Of a DNA stretch of 64,000 nt, positions 1 through 64,000 are shown one piece after another (position 1 is the stretch's first letter; every line of letters starts with the position of its first letter). The position numbers and the translations under genes were made by a program. Source of the stretch: Candidatus Latescibacterota bacterium (GTDB lineage: Bacteria; Latescibacterota; UBA2968; GCA-2709665); NCBI GenBank assembly GCA_963662665.2, contig CAXXJS010000050.1, positions 1-64,000 on the forward strand, given 5' to 3'. Below the pieces are notes generated by a model. That model had not been told where the DNA came from and ran no database searches. It saw only the letters and a program-made list of their open reading frames with translations.

Positions 1-292
1 GACAGGGGACGCGTGATTCTGGCGTCCGAGGCTGATGGTGAGCGGCGTGTTTTTTGCCGCGAACAAACCCCCCACATCACAACCGTACGCAAGAAAAGAT
101 CACTCGAGGTTCGTTCCGATAGAGATGTTGTACTACAGAGCGTGGAGAACCTGCCTCCGCCCGCGAAGCGGGTGACCTGTTGTTCCGGCGATTTTTCGGG
201 ACGATAGGGGACGCGCGTTTTTTGCGTCCGAGGCTGCTGGTGAGCGGCGGGTTCTTTGCCGCGAACAAACCCCCAATTTCACCACCGGACGG
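1..292. repeat. Degenerate ~90-bp direct repeat (copies at ~1-90 and ~203-292, 202-bp period) with two conserved hairpins
   Basis: GGACGC-N9-GCGTCC GAGGCTG(A/C)TGGTGA GCGGC-N9-GCCGC GAACAAACCCCC occurs in both copies; stems are identical and loops differ. Confidence 0.8.
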
Positions 293-1019
293 CAAAGAGT
301 CAGACCCGTAAGGACAGCCGCATGGTGTTGCGGTTTTCCCGCTGATCGCTGACTCCTGCGATCCCCGGGAGTCATGGCATCTTGCCGTCGCTGCGCCACT
401 TCTGATTCTGCCTATTCATGGCGCTGACGTTAACAGATTGGAATATTGATTCCAGCTGACTGCTTAAAGCTGACGGTTAAATGCTGCTCACACTCAGGAA
501 GCCACACCGTTGTCTAACGCATTGCGTATCAGGAGCATTTTCAGAGCAGAGCGCGCCATTCCGTTCCGCAACGAACTCCGCTATCCACCTTCGCTTGTAA
601 GGCCGGGGATCCTGTGCATCCCGTGAGGGTATTCGCGCTGTGCATATGGCAGGCCCCGCGCCCAGCGGCGACTATTCCAAAGGCGGTAAGAAGGAAGAGG
701 GAAGCCGGTAGAAGAAATCCCTGCACGCTATTTTATTCTTTCTTGCCTCCGGCACGAAACTAAACCTCACAGTGCAGGAAATCTCTACCCTCTCCCGTCT
801 TGCGTCTTCCCGGTTTTAAGGAACACGCCGTAGGCAGGGAATTTGAGGGGAAGTGGGTTTTTCGCCTTTCCCCGTATGGTTTTCGATCTTGCTTTATAAT
901 GACCGCGTAATGCTGCTCCGCGGTTCTCCCCTTCGTGTCTCTGTGACTTCGTGTGAGAAATGCAGGTCTGAGCGCACCGGGCGTCGCGGGTGTCCTCTCT
1001 CGTCTTCCGTCTCCTCGTT

Positions 1020-2162
1020 TTATATATATCCCGTTGACCCGTCCGGTCGGACCGGCGCCGTGCGCTGCCAGTGGGGGACCTCTTCATCGGGAAGCGCGTC
1101 TTCGTTTACCTCGATGCCCAGGCCCGGTCGGTCTCTGAGTTCCAGGTATCCATCCACCGGCAGGTAGGGGTCCGGGACGTACTCCATCCATCTCGAGCCC
1201 ACCGGGATGACGTATTCCAGGATCTTGAAGTTATGCGTTGCGGCGGCGAAGTGCACGTTGACCGCCGTTGCAATCGGCCCCATCGGGTTGTGCGGCGCGA
1301 TGGTGACGTAGTGCGCCTCGGCGATGGCTGCGATTTTCCGCATTTCGAGAAGGCCCCCGCAGACGCAGACGTCCGGCTGGATGATGTCAGCCGCCCTTGC
1401 GGCGATGAGATTCAGGAATTCGAACCGCGCGTAAAGACTTTCTCCGGTTGCCAGCGGTACCTGCATCTGGCTGCGCAACTGTTGCCAGGCAGGGATGTGT
1501 TCGGGCCTAAGGGGCTCTTCATAAAACAGAGGGTCATACGGTGCCAGGGCGTTGGCGAGTTGCAGGGCTCTGACGGGTTCGAAGATCTTCGCGTGCGGAT
1601 CGAACGCGAATTCCCAGTCGTCGGGGGTACAATCGCGTAGTTCTTCGAAATACGTGGCCGCGGCGTCGCAAACCCGTCCCCAGCGGTCCGCGTCCGGATT
1701 CAACAGGAAGGGGCTTGTCTTGAACGCGGTGAATCCCCATTTGGCATTTAATCGCTGTGCCCCTTCGGCCGCAACCGCGCCGGTCGGTCCGCCGCAGCTC
1801 TGGTAGACCCTCACGCGGTCGCGCAGGTTGCCGCCGAGAAGCATGTATACCGGTACGTTCGCCGCTTTGCCGCTGATATCCCACAGCGCGTGTTCAATCC
1901 CGGAGATGGCGGCCAGGCCGGTACCCCCGGGGGGAAAGCGGAACTGCTGATGGGTCTTCATCATCAGGTATTCGATGCGTCGGGGGTCCTCGCCCACGAA
2001 CCACGTGGCGATATAGTTCACGATGGGCTCGACGGAGAGGTCGGGTCCGATGGAATAGGCTTCGCCCCATCCGCAGAGGCCCTCGTCGGTTTCGACTTTG
2101 ATAAGCGCCCTGGGTCGGTAGCTGTAGGTGACGAGAAAGGTCTTAATCGCGGTAATTTTCAT
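1020..2162 (-). CDS. Mandelate racemase/muconate lactonizing enzyme family (galactonate dehydratase-like)
   Basis: N-terminal MKITAIKTF..KVETDEG..GWGE, ALWDISGK, metal ligands DPH/EEP/GE, IIQPD, PHNPMGP. Confidence 0.9.
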   Translation of the reverse strand: MKITAIKTFLVTYSYRPRALIKVETDEGLCGWGEAYSIGPDLSVEPIVNYIATWFVGEDPRRIEYLMMKTHQQFRFPPGGTGLAAISGIEHALWDISGKAANVPVYMLLGGNLRDRVRVYQSCGGPTGAVAAEGAQRLNAKWGFTAFKTSPFLLNPDADRWGRVCDAAATYFEELRDCTPDDWEFAFDPHAKIFEPVRALQLANALAPYDPLFYEEPLRPEHIPAWQQLRSQMQVPLATGESLYARFEFLNLIAARAADIIQPDVCVCGGLLEMRKIAAIAEAHYVTIAPHNPMGPIATAVNVHFAAATHNFKILEYVIPVGSRWMEYVPDPYLPVDGYLELRDRPGLGIEVNEDALPDEEVPHWQRTAPVRPDGSTGYI

Positions 2163-2189
2163 GGTGGCACGTCTCCTTATGCTAAGAAT

Positions 2190-2420
2190 TCAGTCAGTTG
2201 CGTCTGTTTCCGGTTTGAATTGGAAGAGGTCGCCGGGTGTGCAATCCAGTGCCTGGCAGAGAGATTCGATGGTGGCCAGATCGATCCGTTTCGCCCGGTT
2301 ATTGAAGATGGCTGAAACTGTATTGGCCTGTAGTCCCGTTTGCCTGGCGATCTCCGAGATCCTGTACGGACGGTCCGGGCCCTTTTCGGCCATGAGAATA
2401 TGGAGTTGGAATTTCAACAT
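2190..2420 (-). CDS. XRE/Cro-C1 family helix-turn-helix regulator
   Basis: 76 aa, ISEIARQTGLQANTVS...IDLATIESLCQALDCTPGDLF. Confidence 0.85.
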   Translation of the reverse strand: MLKFQLHILMAEKGPDRPYRISEIARQTGLQANTVSAIFNNRAKRIDLATIESLCQALDCTPGDLFQFKPETDATD

Positions 2421-2596
2421 GGAACTGGTCGTCCAGTCGACGCGTCGACCATCGGACGCGCCGAATACCGCCGCCCTGAAATAGATTAATAAAGAGGCAA
2501 TAAATAATAAAATATTTGTTATAACACGTAATTAGTTACTTATCTTATGGTGGAATCCAACCCTCTGACGTTTTCCCGATCTCGTCTTGCCGCGTT

Positions 2597-3091
2597 TCAG
2601 TCGGTGAACGTCAATGAAATGCCCACCTTCGCGCCGTACTTGCTCTCCGTGCCTTCGGCCACACCCCGGTCCAGGGTTGCTTCCCCGAAAAATCGAAACG
2701 GACCCAGCATTCTCAGGTTCATCCCCGCGACCGCTGTAAAAAGCACCTTTGTGGTTGATCCGTCGATGAGTTCGGCATCCGATTCCTCTTTTGTGTAAAT
2801 CAGACCGCTTCCAACCCCGCCGTAAACCCGGAGGTTGCCCCCCAGAGGAACCTTGTATAGGCCGCGGATGGATACCGGTACGGTAATCGCTCCGTCTTTC
2901 TCGTAATACTCGCCGGCAAGCATCACCCCGGCGGGTTTGCTGCCTAACGGCAGGATGATGGATCCGTGCCAGCCGGGTTCCTTGTCTTCAACATACAGTC
3001 CACCTCCCGCGCGGAAGGCGATCTGGGCCTGTGTTTCAGTAGTAGCCAGCAGGCAGATTGCCCCCACCGACAGGGCGAGATGTCTGATCAT
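2597..3091 (-). CDS. Small outer-membrane beta-barrel protein
   Basis: Signal peptide (TQAQ), amphipathic strands, YGGVGSG, C-terminal GISLTF; start placed at ATG 3091 after AAGGAG. Confidence 0.7.
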   Translation of the reverse strand: MIRHLALSVGAICLLATTETQAQIAFRAGGGLYVEDKEPGWHGSIILPLGSKPAGVMLAGEYYEKDGAITVPVSIRGLYKVPLGGNLRVYGGVGSGLIYTKEESDAELIDGSTTKVLFTAVAGMNLRMLGPFRFFGEATLDRGVAEGTESKYGAKVGISLTFTD

Positions 3092-3139
3092 GGATACGCT
3101 CTCCTTTTTAAACGAAACGACACGCAAGGGATCCCGACC

Positions 3140-3502
3140 TCAAAATCCGTAAGCGATTCCCAGGCGACCGGCGGCCGCCCGCAGTCTTCCCTCCGAGGTC
3201 CAAAACAACAGGTCCGACAACCGTGCGGAGGCCATCAGGTGCGCATCGATCAGACCGACCCCCGCGCCGGACAGCTGGTGATGATCGATGAAATGCAGGA
3301 CCTCCCGCTGGCTGGCCGCGGACGCCTGCGGAAGCGTTTCAAGCAACGTGAGGAAGACCGTCCTGTTGTCCAACTTTCCACAGGCCAGTTCTCCCACGAT
3401 CAATGGATGGCATGCGACCTTTGCTTCGCGCAGGAGCGCCCTCAAACGCCTATTCCCTGTGCGGAGGAACGAGATCCATATTGGGGTATCGACAAGGACC
3501 AT
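3140..3502 (-). CDS. vapC: PIN-domain VapC toxin
   Basis: MVLVDTPIWI, HPLIVGELACG, IDAHLMASA. Confidence 0.9.
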   Translation of the reverse strand: MVLVDTPIWISFLRTGNRRLRALLREAKVACHPLIVGELACGKLDNRTVFLTLLETLPQASAASQREVLHFIDHHQLSGAGVGLIDAHLMASARLSDLLFWTSEGRLRAAAGRLGIAYGF

Positions 3503-3504
3503 GG

Positions 3505-3702
3505 CTACGGGTTTTCGGGACGCCGCCTCGGAACCGGCAGCAGGCTCTTTTCCGTGCCTTCGAGTTCCGCCAGCCTCCTGCTGCTCTCGCGGGCGATCAG
3601 GGCTTCGAGGCCAAGCCTGACCAGGGCGGTTTTCTGTTTGATACCGGTTAACGTGGATGCCCGGTTCAGCAGGGTATCGTCTATATTAAGCGTCGTTCTC
3701 AT
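3505..3702 (-). CDS. vapB: VapB antitoxin (ribbon-helix-helix type)
   Basis: MRTTLNIDDTLL...KTALVRLGLEALIARES; lies 2 nt upstream of vapC; start ATG 3702. Confidence 0.85.
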   Translation of the reverse strand: MRTTLNIDDTLLNRASTLTGIKQKTALVRLGLEALIARESSRRLAELEGTEKSLLPVPRRRPENP

Positions 3703-3738
3703 ATGTAATAATATGCATAATTTATACATATAAGTCAA
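3703..3738 (-). promoter_or_regulatory. Probable sigma70 promoter with AT-rich palindromic operator for a leaderless vapBC transcript
   Basis: Minus strand reads TTGACT-TATATGTATAAATTATGCATATTATTACAT-ATG; includes TATGCATA palindrome; no Shine-Dalgarno. Confidence 0.55.
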
Positions 3739-3888
3739 GTGCGCTCCGCTTTGGGAATGAAGTACTGACAAATCTGCCTCATCGAAAACAATCGGATGCA
3801 AATTGCGTTAGAGATCGATCGTGGGTATGTTAAATTACACTTGGTCGATGGTTTGTCGACAGAAACCCATTGGAACTGCTTACCGGGC

Positions 3889-3912
3889 GGGCGGTTCGCG
3901 AACCGCCCCTAC
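3889..3912 (-). repeat. GTAG-type REP-like palindrome
   Basis: Minus strand GTAG-GGGCGGTTCGCGAACCGCCC; degenerate relative near 15652. Confidence 0.7.
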
Positions 3913-3968
3913 TGATCGCTGATCGCTCTGTCCGAGGGGGTCTGGGGGAGAGATCCCCGGGGTGACAC

Positions 3969-4406
3969 ATGGCTGACAGATTCAAACTGATTCCGGAAGC
4001 CCACGTCTTTCTGATGAACGGTAACGACGAAGTGCTGTTGTTGAGGCGCTACAATACCGGGTACGGGGATGGGAAGTACAGCGTGATCGCGGGGCATATC
4101 GACGGGAATGAGGAGGTCAGGTCAGCGGCCATACGGGAAGCGCGGGAAGAAGCCGGGATTGAGATTCGGCTTTCAGACATCGAAGTGGTGGGGGTGATTC
4201 ACAGGAAGGACGAAGACGAACGAGTGGCGTTCTTCCTCACCGCCTCGAGATGGAGCGGCAACATTGTCAACGCCGAGCCGCACAGATGCGACGACCTGTC
4301 GTGGCATTCCATACGCGATCTTCCTCCAAATATGGTGCCCTACGTCAAGCGAGGATTTGAGAACTTTCTGAACGGCAGGTTCTACGACAGCTTCGGCTGG
4401 GACTGA
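3969..4406 (+). CDS. NUDIX hydrolase
   Basis: Nudix box GHIDGNEEVRSAAIREAREEAGI. Confidence 0.92.
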   Translation: MADRFKLIPEAHVFLMNGNDEVLLLRRYNTGYGDGKYSVIAGHIDGNEEVRSAAIREAREEAGIEIRLSDIEVVGVIHRKDEDERVAFFLTASRWSGNIVNAEPHRCDDLSWHSIRDLPPNMVPYVKRGFENFLNGRFYDSFGWD

Positions 4407-4450
4407 GCATCTTGAAGTCACGCCAGGTTTTGGAGAGGACAACTATAGAC

Positions 4451-4900
4451 ATGGAAGACAGGACAATCGACCTCACAGTCCCGATACCCCCTCAATTGAG
4501 AGTCCTTCTGGTTATACTTGGCATCATTCACATCATCGGCGCCGCTCTTTTTCTAAGCACCGGACACGGGTTTTTCGGTATCCTGAATCTGGTCCTCGGT
4601 CCGTCGTGGCTGTCTTGGGGCCTGTTCTACGACCGGATCAACAGGCACGCCGTCGTGATTCATGATGAGCATCTGAAAATCTGCAAGGGTCTCTTCAGGA
4701 ACCGCAGAATACCATGGGCTTCGATTTCGGGAATCCACTTTGAGTCGAGGAAGATGGACATTCAGGTAACCCGAGGCAAGGACGCCACGGTGAATTTCCA
4801 TGAAAACAGCTCTGGCGCGAGTCGGTTGATACGAGACGAGGTCGTCACCAAACTCAGACCCGTTGCCGAGGCCAACGGGGTGTCGATTGCGGGCGTATAG
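4451..4900 (+). CDS. Hypothetical membrane protein (2 TM helices plus bPH-like C-terminal domain)
   Basis: Two hydrophobic helices, then RRIPWASISGI; GAGGA upstream of ATG 4451. Confidence 0.6.
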   Translation: MEDRTIDLTVPIPPQLRVLLVILGIIHIIGAALFLSTGHGFFGILNLVLGPSWLSWGLFYDRINRHAVVIHDEHLKICKGLFRNRRIPWASISGIHFESRKMDIQVTRGKDATVNFHENSSGASRLIRDEVVTKLRPVAEANGVSIAGV

Positions 4901-4930
4901 CCAACCTGGCCGCGTTGGTCCTAAGTCGCT

Positions 4931-5087
4931 CCCTGAGCATGCGTTGCCCTGAGCCTGTCGAAGGGTCGAAGGGTCGGCGAAGGGATGTCGAACCTTCGTG
5001 AGAGCGGGCATTTCGACATTTCGACAAACTTACTTCGACAGGCCATTTCGGCAAGCTCAACGCAGGCAGCACAAGCAATGCAGGCAT
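4931..5087. repeat. Cluster of nested CCCTGAGCCTGTCGAAGGG / TTCGACAAGCTCA-type palindromic repeats
   Basis: CCCTGAGC[ATGCGTTG CCCTGAGCCTGTCGAAGGG]TCGAAGGG followed by several TTTCGACA starts; relative at 55664-55703. Confidence 0.7.
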
Positions 5088-5259
5088 GTTCAATGACCAC
5101 GTTTCAGCGAAACGGGATGAATGGGCGGGAGATTGGTGAGAAATTTCGGGGACACGACACGAGCGAACCAGGCAGCATCGAGCATCGTTCAGGTCGATTT
5201 GCAGATCAGCCGCATCGATCGGGGAACGGGCTGTCGGGACACCGCGACATCCAGTAAGA

Positions 5260-6024
5260 ATGTCAGAACGAGGACTGCACATGAGCGATGCGCCGCCAGA
5301 CGGTATCAGATATTTCGCGGAAATCGCGGAAACGTACGACCGGGTGCAGCCGGTACTCAGCCCTCCGTACGCGGCGGCCTTGGAGATGATCGTCGAGCTG
5401 ACGCCTTTCGATCCGGAAGGCCCGTTCGAGTTTGTGGATCTCGGATGCGGTACGGCGGAGCCGACCGCGCGGGTGCTGGAACGCTTTCGACGGGCGACCG
5501 GCACTTGCGTAGACAGCGAACCTGAGATGCTCCGGATCGCGAAACGGAAACTGACGCCTTATTCCGGAAGAGTCGAGGTAAAGGAAGCGGACATCACCCG
5601 TTGCACACTCCCGACATGCGATTTGGTCATTACGGCAAAGACCGTCCACCATGTACATCCCGGCAACCTGCCTTCGCTTTTTGCGCGAATCGCGGGCGCA
5701 CTGCGGCCTGGCGGCTGTTTCATCCTATTCGACACAATGTCGGTCGGCCCTGGTTGGACGGCGGCGGTGCGGCAGCAATCGACACGATACCGCGAACGTC
5801 ACATCCAGCGCGCGATTGAATCAGGGATCGTGACACGGGAGGAAATCGACGCCAGGCGGGAGTACAAACGGATGATGAAGGCGGCCGGGAAGGACGTTGA
5901 ATACGAAAATCGCGCGGAAAACCTCATCCGCGCGATGAAGGGGGCGGGATTCGAGGAGGCCGCGGTGGTCTGGCGTCTATTCGCCGACACGATCCTGTTG
6001 GCGTTCGTGCCTGGCAAATACTGA
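5260..6024 (+). CDS. Class I SAM-dependent methyltransferase
   Basis: VDLGCGT motif I, VDSEPEML, ALRPGGCF; alternative start at 5281. Confidence 0.88.
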   Translation: MSERGLHMSDAPPDGIRYFAEIAETYDRVQPVLSPPYAAALEMIVELTPFDPEGPFEFVDLGCGTAEPTARVLERFRRATGTCVDSEPEMLRIAKRKLTPYSGRVEVKEADITRCTLPTCDLVITAKTVHHVHPGNLPSLFARIAGALRPGGCFILFDTMSVGPGWTAAVRQQSTRYRERHIQRAIESGIVTREEIDARREYKRMMKAAGKDVEYENRAENLIRAMKGAGFEEAAVVWRLFADTILLAFVPGKY

Positions 6025-6087
6025 CGCGAATGCGCGGTAAATACCGAATTCGTGGTATTAACCGGACTTGCTCTCGCGGTCCGCCGA

Positions 6088-6537
6088 TCACTCTTCGGCG
6101 AGATGTAACACTTCTTCTTTCAAAGCCGTGCTGAAATAAAACCCGATATTCTCGAGGCTCGTGAGCAAGGGCCTGATGGACGAAACGATTCCCTTTTGTT
6201 TTGCGAGAACCAGTATACCGACGGTGCCAACGACGTCGAGCCCGTACTGTCTCGCAACACTTCTGGCACGGCGGTCATCCGTGATTATTCGGTATTTATG
6301 TTCTCGAGCGAGTGCGATGGCCTCTGCTTCACCATCGTCGACGATCGTCTTTAAAGTTGCCGCCAACGACGGATCGGATAGTTGCGTTACCTTCAGCCAC
6401 GGTATTGAAATTCCGAATTCCAGTTGCACAACCGGCGGTATTATTAAGGAACCAAACAGCGCTGGTAGGATTTCGACACTTCCGATGCGTTCGAGCGCAA
6501 TCAAGCATGTGCTATCGGACACGATGCGCTCGCTCAC
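6088..6537 (-). CDS. DUF3368-family PIN-domain protein (putative toxin)
   Basis: [39 protein letters not shown]. Confidence 0.88.
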
Positions 6538-6758
6538 TCGCTGATTTCCTCCCGCAACTCCTCAGGAGAATAATTAAAGATAGGTACGTGTTGTTGTCCA
6601 AGTAGTTCCATGAAATCGCGTTTGGTGCGCCCAGCGGTTCTGGCCGCCTGTCCAAGGGACACTTTACCCGTCTCATAGAGCTTGATAGCAAGGAGCATCT
6701 TCGCTTCTTCTCGCGTTAGTCCTGACGGAAGCTCGACTCTCAAGTCAGTTGCGACCAT
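6534..6758 (-). CDS. UPF0175-family protein (putative antitoxin)
   Basis: [21 protein letters not shown]...FMELL...YSPEELREE; overlaps the DUF3368 start by 4 nt. Confidence 0.88.
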
Positions 6759-7066
6759 AGTTGGTGTCCCCGGCAGCAAGTTATCGATAAGTTTTCGTGT
6801 AACAATCAGACCAAATTCACACTTCAAAAGAAATATAAATCAATCCCGTTTAAAGTCAAAATCCAATGCCGTCGAAAATCGGAGCAATATACGACGTGAC
6901 GAATCTCAGCGGAGAAAAAGACTGCGAACGCCATTGATAAATCAGGCGTGCGCACGAGATATCCTACGCGATAAACGTGGACCGGGCTTCGGAGGATTGC
7001 AGCCACCGATTGGCGCAGAGCGCGGTTGTTGTATCGAAATCTGATTTGCACGCAACCAGTCCGCCG

Positions 7067-7930
7067 CTATTGCGATCCGGCACTGACCACGGGTTGTGTC
7101 GATTCGTGCGAGCAGAGGACCACGAGCAGATTACTGACCATCTTCGCCCGCTGTTCATCCGTGAGCTTGATGACATCCTCGTCCATGAGTCGCTTGACCG
7201 CCATTTCCACCATCCCCACGGCGCCGTCGACGATCTTCGCTCTGGCCGATATGACCGCTTCGGCCTGCTGGCGCTGTAACATCGCGTTGGCGATTTCCGG
7301 TGCATAGGCCAGATGGTTGATTCTGGCCTCCTCAATCCGGACGCCCGCGTCCTGAACGCGCTGCTGGATCTCCTCGCCCAGGGATTCGGATACCTCGGTA
7401 ATCGAGGATCGGAGGCTGATCTCTTCGCCTTCAGATTGATCGTACGGATAGCTGGTTGCGAGATGCCGGATTGCCGATTCCGATTGGACCTTTACATACT
7501 GTTCGTAGTCGTCTACGTCGAACAGGGCCTGCGCGGCAACCTGTACTCTCCATACAATGACGGCGGAGATCTCGATGGGGTTGCCCCTGCTGTCGTTCAC
7601 CTTCAGCCGTTCGCTGTCGAAGTTTCTGGCGCGCAGAGAGACCTTTGTTCGACTCTTGAACGGGTTGGTCCATCGAAACCCCTGTGTTGTTTCCGTGCCC
7701 TTGTAGTCGCCAAAAAGCAGCAGGACGACACACTGATTCGGTTCCACCGCGAACAGGCCCGTCAGCAGGACGATCACGATCATGAGAAGGACGATCGACG
7801 AGATAACGGGCACGGCCCCGCCGCCCGTTACACCATGTATGAACACCACCACGGACACGGCCAGAAGCAGAAGCGATACAACCAGCATCAGCCATCCGCT
7901 GGACTGAGGGGTGATTTTTTCCTCTGTCAT
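7067..7930 (-). CDS. SPFH/band 7 domain membrane protein
   Basis: Two N-terminal TM helices, [41 protein letters not shown]. Confidence 0.92.
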
Positions 7931-8116
7931 TGGACACCTCCATATTTGTGTGACGTGATTAATGCAAAATCACCGGATGGGAAAGCTGCCTTCCGTCGAC
8001 GGGTTCACGACCACGAAGTCACTCGCCGCCGTCCACACAGTACGACGCGAAAGCAATCCTTTTTGTTTCGGCGCGAATCGAGAGTGTTTCGTCACCCACG
8101 CGCCGCCGGTGCATTT

Positions 8117-8141
8117 GTATGGGCAACCCTTGTGGTTGCCC
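8117..8141 (+). repeat. REP-like palindrome GGGCAACCCTTGTGGTTGCCC (copy 1)
   Basis: Identical 21-mer at 8925-8945. Confidence 0.8.
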
Positions 8142-8158
8142 GCAAGGAGCCGAATATT

Positions 8159-8893
8159 ATGCTGACGCAGATCTCCTCTTCCGTATTCTGCTGGTCCGAC
8201 ATTCACGGAGCAGCCAGAAATGAGCCCTACACGTGGAACAGCTTTGTCATCCCGACGAGCCATCGGGACGGCCTGGTCCTTGTCGATCCGCTTCCACTTT
8301 CGGCCGAAGACGAGAGGGAAATCGAAGCCATGGGTGAGCCCGCGCACATTCTTCTTACCTGCGAATACCACCTACGGGAATCGGAAGCGTTCAGCGAGCG
8401 ATGGGGTTGCGACATTCATATCCATGCGGACGGATTGGAACATTCCGTAGTGACGATAGACGAGACGTTTCTGGATGGAGACTTGCTGTGGGACGGGATC
8501 GAAGTAATCCACATTACCGATGTCCACTATCCCGATGAGGTCGCGTTTCTGGTGCATGGAGACGAAAATACGATGATTGTGGGAGATGCAGTCTGCGGAG
8601 GAAGAAGGGATCGAGGCGTTCCCGACGGTGAAATCTGGATAAACGCCCCTGAGTACGTCGCCAATCTTTCAAGCGCGCGGGATTCGCTGCGAAAGCTGGC
8701 CGGTCATTCATTCGAGAAAATCGTCTTCGGACACGGATCACCAATCGCAAGTCGCGCCGGCGATATGCTGACCGCATTTGTCGGAGACGACAAGGCCTGG
8801 GTGAAGCTGGAATCCGAAAAAACCGAGAGAACGAACCCGGACTCGCAGGAATTCATCCGGGAAATGGAAGCGAGGAAAACGCGCAGGGAATGA
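8159..8893 (+). CDS. Metallo-beta-lactamase-fold protein (degenerate metal motif)
   Basis: VLVDP, ILLTCEYHLRE, IVGDA, FGHG; AAGGAG before ATG 8159; the upstream part of the 526-aa ORF is a shadow of the SPFH gene. Confidence 0.75.
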   Translation: MLTQISSSVFCWSDIHGAARNEPYTWNSFVIPTSHRDGLVLVDPLPLSAEDEREIEAMGEPAHILLTCEYHLRESEAFSERWGCDIHIHADGLEHSVVTIDETFLDGDLLWDGIEVIHITDVHYPDEVAFLVHGDENTMIVGDAVCGGRRDRGVPDGEIWINAPEYVANLSSARDSLRKLAGHSFEKIVFGHGSPIASRAGDMLTAFVGDDKAWVKLESEKTERTNPDSQEFIREMEARKTRRE

Positions 8894-8920
8894 AGGTGTC
8901 TCACGCCGTCGCCGGGTTTT

Positions 8921-9031
8921 GTCGGGGCAACCCTTGTGGTTGCCCGGGAAACGTCAATTAATATACCGGTCAATAAGGCGTACCCGAAGTCGCGCGGAAT
9001 CTGCAGGGGCGACCGGCCGGTCGCCCCTGCA
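8921..9031. repeat. Two REP-like palindromes (GGGCAACCCTTGTGGTTGCCC copy 2; TGCAGGGGCGACCGGCCGGTCGCCCCTGCA)
   Basis: Perfect 30-bp palindrome at 9002-9031, whose core recurs at 34159-34182 with GTAG. Confidence 0.8.
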
Positions 9032-9163
9032 AAGATAAACATTGCCAGTTGCCATCCCCGGTTTGTGTCGCTAACTTCCGCAAGCTGTTTACGTAGCGCT
9101 GAGCGCCTGCAACTGTCGGTCATCGGTGCGATCTCGTTACATTGTCCAGGTATTCCTGTATAG

Positions 9164-10024
9164 ATGGGGTCTGTTGAAATGTCACCCGATTCCAATCATG
9201 TGCTACGGGCTTCCGCGGCGCACTATCACTGGCAAGGCAGAGGGATGCTCTCCGTCAAGTCGTTCCGGAGTGGGGCCGCACACTATCAGGTGGACGGCCG
9301 AGACATTCGGGTGGATGAGCGATCATACCTCGTGTTGAATCACGATCAGGAATATTCGATAGATATTGATTCCGATTGCGTGATAGACGCATTTTGCATC
9401 TTCTTTCGCGACGGGTTCGCTGAGGAACTCCTGCGCACCCGAAACGTGGATGCGCACAGGCTTGTTGATGACCCGGACGATGTCCCGCCACATGTTGAAT
9501 TCTACCAGGTGACCCGTCCTCATGACGATATCCTCACCCCTGCGTTAAACAGTTTTGAACGGGCGTATCCCCGGCGGCGGCAGGAATCGGGGTGGTTTGA
9601 TGAGCAGATGCACATGATCATGGAGAGACTGCTGCGGGTACAGGGAAGGGTGAATCGGGAAGTGCAGGCGGTGGAGGCCGTTCGGGCTTCAACTCGAACA
9701 GAACTCTACAGGCGAATCCACAGGGCTCGGGATTTTATCCGCTTCTCGTACGCGGAGTCCATTTCGTTAGACGACATGGCAGGCGTTGCGTGCCTGTCAG
9801 TTAACCACTTTCTGAGGACATTCAAGCAGATTCTGGGGCAAACGCCGCATCAATTTCTGGTATCGACTCGCATGGCGCGAGCCGCGAGTCTCCTTACCGA
9901 TACGGATCGCTCCGTCACCGAGATCGCCCTCGCCGTCGGATTCGAGAGTCCCGGATCGTTCAGTTGGCTGTTTCGCCGGCGTTTCGGAGTTTCACCGACG
10001 GGGTTTCGCAATACAAAAAAGTGA
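9164..10024 (+). CDS. AraC family transcriptional regulator
   Basis: C-terminal double HTH: HFLRTFKQILGQTPHQF...VTEIALAVGFESPGSFSWLFRRRFGVSP. Confidence 0.92.
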   Translation: MGSVEMSPDSNHVLRASAAHYHWQGRGMLSVKSFRSGAAHYQVDGRDIRVDERSYLVLNHDQEYSIDIDSDCVIDAFCIFFRDGFAEELLRTRNVDAHRLVDDPDDVPPHVEFYQVTRPHDDILTPALNSFERAYPRRRQESGWFDEQMHMIMERLLRVQGRVNREVQAVEAVRASTRTELYRRIHRARDFIRFSYAESISLDDMAGVACLSVNHFLRTFKQILGQTPHQFLVSTRMARAASLLTDTDRSVTEIALAVGFESPGSFSWLFRRRFGVSPTGFRNTKK

Positions 10025-10097
10025 TTTCAAAGAAGTGTTCGATGACGGATGTCCTTATATTTGGGTGAACATCCAACCCAATAAAGGAGGTTTCGCC

Positions 10098-10493
10098 ATG
10101 TCTCAGGACAACAGCTTCGGCCTTTCGGTTATCGGTCAGATTTCGGTGACTGTCCAGGATCTCGACCGTGCGGTGGCGTTCTATCGCGATCAACTGGGTA
10201 TGCAATTCCTCTTCCGCGTTCCCAGGATGGCCTTTTTCAATTGTTCGGGCGTGAGACTACTGCTCGGTCTTTCGGAAGATGAATCGGCGGACGTGCACGC
10301 TTCGATACTTTATTATAAGGTGGAGGACCTCGAAGGCACGTGTGAAGCGTTGCGTTCACGCGGCGTCACTTTCGACAGTGGACCGCACAAGATTGCCGAT
10401 ATGCCAGACCATGAACTGTGGATGGCGTTCTTCAGGGACTCCGAGACGAACCTGATGGCGCTGATGGCCGAGAAACCGATAGAGAAGCAATAG
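10098..10493 (+). CDS. VOC/glyoxalase family protein
   Basis: IGQISVTVQDLDRAVAFYRDQLG...WMAFFRDSE; AAGGAGG before ATG 10098. Confidence 0.9.
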   Translation: MSQDNSFGLSVIGQISVTVQDLDRAVAFYRDQLGMQFLFRVPRMAFFNCSGVRLLLGLSEDESADVHASILYYKVEDLEGTCEALRSRGVTFDSGPHKIADMPDHELWMAFFRDSETNLMALMAEKPIEKQ

Positions 10494-10628
10494 ACGCGGC
10501 CCGACCGGGAGGGGATAGACAGCGCGTTCGATCAGTGCTCGGGCTGGACGCATTTCTTCGCGAGCCCCAAGGCGCGGCTTGAATATGACGTGGACCTGAA
10601 ACACTTCTACGACGATCACGGCGGCTGA
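10494..10628 (+). pseudogene. C-terminal remnant of an SRPBCC/AHSA1-like gene
   Basis: Startless frame EGIDSAFDQCSGWTHFFASPKARLEYDVDLKHFY* resembles the SRPBCC terminal helix GW...LKAxLE.G.DLR. Confidence 0.55.
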
Positions 10629-10747
10629 GCGGCCGGTGTCCCCGTGCCGATTTCCGCCGCTCGCGTGATTGACTGTGGAATGCACCGCGCGCCGTTCCGG
10701 GTAAGCCCGGTGACGGCGCGTTTCGCGTTGTGGTCGCGGCGTACATG

Positions 10748-10784
10748 AAAAGCGGACCGGGGGATTCCCCGGTCCGTGGGTTTT
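10748..10784. terminator. Probable bidirectional intrinsic terminator
   Basis: AAAA-GCGGACCGGGG-GATT-CCCCGGTCCGT-GGGTTTT between convergent genes. Confidence 0.65.
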
Positions 10785-10949
10785 GACGACATATATATGT
10801 CGATCTATCAGGACGTAAGTAAAATTGGCGACAATGTAACGGGTGGCGTCCGTGGGCTACCGATGGACCCGTACGCGGTTTTTTTTGATCTGGTGGCTGC
10901 CCCCGTCGCCGTCTTCATCCCGCCCGGCCGCTGAATCCGCCCACAGGGC

Positions 10950-11405
10950 CTATGCACCGCGAAGACGGAGCCAGATTGCGCGGATGAGCATTGGAATGCC
11001 GACCAGGACCAGAAATGGAACGAGAGCGTAGATAACCACCATGTGGGGTCCGAGCAATCCGCCGACGAGGCTGAATAGTACAGCTAGCGGCGTTGCGATC
11101 GCCAACCCGACCAGAATCCAGACCCGCGGGGTACCGCTAACGCCCTTTAACATGCGCTGCGCCAGTAATCCGATGAGGGCGCCGGCGATGAAGAAAATGA
11201 CGAGTCCGGACGCGATGCTCGGAAGCGCAATGAGCAACCCGAACGGGTCGGAGTGATGCATCGTACCGAAACGAATAACGGCCACCAGCACCTGAAGAAC
11301 GCACAACCCCAGGCCGAACCACACCGGCAGCTTCCAGTAGCCCCAGGAGCGGCGGTTTGGCGCTTCCGGCTTACCTGCACCGGCGTTTCCGTCAGCTTGT
11401 TCCAT
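10950..11405 (-). CDS. Hypothetical integral membrane protein (4 TM)
   Basis: Four hydrophobic segments; start ambiguous (11405 or 11423). Confidence 0.65.
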   Translation of the reverse strand: MEQADGNAGAGKPEAPNRRSWGYWKLPVWFGLGLCVLQVLVAVIRFGTMHHSDPFGLLIALPSIASGLVIFFIAGALIGLLAQRMLKGVSGTPRVWILVGLAIATPLAVLFSLVGGLLGPHMVVIYALVPFLVLVGIPMLIRAIWLRLRGA

Positions 11406-11423
11406 GGCGAATTCCCCCTGCAT

Positions 11424-11625
11424 CTATTTTATCGGAAAGTCAAAATACGCATCTGGATAAGGTTCGTTTGCAAGCGTAATGTGCCACCATTCCTTGTCGT
11501 AATTCACAAAACCGTGTGCTTCCATAAACGTCTTCAATCGCTGGCGGTTGCGTTTTGCGGTCCGGTGATCCGGGGGTCCGTGGTAGTGGCACGCGTATCG
11601 AATTGGTCGAACCGGGTGCTCAGAC
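11424..11625 (-). pseudogene. Frameshifted C-terminal fragment of D-Ala-D-Ala dipeptidase (VanX/DdpX, peptidase M15D)
   Basis: TRFDQFDTRATTTDPRITGPQ / NRQRLKTFMEAHGFVNYDKEWWHITLANEPYPDAYFDFPIK*, with a 1-nt frameshift near 11550; EWWH and EPYPD.YFDFP are VanX hallmarks. Confidence 0.85.
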
Positions 11626-11742
11626 CGGATTCTTCCGATAAGCGCGACTGCCCGCCTGTCAGCCGGATTTACGAGTCGGGCTCTCTATAGTGAACCTTTG
11701 CCCCCTGCGTCGCGCCTTGCAGGGTAGAGAAGAGGCAACCGC

Positions 11743-13128
11743 GTGATGAGTTCGACCGACCAAGAACTGGCAAAGCAGGTACGGCAGGGAAACGAGGCTG
11801 CGTTCGTTACCCTGATCCGCCGTTACGAGCGCGTAATAGCTGCGTTGATCCGTTCCCGGATCGGCTCCGGCGAACAGGTGCAGGACGTGTTGCAGGAAAC
11901 GCTGGTCCACGCGTGGCGGGGCCTGCGCCGGTCCACGCCGCGCGACGTACGTCCGTGGCTGCTGCAGGTGGCCCGAAACCGCTGCCACGATTTCTTCAGG
12001 TCGCCCCAACGCCGCGAATTATACGTCGGGAGCGAAGCCCTGACGCCGCTGGTCAACCGCGGCGGGCTCGCGCAGTCGCGGGACCGAGAAGCCGCCGAGT
12101 CCATCGTGGAGGCAATGGACGAAGTACCCGAGCGCGAGCGGGCCGCCCTTCGGGCGTTTTATCTGGACGGTTTGAGCATCGCGGAAATCGCCGCTCGGCA
12201 CCGATGTCCGGGCGGCACGTTCAAACGCCGCCTTTCGCACGGCCGCGATCGAATCCGGAAAGCACTGGGAATCACCCCAACGTTGAGGAAGACCGACATG
12301 AAGACAATTAAACTGGCTTTCCCACCGCAAAGACCCGAAATACGCATTCAGGCGAGCGGCGTGAAGCCGTTCCGTATCGATTTCAAGGAAATGGCACGGT
12401 GGTTTGTACAGCCGGAAGTGGGCGATCAAGTCGCAGAAGGCTTCTATGATCGTATGGAAGACAGCAATGGCATATGGCGCCTTTGCGAAACCAAACGGCT
12501 CACCGCCCGCCGGCCGGCGGTGATTCATGGACGACCATGTGTCGAGGTTGAGGTCGAGGAGATGCGTTTCGGTAAGACGTCAAACAAGGGAAAGACCCGC
12601 ATTACAAGGGTCTGGGGGCATTTGGCTGATGACGAGGTGGAGTGGATCGCCGTAGAATCGGAAAAACCCGACGGCGTGATAGAACTGACAACGTTTCTGG
12701 ACGAAGAATTCCACGACCAATGGTGGGGTTCACCGCGGGTGGTCGAGGACTGCGGATGGGTGTCCAAACGGGCCGATGGCGCCTGGGTCAGACAGCCGGA
12801 TGCCCCCGCCCTCACAGGCGCGGGCGTGTTCGACGTCCACGTCGGAGGTCGTCAGTTCACCTGTTTGCGCGTCTTTGACCTCGAGGAAAACGCCACTGAG
12901 AGAGACGTTCTGATTGAGGCCTATATTACCCGCGCCGGACGCACGGTACTCTTCCGGCGATATAGTGGAAGCCGCTGGGGCAAGCGCGACGCCCCGCCGC
13001 ACAACTGGGGCGAAGCGATGACTTGGGAAGAAGACCTGCCAGGGAACGATCGCGTCGTCATCGACGGGGTGAGCTATGTGCATCACTACGACGTCCTGAC
13101 GGCGGAGGCCTGCGGAATCGCCGTTTAA
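11743..13128 (+). CDS. ECF RNA polymerase sigma factor with ~280-aa C-terminal extension
   Basis: sigma2 (QDVLQETLVHAW..PWLLQVARNRCHD) and sigma4 (GLSIAEIA..TFKRRLSHGRDRIRK) lie in the first ~180 aa. Confidence 0.88.
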   Translation: MMSSTDQELAKQVRQGNEAAFVTLIRRYERVIAALIRSRIGSGEQVQDVLQETLVHAWRGLRRSTPRDVRPWLLQVARNRCHDFFRSPQRRELYVGSEALTPLVNRGGLAQSRDREAAESIVEAMDEVPERERAALRAFYLDGLSIAEIAARHRCPGGTFKRRLSHGRDRIRKALGITPTLRKTDMKTIKLAFPPQRPEIRIQASGVKPFRIDFKEMARWFVQPEVGDQVAEGFYDRMEDSNGIWRLCETKRLTARRPAVIHGRPCVEVEVEEMRFGKTSNKGKTRITRVWGHLADDEVEWIAVESEKPDGVIELTTFLDEEFHDQWWGSPRVVEDCGWVSKRADGAWVRQPDAPALTGAGVFDVHVGGRQFTCLRVFDLEENATERDVLIEAYITRAGRTVLFRRYSGSRWGKRDAPPHNWGEAMTWEEDLPGNDRVVIDGVSYVHHYDVLTAEACGIAV

Positions 13129-13155
13129 CGCTCACAGTACACGGCCGACGTCCGA

Positions 13156-13731
13156 CTATCGTACGCGGCGGTACGTCATGGTGTGAGCCATTGTTTCCTT
13201 GCCGCCCTCGTACATCGTCCAGGTCTGCGACATTCCGTCCTCACCGTCAAAGGTGATCTTTACGGAGTGCATGTGCGACTCGTCCGGCGAATCGAGAGAG
13301 CCCTCGACCAGTTCCAACGCAATCGCCCCGTCGGTGGCTTTGGTCAGGCTCATCTGCGGCTGATTGCCCTTCGCGCAATAGTGGGTCATCCACAGCTTCC
13401 CGCCGCGGTCGTGGTACACGGAGATCATCTCCTTGGGGGTATCAGGGAAGTTGCGCTCAACGATGACGCTGCCGTTGGCCGCCACGCGGTACTCCGTTGC
13501 AACCGTCATCATCGCGCCTTTCCCGCCTTCCGAACCCCCGCCCCCGGACATCGGCATCTCGGACTCCCAGCGCCCGGCCAGTGACTTCAGTTGCTCGAAC
13601 TCCGCCGACCCGACGTGTGCCCCGGCCTGCTTTTCGTCTCTTCCTTCCGGTTTACCCCCGTCTTCACCTGCATATACCGAAAAAGTGACGGTCGCGAGCA
13701 GAACTGTCAGGGCGGGTTTGATTTTATTCAT
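13156..13731 (-). CDS. Hypothetical exported protein (probable beta-barrel/lipocalin-like fold)
   Basis: Signal peptide (VYA), FEQLKSLAGRW, EMISVYH, LWMTHYCAKGNQPQM; AAAGGA RBS. Confidence 0.75.
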   Translation of the reverse strand: MNKIKPALTVLLATVTFSVYAGEDGGKPEGRDEKQAGAHVGSAEFEQLKSLAGRWESEMPMSGGGGSEGGKGAMMTVATEYRVAANGSVIVERNFPDTPKEMISVYHDRGGKLWMTHYCAKGNQPQMSLTKATDGAIALELVEGSLDSPDESHMHSVKITFDGEDGMSQTWTMYEGGKETMAHTMTYRRVR

Positions 13732-14006
13732 CGTGGCATTCCTTTCGACAACGTGGGTAGAGATAATATGGTTGGATGAATAGCGCAGGCAGCGTGGCGC
13801 CGGTTCGTCAACCGCCCGCCAGGAAGGGGGTGAAATGCCCTATTGACCGACGTCGCGCTGCCGACGCGGCGCGGAGCAGAGTTGTCAGTCGTCAATATCA
13901 GGCAGGTTGTAATTCATCTTAAATCGAGAATGGCGGCGGGATGAATGGAAGGGCGGGCAGACTCTGAATACAACATGTTAATAATTAACGGAGTATGCGA
14001 TAAAAC

Positions 14007-14081
14007 TGGTGACCCCGAGGGGAGTCGAACCCCCGTTGCCGGGTTGAAAACCCGGTGTCCTAACCACTGAACGACGGGGTC
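14007..14081 (-). tRNA. tRNA-Glu(TTC)
   Basis: GACCCCG acceptor stem, anticodon arm CCGGG-TTTTCAA-CCCGG, GGTTCGACTCC, 3' CCA. Confidence 0.97.
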
Positions 14082-14099
14082 ACCCGAATCAAGGGCCGA

Positions 14100-14128
14100 A
14101 ATTTATAGAAATCCCTTTTCGCTGTCAA
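14100..14128 (-). promoter_or_regulatory. sigma70 promoter of tRNA-Glu
   Basis: Minus strand TTGACA-N17-TAAATT. Confidence 0.7.
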
Positions 14129-14183
14129 GTTAATCGTTGCGAATGCGGAGGAACCGGGTGTGGGGTTCCAAACTGGAATGCGC

Positions 14184-14212
14184 TTGACATTTCCGGTTGA
14201 TTTTTGTTTATT
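14184..14212 (+). promoter_or_regulatory. sigma70 promoter upstream of tRNA-Val
   Basis: TTGACA-N17-TTTATT. Confidence 0.5.
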
Positions 14213-14316
14213 CAAAGGGCTTAAATCCACTTTTTGTCCGGTTATTGAATCAACCAGTTCGCCCGGCGTATAAATTAAGGAATGGCCTTTAAGTGAGCGG
14301 TCTGAATTATTCAGGT

Positions 14317-14393
14317 GGGCGATTAGCTCAGCTGGTTAGAGCGCTGGTTTCACATACCAGAGGTCACTGGTTCGAGTCCAGTATCGCCCACCA
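14317..14393 (+). tRNA. tRNA-Val(CAC)
   Basis: GGGCGAT acceptor stem, anticodon arm CTGGT-TTCACAT-ACCAG, GGTTCGAGTCC, 3' CCA. Confidence 0.97.
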
Positions 14394-14456
14394 TGATCCG
14401 AAAGGCAAGGTGGCCTCGGCCTGTCCGCGAGTGGAACTGGACGGCCGGCAATCGTC

Positions 14457-14496
14457 AGGGTGCATTCGTCAAACGGATGCGCCTTTCTTTTTTATT
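14457..14496 (+). terminator. Intrinsic terminator after tRNA-Val
   Basis: AGGGTGCATTCGT-CAA-ACGGATGCGCCTT followed by TCTTTTTT. Confidence 0.7.
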
Positions 14497-14507
14497 GGAG
14501 TTTACGC

Positions 14508-15221
14508 ATGAAAGAAAGCCTGCATAGTCTCTTGAACCTGCAACGCGTCGATACGGAACTGGACAAACTCAGAAAGGTGCAGACAGATTATCCCGAAGCA
14601 ATTGCGGAAATACGCAAGAAGGTCGACTCCGCAAAACAGGCGGTGGACGTCAAGAAGGAGCAGGCTGCGGAACTCGAAAAGAACCGGCGTCACGTGGAGG
14701 GTGAATTGGAGGCAATACAGGCGGATCTGAAAAAACACCAGGACCGTCTCTACGAAGTGAAGACCAACCGTGAATATGATGCGCTCCAGATTGAAATCGA
14801 AGTCCTTAGAAACAGGGCGGACGAAAACGAGACCATTATCCTGGAGGGTATCGAGCAACACGATGACCTGAAAGAAATGTTGAAGGAGGAAGAGAGCGCG
14901 TACAAGGCGCTGAAAGCCGAATATATGGCGGAAATTAAAGACCTGCAGAGCCGTCTGGATCGCGTCGATGAAGACGCCCGCGGGTGGCGCGAAGAGCGGG
15001 AGGCTGCGGAAACCGACGTGGAAATGCGGGTTCTGTCCACGTACAGCCGGATCCGCGCCGTTGTCAGGGACGGGGTCGCCGTGGTGCCGATCGGCAAGGG
15101 TTCGTGCGGAGGGTGTTTCAGGGAGTTGCCGCCGCAGCGTCGTATGGAGGTCCGTCGGCAGGACCGGATCCTTCGCTGTGAGAACTGCGGCCGGATCCTG
15201 GTGTGGCGGGAAGATGCCTGA
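14508..15221 (+). CDS. Coiled-coil C4-type zinc-ribbon protein (DUF164/CT398-like)
   Basis: LQRVDTE, KTNREYDALQIEI, CGGC..CENCGRIL. Confidence 0.92.
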   Translation: MKESLHSLLNLQRVDTELDKLRKVQTDYPEAIAEIRKKVDSAKQAVDVKKEQAAELEKNRRHVEGELEAIQADLKKHQDRLYEVKTNREYDALQIEIEVLRNRADENETIILEGIEQHDDLKEMLKEEESAYKALKAEYMAEIKDLQSRLDRVDEDARGWREEREAAETDVEMRVLSTYSRIRAVVRDGVAVVPIGKGSCGGCFRELPPQRRMEVRRQDRILRCENCGRILVWREDA

Positions 15222-15645
15222 CGTGGCGGGCGGCGATACGATAACGCTTTACGTGGACGGCGCGGCGAAGGGGAATCCCGGCCCGGCGGGCATCGGCGTA
15301 CGGGTTGAACTCAAGGGCGTGGTCCTGTGTGAACAATCGGAATTCATTGGCAACGCCACTAACAACGTGGCGGAATACAAGGCCCTTATTTACGGTTTGG
15401 AAATTGCCCGGAGGCTGCGGGTAACGCGTGTCAACGTTGTCTCAGACAGCGAGTTGATCGTCCGGCAGATGAACGGCCGGTACAATGTAAAGAACGAGAA
15501 GCTGTTGCCGTTGTATCAAAGCGCCCGCGAACTCGCGGTGCCGTTCGACGGATTCCGGATCCGCCACGTCTCGCGTTCGGAGAACCAACACGCCGACCGC
15601 CTGGCCAATCAGGGGATTTCGGACGCCATGAAACGCAAACCGTGA
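15214..15645 (+). CDS. rnhA: Ribonuclease HI
   Basis: YVDGAAKGNPGPAG, TNNVAEYKAL, SDSELIVRQM, HVSRSENQHADRLAN. Confidence 0.93.
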   Translation: MPDVAGGDTITLYVDGAAKGNPGPAGIGVRVELKGVVLCEQSEFIGNATNNVAEYKALIYGLEIARRLRVTRVNVVSDSELIVRQMNGRYNVKNEKLLPLYQSARELAVPFDGFRIRHVSRSENQHADRLANQGISDAMKRKP

Positions 15646-15673
15646 GCAGCCGGGCGGTTCACGAACCCACAAT

Positions 15674-16180
15674 TCAGGCATAGCGGGCCGGATGGCCGCG
15701 CCTGTAACAGTCCGTTGAGAGCGTCGTTCTGCTGGCCAGGCCGGGCAAATCGGCAGCCTGAGCCGGACTGCCTGCTGAAGCATGCGAGGCGGACCGCAGA
15801 CCGGAAGGACCTTTTCAACGGGCTGTTATGGGTGAGGAAAGTCCGAGCTCCACAGGGCAGGATGCTGGGTAACTCCCAGGCGGGGCAACCCGAAGGAAAG
15901 TGCCACAGAGAACAGACCGCCAGCGGGCGAAACCACGGTTTCGTTGCGGGCAAGGGTGAAACGGCGGGGTAAGAGCCCACCGCGCTCCCGGAGACGGGAG
16001 CGGCACGGTAAACCCCATCCGGAGCAAGGCCAAATAGGAGCGGAGAGGCGGCCCGTCTCGATAAAACGCTCGGGTAGGCTGCACAGAGGCGTCGGGCAAC
16101 CGGCGTCCCAGATAAATGGCCATCCGTCCGGCGCTTTAGCGGCGGACGACAGAACTCGGCTTACAGGCCCGCTTGCCTGA
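15674..16180 (+). ncRNA. rnpB: RNase P RNA (bacterial A-type) with an extended P3
   Basis: GAGGAAAGTCCGAGCTCC, GAAAGTGCCACAGA, GGTAAACCCC, GAGCAAG, ACAGAACTCGGCTTA; P1 AGCGGGCC/GGCCCGCT; P2 GGATGGCC/GGCCATCC. Confidence 0.96.
15705..15828 (-). mobile_element. MITE-like inverted-repeat element inside rnpB P3
   Basis: TAACAGTCCGTTGAGAG...CTTTTCAACGGGCTGTTA; both ~35-40-bp ends align with the element at 57455-57619. Confidence 0.8.
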
Positions 16181-16214
16181 TACAGCTTCTTAGAATCCCT
16201 TCCAGGAGCGAGGG

Positions 16215-17039
16215 GTGAGCTTTCTCCAGAAATTCCGCGACGCCGCCGACACCCGAAACAGTCGGGTCTGCGTGGGCCTCGATCCCGATCCGCAACGCCT
16301 GCCTGCCCACCTCACCGGAACCGCGAACCCGGTCTCTGTATTTCTAAGGGAAATCGTCTCCGCCACGCAGGACCTTGTCTGCGCCTACAAACCCAACTTC
16401 GCCTTCTTCGGCGCGATGGGGCCGGCGGGGTGGCAGAGCCTCACGGATGTCATCCATGCCATCCCCGACACAACGCCCGTTGTGCTCGACTTCAAGGCGG
16501 GGGACATTGGCAACTCCGCCGCGCGCTACGCACAGATGGCTTACGAAAGGCTCGGCGTGGACGCGGTCACCGTCAACCCCCTTATGGGCGCCGACGCCGT
16601 GGCGCCCTTCCTGGACTACCGCGACCGATGTGCGTTCTTGCTCTGTCTCACGTCCAATCCCGGCGCGGCAGACTTCCAGCGGCTTTCCACAAATGACGGT
16701 CCTTTCTACCTGCACGTTGCGAGGAAAGCCGTAGAATGGTCCGCCACGGGCCCCTGCGGCCTCGTGGTCGGCGCGACTCACGTTGGTGAACTCGCCAGCG
16801 TCAGGGGCCTCGCGCCGGAACTTCCCATCCTGGTCCCCGGCGTTGGCGCCCAGATGGGGGATCCCGCGGCCGTGATCCGGCACGGCGCAGACGGGAATGG
16901 CGGCGGCCTTCTCGTCAACGCATCCAGGAGCGTACTCTACGCTTCCTCCGGTCGGGATTTCGCGGCCGATGCCAGGAAAGCAGCCGAAGGGCTTCGCGCC
17001 AACCTGGAACGGGAGCGGTCGGCGTCATTGAGCGAATAA
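16215..17039 (+). CDS. pyrF: Orotidine-5'-phosphate decarboxylase
   Basis: CVGLDP, YKPNFAFF, DFKAGDIGNS, LTSNPG, GLVVGAT, LVPGVGAQ, NASRS. Confidence 0.96.
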   Translation: MSFLQKFRDAADTRNSRVCVGLDPDPQRLPAHLTGTANPVSVFLREIVSATQDLVCAYKPNFAFFGAMGPAGWQSLTDVIHAIPDTTPVVLDFKAGDIGNSAARYAQMAYERLGVDAVTVNPLMGADAVAPFLDYRDRCAFLLCLTSNPGAADFQRLSTNDGPFYLHVARKAVEWSATGPCGLVVGATHVGELASVRGLAPELPILVPGVGAQMGDPAAVIRHGADGNGGGLLVNASRSVLYASSGRDFAADARKAAEGLRANLERERSASLSE

Positions 17040-17176
17040 CCCGAAAGCCGCGGTCCGCCGCCGCCGAGCGGCCGCGCGACGAAACATAGCCGTACCGTTT
17101 GATGGAAGTCGATCGGATGCACTGGAAGCGGGGATGCAGCCGGTACGTAATGGAGGTCGTAACGATCCTGGGAGAC

Positions 17177-17998
17177 ATGGTCATGGAACCGCGCAAATTG
17201 ACCGTCGAGCAGAAACAGCAGTGGGCGATAGACGGGTATATCCTGCTCAAGGGTGTCCTCTCGGTCGAAGAAACCGTAAGTCTCAGGCGGGACGTGGACC
17301 GGCTGCACCGGAAGTTTGTCCTCAACAAGGCCGATGCGGACCGGAAGTCCGGCCTGGACCGCAGAAACATATTACCGGACGGCGACGCGTTTATCCGTCT
17401 CATTGACCATCCCGGCGCGTTCGGCGTTATCCTGGAACTGATGGGCCCGTATATCCAGCTCAGCATGGCGGAAGCCGTTGTGCGTCCGCCGAATCCCGGA
17501 TACATGGGTTTTATCCACACAGACGGCGGCCAGGCCCTGCGACATATTCGCGTCACCGAAACAAGCTGGCCGCTCCAGCTCAAAATCCAGTATTTTCTCA
17601 CCGACGTCAAAAAACCCGACTGCGGCAATTTTACCATTTTTCCCGGCAGCCATCTGCGACCCTACCCGGAGGGGGACGCGCCCATTACGGCCCGCACTCC
17701 CGGTGCAGTGCAACTTTGCGCGGCAGCGGGTGACGCGGCCGTCTTTTCCCACGCCCTCTGGCACGGGGTTTCGTCCAACCTTTCAAAGCGGTCCAGAAAG
17801 ACACTCATATACTGTTATAGCCAGCAATGCTTCCGGACCTTCGACTTTAACGGCCACTCCGGTGAAGTTCTGGCGAAATGCACGCCCAGACAACGCCGTC
17901 TGCTGGGGGATCTGGGCCGAGACTGGCGCCCCGGCGCGTACTTCTACAGTCCCGAAGACCAGGTTGAGATCATCGACCAGAGGTCTGAGGTCGCCTGA
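17177..17998 (+). CDS. Phytanoyl-CoA dioxygenase (PhyH) family Fe(II)/2OG oxygenase
   Basis: HTD...IFPGSH...AGDAAVF..LWHG..N...R. Confidence 0.88.
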   Translation: MVMEPRKLTVEQKQQWAIDGYILLKGVLSVEETVSLRRDVDRLHRKFVLNKADADRKSGLDRRNILPDGDAFIRLIDHPGAFGVILELMGPYIQLSMAEAVVRPPNPGYMGFIHTDGGQALRHIRVTETSWPLQLKIQYFLTDVKKPDCGNFTIFPGSHLRPYPEGDAPITARTPGAVQLCAAAGDAAVFSHALWHGVSSNLSKRSRKTLIYCYSQQCFRTFDFNGHSGEVLAKCTPRQRRLLGDLGRDWRPGAYFYSPEDQVEIIDQRSEVA

Positions 17999-18176
17999 AC
18001 GTCTCTCCTCGCCGCGTCTCCTGCCCGCCCTGTTCCGAAATTTCCACTCCAGGACACGTTGTCGGCATTGCCCCCGTCCGTTGTGTATCGCCTGCGGGTT
18101 GAGGAACCACCGCGCACGTGAGGCAATCCCGTCGTCTCATCCGGAATCGCCTGCCGGCATTTGGAGATGAACAGAC

Positions 18177-20087
18177 ATGCCGCTGGTCCAACTCGAAAGC
18201 GTCCGCAAGGCCTTCGGGGCCGTCACGGTGCTGACCGATCTGACGTGGAAGATCGAAGCCGGCGACCGTATCGGGCTGGTTGGCCGCAACGGTTGTGGAA
18301 AAACGACGCTCTTTCACCTGATTACGGGCCGTCTGCTGCCGGACGGCGGCGAGGTACATACCCGGCGTAGTCTGAACGCAGGGTACCTGGCGCAGGACCC
18401 GGAACTGGATGACGGGTCCGCCGTACTCGAAACTGTGCTGGAAGCGTTCTCGGACGTCATTGAACTCCAACGCCGCCTGCGCGATCTCGAAGATCGATTG
18501 ACCTCGGGACGGGAGCAGCCCGCGCTCCTGGAAGCATATGGACGTCTGCAGCATGCCTACGAAGCCCGGGACGGTTACGAGATTGAGGCCCGCGCGAAAG
18601 CCATCCTGTACGGGCTGGGTTTCACCGGCGCGGATTTCGAAACCCCGGTTTCAGTACTCAGCGGGGGTCAGAAGAACCGTCTCGCCCTTGCCCGCCTGCT
18701 CGCAAGCGAACCCGATCTGCTTCTGCTCGATGAACCCACCAACCACCTGGACCTTCAGGCCATCGAATGGTTGGAGGGCTTCCTGCCCTCATTCGACGGC
18801 GCGTTCGTCGTGATCTCCCACGACAGGTATTTTCTGGACCGCACCATTGATCGTATCGTTGAACTGGAACACGGTGCGCTGGACGCGTTCGCGGGCAACT
18901 ACAGCTTCTACGCCACCGAAAAACAACAGCGCCTGGCAAAGCGGCACAAGGCATACGAGCGTCAACAGGACCATATCCGAAAGACGGAAGACTTTATACG
19001 CCGGAACATCGCCGGACAGAAAACAAAACAGGCGCAGAGTCGCAGAAAGGCCCTGACGAAACTGGATACGCTAGAACGCCCGGCCAGCGACAGGGAGTTC
19101 AAGTTGCGGTTTACGGCCGGCGCGAGGGGCGGGAACCGGGTTGTGGAACTCCAGCAAACTTCGAAGGCCTACGGCGACAACGTCCTGTTCCGGGACCTGG
19201 ACCTGCTCGTACGGCGCGGCGACCGCCTGGGCGTCATCGGACCCAACGGTTCCGGCAAGACCACCTTGCTCAAGCTGCTCACCGGCCGTGAACCGCCCGA
19301 TGGCGGAATCGTGGAGACCGGTTCGAACGTCAAGGTGGGCTACTACGACCAGCACCGCGATGAACTCACCCCCGGCCGCACGCTTCAGGATGAGATCCGG
19401 ACGGTCACTCCCGACGCCTCGGTTGGAGAAATCCGAAGTGTTCTGGGCGCTTTCCTCTTTTCGGGCGACGACGTCGAGCGTAAAACCGGCAGCCTCAGCG
19501 GTGGAGAAAAAAGCAGGGTGGCCCTGGCGAAATTGATGAGATCCGAGACCAATCTCCTGGTTCTGGACGAACCCACCAATCATCTGGATATCCCGTCCCG
19601 GGACGTGCTGGAAGACGCCCTGAAGGCATACGACGGAACCATGATCGCCGTCTCGCACGATCGCTACTTTCTCAATCTGCTGGTCGACCGATTGCTCGTA
19701 CTCGGGAATGGCGGATGGGAATTGATAGAGGGAAATTACGACACCTGGCAACGCCGCCGCGGAGAGGCGGAAGACCGCCCCGCCCCCCGCCCGCCGGAGA
19801 AGGCCTCCCAGAAGGCCGTTTATGAGCGAAACCGTGCCGCCCGCCGCGCGCAGGAAGGGCGCGAGCGGCGGCGGCAAGCCATCGAAACGGAGATCCTGGA
19901 CCTGGAGGCGGAACTCGAGCGCCTGGAGGGGCAACTGGCGCTTGGCGACCGGGCGTCGGATTGGCAGCACCTTCAGTCGGTCTCCGAGGAACGCCAGCGG
20001 ATACAGACCCGGATCGAAGCGTGCATTGCAGTGTGGGAAACGCTGGAGGCGACGGAAACAGAGGGTGAGGAACGGACGTCGGGCTGA
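18177..20087 (+). CDS. ABC-F family ATP-binding protein
   Basis: Two ABC domains (GRNGCGKT, GPNGSGKT; LSGG; LDEPTNHLD), linker, C-terminal coiled coil, no TM segments. Confidence 0.95.
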   Translation: MPLVQLESVRKAFGAVTVLTDLTWKIEAGDRIGLVGRNGCGKTTLFHLITGRLLPDGGEVHTRRSLNAGYLAQDPELDDGSAVLETVLEAFSDVIELQRRLRDLEDRLTSGREQPALLEAYGRLQHAYEARDGYEIEARAKAILYGLGFTGADFETPVSVLSGGQKNRLALARLLASEPDLLLLDEPTNHLDLQAIEWLEGFLPSFDGAFVVISHDRYFLDRTIDRIVELEHGALDAFAGNYSFYATEKQQRLAKRHKAYERQQDHIRKTEDFIRRNIAGQKTKQAQSRRKALTKLDTLERPASDREFKLRFTAGARGGNRVVELQQTSKAYGDNVLFRDLDLLVRRGDRLGVIGPNGSGKTTLLKLLTGREPPDGGIVETGSNVKVGYYDQHRDELTPGRTLQDEIRTVTPDASVGEIRSVLGAFLFSGDDVERKTGSLSGGEKSRVALAKLMRSETNLLVLDEPTNHLDIPSRDVLEDALKAYDGTMIAVSHDRYFLNLLVDRLLVLGNGGWELIEGNYDTWQRRRGEAEDRPAPRPPEKASQKAVYERNRAARRAQEGRERRRQAIETEILDLEAELERLEGQLALGDRASDWQHLQSVSEERQRIQTRIEACIAVWETLEATETEGEERTSG

Positions 20088-20106
20088 ACCGGGCCATGAA
20101 GGACGA

Positions 20107-20147
20107 GTCGGCATCGCCTTCAGAGCGGCTTTTCCAACGGACTGCTA
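20107..20147 (+). mobile_element. Right-end fragment of the MITE family
   Basis: GTCGGCATCGCCTTCAGAGCGGCTTTTCCAACGGACTGCTA matches the end of 57455-57619. Confidence 0.7.
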
Positions 20148-20283
20148 ACAGCCGGTGGACCGTGGCGGCGCGTCGGTGTATTTCCGTTTGATTCCATTTG
20201 TGCGCAGTCGACACGGGCATCGAATACAGCAGGAACGCATCGGTCCATTCAGGATTCCATCGTAACGTTTCTCCAGGCTCTAT

Positions 20284-22326
20284 ATGATGTTCGATCGCTC
20301 CATGATGGCGCCCGCCGAGTTCGAGTTTGTGGTTCTGGCGGACACACACTACATGCTCGATCCTGGCGGCCGCGCGCTGGAATTCGAATCCCGCCGCAAG
20401 CAGACCGCCAGAGCCGACGTGGCGCTCGGGCTCGCCGCGTCTCTGGGCCCCGACTTTATCGTACACATGGGCGACCTGGTCCAGGAATACCCCGAAACCC
20501 GGCGCCACAAAGAGGCGATCGACAAGGCGCGGGAGCAACTGGCGCGCCTGGACACTGACGTATACCTCGTTGCCGGCAACCACGACGTGGGCGACAAACC
20601 CGATCCGACCATGCCCACCATGCCCGTCACGCCCGAGTCCCTGAAGCGCTACCACGCCCGTTTCGGCCCTTCCCGGTACAGCTTCGACCACTGCGGCTGT
20701 CACTTTATCGCGATCAACTCACAGATCCTCAACGCCGATCTGCCGGAGACCGGATCTCAGCGCGACTGGCTGGAACGCGACCTGGAAACCCGTGGACGTG
20801 ATCGTGTTTTTCTCTTTCTCCACCTGCCGCCGTTTCTGGAGCACCCGGACGAGCCTCACCTGGGCAACTACGACAATATCGGCCAGCCCGACAGGCGCTG
20901 GATACTCGATCTGATCCTTCGACACCGGGTCGAGGTGGTCTGCGCGGCGCACGTCCACTTCGCGTTTCTTAACCGGATCGGGTCCACCCGAATCTTCAAT
21001 GTGCCCTCGACCTCCTTCACGCGCCCGGGCTTCAGCCACCTGTTCACCGGTCCTCCGCCGCCTGAGCAGGGGAGGGACGACGCGCCCAAGCTCGGTTTCT
21101 ATCTGTTCCGCGTCTTTGGCGACAGGACCGACGCACACTTCATCCGAACCGGAGGCGCGCCTGCCCCGGACGAAGTCGCGACCGCCGCCACGAGACGGGT
21201 GCTCACCCGGACTTCGGCGGGCATTCCCGGCGACGGATTCGGCCTGACCCTTCTGCATCCCCTCGCGCCTCGCACCGATGTCCCGATCGCATTTCCCAGC
21301 ATCGTCCGACAGCGCGTGAGAAACGACTATCCATTGCTTGCAGCGGTGGAACTCGGCGCATCCGCGGTCCGGTTCGCTGCCGCGGATCTTGAAGATTCGG
21401 TCCAGCGCGAACGGCTCGAACTCCTTTGCGGCGAGGGTGTGCGCCTCACGGCGATGCTGCCGTCGTCTTCCGCAGCGGATGTGTTGCCATTCTTCCGGCG
21501 GTTCGCGGATATCGTGGACACATGGGAAGTCCAGATACCGGGAGCCCTGCTGCCGCCCGACGACCTCACCGGCGCGCTCGCGGCAGGCGGGACGGACGTT
21601 TCCACGCGTATTTCGCTTGCACCCATCCTCCCGGGCGAGGTCCGTCCCGACAAACAGCACCCGCGTACCCGAATCGGATACATGCCCGGCGAACTGCCCG
21701 AACTGAACCGCTATCTGGCTGAAACGGGCGCGTCCATCGACCGTGTCCTGTGTCGTGTCGACGAAAGCGATCCGTGGCAAGCCGCGAAGGAACTTCTGGA
21801 TATCGGCGCGCTCAGCCAGGTCAGGGCAGTGGACCTGGCCGTGACCCTCGCCTCCCGCGACGACGTCAGGAATGCGAACGCGGCCGTGGAATCCCTCCTT
21901 TCCGCCGCACTCTTACCCACTGCTCGCGTCTTCTTCGAACCCCTCATCGATCTGGACCGGACACTGGACGTGGCCCATGGGCTTCTGGACACGTCCTGCA
22001 ACCCCCGTCCCGCATTTCATGCGCTCCGATGCCTCAATACGGCGCTTTTTCACGAGCCGCTCACAAGTCCGGTTCCCGGAGAAGTCGACCTGTCCGGTAC
22101 CAGGATTCGGACCCTGACCCGCCCCGCCTGCTTTCATGCCCTGATCACCTCCCGCAACGGCAGACTTCCGGATCTCGGTCGCCTTGCGTTTCCGGCCGTT
22201 TCGCCGGACGCCCCGTTCCGCCTCTACCGCCTTGCCGAGGGTACGGTCCAGACCGGTCCACTCAAACGTCTCCTTGACGGCGCGAACGTGCATTCCGCGC
22301 CCCTGCTCCTGACGGCCCGCCTGTAA
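20284..22326 (+). CDS. Calcineurin-like metallophosphoesterase with uncharacterised C-terminal region
   Basis: ADTH, MGDLV, GNHD, HLPP, AHVH motifs in the first ~270 aa. Confidence 0.85.
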   Translation: MMFDRSMMAPAEFEFVVLADTHYMLDPGGRALEFESRRKQTARADVALGLAASLGPDFIVHMGDLVQEYPETRRHKEAIDKAREQLARLDTDVYLVAGNHDVGDKPDPTMPTMPVTPESLKRYHARFGPSRYSFDHCGCHFIAINSQILNADLPETGSQRDWLERDLETRGRDRVFLFLHLPPFLEHPDEPHLGNYDNIGQPDRRWILDLILRHRVEVVCAAHVHFAFLNRIGSTRIFNVPSTSFTRPGFSHLFTGPPPPEQGRDDAPKLGFYLFRVFGDRTDAHFIRTGGAPAPDEVATAATRRVLTRTSAGIPGDGFGLTLLHPLAPRTDVPIAFPSIVRQRVRNDYPLLAAVELGASAVRFAAADLEDSVQRERLELLCGEGVRLTAMLPSSSAADVLPFFRRFADIVDTWEVQIPGALLPPDDLTGALAAGGTDVSTRISLAPILPGEVRPDKQHPRTRIGYMPGELPELNRYLAETGASIDRVLCRVDESDPWQAAKELLDIGALSQVRAVDLAVTLASRDDVRNANAAVESLLSAALLPTARVFFEPLIDLDRTLDVAHGLLDTSCNPRPAFHALRCLNTALFHEPLTSPVPGEVDLSGTRIRTLTRPACFHALITSRNGRLPDLGRLAFPAVSPDAPFRLYRLAEGTVQTGPLKRLLDGANVHSAPLLLTARL

Positions 22327-22454
22327 CACCCCCGTCTATTGGGTTGACAATTCCCCCGATTCTATTGATCTTTCTGGCGCCACGGGTCTGCGCACTCCGT
22401 TCAAGCTTTGTTCCCCGTATTCCAGAGTCGTCCACCAAATTCGAGGTCTCGCCG

Positions 22455-23252
22455 ATGGCAAAAACGCTGCGCGTCTGCCTGGCCGCCCTCAAGCGGCGGC
22501 CCTCCATCCCCATAGGCGTGGAAAAGCTGGTTTCCGTTCTGCACGAATGCCGGGACAGGGAGGTGGATATCGTCTGCACGCCGGAGACTTACCTTCCCGG
22601 GCTCAGAGGCGCAACGTTCGATCTTCCCGAACCGGATCAACCGGCTATGGAGCAGGCGCTGACGGACCTTCGCGCGGGCTGCCGCAAGACCGGCGTTGCC
22701 ATTATCGCCGGCATGGAGTGGCAAAGCGAACTGGGCCTGGAGAACCGGGCTTTCGTTATCTCGCCGGCGGGTCGTATGCTTGGCCACCAGACCAAGAATC
22801 AGATAACACCGGGCGGCGAATCCGAGAATTACGTGCCGGACGGTCAGCGCAGGGTCTTTGCGGTAAAGGGCGTGACGTTCGGAATTACCATCTGTCACGA
22901 AGGCTGGCGATATCCGGAAACCGTGCGCTGGCCCGCCGTTCGGGGCGCACGGATTGTCTTTCAGCCCCAGGTCACGGGCAGCGACGAAGGTGGACAAAAG
23001 CCCAGGAAATGGGGCGAATCCTTTTACGAGAAAGCCATGCAGTGTCGCGCGGGGGAGAACAACATTTACTTCGCCAGCGTCAACCAGGCCATGAAATGCC
23101 AGAATTCCGCCACCAGCCTGATCGACCCGGAAGGCAATCTCATCGAATACCTCCCGTGCGGCAAGGAAGACCTGCTCATCGCCGACCTGGACCTCGAACG
23201 AGCCACCCGGTTCTACACCAGGCGGTACCGGTCCGAACTCTATCCCGCATAG
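22455..23252 (+). CDS. Carbon-nitrogen hydrolase (nitrilase superfamily)
   Basis: Catalytic E (TPET), K (QTKNQ), C (ICHEG). Confidence 0.9.
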   Translation: MAKTLRVCLAALKRRPSIPIGVEKLVSVLHECRDREVDIVCTPETYLPGLRGATFDLPEPDQPAMEQALTDLRAGCRKTGVAIIAGMEWQSELGLENRAFVISPAGRMLGHQTKNQITPGGESENYVPDGQRRVFAVKGVTFGITICHEGWRYPETVRWPAVRGARIVFQPQVTGSDEGGQKPRKWGESFYEKAMQCRAGENNIYFASVNQAMKCQNSATSLIDPEGNLIEYLPCGKEDLLIADLDLERATRFYTRRYRSELYPA

Positions 23253-23275
23253 CTAACAGTCCCGGAGGAAAGTCA

Positions 23276-24604
23276 ATGGTCAGAGCCGCGCTTGTGGTAT
23301 CTGGTGTCTGTCTCCTGATGAGCAACGCCGTCACCGCGCAGGAAACCTCGCCGGTCGATTTCAATGAAGACGGCGAAGTCAACTTTGCCGATTTCATCGC
23401 CTTCGCCCGGGGATTCGGGAAGACGGACCGGGACACGGACTTCGACGCCAGGCTGGACCTGAACGGCAACGGCGAAGTCGACTTTCAGGACTTCGTCCAC
23501 TTCGCACGGCAGTTCGGCGTTTCCGCGCCGCCCGAAGACGCGGACAGGGAGCCCTTCGATCCGGCACGAATCTATATTGCGGATTTTCGGGCAGACAGGG
23601 TTTATGTAGTAGATGCACAATCCTATTTTTACGACCCCGGCCTTTCTGTCGTCCTCAGCCAGCCGCGCAGTGTCTCCTACTCATATCTCAACAGGCGCTT
23701 TTACGTTGTCGGTCAGGACTCATTCTACGCGCTTACCGAATCCAGTGAGATCGATTACCGGTTGCCGCTCCTGGACCCGCCCGAATCGTCGGATTCCCCG
23801 CCACGAACACGTGGCGGATTCCGAATAGCACTTTCCGCAGATCACCGGCTCGGCTACGTTACCGAAGACATCGCCAGTCAGGTCGAAGTCATCCACCTGA
23901 GAAATGCCGAGTCTGTGGGCACGATTCCTCTTTCCCTGCCGCCCAGTGGCATCGCCATTTCTCCGGACGGCAGCGAACTCTACGTGGCGCATAACAATAT
24001 CCCCCGGCTTTCGGTAATCGACGCTTCTGCGCGGGCGGTTTCGGACAGTATCGAGCTTGGCGGACGGGGCAATGCGCGGGTTGTTGTTTCTCTGGAGGGC
24101 GACAGAATCTACACCGCAACAACCCGGGGGGGTGATGATCCGACGGTCCGGATCGTCTCGATCGACGCTGCGACCAAAGAGGTCGTCAGTTCGCTGGAGA
24201 TCGCGCCGGATTCAACGACGAAGGTCTGGGACCTTAAGGCGTCCAGGGACGGCAGTAAGCTCTACGCGACCGGAAGTCGGTTATTTCTCGCGCCTGCGGA
24301 ACAGTTCGGTTTCGTATTGGAGGGCTATTTCTGGACCGTAGATTCAGCCACCTTCAATCTATCGAGCGAAATCAAGATCGATGGGGAAGCCGTTAATTTC
24401 GGGGTTTCCCGCGACGACAAGACGGCATACGTCGCTGTCGTCGATCCATTTACCGGCGTGCTTCGACTCACGATCCTCGACCTGGAAAACAATGCGGTAC
24501 TTGGCGCGGTTCCGGTGACTTTCCTGTCGGCGTTCGACATCAGGGCCTACGGCGGCAAGGCAGCGTTCGGACGCACCGTTTTTTCCGAAATAACCATCTT
24601 CTGA
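23276..24604 (+). CDS. Secreted EF-hand/dockerin-like plus YVTN-type beta-propeller protein
   Basis: Signal peptide; DFNEDGEVNFADF and DLNGNGEVDFQDF; repeats such as IAISPDGSELYV; GGAGG RBS. Confidence 0.85.
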   Translation: MVRAALVVSGVCLLMSNAVTAQETSPVDFNEDGEVNFADFIAFARGFGKTDRDTDFDARLDLNGNGEVDFQDFVHFARQFGVSAPPEDADREPFDPARIYIADFRADRVYVVDAQSYFYDPGLSVVLSQPRSVSYSYLNRRFYVVGQDSFYALTESSEIDYRLPLLDPPESSDSPPRTRGGFRIALSADHRLGYVTEDIASQVEVIHLRNAESVGTIPLSLPPSGIAISPDGSELYVAHNNIPRLSVIDASARAVSDSIELGGRGNARVVVSLEGDRIYTATTRGGDDPTVRIVSIDAATKEVVSSLEIAPDSTTKVWDLKASRDGSKLYATGSRLFLAPAEQFGFVLEGYFWTVDSATFNLSSEIKIDGEAVNFGVSRDDKTAYVAVVDPFTGVLRLTILDLENNAVLGAVPVTFLSAFDIRAYGGKAAFGRTVFSEITIF

Positions 24605-24825
24605 ATCGTCGGTCAGCGGGCGACCGACGACGCGAGACGGCTGCACGATTCGAGATCCGCATCCTGTCCTCTCGTCCAAACGCGCTCCAACCGCGTAATA
24701 TCGTGCGTTGAACACGGCCGCGCACGCCGGAAATTTAAATTGAAAGACCTTGCATACCGCGCCGAATTCCGGTAGATTTCTTTATAGAACAACTATGCAT
24801 ATGGCGGGTCACCAATATAAAGTGA

Positions 24826-25890
24826 GTGAGGGCTATGCTTTCATCGCTTCTTCTTGAGCCCGGCCGGCTTGAATTGCGGGACGTTGACATCCCCGGCGCC
24901 GGTCCCGGCGAAGTGGTCGTCAGGGTGCGGTCGGCACTGACGTGCGGCACCGAATTGAAGACTTTTCGCCGCGGCCACCCGAAAATTCCCACGCCAACGC
25001 CTCTCGGGCATGAGTTTTCCGGCGATATATACGAAGTTGGAGAGGGTGTAACCAGGTTCAAGGCGGGGGACCAGGTGATGACCGCGCCTACAGCGCCCTG
25101 CGGCGAGTGCGTGGACTGCCACAAGTCGCGGGAGAACCTCTGCCCGTACGCCATAGACGAAATGGTCTTCGGCGCCTTCGCGGAGTACGTCCGCGTGCCG
25201 GCCCACGTCGTGCAGAACAACATGTACAAAAAGCCCGCCGATCTTTCCTACGAAGAAGCGGCCATGCTGGAGCCGCTCGCGTGCGTGGTCTACGGCATGG
25301 ACCAGGTGCTGATGGGGCCGGACGCCACGGTGCTCATCATCGGCGCGGGCGCCATCGGATTGATGCACACGGCCGTTGTGCGCGCTTTCGGCGCGAAGCG
25401 GGTCATTGTGGCCGGCAAACGCGAATACCGGCTCAGACTCGCCACAACGCTCGGCGCGGACGAGATCATCGACGTGGATGCGGAAAACGCGATAGACCGT
25501 GTCAAGGAACTGACCGGCGGCATCGGCGCGGACCTGGTGATCGAATGCACCGGTCAGCTTGCCGTATGGGAGAGTACTCCCAACCTGGTCGCCAAGGGTG
25601 GAACGATCGTTCTGTTCGGCGGCCTTCCAAAAGGCACCGTCGCCACCTTCGATACCGCCCGGCTGCACTACGATCAGATCACGCTTAAGGGCGTGTTTCA
25701 CTACAGCCGCAGCGCCGTGAAAAAGGCCTACCAGATGCTGGTCGACAGGAAGATTCACCTCAACGGCCTGATTTCGGGCACCTATTCCCTGTCCGACCTG
25801 AAACACGTCTTCGAGCTACTCTTAGAGAAGGGCAACGACGTCAAATTCGCGGTTGTGCCTTCCAAACCCAGCCCGGAAAAAGCCGGATGA
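24826..25890 (+). CDS. Zinc-binding (MDR) dehydrogenase, threonine/sorbitol DH-like
   Basis: TCGT, GHE, CGECVDC...C, GAGAIG. Confidence 0.92.
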   Translation: MRAMLSSLLLEPGRLELRDVDIPGAGPGEVVVRVRSALTCGTELKTFRRGHPKIPTPTPLGHEFSGDIYEVGEGVTRFKAGDQVMTAPTAPCGECVDCHKSRENLCPYAIDEMVFGAFAEYVRVPAHVVQNNMYKKPADLSYEEAAMLEPLACVVYGMDQVLMGPDATVLIIGAGAIGLMHTAVVRAFGAKRVIVAGKREYRLRLATTLGADEIIDVDAENAIDRVKELTGGIGADLVIECTGQLAVWESTPNLVAKGGTIVLFGGLPKGTVATFDTARLHYDQITLKGVFHYSRSAVKKAYQMLVDRKIHLNGLISGTYSLSDLKHVFELLLEKGNDVKFAVVPSKPSPEKAG

Positions 25891-26930
25891 TGCGCGTAGC
25901 CCGTCTGTACGACTACGGCGACATCCGAATCGAAAACGAACCGATCCCCGACGTCGGGCCTGAAGACGCCCTCGTTAAAATGGCGGTTTGCGGCATCTGC
26001 ACGAGCGATACACTGCCGTGGTACGTGCGCCGCAAGGCGCCCATCGTCCTTGGGCACGAACCCGCCGGGATTGTCGTTGACGTCGGCTCCAGGGCCGAAG
26101 GTTTTTCGCCCGGCGAGCGGGTCTTCGTTCATCATCATGCCCCCTGCATGAACTGCCGTTTGTGCCGCCGGGGGCATTTTTCTATGTGTCCCACCTGGAA
26201 GGCCTCTGCGCTGGACCCCGGCGGTCTCGCCGAGTTCGTCCGCGTGCCCGGCCTCAATCTCAAAACAGACACGCTGAAACTTCCGGCTTCGCTTTCCGTC
26301 GAAGACGGCGCCCTCGTCGAACCGACAGCCTGCGCGGTACAGGCGTTGAAACGCCGCGCCCGCGTGCAACCTGATGACCGTGTCCTGATCATCGGCATGG
26401 GCATTATGGGTCAGCTTCTTGCCCTGCTCGCCAGGCATTACGGCGCGTCAACAGTAATTGCCGCGGACATGGTGCCCTACCGGCTGAACAAAGCCATGGA
26501 ACTCGGGGCCGACCTGGGCGTAGACGTCACGCGGGAGAGCCTGTCCGAGTCCGTCGCCGCCGCCACAGATGGGGACATGGCCGACCTGGTTGTGGTCGGC
26601 CCGGGCACTGTGACGGCGATGGAGGCGGGGCTTTCAGCCGTTGGTGCGGGCGGGACCGTGCTTCTGTTCACCCCCGCCGAACCAGGCCGCGCGCTGGAGA
26701 TCGCCCCGTACGATCTTTACGCAAGGGACATCACCCTAACGACCAGCTATTCCTGCGGTCCGCCGGACACCGCGGAAGCACTGGACGTCGTTGGCCGCGG
26801 GGTGGTGACCGCGAAAAAACTCGTCACCCACCGGTTCCCCCTCGAAGAAACCGCCGTCGGATTTCAGACGGTTGCGGAAGCCGGAGACTCCATCAAGACC
26901 CTCATCGTCATCGACGAAACGCTGGCCTGA
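25887..26930 (+). CDS. Zinc-binding (MDR) dehydrogenase
   Basis: GICTSD, GHE, CMNCRLC...C, GMGIMG; 4-nt overlap with the upstream paralog. Confidence 0.92.
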   Translation: MMRVARLYDYGDIRIENEPIPDVGPEDALVKMAVCGICTSDTLPWYVRRKAPIVLGHEPAGIVVDVGSRAEGFSPGERVFVHHHAPCMNCRLCRRGHFSMCPTWKASALDPGGLAEFVRVPGLNLKTDTLKLPASLSVEDGALVEPTACAVQALKRRARVQPDDRVLIIGMGIMGQLLALLARHYGASTVIAADMVPYRLNKAMELGADLGVDVTRESLSESVAAATDGDMADLVVVGPGTVTAMEAGLSAVGAGGTVLLFTPAEPGRALEIAPYDLYARDITLTTSYSCGPPDTAEALDVVGRGVVTAKKLVTHRFPLEETAVGFQTVAEAGDSIKTLIVIDETLA

Positions 26931-27025
26931 CGGCCCGTTGAAAAATTCCATCGGGCTGCCTGCCCGTGCGTACGCACGCTTGCCTGCGCGCAGCGCGCAA
27001 GCAGGCAGACAGGGTCCGACCCTGC
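26928..27025 (+). mobile_element. MITE left-end fragment interrupted by a nested palindromic element (26959-27013)
   Basis: TGACGGCCCGTTGAAAAATTCCATCGGGCTG[insert]GTCCGACCCTGC versus TGACAGCCCGTTGAAAAAGTCCATCCGGTCTGCGTCCGGCCCTTGC at 57455. Confidence 0.7.
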
Positions 27026-27061
27026 ATTCCACGGTTTTTCGTTTCCAGAAAGGATGCCGGC

Positions 27062-27253
27062 ATGCCCTATGTCAACGTCAAGATGCTCGACGGCCGCACG
27101 ACGGACCAGAAACGGGAACTGGTCAAGGCCATCACAGACGCACTTCAGAATATCTGCGGCGCCAAACCGGATGGCACCATGGTGGTCATCGAGGAAGTGA
27201 CCCGAGACCACTGGTCGGTAGGCGGGGAGCTGATTTCAGACAGGGACGCATAG
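27062..27253 (+). CDS. 4-oxalocrotonate tautomerase family protein
   Basis: MPYVNVKMLDGRTTDQKRELV...HWSVGG with catalytic Pro1. Confidence 0.93.
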   Translation: MPYVNVKMLDGRTTDQKRELVKAITDALQNICGAKPDGTMVVIEEVTRDHWSVGGELISDRDA

Positions 27254-27337
27254 CAAATCCCGGCGGGCAAACGCGCTGACGGGACGTCCGGAGCTTTTAC
27301 ACGGGAATGCCCACCGCCGGCTTTTTTGCGTTTGATC

Positions 27338-27366
27338 TTGACAGATTTATGCGTGCCTTCTATATT
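27338..27366 (+). promoter_or_regulatory. sigma70 promoter for the TPR-mdh unit
   Basis: TTGACA-N17-TATATT. Confidence 0.75.
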
Positions 27367-27510
27367 GAACCGATCAGCAGTTTGCACTTAAAAAGTGGAG
27401 ACAATCGCCGATCGGCTCAACCCGCGCAACGGTCTGAGCCGTGTTCCAAAGTGTTGTGCTGACGCTGGCTGGATCAACCGTACATCGCAAATAAAGAAAG
27501 GGGAAAGGCT

Positions 27511-28749
27511 TTGAACCTCAATATGCGATTCCTTTGCCGGGCGGGCATTCCCGTGCTCGCGCTTCTTGTATTGGGCAGTCTCGTATTCACACCCCCGGAG
27601 GTGTACGCCGCAAAAAAGAAGATAACAAAGGGCGATGCCAAAATAGCCAAGCGGTCCGCCCATCTCTACATCAGCCAGCGGCTGTTCGACAAGGCCCTCG
27701 CCCAGTTGCTGATTGTTATCGAAGGCGATTCGAACGACGTACAGGCGCACTTCATGCTGGGGGAGATTTACTCCGAGAAGAACATGCAGGACGAGATGAG
27801 GAAGGAATTCGAGTGGGTACTCGCAACCAGGAAAGGGAAGAAAAAATACGCCAAGAAAATCCAGCCGTATCTGGATATGTGGTGGAGCCGCAACTACAAT
27901 AGCGCCGTTCGCGCGATCGGCGCCGAAGACTACGGCGCGGCCATCGAATCTCTTCAGAAATCCATCGCCCTGGCGCCGGAGAAGCCCATGTCCTACCAGG
28001 CGCTGGGGGTGACCTACCTGAACATGGGCCAGGCCCAGGCCGGAATCGACGCCTATTTGAAAGCGGTCGAACTCGACAGCACCGAAGCCTCCTCGTTTGT
28101 CAATCTGGGCCGGGCATATATGAACCTCAAGAAGTACGAAGAAGCGAGAGAGTGTTTCGCCCAGGCCCATAAACTGGTTCCCGACAATGCCGGTTATCTG
28201 AACGACCTTGCCCGCGCCCAACAATACGTGGGCGACAAGGCGGCCGCTCTCGAATCCGCCGAGAAGGCCCTGGCCATCGACCCCGAGAATCTGGACGTAT
28301 TGATAATGGCCGGTCAGATGCACCTGATGGGAGGCAATTACGAGAAAGCGGCCGAACTCCTGGAAAGGGTGGCCGTGCAGCGGCCGGAAGACGTCGATAC
28401 GCTGTTCAACCTCGCGGAATGCTACAGGAATCTGGGCAGAACCGAGGAGGCCGTCAACCTGTTCCTGAAGAGTGTCCAGGCCAATCCACAGGACTCCGAC
28501 GCGTGGTTTCGTCTGGGTCGAATTTACGAAAAACAGGGCAGGTACCAGGACTCCATCGATGCCCTCAAGATGGTTGTCAGTCTGAAGGCCACCAGCGTAC
28601 AGGGATGGCAGGCACTGTCCCGGTCGTGGGCCCTGCTTTCGAAGGAACAGTCAGACGCGGGTATGGACGATGCGGCCTCGGAAAGCGCAAGGAATGCCGA
28701 AGAGGCGTACAATATGAGTACGAGCCTGGAGGAGCAGGCGGGTGAGTGA
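27511..28749 (+). CDS. Exported tetratricopeptide repeat protein
   Basis: Signal peptide (VYA) and multiple TPRs (YQALGVTY, FVNLGRAY, LFNLAECY, WFRLGRIY). Confidence 0.88.
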   Translation: MNLNMRFLCRAGIPVLALLVLGSLVFTPPEVYAAKKKITKGDAKIAKRSAHLYISQRLFDKALAQLLIVIEGDSNDVQAHFMLGEIYSEKNMQDEMRKEFEWVLATRKGKKKYAKKIQPYLDMWWSRNYNSAVRAIGAEDYGAAIESLQKSIALAPEKPMSYQALGVTYLNMGQAQAGIDAYLKAVELDSTEASSFVNLGRAYMNLKKYEEARECFAQAHKLVPDNAGYLNDLARAQQYVGDKAAALESAEKALAIDPENLDVLIMAGQMHLMGGNYEKAAELLERVAVQRPEDVDTLFNLAECYRNLGRTEEAVNLFLKSVQANPQDSDAWFRLGRIYEKQGRYQDSIDALKMVVSLKATSVQGWQALSRSWALLSKEQSDAGMDDAASESARNAEEAYNMSTSLEEQAGE

Positions 28750-28779
28750 ACCGGATAGGTCGCCAGGAGAAGATAGCCG

Positions 28780-29790
28780 ATGTATCTGACAGACGAAAAA
28801 GTAGCCGTTCTGGGCGCGGCCGGAGCCATCGGCTCAAATCTCGCTCAGACCCTGCTGGCATCGGGAACCGCCGGCAGGGTTTCCATGTACGACCCGTTCG
28901 AACCGGGTTTGGAAGGCGCCGCCGAGGAAATCTACCACTGTGGTTTTCCTGGCGCCAACGTCACCTGGACCGCGGATATCGCCGAAGCGCTTTCCGGAGC
29001 CGCCTATGTTATCAGTTCGGGCGGCGCGCCCAGAAAAGAGGGGATGACCCGCGAAGACCTCACCCGTGACAACGGACTGATTGCCAAACAGCTCGGTCTC
29101 GACGTCAAACGGTATTGTCCGGACTGCAAGTTCGTCATCATCATTTTCAACCCCGCCGATATCACCGGGCTCTGCACGCTGGTGCACTCCGGGCTTCCCG
29201 CGGGAAGGGTTTCCACGCTGGCCGCACTGGACAGCACGCGGCTCCAGACCGCCCTCGCCCAGCATTTCAGGATCCGGCAGGACCGGGTAACAGGCTGCAA
29301 GACCTACGGCGGTCATGGCGAATCCATGGCGGTATTCACGAGCGGAACCGCGGTCTGCGGCATTCCCCTTACGGAGATCCTGGAGGGCAAGACCGTAAAC
29401 GGCATCGGCCTGACCACCGATGCGTGGAGCGGTATCCGGTCCCACGTGACGGGCGGCGGGGCCCGCATCATTCAATTGCGCGGGCGATCCTCCTTCCAGT
29501 CTCCCGCCCAGCAGAGCGTTTTCATGCTGCGGGGGCTGTTCGGCGAACCGTACGACTGGCCGTGCGGCGCGTACGTGAACAATGCCGAGTTCAGAAACAT
29601 CATGATGGCCATGCCGGCGTCTCTTTCGGCCGATGGCGTGACCTGCAGCATGCCGGACGGCACGGAGGAAGACCTTGGGGCATTGAGAGACTCCTACGGG
29701 CACCTCGTGGGACTTCGGGACGAGATCATTCGCGAGGGCATCCTGCCGCCGCTTTCCGAATGGGGGAGCAGCAACCCGAATCTGGCATAG
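28780..29790 (+). CDS. mdh: Malate dehydrogenase
   Basis: GAAGAIGS, GAPRKEGMTREDL, FNPAD, LDSTRL, GGHGE, RGRSSFQSP. Confidence 0.92.
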   Translation: MYLTDEKVAVLGAAGAIGSNLAQTLLASGTAGRVSMYDPFEPGLEGAAEEIYHCGFPGANVTWTADIAEALSGAAYVISSGGAPRKEGMTREDLTRDNGLIAKQLGLDVKRYCPDCKFVIIIFNPADITGLCTLVHSGLPAGRVSTLAALDSTRLQTALAQHFRIRQDRVTGCKTYGGHGESMAVFTSGTAVCGIPLTEILEGKTVNGIGLTTDAWSGIRSHVTGGGARIIQLRGRSSFQSPAQQSVFMLRGLFGEPYDWPCGAYVNNAEFRNIMMAMPASLSADGVTCSMPDGTEEDLGALRDSYGHLVGLRDEIIREGILPPLSEWGSSNPNLA

Positions 29791-29932
29791 TGTATGGAAC
29801 AATGTCGCACGTCCAGGGGGCGCCCGTCGGGTTGCCCCTTTTCGTTTGCCGCGATGCGGCGTTTTCGTTATTTTCCCGCCACGTCCCGCCGTCCACGGAT
29901 TGCTTCTCATTTCCTACTCGTCGAGGAAACCC

Positions 29933-31081
29933 CTGCCCGCCCAATACGACATGCTCATTAAAGGCGGTACGGTTATAGACCCGGCGCAGGATCTGCACGC
30001 CGTCCGGGACGTGGCCATAGCGGGCGGGCACATTGCCGCAGTGAACGTTGAAATCTACGAGGAGACGGCGCAGACCGTGATCGATGCCGCCGGCTACCTG
30101 GTGACGCCCGGCCTGATCGATCTGCACGTCCACGTCTGGTGGGGGGTATCGCATTACGGCGTCGAGCCTGACTCCACGTGCCTGGCCAGAGGCGTGACCA
30201 CCGTTTATGACACCGGTTCATCGGGCGCCGACACGTTTCCCGGATTCAAGAAATACGTGATCAACGCCAGCGCCACCCGCATCAAGGCCTTCCTGCACGT
30301 CTCGTCCCAGGGCCTGTTGTCGCCAGGCATAGGCGAACTCACCGACCTCCGGTTCGCCGACGTGGGCCGCGCCGCAGGGATGTGTGAAGAACACAAAGAC
30401 GACATTGTAGGCGTCAAAATCCGAATGTCGAGAAGCCTCGTCGGCGAGAATGGCAAAGAGTGCCTGAAGCGGGCGCGCCAGGTTTGCGACGCCACCGGTC
30501 TCCCGCTGATGATCCATCCAAACGCCAGTCCTGTCTCTTTCGAAGACATGATGGACGAACTGCGCCCGGGAGACATCGTCACCCACTGCTTTCATAGGAG
30601 CGACACAGGCATTCTGGACGAATCAGGCGTGGTCCGACCCGCCGCCCGCAGTGCCGCTCAAAACGGGATCCTGTTCGACGTGGGCCACGGCCAGGGCAGC
30701 TTTTCGTTCGACGTTGCCGAGGCGGCGATGTCCCAGGGTTTTCCCCCCGGCACCATTTCCAGCGACCTCCATGCCTACAATCTGAACGGGCCCGTTTACG
30801 ACCTCGTCACCACGGTTTCCAAATTTCTCGTATTGGGCCTTTCGCTGGATGAGGCCATTGAGAAAGTAACCGCGGCCCCCGCCCGTGCGATGAGCGCGCT
30901 TGGCGAAATCGGCACCTTGCGTCCCGGCGCGACGGCGGACCTCGCCATCCTCGAACTCCGGACGGGCAGCTTCGCCTTCAACGATACCCGCGGCGGGACC
31001 CGTTCGGCCAGGGAGAAACTCGAAACGGTTTCCACCATCAGAGGCGGCCGGCTGTACGCGCCGTCTGCTTTCGACGATTGA
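29933..31081 (+). CDS. Amidohydrolase/deacetylase family metallohydrolase (dihydroorotase-like)
   Basis: PGLIDLHVH, GVKIR, MIH, THCF, DVGHGQGSF, ISSDLH; start either CTG 29933 (has RBS) or ATG 29951. Confidence 0.9.
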   Translation: MPAQYDMLIKGGTVIDPAQDLHAVRDVAIAGGHIAAVNVEIYEETAQTVIDAAGYLVTPGLIDLHVHVWWGVSHYGVEPDSTCLARGVTTVYDTGSSGADTFPGFKKYVINASATRIKAFLHVSSQGLLSPGIGELTDLRFADVGRAAGMCEEHKDDIVGVKIRMSRSLVGENGKECLKRARQVCDATGLPLMIHPNASPVSFEDMMDELRPGDIVTHCFHRSDTGILDESGVVRPAARSAAQNGILFDVGHGQGSFSFDVAEAAMSQGFPPGTISSDLHAYNLNGPVYDLVTTVSKFLVLGLSLDEAIEKVTAAPARAMSALGEIGTLRPGATADLAILELRTGSFAFNDTRGGTRSAREKLETVSTIRGGRLYAPSAFDD

Positions 31082-31097
31082 ACCGGAGACGACCCGC

Positions 31098-31880
31098 ATG
31101 AATATCATGGTATTGTGCGACCTGGAAGGCGCCGCCGGCGTCGTGGACTTCCACACCCAGACATACGACAACACGCGGTACAATGACCAGGCGAAGAATC
31201 TGTCAACCCTGGAAATCAACGCGCTGGTGGACGGGGCCCTTGAGGGAGGTGCGGAACAGGTGATCGTCCTGGACGGACACGGCAGCGGCGGTATCAACGT
31301 CGAACTGATCCACTACGAAGCCAGGGTGATGTTCGGCCGTCCGCTGATCTCCGCGTGGGACCTCGGCATCGACTTCAAGGCCATGTTTCTGTACGGGCAC
31401 CATGCCATGGAAAACACGCCCAGGGGTGTGCTGTGCCACAGCTGGAGTTCGCGCGATATTGCCAATTGCTGGCTGAACGGAGAGCTCATCGGCGAAATCG
31501 GGTTCAATATCGCCCATGCAGGGGAGGCCGGCGTGCCCACCGCGTACATCAGTGGAGACCTTGCCGCGATCGACGAAGCGAGAGAGTACGTCGGTAATAT
31601 CGAAGGCGTCGTCGTCAAGGAAGGGCTCAGCCGGACCGCGGCGCTCACGCTTTCTCCCGCAAAGGCCCGGGACCTGATCCGCGACGGGGCAAAGAGGGCA
31701 ATGGACCGTATCGGAGAGTTCGTCCCGTACACCGTTCCGGGTCCCTACGCCTTTGTCACCGAGTATCAGGCCGCGTCCAGCGCGGCGTCGAAAGCCTCGC
31801 GCCGCGACGTTGAACGCATCGATACGCACACCGTCAGAATAACCGGCGATACACTCGCCGAGATCGCCGAAAAACGATAA
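31098..31880 (+). CDS. Peptidase M55 (D-aminopeptidase DppA-like)
   Basis: DLEG, DGHG, GHHA, LCHSWS, IGE, SGD, VVVKEG. Confidence 0.9.
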   Translation: MNIMVLCDLEGAAGVVDFHTQTYDNTRYNDQAKNLSTLEINALVDGALEGGAEQVIVLDGHGSGGINVELIHYEARVMFGRPLISAWDLGIDFKAMFLYGHHAMENTPRGVLCHSWSSRDIANCWLNGELIGEIGFNIAHAGEAGVPTAYISGDLAAIDEAREYVGNIEGVVVKEGLSRTAALTLSPAKARDLIRDGAKRAMDRIGEFVPYTVPGPYAFVTEYQAASSAASKASRRDVERIDTHTVRITGDTLAEIAEKR

Positions 31881-31903
31881 CCGCGCGATTCAAGGAATGT
31901 TAA

Positions 31904-33001
31904 ATGAGCTACTCTCCCGTCGGGATCGAAAAGTGGGACCTGGATACGCCGGCCCTGATGCTCGACCTGGACCTATTGGAGAACAACATCGCCCGAATCG
32001 CCGCCCGGTGCAAAGCCTGCGGCGTTCGCTGGCGTCCGCATACCAAGGGAAACAAGACCCCGGCCATTGCGCACAAACTGCTGGACGCCGGCGCCATCGG
32101 CATTACCTGCGCCAAGCTTGGTGAGGCCGAAGTCATGGCCGCGTCGGGAATCAAGGATATCCTGGTTGCCAACCAGGTCGTGGGCGAAAGAAAAATGGCC
32201 CGTCTGACCCACCTGCAGCGGCATGCAGACGTTATGGTCGCCGTCGATCACCCCGTCCACGTCAACATGATATCGGAAGCGGCGCAGGCCGTCGGTGTCA
32301 GCGTTCGGGTCCTTGTCGAGCTGGACGTAGGGATGGGGCGTTGCGGGGTAGGGGCGGGGAAACCCGCCCTGGAACTGGCGCAACGGGCCCATGCTGCGCC
32401 CGGCGTGGTATTCTCGGGCCTGATGGGCTACGAGGGTCAGGCGATGGATCTGCCCGACGCGCGGAAGGAAGCCGCCTGCGCCGAGGCCATCGCCCATCTT
32501 GCGGTATCGCGGGAGCGCATTGAGGCGTTCGGCATCGAATGCCCGATCGTCAGCGCGGGGGGAACCGGAACGCTGGCCTACACGCCGGCCTGCCCGGGCC
32601 TCACCGAAATCCAGGCCGGCGGCGGCATTATGATGGACACCTTCTACGCCACGTCGCTTGGCGTCAGAGGACTGGATCATGCCCTCTCCATTCTTGCCAC
32701 CGTGGTCAGCCGCCCTGCGCCGGACCGCGCCTATATCGACGCCGGTCGTAAAACCACGTCCTCCCAGTTCGGCATGCCCTGGGTCAAAAGCAGGGATGAC
32801 ATCGACGTCGTCGGCCTTTCCGCGGAACACGGTTACCTGGAACTCAAGGGCGCCGACCACCCATTGAGAATCGGCGACAAGATCGAACTCATTTCCGGTT
32901 ACAGCGACATGACGGTTTTCATGCACAACGAGATCTACGGCATTCGGAACGACCGGGTGGAAGCCGTGTGGGAAATCCTCGGCAGGGGTAAATTGCAATA
33001 A
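31904..33001 (+). CDS. Fold-type III PLP enzyme, D-threonine aldolase/DSD1 family
   Basis: LDTPAL, RPHTK, GLMGYEG, SAGGTG, EIQAG, DAGRK, LSAEHG. Confidence 0.9.
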   Translation: MSYSPVGIEKWDLDTPALMLDLDLLENNIARIAARCKACGVRWRPHTKGNKTPAIAHKLLDAGAIGITCAKLGEAEVMAASGIKDILVANQVVGERKMARLTHLQRHADVMVAVDHPVHVNMISEAAQAVGVSVRVLVELDVGMGRCGVGAGKPALELAQRAHAAPGVVFSGLMGYEGQAMDLPDARKEAACAEAIAHLAVSRERIEAFGIECPIVSAGGTGTLAYTPACPGLTEIQAGGGIMMDTFYATSLGVRGLDHALSILATVVSRPAPDRAYIDAGRKTTSSQFGMPWVKSRDDIDVVGLSAEHGYLELKGADHPLRIGDKIELISGYSDMTVFMHNEIYGIRNDRVEAVWEILGRGKLQ

Positions 33002-33097
33002 ACGAACAGGCGCCGCCCGGGTTCGGTGCCTCGTTGAAAGACGTTGCGCCCGCCGTGTTATCCCGGACGCCAATACGCCAATCAAGGGACAATCGAG

Positions 33098-33304
33098 ATG
33101 ACTGAGCCGCGTGTCGTGGTGGACCAGGCCGGCAACAGCGTCGCCGTCATGCTGGACATCCGCGAATACAATCGCCTCCTGGAGGCATCCGAACAGCTGG
33201 AATCCCTTCATGCACAGGAAGGTGACATGGCGTCCGGGTCGGACTACACCCCGGAAGAGAAAAAGGCGCTGGAAGACCGGCTCAAGTCTCTGGGCTATCT
33301 CTGA
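33098..33304 (+). CDS. Small hypothetical protein ending in the EE..L..RLxxLGYL motif
   Basis: MTEPRVVVDQAGNSVAVMLDIREYNRLLE...DYTPEEKKALEDRLKSLGYL; AAGGGA upstream. Confidence 0.75.
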   Translation: MTEPRVVVDQAGNSVAVMLDIREYNRLLEASEQLESLHAQEGDMASGSDYTPEEKKALEDRLKSLGYL

Positions 33305-33354
33305 GTGTCCCTTTTTGTCCCACGTCTTCGATCCATCTCCCGTGGCGAGACCGT

Positions 33355-33942
33355 ATGAGTACCGTAGTCGATTCCGATACGATTGTGGTCGTTTCCGGCC
33401 TGCCCCGATCGGGCACTTCGATGATGATGCAGATGCTTGAAGCGGGCGGAATGGACGTCCTGTCGGACGGGCTGAGAACCGCCGACGAAGACAATCGCAA
33501 GGGGTATTTCGAATACGAGAGCGTCAAGGCGCTGAAGACGGATCAAAGCTGGCTGCCCGAGGCCGGGGGCAAGGCCGTCAAGATCATCTCCGAACTATTG
33601 AAGTACCTTCCCGATACGCATACGTACCGCATTATATTCATGCAGCGGGCAATGGAGGAAATCCTCGCCTCGCAACGGCAGATGCTGATCCGGAGGGGCG
33701 CGCCGGCAGGAGCCGGGACAGGAGACGACGGGATGGCGCGTATCTTCCGCAAACATCTGGATCAGACGGAAACCTGGCTGTCCGATCGTCCGGGCTTCCG
33801 TACCCTTTATGCGGAACATCGGCAGATTCTGGCGGATCCGGCCCGGGAGGCCGCCCGTATCAATGCGTTTCTCGACCATCGCCTCGATGAAGCGGCCATG
33901 GCCGCCGCCATAGACGCTTCTCTCTATCGCCAGCGTCGTTAG
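33355..33942 (+). CDS. Sulfotransferase family protein
   Basis: 5'-PSB loop VVSGLPRSGTSMMMQML, NRKGYFE, IIFMQR..EILASQ. Confidence 0.88.
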   Translation: MSTVVDSDTIVVVSGLPRSGTSMMMQMLEAGGMDVLSDGLRTADEDNRKGYFEYESVKALKTDQSWLPEAGGKAVKIISELLKYLPDTHTYRIIFMQRAMEEILASQRQMLIRRGAPAGAGTGDDGMARIFRKHLDQTETWLSDRPGFRTLYAEHRQILADPAREAARINAFLDHRLDEAAMAAAIDASLYRQRR

Positions 33943-34029
33943 ATTCGCAACTACCCTGCAATAACCCATCCAGGCGGCCCGTACGGGTCGCCTTCTTCTT
34001 TCCCTGTCAATCCGCTCCACGCGGGGCCG

Positions 34030-34386
34030 GACCTACCCCCGTTCCCCCTTCCCAGGGGAAGGGGGGAACTGTCATCGGTTGATGATCTCCCGGAACTTCA
34101 CCCCCTCTCCCCCGGGAGAGGGGGCCGGGGGGAGAGGTCCCGCGCCCTCACTGAATTTGTAGGGGCGACCGGCCGGTCGCCCTCATAATGGCGCTGATGA
34201 ACGTGATTGACGGCGCAGGGCCATTTACGTGTCCGACAGGGCGCGGTGTATCCTTCTTCCTTCTTCCTTCTTCCTTCTCCCTTCTTCCTTCTTCCTTCTT
34301 CCTTCTCCCTTCTTCCTTCTCCCTTCTTCCTTCTCCCTTCTTCCTCATTACCGTCTTTCCCTTTGTGTCTTCGTGTCTTTGTGTGA
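34030..34386. repeat. Intergenic repeat mosaic: CCCCTCTCCC/GGGAGAGGGG palindromes, a GTAG-REP, ~13 x (T/C)CCTTCT heptamers (34251-34345) and CTT(T/C)GTGT-type short repeats
   Basis: Read directly from the sequence; a similar CTTCGTGT cluster lies at 931-958. Confidence 0.85.
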
Positions 34387-34613
34387 ATCGGAGTTTCGGT
34401 TTGTTCGGGCTAGCCGAATGTCGTTCATGTTCACAAGTGTGGACGAAACACAACAGGAGAGCCGTCCTATGTGAATACATATCTTATTGTTTATAAATAT
34501 CTTGTGAATTTGGCACGCTGTTTGCATATATCTGCTGGTGCAACAGTGACCACACAAAACGGAATCACGTTTGTTTGCGAAGCTTCTCTACCTTCCGGGT
34601 CTATGGAGCCTCC

Positions 34614-35978
34614 ATGAATAGCCTGCACAAATTTGGATCGGGCCTGCTTCTTTGGGTTTTCCTTAGCGGTTGCGCCACGTACACCCACAACGCCGCCAAT
34701 TTCAGGAGCAGCCTCGTCGACGGACACTACGAAACCGCGCTGCAAAGCCTGGGCAAGGCCAGGAAGGGTCCGGCGCGTCTGCTCTATCTTATGGAGAACG
34801 GTCTTATTGCGCATTACAGGGGCGAATACCGCGCGTCCAACCGTTTCTTCGAAGTTGCGGAGCGGCTCTCTGACCGGCTCTTTACACGTTCCCTGTCCCG
34901 CGAGGCGGTTTCGCTGGTTACCAACGATCAGGTACGCGCCTATCGCGGCGAGGAATTCGAACTCGCATTCATCAACTATTACAGAGCGCTCAACTACTGG
35001 TATCTGAACGAGCCGGAAGACGCCCTTGTGGAGTGCCGCAAGGCCAACCTGAAACTGGACCGCTTTGCCGCCCGCGCCGATTACGACGCCACGTACAGGA
35101 ACGATGCCTTCATTCACTATGTGACCGGCCTTATTTACGAAACCACCGGCGAACTCAACGACGCCTACGTGTCCTATAGGAACGCATTGGATGCCTACGT
35201 TACGTATCAAGAGGCATTTGGCCTGGAAGCGCCCGCGTCCCTGAGGAGAGATCTGGCGCGCGTTGAGAAAGCCCTGGGTTATACCGAGGACCCGGACGAT
35301 GGCGCCGCTGCTGCAGATTTGCGCACACCCGCCGGCGGCGAACTGGTCCTCTTCTCGGAAATCGGTTTCGTGCCCCACAAAGTTCAGGAGGAAATCAGCC
35401 TGCCCATTTACGAAGGCGACCTCAAAGCAAGAAAAAAAGGCCGCGTGGAAGGCGTCTCACGAAAAATCGCGCACCGCCACTTCAAACCCCACTATGCCGG
35501 CAAATCGAAAGTCAAATACTGGCTGCGCGTGGCCCTGCCGGCGTACGAGGACGTCGCTCCGCGTACCCGGACCATCAGGGTCAGCGCTGCCGGACGTCAG
35601 ACCACAACTGCCCTGGCGGAAGACCTCTCCGCCATCGCCTGGCAGACATTTCAGGACAAACAACCCGTGATGCTTGCGCGTACGGTCGCGCGAGGTCTTG
35701 TCAAATACGCCGCTTCTGCCAAGGCGGAAGAGAAAAACAAGGTCCTCGGCTTTTTCGTCAATCTGCTCTCCGCCGCAACCGAGGCGGCCGATACCCGAAG
35801 CTGGGTCTCGCTGCCGCACAACGTGCAGATTGGCAGGCTCGTCCTGCCTGGCGGCACTCACACCCTCACGCTGGAATCGCTCGACAGTCGGGGGCGCGTC
35901 ATAGAAGCCGCAACCATTACGGATATACGTATCCGACCGGGAACCCGCACTTTCGTGAACTACCGAACGTATAAATAG
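34614..35978 (+). CDS. COG3014-like lipoprotein (TPR-like)
   Basis: Lipobox LSGC, YRGEEFE, ALVECRK, EAADTRSWVSLP. Confidence 0.82.
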   Translation: MNSLHKFGSGLLLWVFLSGCATYTHNAANFRSSLVDGHYETALQSLGKARKGPARLLYLMENGLIAHYRGEYRASNRFFEVAERLSDRLFTRSLSREAVSLVTNDQVRAYRGEEFELAFINYYRALNYWYLNEPEDALVECRKANLKLDRFAARADYDATYRNDAFIHYVTGLIYETTGELNDAYVSYRNALDAYVTYQEAFGLEAPASLRRDLARVEKALGYTEDPDDGAAAADLRTPAGGELVLFSEIGFVPHKVQEEISLPIYEGDLKARKKGRVEGVSRKIAHRHFKPHYAGKSKVKYWLRVALPAYEDVAPRTRTIRVSAAGRQTTTALAEDLSAIAWQTFQDKQPVMLARTVARGLVKYAASAKAEEKNKVLGFFVNLLSAATEAADTRSWVSLPHNVQIGRLVLPGGTHTLTLESLDSRGRVIEAATITDIRIRPGTRTFVNYRTYK

Positions 35979-36004
35979 TCACCGCAACCGAGAGGAGGAA
36001 CACC

Positions 36005-36805
36005 ATGAAGCGGCAAATCTGGATCTGTTTGACCCTGGCCCTCGCGGGGTGGAGCCAGGGGGGATGGGCGGCTGACGTTCCCACACGGGGCGCCGTTATC
36101 AACATCGTCACCTGGGACGGCAAGAACCTGCCGCCCATATACGAACGCTCCGACCAGCTTCCGCTCACCCTGGAAGACGTCATCAATCTCAGCAGGAATG
36201 ACTTTGGTGACGAAGCGATCAGCCGGATGGTTCGCGAGCGCCGGTTTGCGGGTAACGCGTCGGCCAACGCGCTGATCGAACTAAAAAAAGCAGGCGTTTC
36301 GAAGACGGTCCTTCAGGCGATCTCGCTCCATGCGCTGCCTCCGAACCGCGCGCTGAGCCTCGCAATTCAGCTCGAATTCGCCGGCCGGTCGCGAGAAGCC
36401 CGCAAACGGTATCTCTACGTAATCATACCCGACGGCCCCACCGAACGCATCTTCACCGCGGACCTGGGCGCAGTGCTGGCGGGGACCTGGCGGCGGGACG
36501 AGCGGGTGGACCTTACCGATCCCCTCCTGCCTAAACAGGTCCGGCGCATCACGTTTGCGGACCGGGTGCCGCTGAAGACGTCCGGGTCCAAAACGATGCA
36601 GGTCTTCACGTCGACCAGACCGGATATCTTCCAGTCGTCGGATATTCCCGAGGCCGATCGTGCCGGCGTGCGCGAATTCGCCTTCGACTATCCCGCGAGT
36701 TCGCCCTTGCAGGACTGCCGGCTGCAGGTGCGCTATCGCCAGGACGTCCTGTTGCCCTACAAGTGGCACATGTCGGGCGCTCATTTCCAATGCGAATGGA
36801 ATTGA
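36005..36805 (+). CDS. Hypothetical exported protein
   Basis: Signal peptide (GWA), GAGGAGG RBS, LTLEDVINL...LIELKKAGVS segment. Confidence 0.75.
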   Translation: MKRQIWICLTLALAGWSQGGWAADVPTRGAVINIVTWDGKNLPPIYERSDQLPLTLEDVINLSRNDFGDEAISRMVRERRFAGNASANALIELKKAGVSKTVLQAISLHALPPNRALSLAIQLEFAGRSREARKRYLYVIIPDGPTERIFTADLGAVLAGTWRRDERVDLTDPLLPKQVRRITFADRVPLKTSGSKTMQVFTSTRPDIFQSSDIPEADRAGVREFAFDYPASSPLQDCRLQVRYRQDVLLPYKWHMSGAHFQCEWN

Positions 36806-36884
36806 AATCGCAACCACCCGTGGGGATCAAAACGTGAAACGGCATTGCCGCCGCACCATCCATCATACCGAAAGGAGATTCGCC

Positions 36885-37481
36885 ATGAAACCAGGAAACT
36901 GCATCGCCCTCGCCGTTGTTCTCGCGTTCGCCGTTGGCTGCGCGGGACCCAGAGTCTTCTCAAAGGGCGCGTACGAAGATCCAAACGCCATTGCACTGCT
37001 GGATGACCGATTCAGCGAAAACGATATGCAACTCATCGCGAAGAAAATGATCCAGTCCATGTCCGGCAGCAACATTGTGGGGAGCAACGGCGCGCCGGTC
37101 GTCATGATCGGAAAAATGCGCAACCGTACCGCAGAACATATAGATATGACCATGCTATCCAATAAGGTCCGCACACAGCTCATCCAGAGCGGTAGATTTC
37201 GCTTTGCCGACGTACAGAACCGCCGGGACATCGCCGAGGAGTACGAGTACCAGCAGTCCGGATACGTGGACCCGGAACAGGCCAGCGGTCCAGGCAGGCA
37301 GACGGGCGCGGAATATCTGCTCACCGGCACCCTCACGGCCAACGTTCAGCAGGTCGGAAAGGACAAGCTGATCTACTACAAGGCCACCTTCCAGCTAACC
37401 AATCTGCTCACGTCGGAAATCGCCTGGACCGACGAGAAGGAAATCCGTAAGGCCTACAAGAAACGACACGTTGGAATCTGA
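36885..37481 (+). CDS. LpoB-like lipoprotein (TolB_N/CsgG-like fold)
   Basis: Lipobox AVGC, NRTAEHID, LIQSGRFRF, GAEYLLTG, IAWTDEKEIRK; AAAGGAG RBS. Confidence 0.82.
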   Translation: MKPGNCIALAVVLAFAVGCAGPRVFSKGAYEDPNAIALLDDRFSENDMQLIAKKMIQSMSGSNIVGSNGAPVVMIGKMRNRTAEHIDMTMLSNKVRTQLIQSGRFRFADVQNRRDIAEEYEYQQSGYVDPEQASGPGRQTGAEYLLTGTLTANVQQVGKDKLIYYKATFQLTNLLTSEIAWTDEKEIRKAYKKRHVGI

Positions 37482-37532
37482 CCGATCGGCAGACGGCAAT
37501 TCACCCAAGTCCAGTCTGAAAGGAAACCCGTC

Positions 37533-38087
37533 ATGAAAACCGCACGTTTCACTCTGATTCTCACCTGCTGCCTCGGCTTGCTTTCACTGCCGGCGGGCGC
37601 CCGGGAATCCGGACGCACCGATGGACCGGAAGGCAGCGAACTGGGCCGTGGAGGCTATCCTTTCGGCGGTCCGGAGGGACGATTCTACGTCGCCCCGTCA
37701 TTCGGTTCGGGCATCTTCGAAAGAAACGCGGACGGCAGCCGAACCGGCCTGCTCTACAGCCTGAACCTGGGTTACGAGCGTGACGGCTGGCTGGCGATAG
37801 AGGGCGGTTATGCCTATCTTTCAGATAGAGAACTGTCCATCTACAGCGTGGGTTCCCGCTTCGACTACAATGCCGACCCCTTTGTGTATTTTCTGTCGGC
37901 TCAGGCGGGACTCTACAAGCCCGCGGACGGCGAGAGCAACTTCGGACTCGCCCCCGGCGCCGGCATCGACATCATTCTCAACGACCGTATCCGAATCGGT
38001 CTGAATTACAAGCGGGACTTTATCTTTACCGACGGCAACACAACGGATATCGATCGCCTATTCGCCGGGCTGAAGTTCTACTTTTGA
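37533..38087 (+). CDS. Outer-membrane beta-barrel protein
   Basis: Signal peptide, amphipathic strands, C-terminal GLKFYF. Confidence 0.8.
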   Translation: MKTARFTLILTCCLGLLSLPAGARESGRTDGPEGSELGRGGYPFGGPEGRFYVAPSFGSGIFERNADGSRTGLLYSLNLGYERDGWLAIEGGYAYLSDRELSIYSVGSRFDYNADPFVYFLSAQAGLYKPADGESNFGLAPGAGIDIILNDRIRIGLNYKRDFIFTDGNTTDIDRLFAGLKFYF

Positions 38088-38270
38088 GCCGGAGCATCGG
38101 ACGACGCGTACGCCGCCATGCCAAAGCAAACGGGCTGCCCGGCTTCTTCACCGGCAGCCCGTTACGCATGGTGCGTTTGCATTGCCACGTGTCGGCCGAT
38201 TGGTTACCTTTGAACGGCCGGGAGGATGGGGTGATGCGACGGCGGCGTTCGGCTATTGAGGCTCTTTTCC

Positions 38271-39503
38271 ATGGTCATTCGAGATCCGATCCACGGCGAC
38301 ATCCGGTTCAGCGAAGTGGAACGCCGGCTGATGGATACCCGCCAGTTCCAGCGGCTGCGGGGCATCCGCCAGACGGGCACCGCCCATCTCGTTTACCCGG
38401 GGTGTACGCATACCCGGTTCGAACACTCCCTGGGCACCGCCGCGATGGCGAGGCACATTGCAGGCGTTCTCAGAGATTCCGGGTCCAGCGTAAGTACGGA
38501 CCAGGAAACCGCGGTTGTCCTGGCGGCACTCGTCCACGACGTGTCTCATTTCCCGTTCGGCCATACGTTTGAAGACGAATGCAAGCTGTTTCCACGCCAC
38601 GATTCGGCGGACCGGATGCGATACGCGCTCTCTCAGGACGAACTGGCGAGCGCACTAGACGCATCCGGTCAGCGAGAGCAGGTGGTGGGGCTCCTGACCG
38701 ACCGCGGCTTCGATCCGCCCTGGATGCGGCAGATCGTTACCAGCACCGTCGATGCCGACCTGCTCGACTACCTCCGCCGCGACGCGTATTTCGCGGGCTT
38801 GAAGCACGATTACGACGACCGTATTCTGAGCACCTTCACCGTTGCCGACAACAAGCTCGCGATCAACCTCGAGAAACTCAGCACCCGGACGGAACTGCTG
38901 CATCTTCTCCGTCTGCGTTATTTCCTCACCGAACGCGTCTATTATCACCATGCAAAGGTCGCATCCGGCGCCATGATTGCCAAGGCGGTGGAACTGGCCG
39001 TGCAACTCGGTCTTCGGGAGGAAGACATTCGAAACCTTACCGACGGCGGGCTTCTTCGGTCTCTCATCGCGCGAAAGGACGAGCGCATCGAACGCCTGGT
39101 CCGCGGCGTGGTCTACCGCGATCTGCTGAAAAGGGCATACGTGTTGTCCACAGGAGAAATCGGACGGCGCGCCCGGGATGAACTGATCGCATCGTACAAC
39201 AGGTCCGTCGAATCGAGGCAGCGCGTCGAACGGGAAATCGCCGACGCCATCGTCGTGGAACCCGACCAGGTCATCCTGTATTGCCCCGATATTTCCTCCA
39301 TCAAGGAGGCCAGGGTCTTCACGAAAACCGGAACCGGAGTCCGGCGCCTCAACGAACCGCTCGACAGTCCACCGTTCGACGTGAAGGCGGTGGAGGACCA
39401 GTACGAACGGCTCTGGAAACTCTACGTCTTTGTGCCAGACGGCTATCAGGAACGCGCCGGCAAGATCTGTGAGCGTCTGTTCGGAGAGAAAAACGCCGTT
39501 TAG
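38271..39503 (+). CDS. HD-domain phosphohydrolase (SAMHD1/dNTPase-like)
   Basis: IRDPIHG, FQRLRGIRQ, HTRFEHSLG, HD, DADLLDYLRRD, VYYHH. Confidence 0.9.
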   Translation: MVIRDPIHGDIRFSEVERRLMDTRQFQRLRGIRQTGTAHLVYPGCTHTRFEHSLGTAAMARHIAGVLRDSGSSVSTDQETAVVLAALVHDVSHFPFGHTFEDECKLFPRHDSADRMRYALSQDELASALDASGQREQVVGLLTDRGFDPPWMRQIVTSTVDADLLDYLRRDAYFAGLKHDYDDRILSTFTVADNKLAINLEKLSTRTELLHLLRLRYFLTERVYYHHAKVASGAMIAKAVELAVQLGLREEDIRNLTDGGLLRSLIARKDERIERLVRGVVYRDLLKRAYVLSTGEIGRRARDELIASYNRSVESRQRVEREIADAIVVEPDQVILYCPDISSIKEARVFTKTGTGVRRLNEPLDSPPFDVKAVEDQYERLWKLYVFVPDGYQERAGKICERLFGEKNAV

Positions 39504-39525
39504 TGCGGGATTCCAACGTTTCGTA

Positions 39526-40050
39526 TCATTTGCGGTCCTGCCGCTGGCCGGGATGTCTCACCGCGTGAAATAGCGGCAGTTCGTCGGCCATCCTGACTTC
39601 TATGCGTTTGTGACACGACGGGCAGACTGAAATCAGATTGTCCAGCCGGTTTGCCGCCGCGGCGGAAGCGAACAGCCGGACCGGTGTCTTGTGATGCACG
39701 TCAAGCTGCCGCCCCAGCGTCTCTTCGGTTACCCCGCAATTCCTGCACCGGAAGCCGTCTCGTTCTCTCGCCAGCGCGGTCTGCACCTTCCAGTTCCCAC
39801 CCCTGTATTCCGGGCGTCCAGTCAAAACCAGACGGTTCGGGTCATCCGGAAGTACCGACGTCCATGCGTCGCGGCAGGCTTTGCCGCAAAAGCGAAGTCG
39901 CACCTCTCCACGGGCAAACCAGGTCGGGACGCCGAACGGTTTCCCACACTGCTCGCAGCGGACCGCGATCTTCTGCACATCATGCGCCCGCCGGGCATCC
40001 GGGAATCGCAATTGCAACTGATTGGAGAAAACCGGAGCGCCGCTTCCCAT
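39526..40050 (-). CDS. HNH endonuclease with N-terminal Zn-finger
   Basis: CEQCG...FCGKAC; RERDGFRCRNCG, LDVHH, NRLDNLISVCPSCH; start uncertain (ATG 40050 chosen). Confidence 0.85.
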   Translation of the reverse strand: MGSGAPVFSNQLQLRFPDARRAHDVQKIAVRCEQCGKPFGVPTWFARGEVRLRFCGKACRDAWTSVLPDDPNRLVLTGRPEYRGGNWKVQTALARERDGFRCRNCGVTEETLGRQLDVHHKTPVRLFASAAAANRLDNLISVCPSCHKRIEVRMADELPLFHAVRHPGQRQDRK

Positions 40051-40203
40051 GTGTCCGTGCCCGAAGTTAACCCACAACACGCCAATCCATATACAAACAG
40101 CCGAGAATATGAATAACACATTGACTATAAGTGTGTTACGAAAATAAGTCAACCTCGACCTTCGCATCGTGGAAACGAGCGATCTGTAAAGCCGCGGTAA
40201 CGC

Positions 40204-40845
40204 TCAATCGCTCAGCCGGAACCGGACGGGCATCGTCATTTTCACCGCGACTGAGCGGTCGTTCTGTACCGCCGGTTCGAATTCGAATTGTGAGACCGCC
40301 TCGATCGCCGCACCCCTGAATATCTCTGGTCCCCGCACCACCCGCACGTCTCTGACGCCTCCGTCGGCGCCAACCGTGAACATCACGAACACCACCCCCT
40401 CCAGCCCGGCGCGCTTCGCCATTTCAGGATAGATTGGCATTGGGCTCCGAACCAGCGAAGGCTGCCGCTCAACCCGCCAGAATTCCACGACTTCCTCCTC
40501 AACGGGCTCGGTCTTGTGGCGCACGGGCGGTGACAGGTCCAAGGGAGCATGATCCAGGTCCAGTTCCGTCGATTCGATTGTCACATCCTCTGGCACGTCG
40601 TCGCTATCCGCTTCAACAGGCACGGCGGGTCGTTCGGGCATCGGGCGACGCATCTGCCGGGTTTCGGGGATGTGCTCGAACGTCAGCACCTCGGTCCGCC
40701 GACTTCGCGCGGAGGTGTCCATCTCGAAGGAGGGAAACATCACCGCGAGGACCAGAAGAAGCAGGAAGGAAATGCCGACGCACCGCGTCATCACTTTCGG
40801 ATACGCCAACTTCAGGTCCACGTCCGGATTCTTATTACGCAACAT
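40204..40845 (-). CDS. tonB: TonB family energy transducer
   Basis: N-terminal TM, Pro-rich linker, PIYPEMAKRAGLEGVVFV...FEPA...PVRF. Confidence 0.88.
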   Translation of the reverse strand: MLRNKNPDVDLKLAYPKVMTRCVGISFLLLLVLAVMFPSFEMDTSARSRRTEVLTFEHIPETRQMRRPMPERPAVPVEADSDDVPEDVTIESTELDLDHAPLDLSPPVRHKTEPVEEEVVEFWRVERQPSLVRSPMPIYPEMAKRAGLEGVVFVMFTVGADGGVRDVRVVRGPEIFRGAAIEAVSQFEFEPAVQNDRSVAVKMTMPVRFRLSD

Positions 40846-41078
40846 CGTCGGCCTCCTTTCCGGTCGTATGTGAACCCTTGCAGGTTAAGGTTCCGCTTGT
40901 CGGTTATTCCGCAGTATCGCAAACTGCCAGTTTGCGATACGTTGAAAGTCACTACGCTCTGGAATCACGTTCGGTCCGGTTACCGCGTGCCTGGAGGATT
41001 AATTGATTAATAATTCAGATCAAAAAAACGGTCGATTGTCCTCTGCGCCCGAATCTCAATCAGCGATGCCGGAAGGGT

Positions 41079-43226
41079 TCATTGGCGCCCTTTCGCCGCG
41101 AGCCGGTCTTCGTGGAACGGCCCCGTTTCAAACGTCCTGGCCACAACGTCCAGCTGACGCAGATACGTTTCCTTCTTTCGATTCGGGCCGTAGACTCCGA
41201 AGTCCAGAAAATAGAGCCGATCCGTCTTTTCATCCACCAGCACGTAGCTTCTGAAGGGCCCGCCCTTCCACGCGACAGTGTTCTGCCACACGCCTTCCAG
41301 GTACACCGCCAGCCGGTCTCCCAACACCCGCTGACTCACCTTCAGGCCCGTCTGATCCACGACGTCGTTTTCAAAGAACCGGGCGGCGATCTCGTTCCGC
41401 TTCCGGATGCACCACGCCTCTGTCAAACGATCCGGGCTGACGCCGTCCTCTCGATATACAAACAGCCATTGTGTCACGCGCGCGTGGGTTCGCGTGAGTA
41501 CCACAAACCCGCTATCGGCATCGGTATCGATGAAATTGAAGCCGAAGGGAATGCGCACGCGCCAACCGAACCGGTCGGTCAGTTCCAATGCAAGCGTCTC
41601 TCTTTCGCCAAAACGGAAGAGAGACTCGGCGACTCTTTCGTCGCGCTTCCCGTCGATCGCGCCGTAAATCCGATCCGCCTCCGTCATAATATTGGCTGCC
41701 AGCGCATTGCGGTCCTCGCCCGTAACCAGAACCACCACCTGGTCGTCGGCCCACACGTCCCGCCGGATGACAACGGGCGTCGCTCCGTCCCGGATGGCCC
41801 TTCTGTGCACCGGTGTAACGAGGGAGCGTACCAGACCGCCTGCTTCACGGTCTCCATCCAGCGGCGCGGCGATCACGATATTCTTCCGTCGCAGCCTGTT
41901 GAAATCTCCGGCGTGAACGAACGAGATATGGTAGAGGCGCTCCTTCCTCGGCGTCAGGATTTCCCTCTCCATAGCCTCCAGAAAGGGTTTCTGAAACGTG
42001 CGATAGTCCAGGGAATCCGCAACGACCGTGACCAGATCGATCCGTCCGGAACCGGGAGGCAGCCCATCCAGCCACAGCATGGAAAGCAGCCGGTCCTTGA
42101 ACGTCGCCAGTTTTACGAAGGCTTCAGAACGGCCCGGAACCTCGAGCACGGGGCCCACGCGTCCGCACTGAATCAACACCGCCAGAATCAGACCCGATGC
42201 CAGCAGCAGACCCGAGCGGGACAGGCGGCGTTCGGCGCCGCGCCTGGCGTCCAGCAACCGTGAAATTCGGCGAACGATCTGCTTCCGGTCTCCGGCGGCG
42301 CCAATGCCCATTGCCGATCCGGCCGGTGACGTCATCATCTCCGTCAGGCGGGTGAGACAACCCGCGTATCCCCTGGCGCTTCCGGAAATGCCCACCACCG
42401 CGTCGTCGCAGGCGACCTCCCGTTCCAGGTCCATCTGCCGGGCAATCCACCAAACGGCCGGATGGAAGAAAAGCACACAGCCCGCGAGCGCCTGGAAGAG
42501 TCTGGTCCAGTCGTCCAGCCGGTGCAGGTGCGACAGTTCGTGCAGGACCACCTGATCGAATTCGGCCCCGGTCAGCCGCTCCAGCATGGACTCCGGAATC
42601 AGTATCACGGGTTTGAACAGCCCCGTCGCCGCTGGCGTTCCCACTTGCCTGGAACTGCATAGACGCACCCAGCGCCGCGTATCGCTTGATCGGATCAAAT
42701 GGCGCAATCTGTCTTGATATCGGGCAGGAAGGGGCTTTGCACTCTGTTTGAGGCGACGGAGGAGTCGAAAACCCAGAAAGAGTCTGGCCGACAGCGCCAG
42801 CGCGACCAACATCCAGATTGCGAATACGACCGGCGGCCACCAAACCGGCAGTTCCGGTGTAAACGCCGGCTCCTCGCGTTGCCCGTCCCAGTGCCGATCA
42901 GCGCCCGGCGACGGTTCGAGGTCGGCCGCATCGCCCGGCGTCCGTGAAGCGGCCTTCTCCGGATCGTACTTCTCCCCGGCCTTTAGCCACATCCGCGCGG
43001 CGCCCGCATGACCCGGCGGGATTCCAACGTGGGACCACGACAACGCGAACACAATCAGCAGAGTGGCCGTCCAGATCACGTACCGGGTCCGTGCGTTCAG
43101 CCAACGCGCAAAGTTCAACAGGCACGCGACCGCAAGCGTAAGGACAAGGCCCTTCCACAGTCCGCTGAGCGCGGAGGACACCACTACCCGGGAGAGGGCG
43201 TCGAAAATTTCATAGGCCGCCAACAT
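41079..43226 (-). CDS. BlaR1-like M56 peptidase fused to a DUF4837-like periplasmic domain
   Basis: HELSH..RLD, FFHPAVWW, EREVACD; C-terminal DVWADDQ, GVWQ..GGPFRSY, YGPNRKK..LRQL. Confidence 0.82.
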   Translation of the reverse strand: MLAAYEIFDALSRVVVSSALSGLWKGLVLTLAVACLLNFARWLNARTRYVIWTATLLIVFALSWSHVGIPPGHAGAARMWLKAGEKYDPEKAASRTPGDAADLEPSPGADRHWDGQREEPAFTPELPVWWPPVVFAIWMLVALALSARLFLGFRLLRRLKQSAKPLPARYQDRLRHLIRSSDTRRWVRLCSSRQVGTPAATGLFKPVILIPESMLERLTGAEFDQVVLHELSHLHRLDDWTRLFQALAGCVLFFHPAVWWIARQMDLEREVACDDAVVGISGSARGYAGCLTRLTEMMTSPAGSAMGIGAAGDRKQIVRRISRLLDARRGAERRLSRSGLLLASGLILAVLIQCGRVGPVLEVPGRSEAFVKLATFKDRLLSMLWLDGLPPGSGRIDLVTVVADSLDYRTFQKPFLEAMEREILTPRKERLYHISFVHAGDFNRLRRKNIVIAAPLDGDREAGGLVRSLVTPVHRRAIRDGATPVVIRRDVWADDQVVVLVTGEDRNALAANIMTEADRIYGAIDGKRDERVAESLFRFGERETLALELTDRFGWRVRIPFGFNFIDTDADSGFVVLTRTHARVTQWLFVYREDGVSPDRLTEAWCIRKRNEIAARFFENDVVDQTGLKVSQRVLGDRLAVYLEGVWQNTVAWKGGPFRSYVLVDEKTDRLYFLDFGVYGPNRKKETYLRQLDVVARTFETGPFHEDRLAAKGRQ

Positions 43227-43236
43227 AGGCCATCCT

Positions 43237-43614
43237 CTATCCGCTGTCGTCCACCATCTGTTTCATACGCTTGAGAACTTCGGGGTCCACTGCTTCATTC
43301 TCGAGAATGTTCAGCACCAGGGTTTCCGGCGAATTGTTGAAAAACCGGCTCATCATGTAGCGAACCACGCTTCTTCTGGCGTCTTCTCGGCCGACCACCG
43401 GATGGTAGACATAGGCCCTGCCCTCCTTTTCGTGGGACACGTAGCCTTTCCGTTCGAGAATCCTGAGCGTTGTCAGTACCGTGCTGTAAGCGAGCGGTTC
43501 CTTGCCGGGCAGCGCCGCGACCACGTCGCTCACTGTGGCCGCCTCCTTTTGCCAAAGTACGTTCATCAACCTGAGTTCGGCTTCCGTTAGCGTGGGTGAC
43601 TTCGGCCTTGCCAT
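43237..43614 (-). CDS. BlaI/MecI/CopY family repressor
   Basis: LTEAELRLMNVLW, LAYSTVLTTLRILERKG, GRAYVY, FFNNS. Confidence 0.93.
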   Translation of the reverse strand: MARPKSPTLTEAELRLMNVLWQKEAATVSDVVAALPGKEPLAYSTVLTTLRILERKGYVSHEKEGRAYVYHPVVGREDARRSVVRYMMSRFFNNSPETLVLNILENEAVDPEVLKRMKQMVDDSG

Positions 43615-43744
43615 TCAATCCACTCCTATCTTGATTACATTTGACCACCGGGTTACGTGCTGGGAGCATTAATTCCTTAATATAAAATATATGGAAATTC
43701 CATCCTTTGTCAATTATAAAATTAATATTTAGTCGCAGATTCAT

Positions 43745-43785
43745 CCGGCGACGCCGTCCGGTTGGGCTTTTTCAACGGGCTGTTT
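43745..43785 (-). mobile_element. Left-end fragment of the MITE family
   Basis: Minus strand AACAGCCCGTTGAAAAAGCCCAACCGGACGGCGTC. Confidence 0.65.
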
Positions 43786-43832
43786 ACATCGAGAAAGCAA
43801 GATTGTGACATTCCCAAAGCGCCAAAATATAC

Positions 43833-43895
43833 TTGACATGCATTACCGGATTGGATAAATTAAAACATTCGTTTAAATCATACGTTTGCTTGAAT
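43833..43895 (+). promoter_or_regulatory. sigma70 promoter plus tandem TetR (PsrA-like) operator
   Basis: TTGACA-N17-TAAATT, then TAAAACATTCGTTTAAA and TCATACGTTTGCTTGAA. Confidence 0.65.
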
Positions 43896-43918
43896 TCACC
43901 CATTGAAGTTCTGAATCG

Positions 43919-44563
43919 ATGAACCAGACCGACACCCACAGCCGCTTGCTCGACGCCGCCGAGCAGCTCTTTGCCGAACACGGAATCGGCGCCACGTCCC
44001 TGCGGGCCATCACTTCCGAGGCGCCCGCAAACCTGGCCGCCGTCCACTACCACTTCGGCTCCAAAGACGCGCTGATCGAAGCCGTCTTCGCCCGACGGCT
44101 GGAACCGCTCAACCGGGAACGCTGCCGCCTTCTGGACGCGGAAGAGGCTGCCGCTGGCGGCGCACCCTCCATTGAAGCCACCATAAACGCCTTCGTTGCG
44201 CCCGTGATGCGGCTGGCGTACGATCCTGCGGGCGGCGGCGAGAACTTCATGCTGCTCATCGGAAGGCTCTACTCCGAACCTGGAGACCTGGCATACAAAA
44301 TCACGGAACAGTTCAGCGAGGTCTTCCATCGATTCACGTCGACGCTTTCGCGCAGCCTGCCCCACCTGTCCCGGACCGACCTGCTCTGGAGGTTCTTCTT
44401 CATGGTGGGCGGCATGAGCATGCCGCTGATGGGGAGGCATATCATTCCGGTCAGAACCGGCGGACTTTGCGATCCGACAGACATCGAAAACAACATCAAA
44501 CGCCTCGTTGCCTTCCTCGCTGCCGGCCTCCGCGCCGCCGCCCCCAACGGAGACACAACTTGA
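43919..44563 (+). CDS. TetR/AcrR family regulator (PsrA-like)
   Basis: RLLDAAEQLFAEHG..TSLRAIT..NLAAVHYHFGSKDAL. Confidence 0.93.
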   Translation: MNQTDTHSRLLDAAEQLFAEHGIGATSLRAITSEAPANLAAVHYHFGSKDALIEAVFARRLEPLNRERCRLLDAEEAAAGGAPSIEATINAFVAPVMRLAYDPAGGGENFMLLIGRLYSEPGDLAYKITEQFSEVFHRFTSTLSRSLPHLSRTDLLWRFFFMVGGMSMPLMGRHIIPVRTGGLCDPTDIENNIKRLVAFLAAGLRAAAPNGDTT

Positions 44564-46002
44564 GACGCGTAATTCCCGTTCTCGCCCTGCTGCTGGCGGC
44601 CTGCGCCGCAGCGCCCAGGGTGAACCCACCGGACCTGAACGTGACGATCCCGGAGCGCTGGTCTGCCGGGCAGCCCGGCGCCGTCGAAACGGACACCCTC
44701 TGGTGGCGGGCCTTCGATGACGAAACCCTGACCGGCCTCGTCGCGGAAGCGCTCGCGCACAACCTAAACCTTCAGGCCGCCGCAGCCCGTGTACGCGCCG
44801 CCGCCGCGCGCGCCAGAATCGCCGGCGCCCCTCTATATCCCGATGCGGCGGGCCGAGCCAGCGGGTCACGCCGCAAACAGAATTTCATCGGCCTGCCCAT
44901 CCCCGGATCCGGAAACGGCATTCCAACCTCCACCACCAACAGCGTCGGCCTGTCACTCGATATCTCCTGGGAACTGGACCTCTGGGGTCGGCTGGGCGCC
45001 GGGGCGTCCGCGGCGCTGGCCGATATGCAAGCCGCTCGCGCCGATTACGCTGGCGCCCGACTCTCTCTTGCGGGACAGACCGCCAAGACCTGGTTTGTCG
45101 CTGTGGAGGCCCACAGGCAGGTTGAACTGTCGGAAGCCACCGTGGAAAACTTCAGGACCTCCAGCGAGGTCGTGCGGGAACGTTACAGACGCGGTCTGCG
45201 CCACGCCCTCGACCTCCGCCGCGCCCTGTCCAGCCTGGCCGGCGCCGAGGCCGTCCTTCAACAACACCGGCTCGTCTTCGGCGCGACCTGCCGTCAACTC
45301 GAGGTTCTCATGGGCAGATATCCCGCCGCCGCCCTGAACCCCGGCATTACCCTGCCCGCGCTGCCCGAAGCCGTTCCCGCCGGCCTCCCCGCGGACCTCG
45401 TCTCCCGCAGGCCGGACCTTGTGGCGGCCGAACGCGGGCTGGCGGCGTCCTACGCCCGTTACACGCAGGCAAAAAGGGCGCTTTTCCCCCGCATCAGCCT
45501 GACCGGTTCCGCCGGCACCTCGAGCAAGGAACTGAAAAATCTGCTCGACGGCGACTTCAGTGTGTGGAACCTGGCGGGAAACATCCTGCAACCGCTTTTC
45601 CAGGGCGGACGAATCCGCGGCGGCATTCAGCAGGCGGCCTCGCAATCCGAACAGGCGCTGGCGCTCTACGTCAATGGCGTCCTGGCCGCCTACGCGGAAG
45701 TGGAAAACGCACTTGCGGCCGAGGGCCTTCTGACAAAACTACAGGCCGCGCTCGAAATTGCAACCGAACAGGCGCTGGCCGCGCGCCGTCTCGCCGAAGA
45801 CCGGTACGCGGGCGGGCTTGTGGACCTCAACACGATGCTCGACGCCCAGCGCGGCGCCTATGCCTCAGAAAGCCAGCTGATTGCCGTACGCCGCCAGCGG
45901 CTGGAAAACCGGGTCAACCTGCACCTGGCCCTCGGCGGCGGCTTCGCGGGAATCGACAGAATGGTTTCGACAACAGCTTCTACGCAAACGGAAGGACTGT
46001 AA
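44560..46002 (+). CDS. RND efflux outer-membrane lipoprotein (NodT/OprM family)
   Basis: TTG start overlapping the tetR stop, lipobox LAAC, WELDLWG, RRPDL, LALGGG. Confidence 0.92.
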   Translation: MRRVIPVLALLLAACAAAPRVNPPDLNVTIPERWSAGQPGAVETDTLWWRAFDDETLTGLVAEALAHNLNLQAAAARVRAAAARARIAGAPLYPDAAGRASGSRRKQNFIGLPIPGSGNGIPTSTTNSVGLSLDISWELDLWGRLGAGASAALADMQAARADYAGARLSLAGQTAKTWFVAVEAHRQVELSEATVENFRTSSEVVRERYRRGLRHALDLRRALSSLAGAEAVLQQHRLVFGATCRQLEVLMGRYPAAALNPGITLPALPEAVPAGLPADLVSRRPDLVAAERGLAASYARYTQAKRALFPRISLTGSAGTSSKELKNLLDGDFSVWNLAGNILQPLFQGGRIRGGIQQAASQSEQALALYVNGVLAAYAEVENALAAEGLLTKLQAALEIATEQALAARRLAEDRYAGGLVDLNTMLDAQRGAYASESQLIAVRRQRLENRVNLHLALGGGFAGIDRMVSTTASTQTEGL

Positions 46003-46005
46003 GAA

Positions 46006-47259
46006 ATGAGAACCCTGCAAGACGGAAATCCGGACAGACGCGGTCTTTCAGGCTGGATTCGGCGGCATCCGAAGGCGTTGCTCCCCGTCGCGGTGATTGC
46101 ATTCGGGATGCTGATTGCATTCGTCCTCATCAGTGCACGGTCCGAAGTCGTGGTAGCACCCCCGAAGGTGCCGCCCCCGCTGGTACGGGCGATGACAGTC
46201 GAAAACCGGGACGTTCAACTTCAGATCGAGGCGCAGGGCATTGTCACGCCGCGCACCAGGACCAGCCTGGTGTCCCAGGTTGCCGGGCAGATCATCTCGG
46301 TCTCTCCTGCATTCGCCAACGGCGGGTTCTTCAAAACCGGAGACGTGCTGCTCGCCGTCGACCCTCGCGACTACGAACTCGCGGTGGACCGCGCGCGGGC
46401 CGTGGTCTCTCAAGCACAGGTACGACTCGCGCGAGAGGAGGAAGAGGCAGACCTGGCGAAGCAGGAATGGCAGCGCCTGGGCAATGGCGAAGCCACGGAC
46501 CTGGCCCTTCGAAAACCCCAGTTGGCTGATGCCCGCGCCGCCCTCCAGGCAGCGATGGCATCCCGGGAACAGGCCCGCCTCGCGCTTGAACGAACCCGGA
46601 TCCGAGCGCCTTACGAAGGCCGCGTACTCTCCAAGGTCGTGGACCTGGGCCAGTACGTAAATCCCGGCGCTCCGGTTGCGCGCATATACGCCGTCGACTA
46701 CGCCGAGATCCGCCTGCCGGTGCCGCACGAACAACTCGCCTTCCTGGACCTGGTCTACAACGCCCGCAGCGAACTCGAACCCGGTTCCCGGCCGAAAGCC
46801 CGGGTTCAGGCCGTTTTCGCCGGGGCCCCGCGTACTTGGCAGGGTGAAATCGTACGCATCGAAGGGGAAATCGACGCCCGCACCCGAATGGTCAATCTGG
46901 TCGCCCGCGTCGATGCGCCGTACGATCGGGGAGACGATGCGAACCGCGCGCCGCTTTACGCCGGGCTGTTTGTGGAGGTTGAAATCCTTGGGCGGGTCGC
47001 CCGGAGCATCGCCGTTGTTCCCCGCTCGGCCATCCGGGGCGCCGATCAGGTGCTCGTCATCGACGAGGACGACCGTTTGCGTTTTCGTCGCGTCAATCTG
47101 TTGAGACTGGAAGCCGAAAACGCCCTCGTCCGTTCGGGCCTCGCAGGTGGAGAACGGGTCTGCATATCCACTCTGGATGTCGTTGTGGAGGGCATGCAGG
47201 TCCGGATCCTATCTGAAAAGAGCCAGGCCGTGTCCCCGGCTGATGGAGGTGCCGGATGA
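46006..47259 (+). CDS. RND efflux periplasmic adaptor (MFP)
   Basis: TM anchor, QVAGQI..GGFFKTGDVL, IRAPYEG..DLGQYV. Confidence 0.92.
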   Translation: MRTLQDGNPDRRGLSGWIRRHPKALLPVAVIAFGMLIAFVLISARSEVVVAPPKVPPPLVRAMTVENRDVQLQIEAQGIVTPRTRTSLVSQVAGQIISVSPAFANGGFFKTGDVLLAVDPRDYELAVDRARAVVSQAQVRLAREEEEADLAKQEWQRLGNGEATDLALRKPQLADARAALQAAMASREQARLALERTRIRAPYEGRVLSKVVDLGQYVNPGAPVARIYAVDYAEIRLPVPHEQLAFLDLVYNARSELEPGSRPKARVQAVFAGAPRTWQGEIVRIEGEIDARTRMVNLVARVDAPYDRGDDANRAPLYAGLFVEVEILGRVARSIAVVPRSAIRGADQVLVIDEDDRLRFRRVNLLRLEAENALVRSGLAGGERVCISTLDVVVEGMQVRILSEKSQAVSPADGGAG

Positions 47260-50200
47260 ATCGCGCAATCGCCTGGTTCGCCGAAAACAGCGTCGCCGCG
47301 AATCTGCTCATGGTTGTTATCCTGGCCAGCGGCATACTCACGATTTCCAGCCTCGAAGTCGAGCATTTTCCGGAGTTCTCGTCCGACGTCATCTCGGTTT
47401 CAGTCGTTTATCGCGGTGCGGCGCCGGAGGAAGTGGAAGAAGGCGTCTGTGTGCGGATCGAGGAGGCGGTGCAGAGTCTGGAAGGCATCAAACGCATTCG
47501 TTCCACCGCTTCCGAAAACCGGGGCAGCGTCAACATCGAACTCAAGCCCGGCGCGGATGCCCGCAAGTTGTTGGAAGACGTCAAGTCCGCCGTTGACGGG
47601 ATCGACACGTTTCCCGACGAAACCGAACAACCCGTCATCCAGGAAGTCTTGTTGCGTCGCCAGGTGATCAACGTGGCCGTTTCCGGCAACGCCGACGAAG
47701 CCACGCTCAAATACCTGGGTGAGCAGGTGCGCGACGAGATCACGGCCATACCCGGAATTACCCTGGCGGTACTCAGCGGTGCGCGCCCGTACGAGGTTTC
47801 CATCGAAGTCTCCGAATCCGCGCTGAGGCGATTCAGCCTGACCATTGACGAAGTCGTCCGGGCTGTACGCCGTTCCTCCCTTGACCTGCCGGGCGGCGCC
47901 ATCAAAACGGAAGGAGGCGAAATCCTGTTGCGGTCAAAAGGGCAGGCCTACCGGGGGCCGACCTTTGAAGACATCGTCCTGCGCACTCGTCCCGACGGCG
48001 CCGCGCTCACCGTTGGCGACGTTGCCAGGGTTGTGGACGGATTTGCGGACGCGGATCTAACCGGACGTTTCGACCTGGAACCCGGTGTGATTGTACAGGT
48101 CTTTCGGGTGGGCGACCAGGATGCGCTTGAAATCTCCCGAAATGTCAAGGAATACGTCAAATCGGCGGAATCCCGCATGCCCGAGGGCATTTCCCTGACC
48201 GTCTACGCGGATTTCTCCAGGATTCTGGAGGGCCGGCTGAACCTGATGCTGAAGAACGGCCGCGGCGGTTTCATCCTGGTCCTCTTCATCCTGGCCATGT
48301 TTCTGAGGCTTCGCCTGGCCTTCTGGATCGCCCTGGGGATTCCCATCTCCTTCCTCGGCGCTATCTGGGTGATGCCGTCCATCGGCGCGTCCATCAATGT
48401 GATCTCGCTGTTTGCATTCATCGTGGTGCTGGGCATCGTTGTAGACGATGCCATTGTCGTCGGCGAAAACATCTACCGGCGGTTCCAGCAGGGCGAACAC
48501 GGCCTGCGCGGCGCCATCGCCGGCGCCCAGGAAGTCGCCGTGCCCGTCACCTTTGCCGTGTTGACCTCCATTGCCGCGTTTTCGCCCCTGTTGATGGTTC
48601 CGGGCAACACCGGCAAGATCATGAGACTGATCCCCGAGATCGTCATCCTTACCCTGGTTTTTTCACTGGTGGAATCCCTGTTCATTCTTCCCGCCCACCT
48701 GGCGCACGTCAGGCTGCGCGGCAGAAAGAAAACAAGCGGCCGTATCGGCCGGTTGTTGAGGGCGTTTCGAGACGGTTTTTCAACTCGCGTGGAAGGGCTT
48801 ATCCATCGGGTTTACCGCCCGCTGCTCGACCGCTGCCTGGAGTGGCGTTACCTAAGCGCGTCAGTGGGTGTGGCCGCGCTGACACTGACGGTCGGACTCA
48901 TTGTCGGCGGCTGGATTCAATTCCTGTTCTTCCCACAGGTCCCGGCAGACAACGTGGCGGCGAACCTGACGATGCCGCAGGGAACACCCGCCGAGACGAC
49001 AGCACGGGCCGTCAGCCGCCTTGAAACGTCAGCCTTTCGGCTTCAGCGCGAACTGGAATCTGAAAGCGATCAGAAAATCTTCATGCATATGTGGGCCGTT
49101 GTGGGGGATCAGCCCCTCAGGACGGCGCAGCGCCGGTTTCAGGGGGGGAATGCCGCTTACTCCGGTGCGCACCTGGGCGAGGTCAACGTTGAACTCACGC
49201 CCGCCGAGGAGCGAACCGTCAGTAGCGTCGAAATCGCGAGGCGCTGGCGCGAACTTACCGGACCCATTTCCGATGCAACGGAACTGACGTTCACCTCGTC
49301 CCTCTTTTCCGCGGGCGATCCCATCAACATCCAGCTTACCGGCCCCGACTACGCCGAACTCCGGGCCGCGGCGGAAAAGTTGAAGAGCAAACTCGCGGAG
49401 TACCCGGGCGTGCTGGACATTGCCGACTCGTTTCGTCCGGGCAAAAAGGAGGTTAAACTCGCGCTGACCGAAGAGGCGCGCCTGCTTGGCCTCACCATGT
49501 CCGACCTGGCTCGGCAGGTGCGCCAGGCGTTCTACGGCGAAGAAGCGCAGCGCATCCAGAGAGGAAGGGACGACGTTCGGGTGATGGTACGCTATCCCGA
49601 GAGCGAGCGGCGGTCGTTGAATAACCTGGAGACCATGCGCATCCGAACGCCGGAAGGCGCCGAAGTGCCCTTCTCCGTTGCCGCCCGGACCGAACTCGGG
49701 AGGGGCTACGCCGCCATCAATCGCACCGACCGCCAGCGAATTGTAAACGTAACGGCCGACGTGGACCGGAACAGAGCCAATGCCAATGAGATTCTGGCCG
49801 ACGTTACGTCGCAGGTGCTCCCGGCCATTGTGGCGGACCACCCCCGCGTACGCTACAGCCTCGAAGGCGAGCAGCGGGAGCAGCAGGAAACTGTCTCCGG
49901 CCTATCACGAAGCTTCGGCGTCGCCCTCATTGTCATCTTCGGCCTGCTCGCGATTCCCTTCCGATCCTATCTCCAGCCGTTCATTATCATGGCCGTTATC
50001 CCCTTCGGGTTTGTGGGCGCCATTTGGGGCCATATCATAATGGGCCTGGACCTCACCATTCTATCACTATTCGGTCTGGTCGCACTGTCCGGCGTGGTCA
50101 TCAACGACAGCCTCGTCCTCGTGGACTTCATCAACCGCAGGCGCGCGGCGGGAAACAGCCTGGAAGAAGCCATCCGCGAAGCCGGCGTGGCCCGCTTCCG

Positions 50201-50456
50201 GCCCATCATCCTCACGTCTCTCACGACCTTCGGCGGCCTCTCACCGCTGCTCTTTGAGACCAGCCTGCAGGCCCAGTTCCTCATCCCTATGGCGACCTCT
50301 CTGGGCTTCGGCGTCATCTTTGGTACCGCCGTTATCCTGATTCTGGTTCCCGTCACTTACGCCATCCTGGAAGACGTGAGGCACGCCGTCGCCGGGTTGG
50401 TCGGCCGCCAGCCGGCCGCCCGCCCGGACGTTGCGCCCGAAACGGGCGATGACTGA
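47256..50456 (+). CDS. RND efflux permease (AcrB family)
   Basis: 1066 aa, GIVVDDAIVVGE, RFRPIILTSLTT. Confidence 0.96.
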   Translation: MNRAIAWFAENSVAANLLMVVILASGILTISSLEVEHFPEFSSDVISVSVVYRGAAPEEVEEGVCVRIEEAVQSLEGIKRIRSTASENRGSVNIELKPGADARKLLEDVKSAVDGIDTFPDETEQPVIQEVLLRRQVINVAVSGNADEATLKYLGEQVRDEITAIPGITLAVLSGARPYEVSIEVSESALRRFSLTIDEVVRAVRRSSLDLPGGAIKTEGGEILLRSKGQAYRGPTFEDIVLRTRPDGAALTVGDVARVVDGFADADLTGRFDLEPGVIVQVFRVGDQDALEISRNVKEYVKSAESRMPEGISLTVYADFSRILEGRLNLMLKNGRGGFILVLFILAMFLRLRLAFWIALGIPISFLGAIWVMPSIGASINVISLFAFIVVLGIVVDDAIVVGENIYRRFQQGEHGLRGAIAGAQEVAVPVTFAVLTSIAAFSPLLMVPGNTGKIMRLIPEIVILTLVFSLVESLFILPAHLAHVRLRGRKKTSGRIGRLLRAFRDGFSTRVEGLIHRVYRPLLDRCLEWRYLSASVGVAALTLTVGLIVGGWIQFLFFPQVPADNVAANLTMPQGTPAETTARAVSRLETSAFRLQRELESESDQKIFMHMWAVVGDQPLRTAQRRFQGGNAAYSGAHLGEVNVELTPAEERTVSSVEIARRWRELTGPISDATELTFTSSLFSAGDPINIQLTGPDYAELRAAAEKLKSKLAEYPGVLDIADSFRPGKKEVKLALTEEARLLGLTMSDLARQVRQAFYGEEAQRIQRGRDDVRVMVRYPESERRSLNNLETMRIRTPEGAEVPFSVAARTELGRGYAAINRTDRQRIVNVTADVDRNRANANEILADVTSQVLPAIVADHPRVRYSLEGEQREQQETVSGLSRSFGVALIVIFGLLAIPFRSYLQPFIIMAVIPFGFVGAIWGHIIMGLDLTILSLFGLVALSGVVINDSLVLVDFINRRRAAGNSLEEAIREAGVARFRPIILTSLTTFGGLSPLLFETSLQAQFLIPMATSLGFGVIFGTAVILILVPVTYAILEDVRHAVAGLVGRQPAARPDVAPETGDD

Positions 50457-50621
50457 AACCGGCTTTACCTGCCCATGCGCGGGCGCTCGACCCTGCGCCG
50501 CAAACTGCCAGTTTGCGCTACGGTCTCCGTGCCGTGGTTTCTGGCGTAACCGGCGGACCACATTACCCGTTAAACTCAAGCCATTGTCAGCCTGCGCAAC
50601 CGGACGTCGCTTGTCAGGGCA

Positions 50622-50685
50622 TTGACAATTTTGCAGTCAATTGCAAATTTGTCTTGACTTTTTTGCAGTTTAGTGCAAATTTGTC
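50622..50685 (+). promoter_or_regulatory. Tandem 32-bp duplicated promoter/operator unit
   Basis: TTGACAATTTTGCAGTCAATTGCAAATTTGTC + TTGACTTTTTTGCAGTTTAGTGCAAATTTGTC, 2 nt before the ATG. Confidence 0.7.
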
Positions 50686-50687
50686 AT

Positions 50688-51872
50688 ATGGCTGAACTGA
50701 TATCCAGATACCTCGAGACCGCTGTGGCCGACGATCTTAGCGATAGGATGATCTTTGTCGCCGGGCCACGCCAGGTAGGAAAAACAACGCTCGCGACGCT
50801 GCAGGCGAGCCGTTATTCAAACAGCGTATACCTAAACTGGGACAATCGAACCCATCGGGAACGGATTCTGCGGCAGGAATGGGATCCCGACAGCCAGATT
50901 CTCGTCTTCGACGAACTTCACAAGTTCGAACGCTGGAAAGGACTCATCAAAGGCATCTGGGACACAAGAAGGGAGAATGAACGGATCATCGTAACCGGGA
51001 GTTCGAGGCTGGACACATACCGACGAGGTGGTGACTCACTCATGGGACGTTACCACTTGTACCGGCTCCATCCGTTTTCCGCATCCGAACTTGAAGGCAG
51101 GCAGAAACAAAACGACCCGGCCGAACCCTTTGAATTGACATTCGGAAAGGCCAGCCCGGACAACGTCCGGCATTTGATGGCATACGGAGGATTCCCGGAG
51201 CCGTGCCTTTCCGGGCGTTCGCGTACACACCGCCGCTGGCTTCAGGAACGTTTCGAACGGGTCTTCAGGGAAGACATACGGGACACTACCGTTGTCAAGT
51301 CGCTGTCCCAGATCGAACTGTTGGGCGCGATGATGCCGAAACGCGTCGGTTCTCCGCTCTCGTTAAACGCAATCTCCGAAGACCTGGAAGTCAGTCCGCA
51401 CACGGTTCGAACCTGGATGGACCTGCTGTGCCGGAACTACTACACCTTTCCCGTCGCTCCGTATCACCGTCGCATCGAACGGGCCGTGAAGAAATCGGCC
51501 AAATACTATCTGTGGGACTGGTCCGAGGTTGCCGACGAAGGCGCCCGATTCGAGAATCTCGTCGCCTCTCATCTCCTTAAATTCTGCCATTTCCTTCGGG
51601 ATGCCGAAGGGATAAAGGCGGAACTGCGTTTATTGCGAGACCGTGAAAAACGTGAAGTGGACTTTGTGGTTCTATGGGATGAAAACCCGTGGTTCCTGAT
51701 TGAATGCAAGCTGACCGCACCCCGAAGCCACGGGCACCTCGTTCGTTTTGGTGATCTCCTGAACGTGAAACAGAGATATGTCGTAACTCTATCCGAAAGA
51801 GACGACTACCAGGACCGTCGTACGGGCGTCCGCGTCCTGCCGGCGTCCAGGTTTCTGACGGCATTCCCGTAG
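50688..51872 (+). CDS. AAA_14/DUF4143 ATP-binding protein (COG1373-like)
   Basis: GPRQVGKTT, VFDE, VTGSS, GGFPE, FENLV, EVDFV..IECK. Confidence 0.9.
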   Translation: MAELISRYLETAVADDLSDRMIFVAGPRQVGKTTLATLQASRYSNSVYLNWDNRTHRERILRQEWDPDSQILVFDELHKFERWKGLIKGIWDTRRENERIIVTGSSRLDTYRRGGDSLMGRYHLYRLHPFSASELEGRQKQNDPAEPFELTFGKASPDNVRHLMAYGGFPEPCLSGRSRTHRRWLQERFERVFREDIRDTTVVKSLSQIELLGAMMPKRVGSPLSLNAISEDLEVSPHTVRTWMDLLCRNYYTFPVAPYHRRIERAVKKSAKYYLWDWSEVADEGARFENLVASHLLKFCHFLRDAEGIKAELRLLRDREKREVDFVVLWDENPWFLIECKLTAPRSHGHLVRFGDLLNVKQRYVVTLSERDDYQDRRTGVRVLPASRFLTAFP

Positions 51873-51911
51873 ACAATCCCGAATTGACCGCATGTTTCGC
51901 GAAGTGTCCTA

Positions 51912-52700
51912 TTATAGAAGCGACCTGACAAACCCCCCGTCCACCTGAAGCGACGTGCCGGTGATGTAGCTCGAGCGTTCCGATGCCAGGAACACGACGT
52001 AGTCCGACAGTTCCTCCACGGTCCCAAGGCGGCCCAGCGGTATTTCTTCGACCAGCGGCCGCATCTCGTCCCCGATCGAGGTCCCATGCGCCTTTGCGGC
52101 TTCCTCGAACTCTTCCCTCAATAGCTCGGAATCGATAAACCCCGTACAAACGTTGTTCACCAGAATCCGATCGCGCGCATATTCGTTCGCAAGGGTCTTC
52201 GCTGCGGCCGCAACCGCCGTTCGCAACACGTTCGATACCGTATTTCCGGCCGGCTGCTTGACCGCGAATGCGCACAGGTTGATAATCCTCCCGCCGCCCC
52301 TCGCCTGCATCAGCGGAACGGTGCGCCTGCACATCCGGAGAACGTAATTCAGGATCAGATCAGTATATTCCCGCCACATTGCTTCCGTGACTTCCGCAAA
52401 AGGCGTCGCGGCCGGACCTCCGGAGTTGTTCACGACGATATCGATGCCGCCAAATGCGTCCACCGTCTCCCTCGTCAGTCGATCGACGGTCTCCTCAACG
52501 GAGAGATCTCCGGCCACGGTGAGTACGTCCGAGCCCGTTAAGGCCCGGATTTCTGCCGCCACCGCTTCGAGACGGCGCTCGTTTCTCGCGCAAATGGCGA
52601 CCCGCGTCCCCTCCCGGGCAAGCGCCATCGCGCATCCTTTCCCCAGGCCGCGGCTTGCGCCTCCCACAACCGCCACCTTATCCTTCAATCCCATGTTCAT
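51912..52700 (-). CDS. SDR family oxidoreductase
   Basis: GGASRGLG, VNNSGGP, SNVLR, YITGTSLQVDGG. Confidence 0.9.
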   Translation of the reverse strand: MNMGLKDKVAVVGGASRGLGKGCAMALAREGTRVAICARNERRLEAVAAEIRALTGSDVLTVAGDLSVEETVDRLTRETVDAFGGIDIVVNNSGGPAATPFAEVTEAMWREYTDLILNYVLRMCRRTVPLMQARGGGRIINLCAFAVKQPAGNTVSNVLRTAVAAAAKTLANEYARDRILVNNVCTGFIDSELLREEFEEAAKAHGTSIGDEMRPLVEEIPLGRLGTVEELSDYVVFLASERSSYITGTSLQVDGGFVRSLL

Positions 52701-52897
52701 CTGAAGATCTCCTCGGATTGACGTGACAACGGCCCTCCGTTCACCCGTACGTTCGCATGGGACAACGAACGACCGCATTTTGATTGACATTCGTTCACGC
52801 CGCGCGCATGATACCAGACACTTCGGCGGATTCCAACGTACGGACGTTTCGCCGCAGATCCATGTCTTACACCACACCAGAAAGAAGAGGCCGGAGT

Positions 52898-54769
52898 ATG
52901 AGATCAACCGAGGTTCTCGCCCACAATTTCCGTCATCACGGACCCGCCACCACCAGCAGCCACCCCAGGGGTACCGTTGCCGCAGCCGACGGCGACGGCA
53001 GGAACGTGGTTCTCGTCTGGCTCTTCGATCACCGTGGCGGATACGCGCTGCTGGTTATCGATGCCGCGACCGGCGAAAGCCGGGAGTTCCCGGTACCCTT
53101 TCCGCCCGGAGGCGATTGCCCCTATGCCTCCCTCCTCTCCAGCCGAAACCGCTTTTATACGCACTTTAACGGCTATTTTGTGGAGTTCGACGTCAACGCA
53201 CTGGAATACACGTTTTGCCACCAAACCGCTCCCCGCATGGCCATGGGAATGACCGAAGACGACAGGGGAGTGATCTGGTCTTCTACTTTCCCGCAAAGCG
53301 GGCTTGTGTCCTACAATTCGGAAAACGGCGATTTCAGAGATTACGGACACCTGTACGACCAGAACTGGCGGCAGTATCCCACCACCCTCGCCGCCGACGA
53401 CGCAGGCTGGGTCTACTTTGGCATCGGCACGACCCTTTGCCAGGTTATCGCGTTTGACCCGGAAGGCGAATCGGCCGCGCCACTGCTGGCGGAGCACGAA
53501 CGCTCCCGAGGGAGCGCGTCCGTTTACCGGGACCTCAACGGGAGAGTCTACGCACTTCCGCCAACCGGAACCCCGTGGCCCGGGGACAACCCGGAGGCAG
53601 AATCCTGGTACGAACTCCACTGGGGTGAACGTAAGGTGGTGCCCAGGCGAAAAAGGCGTGAAAAACCCTATATCTTCGGAGATTCCGGACACGTCCATCC
53701 GGATTTCCCCGACGGGAGCAAGCTCCTGCAATGCTGTCTTTTCGAACGCGTCCTTTCGGTGGAAGGCCCTGATGGCGAGCAATCGACCGGTATGTCGTTC
53801 AACTACACGAGTGAAGGCGCGCACATCATGGGCGTTGCCGCGTCGCCCGACCGGAGCATCTGCGGGGGCACGTTTTTTCCGAGGCGCACGTTCAGCTATC
53901 GCCCGGAAACCGATACGTGGATCGAACGGGAAAGTTTCGGCCAGTGGAATACCGTGGGCCGCCAGGGGGACCGTTTCTTTGTTGGCGGGTACGGAAGTGG
54001 TTCCCTGCTGGAATGGGACCCGTTCAAACCGTGGGTGACAACCGAAAAGGAGAATCCGGCTTCGAATCCCTTCTTCCACAGAATCTGCACACCCACCCTG
54101 CATCGCCCGCACAAACTGCTTGTCCACCCCGACGGAAAGACGCTGGTGGTGGGCGGGACCCCGGGTTATGGCTATACGGGCGGCGGTCTGCTTATCTGGA
54201 ACTGCGAAGGGCAAACCGGGACCCTGCTGGAACATACCGACCTGTTGCCGGATCACTCCACCGCAAGCCTCGCGGCCCTTCCCTGCAGGAAGCTCCTGGG
54301 CGGCACGACGACCAGCCCGGGGACGGGGGGCGAGCAGAAAGCGACCGAAGCGGAACTCTACATTCTGGACATGGAAACGAAAAAGCTGGAATGGCGCCAG
54401 GTCCTCTTCCCCGGGGCACAGGAATACACGGACCTGTGCGCGGGGCAGGACGGTCAGGTGTACGGCATTGTTGACCGGACCCGCTTTTTCGTCTTCTGCC
54501 CCGAGAGACGCGAAGTCGTTCACCAGGAGGAAACGGAGCTGACTTTCGGGCTGACGGCGCACCAGCAGGGGCCGCGTGTCTTCGTGACGGCGCCCGACGA
54601 TACGGTCTACATTCTGTTCGAGAAGGGCATCGCCCGTATCGAAAGCGGCACGAACGCGATCAAAATGTGCGCGCCTTCACCGGTGCCCGTCAGCAACGGT
54701 GGAGACTATCTCAACGGCCGCATCTATTTCACCAGCGACTCTCATCTTTATAGCTGGGAAATCCCGTAG
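52898..54769 (+). CDS. Hypothetical multi-bladed beta-propeller protein
   Basis: Repeating blades (DDRGVIWSSTF, DDAGWVYFG, PDGKTLVVGG, QDGQVYG); no signal peptide; start 52862 or 52898. Confidence 0.7.
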   Translation: MRSTEVLAHNFRHHGPATTSSHPRGTVAAADGDGRNVVLVWLFDHRGGYALLVIDAATGESREFPVPFPPGGDCPYASLLSSRNRFYTHFNGYFVEFDVNALEYTFCHQTAPRMAMGMTEDDRGVIWSSTFPQSGLVSYNSENGDFRDYGHLYDQNWRQYPTTLAADDAGWVYFGIGTTLCQVIAFDPEGESAAPLLAEHERSRGSASVYRDLNGRVYALPPTGTPWPGDNPEAESWYELHWGERKVVPRRKRREKPYIFGDSGHVHPDFPDGSKLLQCCLFERVLSVEGPDGEQSTGMSFNYTSEGAHIMGVAASPDRSICGGTFFPRRTFSYRPETDTWIERESFGQWNTVGRQGDRFFVGGYGSGSLLEWDPFKPWVTTEKENPASNPFFHRICTPTLHRPHKLLVHPDGKTLVVGGTPGYGYTGGGLLIWNCEGQTGTLLEHTDLLPDHSTASLAALPCRKLLGGTTTSPGTGGEQKATEAELYILDMETKKLEWRQVLFPGAQEYTDLCAGQDGQVYGIVDRTRFFVFCPERREVVHQEETELTFGLTAHQQGPRVFVTAPDDTVYILFEKGIARIESGTNAIKMCAPSPVPVSNGGDYLNGRIYFTSDSHLYSWEIP

Positions 54770-54785
54770 CAGGAGGCCAACGAGC

Positions 54786-55589
54786 TCAAGGGTTCTGGCC
54801 GGAACGCCCCCCCGTGACTGGCCGTCGGATTCGATCGCAGGCCAATGATCGTCCCCGGTGATTGCATCCAAAGGCCATTGTCTTCCAATTCTCGTAAAAC
54901 CGTCTTGCGTATTCCCGAAAGAAATCGAGGCGGTCCGTCACGGCCTGCTCGAAACCCGGCATGGCATCCTCGCCGAGCGTTTCGAGCAGGGCCTCGTGGT
55001 AGGCGGGAACGGCGTCCCATTCCTTTATGGTCTCCGCCGTGATTTCTATATGAAACTGGGCGGAAATCGCGTGACTCCCCATGCTCATCGCCTGGACCGC
55101 GCATAACCCGGACGATGCAAGGACCTCCAGTTCACCCGGCACGGTCTTTACCGCGGAGCTATGCCACTGAAGGCAAGGCAGCGTCGCCGGGAAACCCTTT
55201 AGGAATCCACTCTTCTTCCCTGGCTTCGTCAGGGAAATGTCCATCACCCCCACCTCGGGGATCCGGTTCGGACCGACGTGGCCGCCCAGAGCCGCGGCCA
55301 GCAACTGGTGTCCCAGGCAGATGCCCACGAAGGGCATCTTTTTCTCAGCGACCGCGTAGCGAATGGCGGCTTTCTCCTGCACCAGCCACGGGTACGCCTC
55401 CTCCTCCCATACGTCCATCGGGCCGCCCATCGCCCAAAGCGCGTCATAGGCGTCCAGGTCCGGGATATGCTCGCCCGCGTCCAGTTCCACAACGTCCCAC
55501 CGGATCCCGTCTTCAGCGAAGAATTCGCGAAAGAGGCCGGGATGTTCGACGTCCAGGTGTTGAAAAACCAGCAACCGCTCCAGGGCCAT
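54786..55589 (-). CDS. Type 1 glutamine amidotransferase
   Basis: MGGPM, GICLGHQ, QWH, QFHIE. Confidence 0.9.
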   Translation of the reverse strand: MALERLLVFQHLDVEHPGLFREFFAEDGIRWDVVELDAGEHIPDLDAYDALWAMGGPMDVWEEEAYPWLVQEKAAIRYAVAEKKMPFVGICLGHQLLAAALGGHVGPNRIPEVGVMDISLTKPGKKSGFLKGFPATLPCLQWHSSAVKTVPGELEVLASSGLCAVQAMSMGSHAISAQFHIEITAETIKEWDAVPAYHEALLETLGEDAMPGFEQAVTDRLDFFREYARRFYENWKTMAFGCNHRGRSLACDRIRRPVTGGRSGQNP

Positions 55590-55743
55590 GACGTTCTCCC
55601 GGATTTTCCTTCTGGATTCCGGTCTGCGAATTCAATATCTTGGAGCTGGGACCTGCGCCGACCGTTTGACAATCCTTCGAAGAGCTCAGGACAAGGCTAA
55701 GGGACCGCGGGCAAGGGTCACGAACCGGGTACGGCACCGTTGA

Positions 55744-56478
55744 ATGTCACACGTGAGTGACAGAATGAATCTATTGCGAAAATGCGGAGCGGAATTCCTG
55801 GGCGCGTTCGCCATCGTGCTGGGCGGTTGCGGCGCCGTTGCCGTCAACCAGATCAGCGGCGGGGCAGTCTCTCACGTGGGTATTGCCACGTCGTTCGGGC
55901 TCATTGTGATGACGATGGTTTACGCCACCGGCCACATCTCCGGGGCGCACTTCAATCCCGCCGTTACGATCGCCTTCTCCTTTACGCGACACTTTCCCAA
56001 ACGGGAGATCGCGCCGTACATTGCCGCCCAATGCATGGGCGCCGTCCTGGCCAGCTGCATCCACCTCGTCACCCTGTCTCCCGTCCTGAATGCCAGCCTT
56101 CCCGGACAGGAACTCGATCTGGGTGTCACCCAGCCTCTGGACGGCGCGTGGACCACGGCCTTCGTATGGGAGTTCCTGCTCGCCTTCCTGCTGATGGTTG
56201 TAATTATGGCGGTTGCCACGGACTACCGCGCTACAGGTCAGGCCGCCGGCCTTGCGATCGGCGGCACGATCTGGTTCGAAGCCATGTTCGCCGGCCCCGT
56301 TTGCGGGGCATCCATGAATCCCGCTCGCAGCCTGGGCCCGGCCCTTGTTTCCGGCAACTGGCTGCATTTTTCAGCCTATGCGGCGGGTCCTGTGCTTGGC
56401 GCGTTTGCCGGCGCGCTTTACTACGAATTTATCAGGTGCCATCGGGACGGGGGGGCGGAAGTCAAGGGCTGCTGCTAA
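55744..56478 (+). CDS. MIP family aquaporin (NIP-like)
   Basis: SGAHFNPAVT and MNPARSLGP; C-terminal GCC. Confidence 0.93.
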   Translation: MSHVSDRMNLLRKCGAEFLGAFAIVLGGCGAVAVNQISGGAVSHVGIATSFGLIVMTMVYATGHISGAHFNPAVTIAFSFTRHFPKREIAPYIAAQCMGAVLASCIHLVTLSPVLNASLPGQELDLGVTQPLDGAWTTAFVWEFLLAFLLMVVIMAVATDYRATGQAAGLAIGGTIWFEAMFAGPVCGASMNPARSLGPALVSGNWLHFSAYAAGPVLGAFAGALYYEFIRCHRDGGAEVKGCC

Positions 56479-56491
56479 CCTTGATTCGCAA

Positions 56492-57247
56492 GTGCGCCGT
56501 GAAAAGGCGCGGAACTTCAGTGGGTGAGAGTCCCACCCGACAGATGTTGCCACAGTCGGAAGCAATCGGAGCGGAGACGTAGGTAACGACATCTCCGAAG
56601 CCTCCGGTGTAGAGGGTCGCCAGGCGACTCGGCGAGTATGTGGGCTGAAACGTGAGTAAACGCTGAGCAGGCCTCGAAAAGGGTAATGCGGGAGCCGACC
56701 CGGCTTGCGAACGGGGAAGGCCGCCGTCGTTGGGGAAGCAGGCAACGAGAGCACCCAACGGTCCCGCCGGGGTAATGGCGGAGGCACGCATACAAGGAGA
56801 TCCGACGCAACACGGGAAGCCCCAGCGGTGGTGGAGAGCCACCAACCGGAAGCCCGTGAGGGCCAGGCCGGGCCGTATGGGGTGGCGGACAGGCTCGTAG
56901 TACCTGTGATGCCGGGTAACGCCGGCGGAGGAAAGGGGCCTGACTTCGGATGTGCTTGTGAAGGGGACAACTGTCGGGAGAGTGGCGCAAGCCTATAACC
57001 TCCTCCAGAATAAGACGAGGCGACTCCAGATCAAGCTAAGGTTTCAGGTGAAGCTGTCCGGGCAGATCGGGCAGTGTGTACCTGAAGGCGATGTCCGTCG
57101 GAGAGCCGGATGCGGTAACTCCGCACGTCCGGTTCGACGAGCGGGATGTGGAAACGGAGCAGGGAGGGGCTATTGAGGCACCGCCAGACGAAAGGGGCGG
57201 GAACAGACAGGCCACTCCTAAACCACCGCGCCACATCTCGACTCTAC
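56492..57247 (+). mobile_element. Group II intron RNA lacking a reverse-transcriptase ORF
   Basis: 5' GTGCG; DV GAGCCGGATGCGG..CCGCACGTCCGGTTC (57103-57135); DVI with bulged A ending CTCGACTCTAC; EBS1 TTGCGAA matches the 5' exon TTCGCAA. Confidence 0.92.
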
Positions 57248-57454
57248 TTCTTCGGGGAAGTAAAACCGAATATTTGCAAGTAGATAAAGGCGATTTAACT
57301 TCTGATTACCAGGATACACCAGGTCACTGGACGTGGACTGAAAAAACGTCCTTTTTGACGACCGTTACGGCCAGCTTCAAGGGTTTTCGTCGCGTTGCCG
57401 AGTTGCTGTTTTTTTCACATTGAGGCTAATGCCTGCCTGTGCGTCACTCGATCC

Positions 57455-57619
57455 TGACAGCCCGTTGAAAAAGTCCATCCGGTCTGCGTCCGGCCCTTGC
57501 GGCCGAATGACTGAGTTGCGCCCCCTCCCCGAATCCCCGATTCGACGCGGTCGCGCGCCTTGTCTTCGGCCACAATGACTCGGCCTCGCCTGCAGAGCGA
57601 CTCTTTCAACGGACTGCTA
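57455..57619 (+). mobile_element. Complete ~165-bp MITE
   Basis: TGACAGCCCGTTGAAAAAGTC...GACTCTTTCAACGGACTGCTA terminal inverted repeats; no ORF. Confidence 0.8.
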
Positions 57620-57713
57620 AGTGAAACCTGCCGGCAAACCCACTTTTCGCCCCGGAACCCGTCCTTTGAAAGCGCAGCCTGCCGTAGTCTGCCTCTCTTT
57701 GCTGTGCGCCGGT

Positions 57714-58550
57714 TTATATCACCAGCGCGACCGCCAGAATGGCCAGCGCCACCCCGGCCGCGGCGACCCGATTGAGGCGTTCCTTCCAGAAGAAATGGGC
57801 GGACAGGTTGTCGAGCAGGATCACACTGCAACCCGTTGCAGGAAAAAAGAGAGTGCCCGGCAGCCGACTGAGGGCAGTCAAAATGACGGACAGCGCCAGG
57901 GCGTTGTACGTGCCCAGGCCGATACCCGTTGCGAGTTCGTGCCGCCGGGGGCAACGCATTTTTCCCGCAACGAAGATATAGCCAATGGTACCCGCGGTGG
58001 CGCCCATTACCACCAGGACCTGGATGAATTCCCCGTCGAGTCCGGCATAGTGGACCGAACGCAGGCAGGAGTGACTCAGTCCCTGCGCAAGAAAAACCGC
58101 GAACAACAGGCCGAAGGTGTTGCCTCCCGTCGCGCGGACACTTCCCCTCGCGCCCGAGGTCATCATCACCAGCGCGGGAAAGGCAAGGATGATTCCACCA
58201 AATTGTGAGAGTACGACCGGTTCCCGCCAGAGCCAGATTCCCAGGGCAACGGGCACCGCAATGGACATGCGAAACGCCGTCAGCACGGCCCCGACCGATG
58301 CGATTTCCAGGACTCGCATCATCAACGACATCGAACCGATGAATACGGCGCCCGTCATCAGGCCGGTTTGCACCGCCGCGGCGGAGAAGGTAAACCGACC
58401 CGTTGACAGGAGATAGACGGAAAGGACAGCGCAGAGCACCAGATAGTTCGTAGAGACGACAACGGGCGCGTAATAGCCGCGTCGCTGGGAGAATTTGCAA
58501 ATCTGGACGAATCCGAAATCGAGTAGAATTGCGAATATCAACCAGGACAC
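57714..58550 (-). CDS. EamA/DMT family transporter
   Basis: ~10 TM helices in two repeats ending WLWREP and FFWKERL; GTG 58550 start. Confidence 0.82.
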   Translation of the reverse strand: MSWLIFAILLDFGFVQICKFSQRRGYYAPVVVSTNYLVLCAVLSVYLLSTGRFTFSAAAVQTGLMTGAVFIGSMSLMMRVLEIASVGAVLTAFRMSIAVPVALGIWLWREPVVLSQFGGIILAFPALVMMTSGARGSVRATGGNTFGLLFAVFLAQGLSHSCLRSVHYAGLDGEFIQVLVVMGATAGTIGYIFVAGKMRCPRRHELATGIGLGTYNALALSVILTALSRLPGTLFFPATGCSVILLDNLSAHFFWKERLNRVAAAGVALAILAVALVI

Positions 58551-58671
58551 TGAAGGCGCCTCATCCGTCCGTTTCGGCCGATCACATTGGGCCTGTACAG
58601 AAATTTCGCGTTTGAGGAATACTGCGCGTGTGAAGGGAATGCCCCTTGCGGCAGCGCCACGGGAAAGGGCA

Positions 58672-59445
58672 TTATTCTGCCCATGCCTCCCGGATCCACG
58701 GCAGGGCCGCCCGCAATGGCGCAACAAACAATTGTGTCTCGTAATGTGTCAGATTCTGGACGACGATCAGCTCAATCTGCACGTCCCCTTCTTTCAGCGT
58801 CCGCACGGTCGTTTCGACCGGTTCGAACGGAACCACCTCATCGACAACGCTGTGGATCACCAGCAGCGGAACCTGCCAATCGACCTCGGCCACATTCTCC
58901 TCCGGTCTCGCCGATATGGGAATAGCCGCCCGGAACAGATTCGGGTGTCGCGCCGCCATATACCAGGCGCCCCGACCGCCCATGCTGAAACCCGTTACAA
59001 GCGTCCTTTTTTCGTCGATCGCGTAGTTGGCCTTAATTGCCACGATCAGATCCAGCAATTGCTTCTCGCTCTCCGCGTTGTCCCAGCCCTGCGCCGTTGC
59101 TTCGGGCGCCAGGATAATCGCCCCCAGGTCTTCGAGGGCCGGCTGAACCAGGACCTCCAGCATAGAGCGACCGTAATAGGGCACAACCACACCGCCGTAA
59201 TGCAGCGATAGAATCAGTGGCGTGGGTTGTCCGGCGTTGTATCCGGACGGGATGAGAACGGTGTACCGCTGGCCTCCGGGCGAGAGGACTCTGTTATGTA
59301 TGCCGGGTGCCTGTGGCATGCCGGCCTCTCCGGACCCGGCCGGCTCGTCGGAACCGCAGGCTGCCACCACGGCAGCAAGCACTCCTGCCAGCAACCAATG
59401 GCCGGCGGGCGATTTTTTCCTTAACTCCTGGCGTGAGTTTATCAT
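58672..59445 (-). CDS. Alpha/beta-hydrolase lipoprotein (esterase/peptidase)
   Basis: Lipobox VAAC, LSLHYGG, GFSMGG, D..V, H. Confidence 0.85.
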   Translation of the reverse strand: MINSRQELRKKSPAGHWLLAGVLAAVVAACGSDEPAGSGEAGMPQAPGIHNRVLSPGGQRYTVLIPSGYNAGQPTPLILSLHYGGVVVPYYGRSMLEVLVQPALEDLGAIILAPEATAQGWDNAESEKQLLDLIVAIKANYAIDEKRTLVTGFSMGGRGAWYMAARHPNLFRAAIPISARPEENVAEVDWQVPLLVIHSVVDEVVPFEPVETTVRTLKEGDVQIELIVVQNLTHYETQLFVAPLRAALPWIREAWAE

Positions 59446-59539
59446 ATCTTCCTCGTTGGCGTCTCCGGGCACGATCCCGATCTGACTGAATATACGGTAT
59501 CAGCGACGCACAACAAAACAGGTTAATTAAGGACGTTTC

Positions 59540-61162
59540 ATGACAGGCGCCGACATTCTGATTCAAAACCTCAAGGCCCAGAACGTCCGCTGTATCGTGG
59601 GCATGCCGGGGAACCAGAACATCGACATTTACGACGCTCTCTTGCGGGCCGGCGGGATAGACCACTATCTGATCAGAAACGAACAGGGCGCAACGCTTGT
59701 CGCCAACGGATATGCCCGCGCGTCGGGCGACGTGGGGGTTGCGCTCACCGTTCCCGGCCCCGGCGCCACCAATGCTTCCACGGGGATCGTAGACGCCCAC
59801 ACGGACTGCGTTCCCGTCCTGCTGATCACCGGCGGCACCGAAGTGGCGTTTAACGGACGGGACCGGAGCAAGTGCTTTCACGGCCTGGACCAGGCCGCTT
59901 TCTTCGCGCCGATCACCCGCTTCTTCGCCCGCCCGGAACGCCTCGACGACATCCCCGAAGCCGTTACGGGCGCCTTCTCCGCTCTGCGCGCGCCCAGACC
60001 GGGGCCGGCGGTGATCGAACTGCCCGTGGACGTTGCCGCCGCGGAAGGCCAGGCCGGCATCGCCGAATACGTTAAAGGGATGCGGCCCCCGCCCAACCCG
60101 GCCGACCTCCGTCGCGTCGCCGAAGCGATCGCCCGCATGGAACGGCCGGCCATCCTCACTGGCGGCAATACGGCCGATGCGAACGCGGCCGGTGAACTTC
60201 GGGCATTTTCCGAAGCTCTCAATGCCCCCGTACTCTTCAGCCGGCTCGGCAAGGGCGCCTTTCCCGATTCCCATCCGCTGTCCGCCGGCCACTGCCGCGC
60301 CGGGCTGGCTCAACGCGTCCTTCAACAGGCCGACGGGCTGATTGCCGTGGGCTGCCGATTCACACAGATCGACACCTCCGGATGGACCATGGAACTGCCG
60401 TCCGCGCGCGTGCAACTCGATCCCGACCCGGCCGAACTGGGCCGTGAAATCCCCACAGACGCGGGCGCTGCAGGGGACCTGAAGCAGATGCTGCCCACGC
60501 TCCTGGATGCGTTGAACGTGACGGGAAGACCGGCCAATAACTGGATCGAAATGCTGCATCGATCACGGCGCGAGATCGCCCGTTCCCGCAGGCCGTTGCC
60601 GATCATGTCGGCAATGAGAGACAGTCTGGAACCGGACGCGATCGTGTCCGTGGACGTGACCTCCATCGGCTACAGGTCATTCGACGAATTCCCCGTGGAT
60701 CATCCGCGTTGCTTTATGTACCCCTGCCATTCGGTCACGCTGGGTTTCGCGGCGCCGGCCGCGATAGGCGCGAAACTCGCACAGCCGCACCGGCAGGTGG
60801 CCGCGTTCTGCGGCGACGGCGGATTTCAGATGACCGCGTTCGAACTGGCTACCGCCGCCGAACATGGTATTGAAATCATCTGTGTGGTCATCAACGACGG
60901 CAGCCTGAGCGCGATCAGGGGCGCCCAAGCCAAGGCTTTCAACGGCCGGATCATCGACACGGACATGCAAACGCCCAGAATCGCCGATCTCGCCCGATCC
61001 ATGGGCGCCCGGGGCATCCGCGTGGATGAACCCGATCGCTTCCCCGCCGTTTTCGCCGACGTGATCGGTCTTGAAGGTCCTACCGTTATCGAAGTCGTGA
61101 TGCAGGAACAGCGCGATAGCCTCATCCGGCAGGTGCCGTGGTTGTATCCGGACCAGACGTAG
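59540..61162 (+). CDS. Thiamine pyrophosphate-binding protein (acetolactate synthase-like)
   Basis: RNEQGA, PGPGATN, GDGGF...NDG. Confidence 0.92.
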   Translation: MTGADILIQNLKAQNVRCIVGMPGNQNIDIYDALLRAGGIDHYLIRNEQGATLVANGYARASGDVGVALTVPGPGATNASTGIVDAHTDCVPVLLITGGTEVAFNGRDRSKCFHGLDQAAFFAPITRFFARPERLDDIPEAVTGAFSALRAPRPGPAVIELPVDVAAAEGQAGIAEYVKGMRPPPNPADLRRVAEAIARMERPAILTGGNTADANAAGELRAFSEALNAPVLFSRLGKGAFPDSHPLSAGHCRAGLAQRVLQQADGLIAVGCRFTQIDTSGWTMELPSARVQLDPDPAELGREIPTDAGAAGDLKQMLPTLLDALNVTGRPANNWIEMLHRSRREIARSRRPLPIMSAMRDSLEPDAIVSVDVTSIGYRSFDEFPVDHPRCFMYPCHSVTLGFAAPAAIGAKLAQPHRQVAAFCGDGGFQMTAFELATAAEHGIEIICVVINDGSLSAIRGAQAKAFNGRIIDTDMQTPRIADLARSMGARGIRVDEPDRFPAVFADVIGLEGPTVIEVVMQEQRDSLIRQVPWLYPDQT

Positions 61163-61191
61163 CGATCCTGATTGCGAGAAAGCGAGGCCCG

Positions 61192-62325
61192 ATGAAAATT
61201 ACAGAGGTTAAAACCTTTCCGGTCTTCTACGGTACACGAAACTACCTTTTCGTCAAGATTGAAACCGATGAGGGTATCTACGGCGTAGGTGAATTCGGGA
61301 TCACTTGGAAGGAGCAGGCCGGCGTTGGCGCCATACGGCACATGGCCTCCGACCTCGTGGGCCGCGACCCACTTAACATAGAACAGATATGGCAGGTCCT
61401 GTTCAGAGGCGATTTCTTCCCGGGCGGGCGCATTCATATGGCCGCGCAGAGCGCAATCGACGTCGCCCTGTGGGACATCAAGGGTAAAGCCCTGGACCAG
61501 CCCGTCTACATGCTGTTGGGGGGCAGACTCCGCGATCGTGTGGTCTGTTATACCGGTATTGGAGGCGGGACGCCCGATGAGTCGGCCCGATCCGCGAAGG
61601 AACGTGTCTCCGAAGGATGGAAATACCTCCGCATGTCGGTCCTCGATCGTGACGGCATCCTTGAACCCTCAACGGCCGTGCGGGATTCGGTAACGCATTT
61701 CGCCGCTGTTCGCGAAGCCGTCGGCCCGGAAGTCGAAATCTGCATCGACGTCCATACCCGGCTGGACCCGCCCGACACCATCCGCCTGGGCCGCAAACTG
61801 GAACCGTACGATCCGTTTTTTATCGAGGATCCTCTGCGATGTGAAAACGCGCAGACCTACCGGCTTGTCCGCAGCCACGTGAACTGTCCGCTTGCCGTGG
61901 GGGAACACTACGCCAACAAGTGGGAATTCCGCCAGCTCATCGAGGAAGAACTGGCCGACTACGCGCGCATCGACCTCTGTATTGTCGGCGGTCTCACCGA
62001 GGCTCGAAAGGTGGCGAACTGGTGCGAGACCCACTACATCAAGATCGTTCCCCACAATCCGCTCGGGCCGGTTTCGGCGGCCGCGTGTCTTCATCTGGAC
62101 GTTGCCACGGACAACTTTGCCGTGCAGGAAGGCGGTCTGGTTGGCCGCACCGTGATGGAGGACCTGTTCCCCGTTCAGGTGCCGTACGAATCCGGTTACC
62201 TGCTGGCGCCGGACCGCCCCGGGCTCGGGGTTGAATTCGACGAAGCCGCGGCCGGAAAATATCCGTTCCGGTGGGGGCACGGTCCGCGCCTTCAGCGGGA
62301 AGACGGGTCGTTCACGAACTGGTAA
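61192..62325 (+). CDS. Mandelate racemase/muconate lactonizing enzyme family (sugar-acid dehydratase-like)
   Basis: VKIETDEG, ALWDIKGK, DVH/EDP/GE, PHNPLGP. Confidence 0.92.
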   Translation: MKITEVKTFPVFYGTRNYLFVKIETDEGIYGVGEFGITWKEQAGVGAIRHMASDLVGRDPLNIEQIWQVLFRGDFFPGGRIHMAAQSAIDVALWDIKGKALDQPVYMLLGGRLRDRVVCYTGIGGGTPDESARSAKERVSEGWKYLRMSVLDRDGILEPSTAVRDSVTHFAAVREAVGPEVEICIDVHTRLDPPDTIRLGRKLEPYDPFFIEDPLRCENAQTYRLVRSHVNCPLAVGEHYANKWEFRQLIEEELADYARIDLCIVGGLTEARKVANWCETHYIKIVPHNPLGPVSAAACLHLDVATDNFAVQEGGLVGRTVMEDLFPVQVPYESGYLLAPDRPGLGVEFDEAAAGKYPFRWGHGPRLQREDGSFTNW

Positions 62326-62553
62326 GCACGCGAATCGAAGCAGGCCGTACGGGGGAGGGGGAATGAGACATGGAGGAGACACCCGACTGAAGGGTCGATC
62401 GAAGACATTGCGAAATCGTTCGGGAATCGTCACCTGATCGCCACGACGACGAAACACCCGGGCATTACCATTATAGCGACCATAGAGTCACTCCTCCCAT
62501 GGAAAGCGCCGTGACAGACCCGCCGCCGCTCCCCATATTTACCTGGGATAGCT

Positions 62554-62596
62554 AAAAAAGAAGGGTTACGCCATTATAGCGTAACCCTCTGTTTTT
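62554..62596 (-). terminator. Intrinsic terminator after tRNA-Leu (bidirectional)
   Basis: AAAAAAGAAGGGTTACGC-CATTATA-GCGTAACCCTCTGTTTTT. Confidence 0.8.
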
Positions 62597-62683
62597 TGGT
62601 GCCGAAGCCGAGACTCGAACTCGGACGGGCATGCGCCCACTGCGCCCTCAACACAGCGTGTCTACCATTTCCACCACTTCGGC
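62597..62683 (-). tRNA. tRNA-Leu(GAG)
   Basis: GCCGAAG acceptor stem, anticodon arm CTGTG-TTGAGGG-CGCAG, long variable arm, 3' CCA. Confidence 0.96.
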
Positions 62684-62700
62684 ATCAAAGAACCGACCCT

Positions 62701-63108
62701 CTACCGCACCGTATCTGCCGGCGAAGTTACCGGCGAGGTGCTTTCGGTAGACGTTCCCTGTCCGGTCTGATCCAGCGGCTGAGGCAGACCTCCGGGAATG
62801 CGCTGAAGCGGCACGGGCTGGTCCCGGAGCGCTCGCTCGGCCGCGGTTTCAGGCGCCGTACTGTCACCCCTGGACGTATACCAGAGGCCGATACAGGTAA
62901 GAAAAAATGCCACCGCAAGAACTGTGGTCATCTTGCTGAGAAACGTCGCGGCGCCGGCCCCCCCGAACATCGCGGTGCCGCCGCCGCCGCCGCCAAATGC
63001 TGTGGACAACCCACCCCCCTTGCTGGCCTGCAAGAGAATGGATACGATCAGAACCAGGCAAATCAGAACGTGTACAATCAGAAGAAGCGTTGCCATATAG
63101 AATCTCAA
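62701..63108 (-). CDS. secG: Preprotein translocase subunit SecG
   Basis: HVLICLVLIVSILLQASKGGGLSTAFGG...FLSKMT; tpiA-secG-tRNA-Leu synteny. Confidence 0.93.
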   Translation of the reverse strand: MRFYMATLLLIVHVLICLVLIVSILLQASKGGGLSTAFGGGGGGTAMFGGAGAATFLSKMTTVLAVAFFLTCIGLWYTSRGDSTAPETAAERALRDQPVPLQRIPGGLPQPLDQTGQGTSTESTSPVTSPADTVR

Positions 63109-63875
63109 TCCGAAACAGGATAATTAGCCGCTCTTACAATGGACGCGAACGTATCGGGCTCAAGCGAAGCCCCGCCGATCAATCCGCCGTCGATGTCGGG
63201 CCGGGAAAACAGATCGGCGGCATTTTCCGGCTTGACGGATCCCCCGTACTGGATGCGTACCGCCCGCGAGACGGTGTCGTTGAAAAGACCCCGCAGTACC
63301 CGGCGGATTGACGTATGCACGGATTCGGCCTGTTCGGGTGTTGCCGTCAGCCCCGTGCCGATGGCCCACACGGGTTCGTAGGCGACCACGCACCCGGCCG
63401 CCTCCGATGCGGGTACATTACCGAACGCCGCTGTTACCTGTCTCCGCACAACCCGTTCCGTGGACCCGGAACGGCGCTCGTCGATGGTTTCACCGACACA
63501 GACGATCGGTTTCAGCCGGACGCCGAGGGCGGCCCTAAGCCGCTGATTTACAGTTGTATCCGTTTCGCCGAAGTAAGTGCGTCGTTCAGAGTGTCCTAAT
63601 ATAACGTACTCACATCCGCATGTCAACAGCATCCCCGCCGATATCTCTCCTGTAAACGCCCCTTCGTTCTCCCAGTGCAGATTCTGCGCGCCCAACTTCA
63701 CGGAACTGCCCGCCAGTTTTTTACGTACGCGTTCCAGAACCGTAAAGACGGGACACACCACGACCTCCACCCTTGCGATGCCGTCCACAGCATCCACAAT
63801 CCCGCGCGCAAGGTCCTCCGCTTCTCCCGACGCCTTGTGCATCTTCCAGTTTCCCGCCACGACTGGCACTCGCAT
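63105..63875 (-). CDS. tpiA: Triosephosphate isomerase
   Basis: AGNWKMH, GHSERR, AYEPVWAIGTG, YGGSVK. Confidence 0.98.
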   Translation of the reverse strand: MRVPVVAGNWKMHKASGEAEDLARGIVDAVDGIARVEVVVCPVFTVLERVRKKLAGSSVKLGAQNLHWENEGAFTGEISAGMLLTCGCEYVILGHSERRTYFGETDTTVNQRLRAALGVRLKPIVCVGETIDERRSGSTERVVRRQVTAAFGNVPASEAAGCVVAYEPVWAIGTGLTATPEQAESVHTSIRRVLRGLFNDTVSRAVRIQYGGSVKPENAADLFSRPDIDGGLIGGASLEPDTFASIVRAANYPVSD

Positions 63876-63915
63876 CACCATCTCCACACGAAATGACGCA
63901 CTCAAACCGGTTGAT

Positions 63916-64000
63916 TCACGACTGACGCTCCGACAATGCAGCTACGCCCGGCAGCTCTTTGCCTTCCAGGTATTTCAGGAACGCCCCGCCGCCCGTGGAA
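63916..64000 (-). CDS. pgk: Phosphoglycerate kinase, 3' end (partial)
   Basis: Manual translation STGGGAFLKYLEGKELPGVAALSERQS*; lies upstream of tpiA. Confidence 0.88.
   Translation of the reverse strand, partial: STGGGAFLKYLEGKELPGVAALSERQS

Follow-up and report, generated by a model that had tools for sequence, protein, structure and literature searches.

Nearly all organisms possess RNase P RNA, an essential ribozyme that matures the 5' ends of pre-tRNA. Its peripheral helices vary in length, and the reasons can rarely be traced. Vioque is said to have described in 1997 that STRR heptanucleotide repeats occupy helix P12 of the RNase P RNA of heterocyst-forming cyanobacteria. In the ribosome, intervening sequences (IVS) in helices 25 and 45 of bacterial 23S rRNA are excised by RNase III. 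Mobile repeats have also been described in or next to transcribed genes. A passage of PMC2229807, citing Ogata et al. (2002), reports Rickettsia palindromic elements (RPE) fused in the genes for tmRNA and M1 RNA. The Correia (NEMIS) MITEs of Neisseria are transcribed as hairpins and cleaved by RNase III, according to statements in PMC2649163 and PMC2229807.

Here, we describe a MITE located in helix P3 of the RNase P RNA gene (rnpB) of a Latescibacterota bacterium. The window, a 64,000-nt stretch taken from one contig of its genome (G000), contains both this copy and a free member of the same element family. Searches of a literature library that paired MITE terms with rnpB or with RNase P RNA returned no report of such an insertion.

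Results

The RNase P RNA gene and its annotation

The bacterial type A RNase P RNA gene extends from the 5' to the 3' strand of P1 (15682–16173, forward strand) and measures 492 nt with the insert. Its neighbors on the same strand are an RNase H-like ORF upstream (RVT_3/RNase_H, 14968–15645) and an orotidine 5'-phosphate decarboxylase gene downstream (pyrF-like, 16215–17039). P1 (AGCGGGCC at 15682–15689 with GGCCCGCT at 16166–16173) and P2 (GGATGGCC at 15690–15697 with GGCCATCC at 16118–16125) were read from the sequence of the forward strand. In the pair table, the ancestral 5-bp base of P3 is formed by CGCCU (15699–15703) and its partner GGGUG (15830–15834). The Infernal alignment and the pair table lead from this 3' strand into the 5' strand of P4, GAGGAAAGUCC, over positions 15830–15844. 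A preliminary description of this DNA had derived a 5' end at about 15674–15682 from P1 and P2, and P1 indeed starts at 15682. The distance of roughly 135 nt that it gave between P2 and GAGGAAAGTCC was also accurate: P2 and P4 are separated by 136 nt, with GAGGAAAGTCC beginning at 15834.

The automated annotation of the gene differed from this assignment. The RF00010 match covered only 15815–16179 and scored 259.1 bits against a gathering threshold of 100 (Infernal/Rfam), which places the 5' end 133 nt away from its true position. Congeners without large inserts scored 286–308 bits, and the score of the window's gene was reduced because P1–P3 were misaligned. The model was unable to open a P3 insertion of about 120 nt; consequently, a piece of the insert was paired with the 3' strand of P1, and non-canonical pairs were flagged. 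The universal core was aligned with high posterior probability, including both P4 strands (GAGGAAAGUCC and ACAGAACNCGGCUUA).

Three congeners with 13, 32, and 56 nt of extra P3 sequence (G002, G007, and G013, respectively) clarified the situation. For these genes, Infernal aligned CAAGCGGGCCGGAUGGCC as P1/P2 and left the surplus bases in the P3 loop, and the P1/P2 sequence aligned in this way is the same as that at 15682–15697 of the window. Since congeners with shorter inserts align properly, the RF00010 start in the window is an artefact. P1, P2, and the P3 base, located by hand at 15682–15703, are homologous to the Infernal-aligned P1–P3 of these congeners. The gene of G012, which has a 165-nt insert, displayed the same misalignment and also scored 259.1 bits. 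Among 151 genomes sampled across the phylum, 138 yielded an RF00010 match, and the misaligned 259-bit pattern occurred only in G000 and G012.

The insert and its predicted fold

The MITE proper (CAG...CTG) is 118 nt long and occupies 15708–15825 on the forward strand, with a T-type arm at its 5' side. It is flanked by GTAA (15704–15707) on the left, a diverged copy of the duplicated P3 tetraloop that served as the target site, and by its partner TTAT (15826–15829) on the right. GTAA and TTAT constitute a degenerate target duplication, in which only the central TA is still common (15705–15706 and 15827–15828). The element had originally been delimited at 15705–15828, bounded by TA dinucleotides and inverted repeats. 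The TA and the repeats are present as described, but the limits had to be revised: members of the family duplicate a 4-bp target (NTAN), which sets the element proper at CAG...CTG, 15708–15825.

The window's copy is an internally deleted member of a subfamily characterized by a 27-nt extra segment. This segment is also found in four other copies of the genome and is absent from the copy in the rnpB gene of G012. Arm identity of the P3 copy to the family consensus was 80%, ranking 32nd of 37 copies of at least 100 nt, with the consensus coming from the other subfamily. Judged by its sequence, the P3 copy appears to be old.

Folding of the insert together with the P3 base yielded −76.5 kcal/mol (z = −6.1), a value equaled by none of 200 shuffles. 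The predicted structure contains an uninterrupted run of 23 pairs, to which the arms, the flanking tetranucleotides, and the P3 base all contribute; a further helix follows. The resulting P3 hairpin of 137 nt has about 50 predicted pairs versus the ancestral 5 bp. When the whole 492-nt RNA was folded, P1, P2, and P3 with the insert were present in both the MFE and the centroid structures. A scan of 15400–16300 for sigma-70-like promoters detected no site upstream of rnpB and none inside the element.

The MITE family and its target site

A BLAST search with 15700–15833 matched 64 places in the own assembly (4.86 Mb, 66 contigs), revealing the dispersed family that the preliminary description had anticipated from a single pair of ends. 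Scanning with a 15-nt end motif at up to 3 substitutions yielded 331 matches, which formed 66 inverted pairs, 59 of them spanning no more than 400 nt. The family ends read CAG(T/C)CCGTTGA(A/T)AAAGTC and are inverted. The copies are 53–325 nt long, non-coding, and spread over many contigs. Their size distribution peaks at 160–163 nt (16 of the 59 copies), 70–72 nt (8), and 325 nt (4), and many copies are of intermediate size. The free element at 57455–57619, the ends of which had been matched to the P3 insert, is one of the 16 full-length copies (160–163 nt). It lies at about 57458–57616 on the reverse strand, in the orientation opposite to the P3 copy, between CTGA (57454–57457) and CTAA (57617–57620), and is 90–96% identical to other full-length copies.

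Identical tetranucleotides flank 21 of the 59 copies (TTAG in 8, CTAA and TTAA in 5 each, ATAA in 2, and CTAT in 1), and at least three of the four positions agree in 44 of 59. For the 29 copies with a central TA in both flanks, the two outer positions agreed in 24 and 23 cases. When partners were shuffled 1000 times, the corresponding means were 13.2 and 12.1 and the highest values 22 and 20. The 4-bp duplication led us to reject a 2-bp TA duplication, the IS630/Tc1-mariner reading. An IS630-type partner was likewise rejected: the nine DDE_3 elements of the genome, belonging to two types, have ends unlike those of the MITE. Long inverted end pairs were considered as autonomous copies, and the seven inspected (1.08–2.2 kb) enclose ordinary genes and no transposases.

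An autonomous relative was found elsewhere. The 18-nt end motif is widespread in public genomes, and G154 carries a 1,499-bp IS with ends CAGCCCGTTGAAAAAGTC and CTAG duplications in all three copies examined. Its 473-aa product matched DUF772 (PF05598) with 74 bits and DDE_Tnp_1 (PF01609) with 23.6 bits, the latter against a cut-off of 23. Four intact relatives reside in the congener G001, with ORFs of 442–448 aa that are 56–57% identical to the G154 transposase. The two examined are 1,552 bp long, end in CAGCCTGTTGAAAAAGTA and CAGTCCGTTGAAAAAACG, encode a 448-aa ORF, and are flanked by CTAC/CTAC and CTAT/CTAT; their terminal bases match the MITE ends over up to 16 bases. In G000 itself, only a degenerate fragment of an IS relative was found. 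Based on domain content, the autonomous relative appears to encode a transposase of the IS5-like superfamily (DUF772 N-terminal to DDE_Tnp_1). IS5 makes 4-bp YTAR duplications.

All 14 congeners contain the element family, each with at least 20 matches, and the 26 other genomes of the taxonomic family and order yielded one weak match. The coexistence of filled and empty orthologous sites at P3 is evidence of mobility. A further site was seen in G010, where a full copy precedes rnpB by 13 nt; no copy is present there in the sister G014, and the empty site contains one extra base, making the comparison inexact. With its inverted ends, 4-bp duplication, dispersed copies, and autonomous relative, the P3 insert is a true MITE.

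P3 alleles in related genomes

RF00010 searches of 41 genomes, the own genome and 40 relatives, returned exactly one match in each. The 5-bp base helix of P3 is common to all 22 genomes of the taxonomic family. In seven genomes from four other genera of the family, P3 has the form GCGCCC-NNNN-GGGTG (15 nt), that is, 5 bp with a tetraloop and no insert. Two congeners, G001 and G011, are also free of an insert, with a P3 of 16 nt and a 5-nt loop. These insert-free forms place the insertion site at the apex of P3, as had been assumed when the element was assigned to the P3 loop.

The other congeners carry the element at various lengths. G012 has a P3 of 181 nt, which holds a full-length copy (165-nt insert) in the same orientation as in the window and about 92% identical to the consensus of the window's genome. 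The P3 of G000 is 137 nt long with its 118-nt copy. G013 (72 nt) has lost all but the two arms, which measure 59 nt together with the TTAT/TTAT flanks. A 31-nt hairpin of the right arm is left in G009 and G004 (P3 of 49 and 47 nt, respectively), and G007 (48 nt) contains the right-arm 31-nt hairpin in inverted orientation. Finally, P3 is 29 nt long in G002, G003, G005, G006, G008, G010, and G014, where CAGTCCG+CTG or a one-base variant thereof stands between two tetranucleotides. The first 7 bases of this 10-nt footprint are those at the start of the element and the last 3 those at its end, giving a 12-bp P3 capped by UCCG. All P3 alleles longer than 16 nt align to the MITE ends. The GTAT/GTAT flanks retained in G002 and the TTAT/TTAT flanks of G013 indicate that the duplicated target was the whole P3 tetraloop.

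Each P3 allele is predicted to fold as a single hairpin on the same 5-bp base, ranging from 5 bp through 12 bp to rods of 20 to about 60 pairs. The proposal that the inverted repeats extend the basal helix thus holds at the level of predicted structure, and the 12-bp P3 of the seven footprint alleles, set between the duplicated loop sequences, bears out the suggestion of a route to long P3 helices. Pairing was seen in 94.4% of cells across the extended P3 of these seven alleles, and a single pair had substitutions on both sides (G-C versus C-G/U-G). Since 95 of 500 shuffles matched this covariation, it is no proof of selection for the P3 extension.

A metagenome scan with a 21-nt P1–P3 word returned four loci, namely one rnpB with a G006-like allele and three chance matches in coding DNA. 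The tmRNA of the 15 genomes of the genus was 360 nt long in all 16 full-length matches, corresponding to no insert.

Function of the insert-bearing gene

In our opinion, the locus probably records a MITE insertion in the P3 loop of a functional rnpB, by which the helix was prolonged and after which the insert was trimmed. A non-autonomous derivative of an IS encoding DUF772 and DDE_Tnp_1 would have transposed into the NTAN tetraloop capping P3 of the sole rnpB, and transposition would have duplicated this tetraloop. Because the site is a hairpin apex and the ends of the element are inverted repeats, the transcript is expected to extend P3 as a long, self-contained, and irregular hairpin. P1, P2, P4, and the rest of the ribozyme would be left intact, and the gene would remain functional and under purifying selection. 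Over time, internal deletions might trim the insert down to the 10-nt footprint and a permanently longer 12-bp P3, through stages such as those seen in the congeners.

This reading depends on the gene being real and in use. A repeat-induced chimera in the metagenome-assembled genome is hardly credible, even with an element repeated about 60 times in a 66-contig assembly: the P3 copy is unique (the next best match reaches 85% identity over 72 nt), it lies well within the contig, 15.7 kb into the 64-kb window, and analogous inserts occupy the P3 site in six congeners. Moreover, a 1,556-nt contig from another public run, which may share its source with the assembly and is therefore possibly not independent, reproduces 15600–15920 with 0 differences. 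We also regard it as very improbable, if slightly less so, that the insert-bearing gene is disabled or dispensable, with RNase P activity supplied from the unassembled 8% of the genome by either another rnpB or a protein-only enzyme. At 92% completeness and 5.4% contamination, the assembly leaves some formal room for a second rnpB or another RNase P. HARP enzymes presumably belong to the Pfam family PIN_5, and a search of the genome for PIN_5 (HARP-like) gave no match. Some bacteria encode both types of RNase P, as stated in a part of PMC9945441. Against dispensability stand the single RF00010 match in this assembly, where a search for a second, insert-free rnpB, as the preliminary description had envisaged, gave none, and the single match in each of the 40 relatives. 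The complete or near-complete congeners G012 (2 contigs), G007 (1), and G013 (3) also carry an insert in their only copy. The 340-nt rnpB core is 93.2–97.4% identical to that of 13 congeners versus 71.6–86.7% for neighboring coding DNA where alignable, two comparisons near 52–58% being spoilt by indels. The 17-nt 5' segment upstream of the insert (15682–15698), containing the P1/P2 strands, is identical in 12 of 13 congeners, and rnpA is kept as a 136-aa open frame (54.9 bits). Conservation of both rnpB halves flanking the element indicates purifying selection on each, which speaks against an RNA with its 5' end downstream of the insert. A single rnpB with a conserved core, the presence of rnpA, and the lack of a HARP-like match make it almost certain that the gene in use is the one with the insert. 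We infer that the insert is transcribed, kept in the active RNA, and nearly neutral.

Whether the insert stays in the RNA is the point at which a third explanation, the main rival, departs from ours. The MITE hairpin might be cut out by RNase III after transcription, in the manner of the 23S rRNA IVS, leaving a two-piece ribozyme in which a 5' fragment of about 25–45 nt is held to a body of about 350 nt by P1, P2, and the P3 base. Near-perfect duplexes of 23 bp are typical of the structures that RNase III cleaves, and the insert is predicted to form 23 consecutive pairs plus a further helix. P1, P2, and the P3 base would provide at least 21 intermolecular pairs. Reconstitution of M1 RNA from fragments works in vitro, and rRNAs function in fragmented form. 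To our knowledge, a fragmented bacterial RNase P RNA has not been reported. The MITE hairpins in Neisseria transcripts are RNase III substrates, as passages of PMC2649163 and PMC2229807 state. Set against this, the 12-bp P3 remnants are too short for RNase III, which makes excision unnecessary to explain tolerance. We consider excision unlikely and prefer an insert that is retained in the ribozyme. Three RNA libraries and one run of unknown kind were compared with 15600–16250. The RNA libraries contained no contig over 15703–15821 of the window's allele, a result with no bearing on transcription or processing of the insert. A 444-nt contig in one of these libraries represents a relative's allele with a 29-nt P3; it skips 119 nt and has 11 other letters in between; identical pieces in two libraries covered only the conserved core (15848–16039 and 15895–16039).

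History of the insertion

A tree was calculated from 1.7 kb of the rnpB core and flanks, with P3 left out. It contained the clade (G012,(G001,G009)) with support values of 100/100 and 99/98. The eight species comprising the seven 29-nt alleles and G004 formed another clade (100/100), and G000, G007, G011, and G013 had no resolved position. The right arms of G012 and G009 are identical over 25 nt, including a derived TTTATC, and both alleles show the same unusual right flank; this points to a single insertion before the two split. As G001 is nested between them, it must have lost the insert or had its allele replaced.

The 27-nt segment that is present in the window's copy and absent from that of G012, together with the inverted remnant in G007, suggests that the same tetraloop was hit at least two or three times. 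Alternatively, there may have been one old insertion, the interior of which was later exchanged by recombination with other copies. A preference of the family for hairpin loops was considered as an explanation for recurrence and found no support: 2 of 59 copies had at least five complementary flanking pairs, compared with 6% of 19,996 random NTAN sites. More speculatively, the P3 tetraloop could be a recurrent landing site in the genus, with at least two to three insertions as judged by subfamily, orientation, and flanks, and at least one of them lost. Insertion and decay would then have generated the longer P3 now fixed in half of the genus, and the ribozymes with inserts of 120–165 nt might also work as two-piece RNAs after RNase III cleavage. 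We put this extended scenario forward tentatively, giving it only a little more credence than excision of the hairpin on its own. If true, recurrent P3 insertion would be a bacterial and datable example of the "expansion segments" of structured RNAs arising from mobile DNA.

Discussion

The origin of a length change in an RNase P helix is directly readable at this locus. A transposon derivative in the P3 tetraloop is tolerated because it merely prolongs the hairpin, and the stages can be followed within one genus: an empty site, inserts of 165, 118, 59, 31, and 10 nt, and secondary loss. They offer a concrete and testable mechanism for helix expansion in structured RNAs, as well as natural variants with which the load on P3 can be probed. 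There is also a practical consequence for covariance-model annotation. In G000 and G012, the 5' end of the gene was misplaced by more than 130 nt and the score was lowered, and gene callers may overlay spurious ORFs on such a region.

Among the known systems, the 23S rRNA IVS resemble the P3 insert: in an essential structured RNA, the terminal loop of a peripheral helix has given way to an extended hairpin, which is tolerated and occurs sporadically among close relatives. They differ in being removed, which leaves a fragmented rRNA, and they are generally not recognizable MITEs. The Correia/NEMIS elements are MITEs of comparable size, and in transcripts shared with a host gene their inverted repeats fold into a long hairpin; in contrast to the element described here, they are located in mRNA leaders and trailers, where they modulate expression, and not within a structural RNA gene.

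Within the phylum itself, other lineages exhibit expansions of P12, with inserts of 56 to about 200 nt that Rfam absorbs as loop insertions. Seven long genes were fetched, and all four of the other long full-length genes viewed as alignments were P12 expansions. They share with the present case a lineage-specific insert at the tip of a peripheral helix, although the helix is P12 and not P3. The cyanobacterial STRR, too, are genome-wide repeats that have lengthened a peripheral helix in a bacterial RNase P RNA that works. Those are short tandem repeats in P12, whereas the window has a transposon with inverted repeats and a target duplication in P3.

The RPE of Rickettsia are the closest counterpart. 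There, too, the RNase P RNA gene harbors a small dispersed palindromic repeat, which is presumably tolerated, as far as the passage in PMC2229807 goes. Rickettsia belongs to another phylum and its element is unrelated, whereas the MITE of the window has inverted ends, a 4-bp duplication, and an autonomous IS relative. The site is defined here as the P3 tetraloop, and empty, full, decayed, and lost alleles are found in one genus. According to the same passage, RPE also occur in tmRNA, in contrast to the MITE, which is not in the tmRNA of the window's genus. Given the Rickettsia RPE and the cyanobacterial STRR, repeat DNA within rnpB is not new. What is new is a transposon-type MITE with a defined partner IS and an exact site, the P3 tetraloop, together with its recurrence, decay, and loss in one genus and a footprint that fixed a longer P3.

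Annotation and surroundings of rnpB

With a large P3 insert, Rfam/Infernal sets the 5' end of the RNase P RNA gene 133 nt too far downstream. In the window, the gene was placed at 15815-16179 instead of 15682-16173, and the 5' end was likewise displaced at L062 (G012, a congener with a 165-nt P3 insert). The score against RF00010, the bacterial type A model, was then 259 bits, down from about 300. In the window, rnpB is overlapped by three minus-strand ORFs of 102-123 aa (15442-15783, 15609-15980, and 15815-16123), which might be annotated as genes.

The gene is preceded by two tRNA genes (14010-14081 on the minus strand and 14317-14390 on the plus strand) and, at 14460-15645, by a CT398-like zinc-ribbon/coiled-coil ORF and an RNase H-like ORF. 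The RNase H-like gene was found ahead of rnpB in all 21 family relatives examined; an upstream tRNA gene was seen in two of these 21.

About 180 nt upstream of rnpB (L059), the congener G010 has a full-length copy of the MITE family to which the P3 element of the window belongs. The copy ends 13 nt 5' of the start of P1, and any rnpB promoter must therefore be located either within the element itself or upstream by more than 165 additional nt. G014, the sister of G010, has no MITE at the matching place.

RNase P RNA and tmRNA in other genomes

In four RNase P RNAs from other families of the phylum, 427-566 nt in length (L188 in G069, L189 in G062, L190 in G050, and L194 in G067), the tip of P12 holds an insert of 56 to about 200 nt. 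The RF00010 matches in G057 (L192), G058, G052, G060, and G073 were partial, covering only model positions 20-222 or 223-303. The match in G057 (C3:106527-106738) is located inside a 130-kb contig. Such matches may result from a large interruption or from a very divergent gene half. For tmRNA, the congener G007 contains two full-length genes 2.2 kb apart (C1:2870202-2870561 and C1:2872398-2872757), whereas every other genome of the genus has one.

Variants and distribution of the MITE family

In G000, the genome of the window, four copies with the MITE ends are exactly 325 nt long (C21:136358-136682, C31:94922-95246, C40:190281-190605, and C40:247494-247818), which suggests a longer or composite variant. 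The free copy in the window (57457-57617) lies about 800 nt downstream of a group II intron D1-D4 match (RF02003, 56518-56655, 89.7 bits).

Among the matches listed, full-length copies with 86-98% identity to the G000 consensus (L072, L079, L095, L109, L136, L105, L156, and others) came from records whose titles name Candidatus Latescibacterota and also Gemmatimonadota. For the end motif of 18-21 nt by itself, the record titles among the matches listed were, among others, Planctomycetota, Marinacidobacterales, and Nitrospirota. Either submitters labelled a single lineage in different ways, or the IS/MITE ends have spread across phyla. The 10.2-Mb genome G154 (L202) carries at least 120 near-identical 1.5-kb IS copies with MITE-type ends and gave at least 150 DUF772 matches. 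This load is a massive IS expansion.

Follow-up and report, generated by a model that had tools for sequence, protein, structure and literature searches.

An ORF-less group II intron and its MITE-like host repeat in a Candidatus Latescibacterota genome

Bacterial group II introns without an ORF are rare, probably short-lived, and nearly always accompanied by a related IEP; the sole exception named in the excerpts of PMC4424553 (Zimmerly & Semper 2015) on which we draw is C.te.I1 of Clostridium tetani. The one well-studied case in which such introns have proliferated comes from a thermophilic cyanobacterium, Thermosynechococcus elongatus. As the available portions of PMC2882425 (Mohr, Ghanem & Lambowitz 2010) describe it, T. 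elongatus holds 28 related introns, 17 of them ORF-less as the outcome of one deletion, and the ORF-less introns, whose targets have diverged, insert in other mobile elements and are spliced and mobilized by sister IEPs. The element that we describe here lies in the window, by which we mean the whole stretch of DNA that was analyzed (64,000 nt, contig CAXXJS010000050.1 of a Candidatus Latescibacterota bacterium). It is a T. elongatus-like case in a new phylum and shows the features of a non-autonomous intron that can be computed, making it a second, independent case, and one from an uncultured phylum.

The resemblance to the TeI3 introns of T. elongatus extends to particulars, as far as the excerpted text of PMC2882425 describes these. 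Both sets consist of near-identical ORF-less copies with one domain IV deletion, and the common break-points and ORF-end remnants reported for the TeI3 copies have their likeness in the present introns. Both have ORF-bearing relatives in the same genome, which here would supply their protein in trans, and both combine a diverged EBS specificity with a preference for inserting in other mobile elements. The two cases also differ in several respects. The host phylum is another one, the IEP found here has no endonuclease domain, and the intron occupies a small inverted-repeat element that is non-coding, not introns or IS elements. Unlike TeI3, moreover, the present lineage is common to many species of a genus, occurs in helper-less genomes as well, and is known from sequence alone. 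Features of its own are the MITE niche, the genus-wide persistence, and the copies left orphaned where a genome has no helper. Multiplication followed by gene loss is a proposed route to spliceosomal introns, and the present case bears on introns that multiply and then lose their genes.

RmInt1 of Sinorhizobium meliloti homes in an insertion sequence, itself another mobile element. In the portions of PMC4615759 and PMC3035460 available to us, it is described with a high copy number and an RT/maturase that lacks a DNA-binding or endonuclease domain, features that it shares with the introns studied here. RmInt1 is autonomous, unlike the present intron, and the likeness is one of described features. 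The ribozyme of B.c.I4 of Bacillus cereus carries a 3' extension. Our intron likewise has additional RNA toward its 3' end; unlike B.c.I4, for which the excerpts of PMC4424553 give an altered 3' splice site, it holds the extra ~70 nt inside domain VI and has the usual 3' splice site. C.te.I1 appears in the same excerpts of PMC4424553 as a single intron known for alternative splicing, whereas there are helpers in the window's own genome and several near-identical copies at different sites. The likeness to C.te.I1 lies instead with three related genomes (G009, G006, and G005), which have ORF-less introns and no IEP gene. A group I intron that carries a MITE is on record in the excerpted text of PMC4853749; our literature search for the present pairing of intron and MITE, or for Latescibacter together with a group II intron, found nothing specific.

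Anatomy and class of the intron

The features of the locus, by position in the window, are:
55744 to 56478, + strand: aquaporin (MIP family) gene, ORF of 244 aa, Pfam MIP 171.9 bits
56476 to 56491, + strand: left arm of the MITE-like repeat, TAACCTTGATTCGCAA, with IBS2 at 56478 to 56482 and IBS1 at 56485 to 56491
56492 to 57247, + strand: ORF-less group II intron, 756 nt; eight copies in the genome, 0 to 1 nt apart
56492 to 56806, + strand: domain I (end approximate), containing the Rfam D1D4-4 match at 56518 to 56655
56680 to 56684, + strand: candidate EBS2, AGGGT, pairing 5/5 (one G-U) with IBS2, ACCTT
56705 to 56711, + strand: EBS1, TTGCGAA, in the terminal loop of a CCCG/CGGG hairpin; perfect complement of IBS1
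56814 to 56946, + strand: domains II and III (limits approximate), from the consensus fold of 15 distinct ORF-less introns
56947 to 57097, + strand: domain IV remnant, ~151 nt, without an ORF, from the alignment to the full-length form
57103 to 57135, + strand: domain V with AGC triad and 2-nt AC bulge, from Rfam, folding, and the consensus fold
57139 to 57244, + strand: extended domain VI, ~106 nt, with a 13-bp basal stem and the bulged branch-point candidate A57241
57248 to 57429, + strand: MITE-like repeat, right arm, TTCTTCGGGG...GAGGCTAA, with the right target duplication TAA at 57427 to 57429

Positions 56492 to 57247 are a complete group II intron without a protein gene, and its ends fit the 5' GUGYG and 3' AY of such introns. 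Its termini (GTGCG at 56492 and ..CTAC finishing at 57247), the triad and AC bulge of domain V, and the bulged A of domain VI are all where a preliminary account of the locus, made from the letters of the DNA alone (the sequence-only reading), had placed the GTGCG start and the two domains. That account had also proposed scans with two Rfam models. The group-II-D1D4-4 model (RF02003) matched 56518 to 56655 with 89.7 bits, against a gathering score of 49; the Intron_gpII model (RF00029) matched 57101 to 57247 at 35.7 bits in a permissive scan, the long insertion in domain VI keeping it under the gathering score of 40. A TPP riboswitch candidate at 56847 to 56951 (19.9 bits vs. a gathering score of 54.3) was rejected as a chance match.

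Domain VI is far longer than is usual for group II introns. A57241 is the sole unpaired base of its 13-bp basal stem and lies 7 bases from the last base, 57247, within the 7 to 8 nt expected of a group II branch point; the extra ~70 nt is distal to this normal basal stem and leaves the 3' splice site in its usual place. Five of 15 relatives have lost the distal part, which is therefore dispensable. One basal pair of the domain changes from C-G to G-U in 3 relatives, and domain V is invariant or pair-preserving across the 15. A short alternative domain VI, ending at 57179, was ruled out, since empty insertion sites put the 3' border at 57247.

Folding agrees with this anatomy. Domains V and VI (57097 to 57247) have a z score of -4.85 against 200 shuffles, and the fold of the whole intron beats 20 of 20 shuffles (z = -3.8). 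The RNAalifold consensus for 15 different ORF-less introns, taken from 9 genomes, comprises 210 pairs in six domains, with standard pairs in 99.1% of 3123 consensus cells, compared with 35 to 44% in controls slid by 1 to 3 columns. Changes on both sides of a pair occur at 9 pairs and in 31 cells, a count of 31 being reached by 0 of 500 shuffles. As the consensus was drawn from the very alignment on which it is scored, and its members are closely related, these pairing statistics show maintenance and are not proof.

The remnant of domain IV measures ~151 nt (56947 to 57097), as against the ~110 nt first given for it. In the full-length form of the intron, a hairpin GGGAG-ATT-GGT-ATGA-GCC-...-CTCC presents a Shine-Dalgarno-like GGGAG and, in the loop, the start codon. 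The hairpin persists in ORF-less copies (at about 56960 to 57000 in the window), with GCAA in the loop in place of ATGA. We read this hairpin as the protein's handle because other group II maturases bind domain IVa, and its retention makes it probably the maturase binding site. Binding of domain IVa by a maturase at its own ORF start is noted for IIA introns in the available portions of PMC2882425.

Intron positions 443 to 512 align as DNA with the start of domain IV and of the ORF in the full-length form, at 67.6% identity over 68 columns. The idea that domain IV keeps a vestige of an RT stands to the extent of this DNA alignment and finds no signal at the protein level: the vestige peptide, in BLASTP against the IEP, aligned with an unrelated stretch (E = 0.075) and returned nothing from Pfam, and the longest frame in domain IV (74 aa) had no Pfam match at E up to 10. 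The same remnant is present in all ORF-less copies of 9 genomes, with 78 to 98% identity between the related remnants and that of the window, and it contains pair-preserving changes; against full-length introns, the window remnant is 64 to 69% identical over ~70 columns where domain IV begins. Such a common remnant suggests that a single old deletion lies behind all these copies, much as in T. elongatus. The sequence-only reading had allowed for an ORF lost in place; what we find is an ORF-less form that is an old, genus-wide lineage and not a local deletion.

As to class, we tentatively place the intron in the IIB-like kind that uses both EBS1 and EBS2. Bacterial class C (IIC) introns have a short IBS1 and insert right behind a terminator hairpin or attC, which does not fit the 7-nt EBS1/IBS1 pairing, the lack of a terminator-like site in 55500 to 57800, and the insertion inside a repeat arm. 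The best match of the IEP among solved structures is a IIC RT (6ar1, 1.1e-53), which is a matter of similarity only. The IEP is also 50 to 65% identical to plasmid-borne homologs, one of them on a Nitrobacter hamburgensis plasmid; the Ni.ha introns are of class F/g3 (PMC3552965), and the plasmid homolog may not be that intron.

Copies, helper introns, and target pairing

The genome that we searched comprises 66 contigs and 4.86 Mb and is 92% complete with 5.4% contamination. A DNA search with the intron returned 16 matches, belonging to full-length matches of the 756-nt form (n = 8, on 8 contigs), to 1975-nt elements (n = 3) that match intron positions 1 to 450 (95%) and 606 to 756 (96%), and to 5' fragments (n = 2, on contigs C5 and C10) without a domain V within 1.5 kb. 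Four of the other seven ORF-less copies are identical to that of the window and three each differ from it by one base, these single-base differences being private or shared; repeat polishing could have inflated the identity of the copies. Both a set of identical ORF-less copies and an RT-bearing relative, which the sequence-only reading had suggested looking for, are thus present in the genome.

Each 1975-nt intron holds an open frame of 463 codons that encodes, from its ATG, 441 aa without stops. The 441-aa protein matches RVT_1 (125.6 bits), GIIM (50.3 bits), and the NCBIfam model TIGR04416 for group II RT/maturases (354.1 bits vs. a cut-off of 300), with no endonuclease domain, and the genome has no RVT_1 or GIIM match outside the three introns. 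Between the ORF-less and full-length forms, identity is 95.9% in the 5' arm and 96.0% in the 3' arm. RF00029 has 11 places in the genome (8 + 3) and RF02003 has 13 (8 + 3 + the two fragments). The early view of the intron as non-autonomous is well supported by the eight copies, the three RT-bearing relatives with an intact RT/maturase, and the match to D1-D4. Passengers outnumber helpers 8 to 3.

The pairing of the intron with its target covaries across copies. At the window locus, EBS1 (TTGCGAA, 56705 to 56711) is the exact complement of IBS1 (TTCGCAA, 56485 to 56491) over all 7 nt, as had been noticed at the outset; among the eight ORF-less copies, the pairing is 7/7 in six and 6/7 in two. 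Over 32 copies with 17 distinct pairs and 12 EBS1 variants, cognate EBS1 and IBS1 form 5.59 of 7 pairs and non-cognate ones 3.48, and the observed sum was reached by 0 of 20000 permutations. Changed pairs include EBS1 TTTCGAA with IBS1 TTCGAAA in G006, CATGGAT with ATCCATG in G001 and in copies c to e of G009, and GGTTAGC with GCTGATC in copy c of G007; copies a and b of G009, which occupy the same repeat family as the window's intron, have TGACGAT with TTCGTCA. Poor pairings are seen in copy a of G005 (2/7), G003 (4/7), and G011 (4/7).

Covariation is less clear for the candidate EBS2 (AGGGT, 56680 to 56684), which pairs with IBS2 (ACCTT, 56478 to 56482) at 5/5 at the locus. In a sliding register, cognate EBS2 and IBS2 form 4.00 of 5 pairs vs. 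3.41, a value that 0 of 5000 permutations reach; in a fixed register, 1523 of 3000 shuffles equal the observed score. In the three full-length introns, EBS1 pairs with the adjoining flank at no more than 5/7; the pattern looks like an exchange and could come from assembly mis-phasing in repeats.

We consulted four of 24 public runs, as contigs: X1, X8, and the RNA libraries X16 and X18. An X8 contig of 539 nt, from another study, covers 56662 to 57200 with 0 differences, and X1 covers 56662 to 57130, again with 0 differences. The RNA libraries gave intron-internal contigs, 90 to 95% alike and without exons, at 56958 to 57126 (X18) and 56978 to 57123 (X16); these include the domain IV remnant specific to the ORF-less form and are proof neither of transcription nor of its absence. 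The contigs of the four runs contain no joint of 56491 to 57248, and none of them bridges either border with 31 nt on both sides.

The same contigs bear on whether assembly collapse of full-length copies produced the shortness of domain IV or the run of identical introns. The genome is a 66-contig draft with an estimated 5.4% contamination, and its helper copies show the odd EBS1/flank pattern, both of which would lend such an artefact some color. The same ORF-less architecture and remnant, however, are found in the single-contig genomes G009, G007, and G016, and contigs from two runs of different studies span domains III to VI with 0 differences. We regard a collapse as extremely improbable, and the sequence-only reading's concern that domain IV had been collapsed in this way is not borne out by the closed relatives and the 539-nt contig.

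The host repeat and the spread of the intron

The intron starts 13 nt past the aquaporin stop codon, as the sequence-only reading had it; the site is inside a MITE-like repeat, however, and not in plain 3' flank, and the aquaporin 3' UTR of that reading is putative. The TAA stop (56476 to 56478) doubles as the left 3-bp target duplication of the repeat, and the insertion looks harmless to the aquaporin gene because the reading frame is intact. All 15 genomes of the genus, the window's own included, have an ortholog of the aquaporin. At the loci of 13 other genomes (G008 left out), the gene ends in TGA and a convergent downstream gene ends ~60 to 75 nt on; repeat and intron are absent behind the ortholog in 13 of the 13 other species inspected, making the insertion derived and species-specific. 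In the window genome, the spacer is 1235 nt long (56479 to 57713) and holds the repeat, the intron, and a second inverted-repeat element. This second element (57458 to 57616) is unrelated to the host repeat. Simple scans found no promoter or terminator, and no terminator-like site in 55500 to 57800.

The host repeat is ~198 nt long, non-coding, and present in 65 copies with imperfect inverted ends (CCTTGATTCG and CGAATTGGGG). Flanking duplications of 3 nt, mostly TAA, border it, and non-TAA triplets match at both ends in 7 copies (TCA in three, CAA in two, AGA and TTA in one each). These features make it a MITE-like element. The right arm alone, used as query, returned 78 matches, and 65 of these cover nearly the whole arm. 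The 16-nt left arm TAACCTTGATTCGCAA lies 5' of all eight ORF-less copies and a right arm of ~182 nt lies 3', running TTCTTCGGGG...GGGG[T/C]TAA in the copies.

Nine of the 65 repeats are occupied, all at the same point (the eight ORF-less copies and the full-length copy on contig C61), 55 are empty, and 1 is of another kind. In the 55 empty repeats, the left arm ...TTCGnAA runs straight into TTCTTCGGGG..., and the intron borders are therefore fixed to the base. The target of the intron is a dispersed miniature repeat that keeps making fresh, harmless landing sites.

That 8 of 8 copies sit at the same point of one repeat family, and that this repeat has inverted ends and matching 3-nt flanks like a transposed element, would suit a scenario in which one intron entered one repeat and the composite was spread by the transposase of the repeat, without further mobility of the intron. 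We consider this scenario highly unlikely, for the occupied arms are as diverged as the empty ones. Right arms beside the eight ORF-less introns and the C61 copy are 90.1 to 96.2% identical to the C40 arm, with the same spread among empty copies, whereas the introns differ at 0 to 1 nt of 756, the comparison being one of identities. As the arms differ by 4 to 10% while the introns differ by 0 to 1 nt, the intron entered repeats that were already diverged. Two of the occupied copies, moreover, lie in arm variants (TTCGCTA; TTTTTCCGGGAC) that also exist empty, and in related species the same intron lineage is found at unrelated sites that match a changed EBS1. Retrohoming into diverged repeats, rather than co-transposition with them, is the simplest reading of these sequence comparisons.

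The explanation that we favor, and that we consider quite likely, is that of an intact, non-autonomous, IIB-like intron with a homing site 16 nt inside a ~198-nt repeat, mobilized by the RT/maturase of its sister introns. The intron would be transcribed together with its host repeat, at the window locus through read-through from the aquaporin gene, and its RNA would fold and splice by branching at A57241. The lariat would then be bound by the RT/maturase of the three full-length sister introns, and the RNA would reverse-splice into repeats with the left arm ACCTT-GA-TTCGCAA and be copied into DNA. A compact natural ribozyme of 756 nt, a matched RT of 441 aa, and a known target of 16 nt are together usable for bench work.

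Targets for such retrohoming are not saturated, for 11 empty repeats have a perfect IBS1 and 11 have TTCGTAA, which pairs via one G-U. That the 11 empty repeats with a perfect IBS1 are unoccupied implies either slow mobility or other determinants. These 22 suitable empty targets also speak for a reading in which the introns are immobile relics of a past spread, now at most splicing, or inert and decaying. Splicing or mobility was not observed among the contigs of the four runs, related genomes keep ORF-less copies without any maturase, and 5' fragments of related introns lie on C5 and C10. The eight copies, however, show 0 to 1 differences beside arms that differ by 4 to 10%, which indicates a very recent spread; all catalytic features and 99.1% of the consensus pairs are kept; and three intact helper genes are present. 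Immobile relics are, in our judgment, unlikely.

The ORF-less lineage in related genomes

Our comparison covered 61 genomes, that of the window among them and the other 60 from relatives. With 7 candidates per genome scored, 21 of the 61 gave a match to the intron or the repeat, including all 14 other genomes of the genus. From 8 related genomes, one of which (G016) belongs to another genus, we extracted 22 ORF-less copies of 720 to 942 nt. A probe specific to the ORF-less form gave 17 matches in G001 (15 complete), 6 in G009, and 3 each in G007, G006, and G016. The G003 copy lies directly behind another intron copy.

Helpers are not universal within the family, in which 7 of 22 genomes gave an IEP match at E <= 1e-20. 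G009, G006, and G005 hold ORF-less copies and have no TIGR04416 match over the cut-off and no GIIM match; a resident helper is therefore not always present. G016 likewise has no TIGR04416 match over the cut-off and only a 29.8-bit GIIM fragment. G009 is a closed genome (one contig, 99% complete) whose sole RT match is a DRT8-type defense enzyme (PADLOC 530.7 bits). It has 6 copies of the intron; three of them occupy separate sites and are 0 to 2 nt apart over 785 nt.

We built a tree of the ribozyme arms with 31 rows, in which identical arms were collapsed, copy f of G009 was left out for its large deletion, and 14 of 52 recognizable full-length loci were used. The ORF-less forms are not one clade in this tree. 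The full-length introns of the window genome adjoin its ORF-less introns (SH-aLRT 96), within a group of ORF-less introns, and their arms are 92.3% like those of G007. Taken together, the shared old remnant of domain IV and the arm tree suggest that arms may have been exchanged between passenger and helper within a genome.

A bolder proposal, which we put forward as speculative and rather unlikely, is that the ORF-less form would be a long-lived parasite lineage with one ancient deletion, common to a genus and extending to a second, that retargets via EBS1, swaps arms with whichever full-length intron is resident, and multiplies even where no maturase is encoded, as in G009. If true, this would imply mobility independent of a helper, reliance on some unrelated RT, or a helper gained and lost along with a mobile element.

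Relatives of the IEP are widespread, with at least 474 confirmed in species-representative genomes across many phyla; the nearest (86 to 90% identity) are in Candidatus Latescibacterota bacterium MAGs. Among the loci kept from this search, 52 of 80 have the same 5' and 3' intron ends, which marks the basal stem of the long domain VI as a feature of this intron class.

Full-length introns and their flanks

All three full-length introns of the window's own genome (G000), which are 1975-nt, RT/maturase-bearing relatives of the ORF-less form within loci L009-L019, form only five of seven EBS1 pairs with their own 5' flanks:

C61:80849-82823, full-length intron
C24:8271-10245, full-length intron
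C16:124183-126157, full-length intron

Full-length copies from two related genomes, G007 and G013, form six to seven of the seven pairs. The pattern in G000 has the appearance of an exchange: the flank TTCGATT of the C61 and C24 copies is a perfect partner of the C16 loop AATCGAA, and the C16 flank TTCGGAA pairs with the C61/C24 loop TTTTGGA, three G-U pairs included. The first 211 nt are identical among these copies, and mis-phasing over that stretch, or recombination between copies, could account for this pattern.

Fragments, abutting copies and the G009 reverse transcriptase

The same genome holds two 5' fragments that come from related group II introns, scored with the Rfam D1-D4 model RF02003:

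C5:13735-13948, (-) strand, 5' intron fragment (L015; 67.7 bits)
C10:148792-148958, (-) strand, 5' intron fragment (L016; 28.4 bits)

No domain V was found within 1.5 kb of either, and both are probably dead remnants. Close to a contig end in G003 (C52, L046), an ORF-less copy abuts the 3' end of another (...CCACATCCCTACTCTAC followed directly by GTGCG); since one begins right at the other's 3' end, the two are tandem or nested. The only reverse transcriptase found in the closed genome G009 is a 522-aa enzyme of the DRT8 defence type:

L132:697-2262 (contig C1), (-) strand, DRT8-type reverse transcriptase (PADLOC, 530.7 bits)

Short repeats in and around the introns

A recurring motif, ATCCTGTnnATCCATG, precedes introns with EBS1 CATGGAT, ORF-less and full-length alike (L039-L045, L052-L055 and L101 in G001 and G007; L036-L037 in G009), and may be another short repeat family used as a homing site. 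In the introns of several relatives (L033-L035, L027 and L028, from G009, G011 and G016), helices carry short, GC-rich palindromes, GCCTGCCTG...CAGGCAGGC, inserted in their terminal loops, and these insertions explain the extra length of the introns (785-942 nt). In the window a similar motif, TGCCTGCCTG, at 57430-57445, lies 3' of the MITE-like repeat.

Close behind the MITE stands a second repeat:

57458-57616, repeat with 18-nt inverted ends (CAGCCCGTTGAAAAAGTC / GACTCTTTCAACGGACTG)

Its middle is variable, and 57482-57595 is skipped or replaced in several variants (contigs of public runs). At the MITE's other end, the aquaporin stop (56476-56478) is TAA, the same three nucleotides as the MITE's target duplication; the stop is TGA in all 13 orthologs read (L134-L146).

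RNA genes elsewhere in the window

14010-14081, (-) strand, tRNA gene
14317-14390, (+) strand, tRNA gene
15815-16179, RNase P RNA of bacterial class A (259.1 bits)
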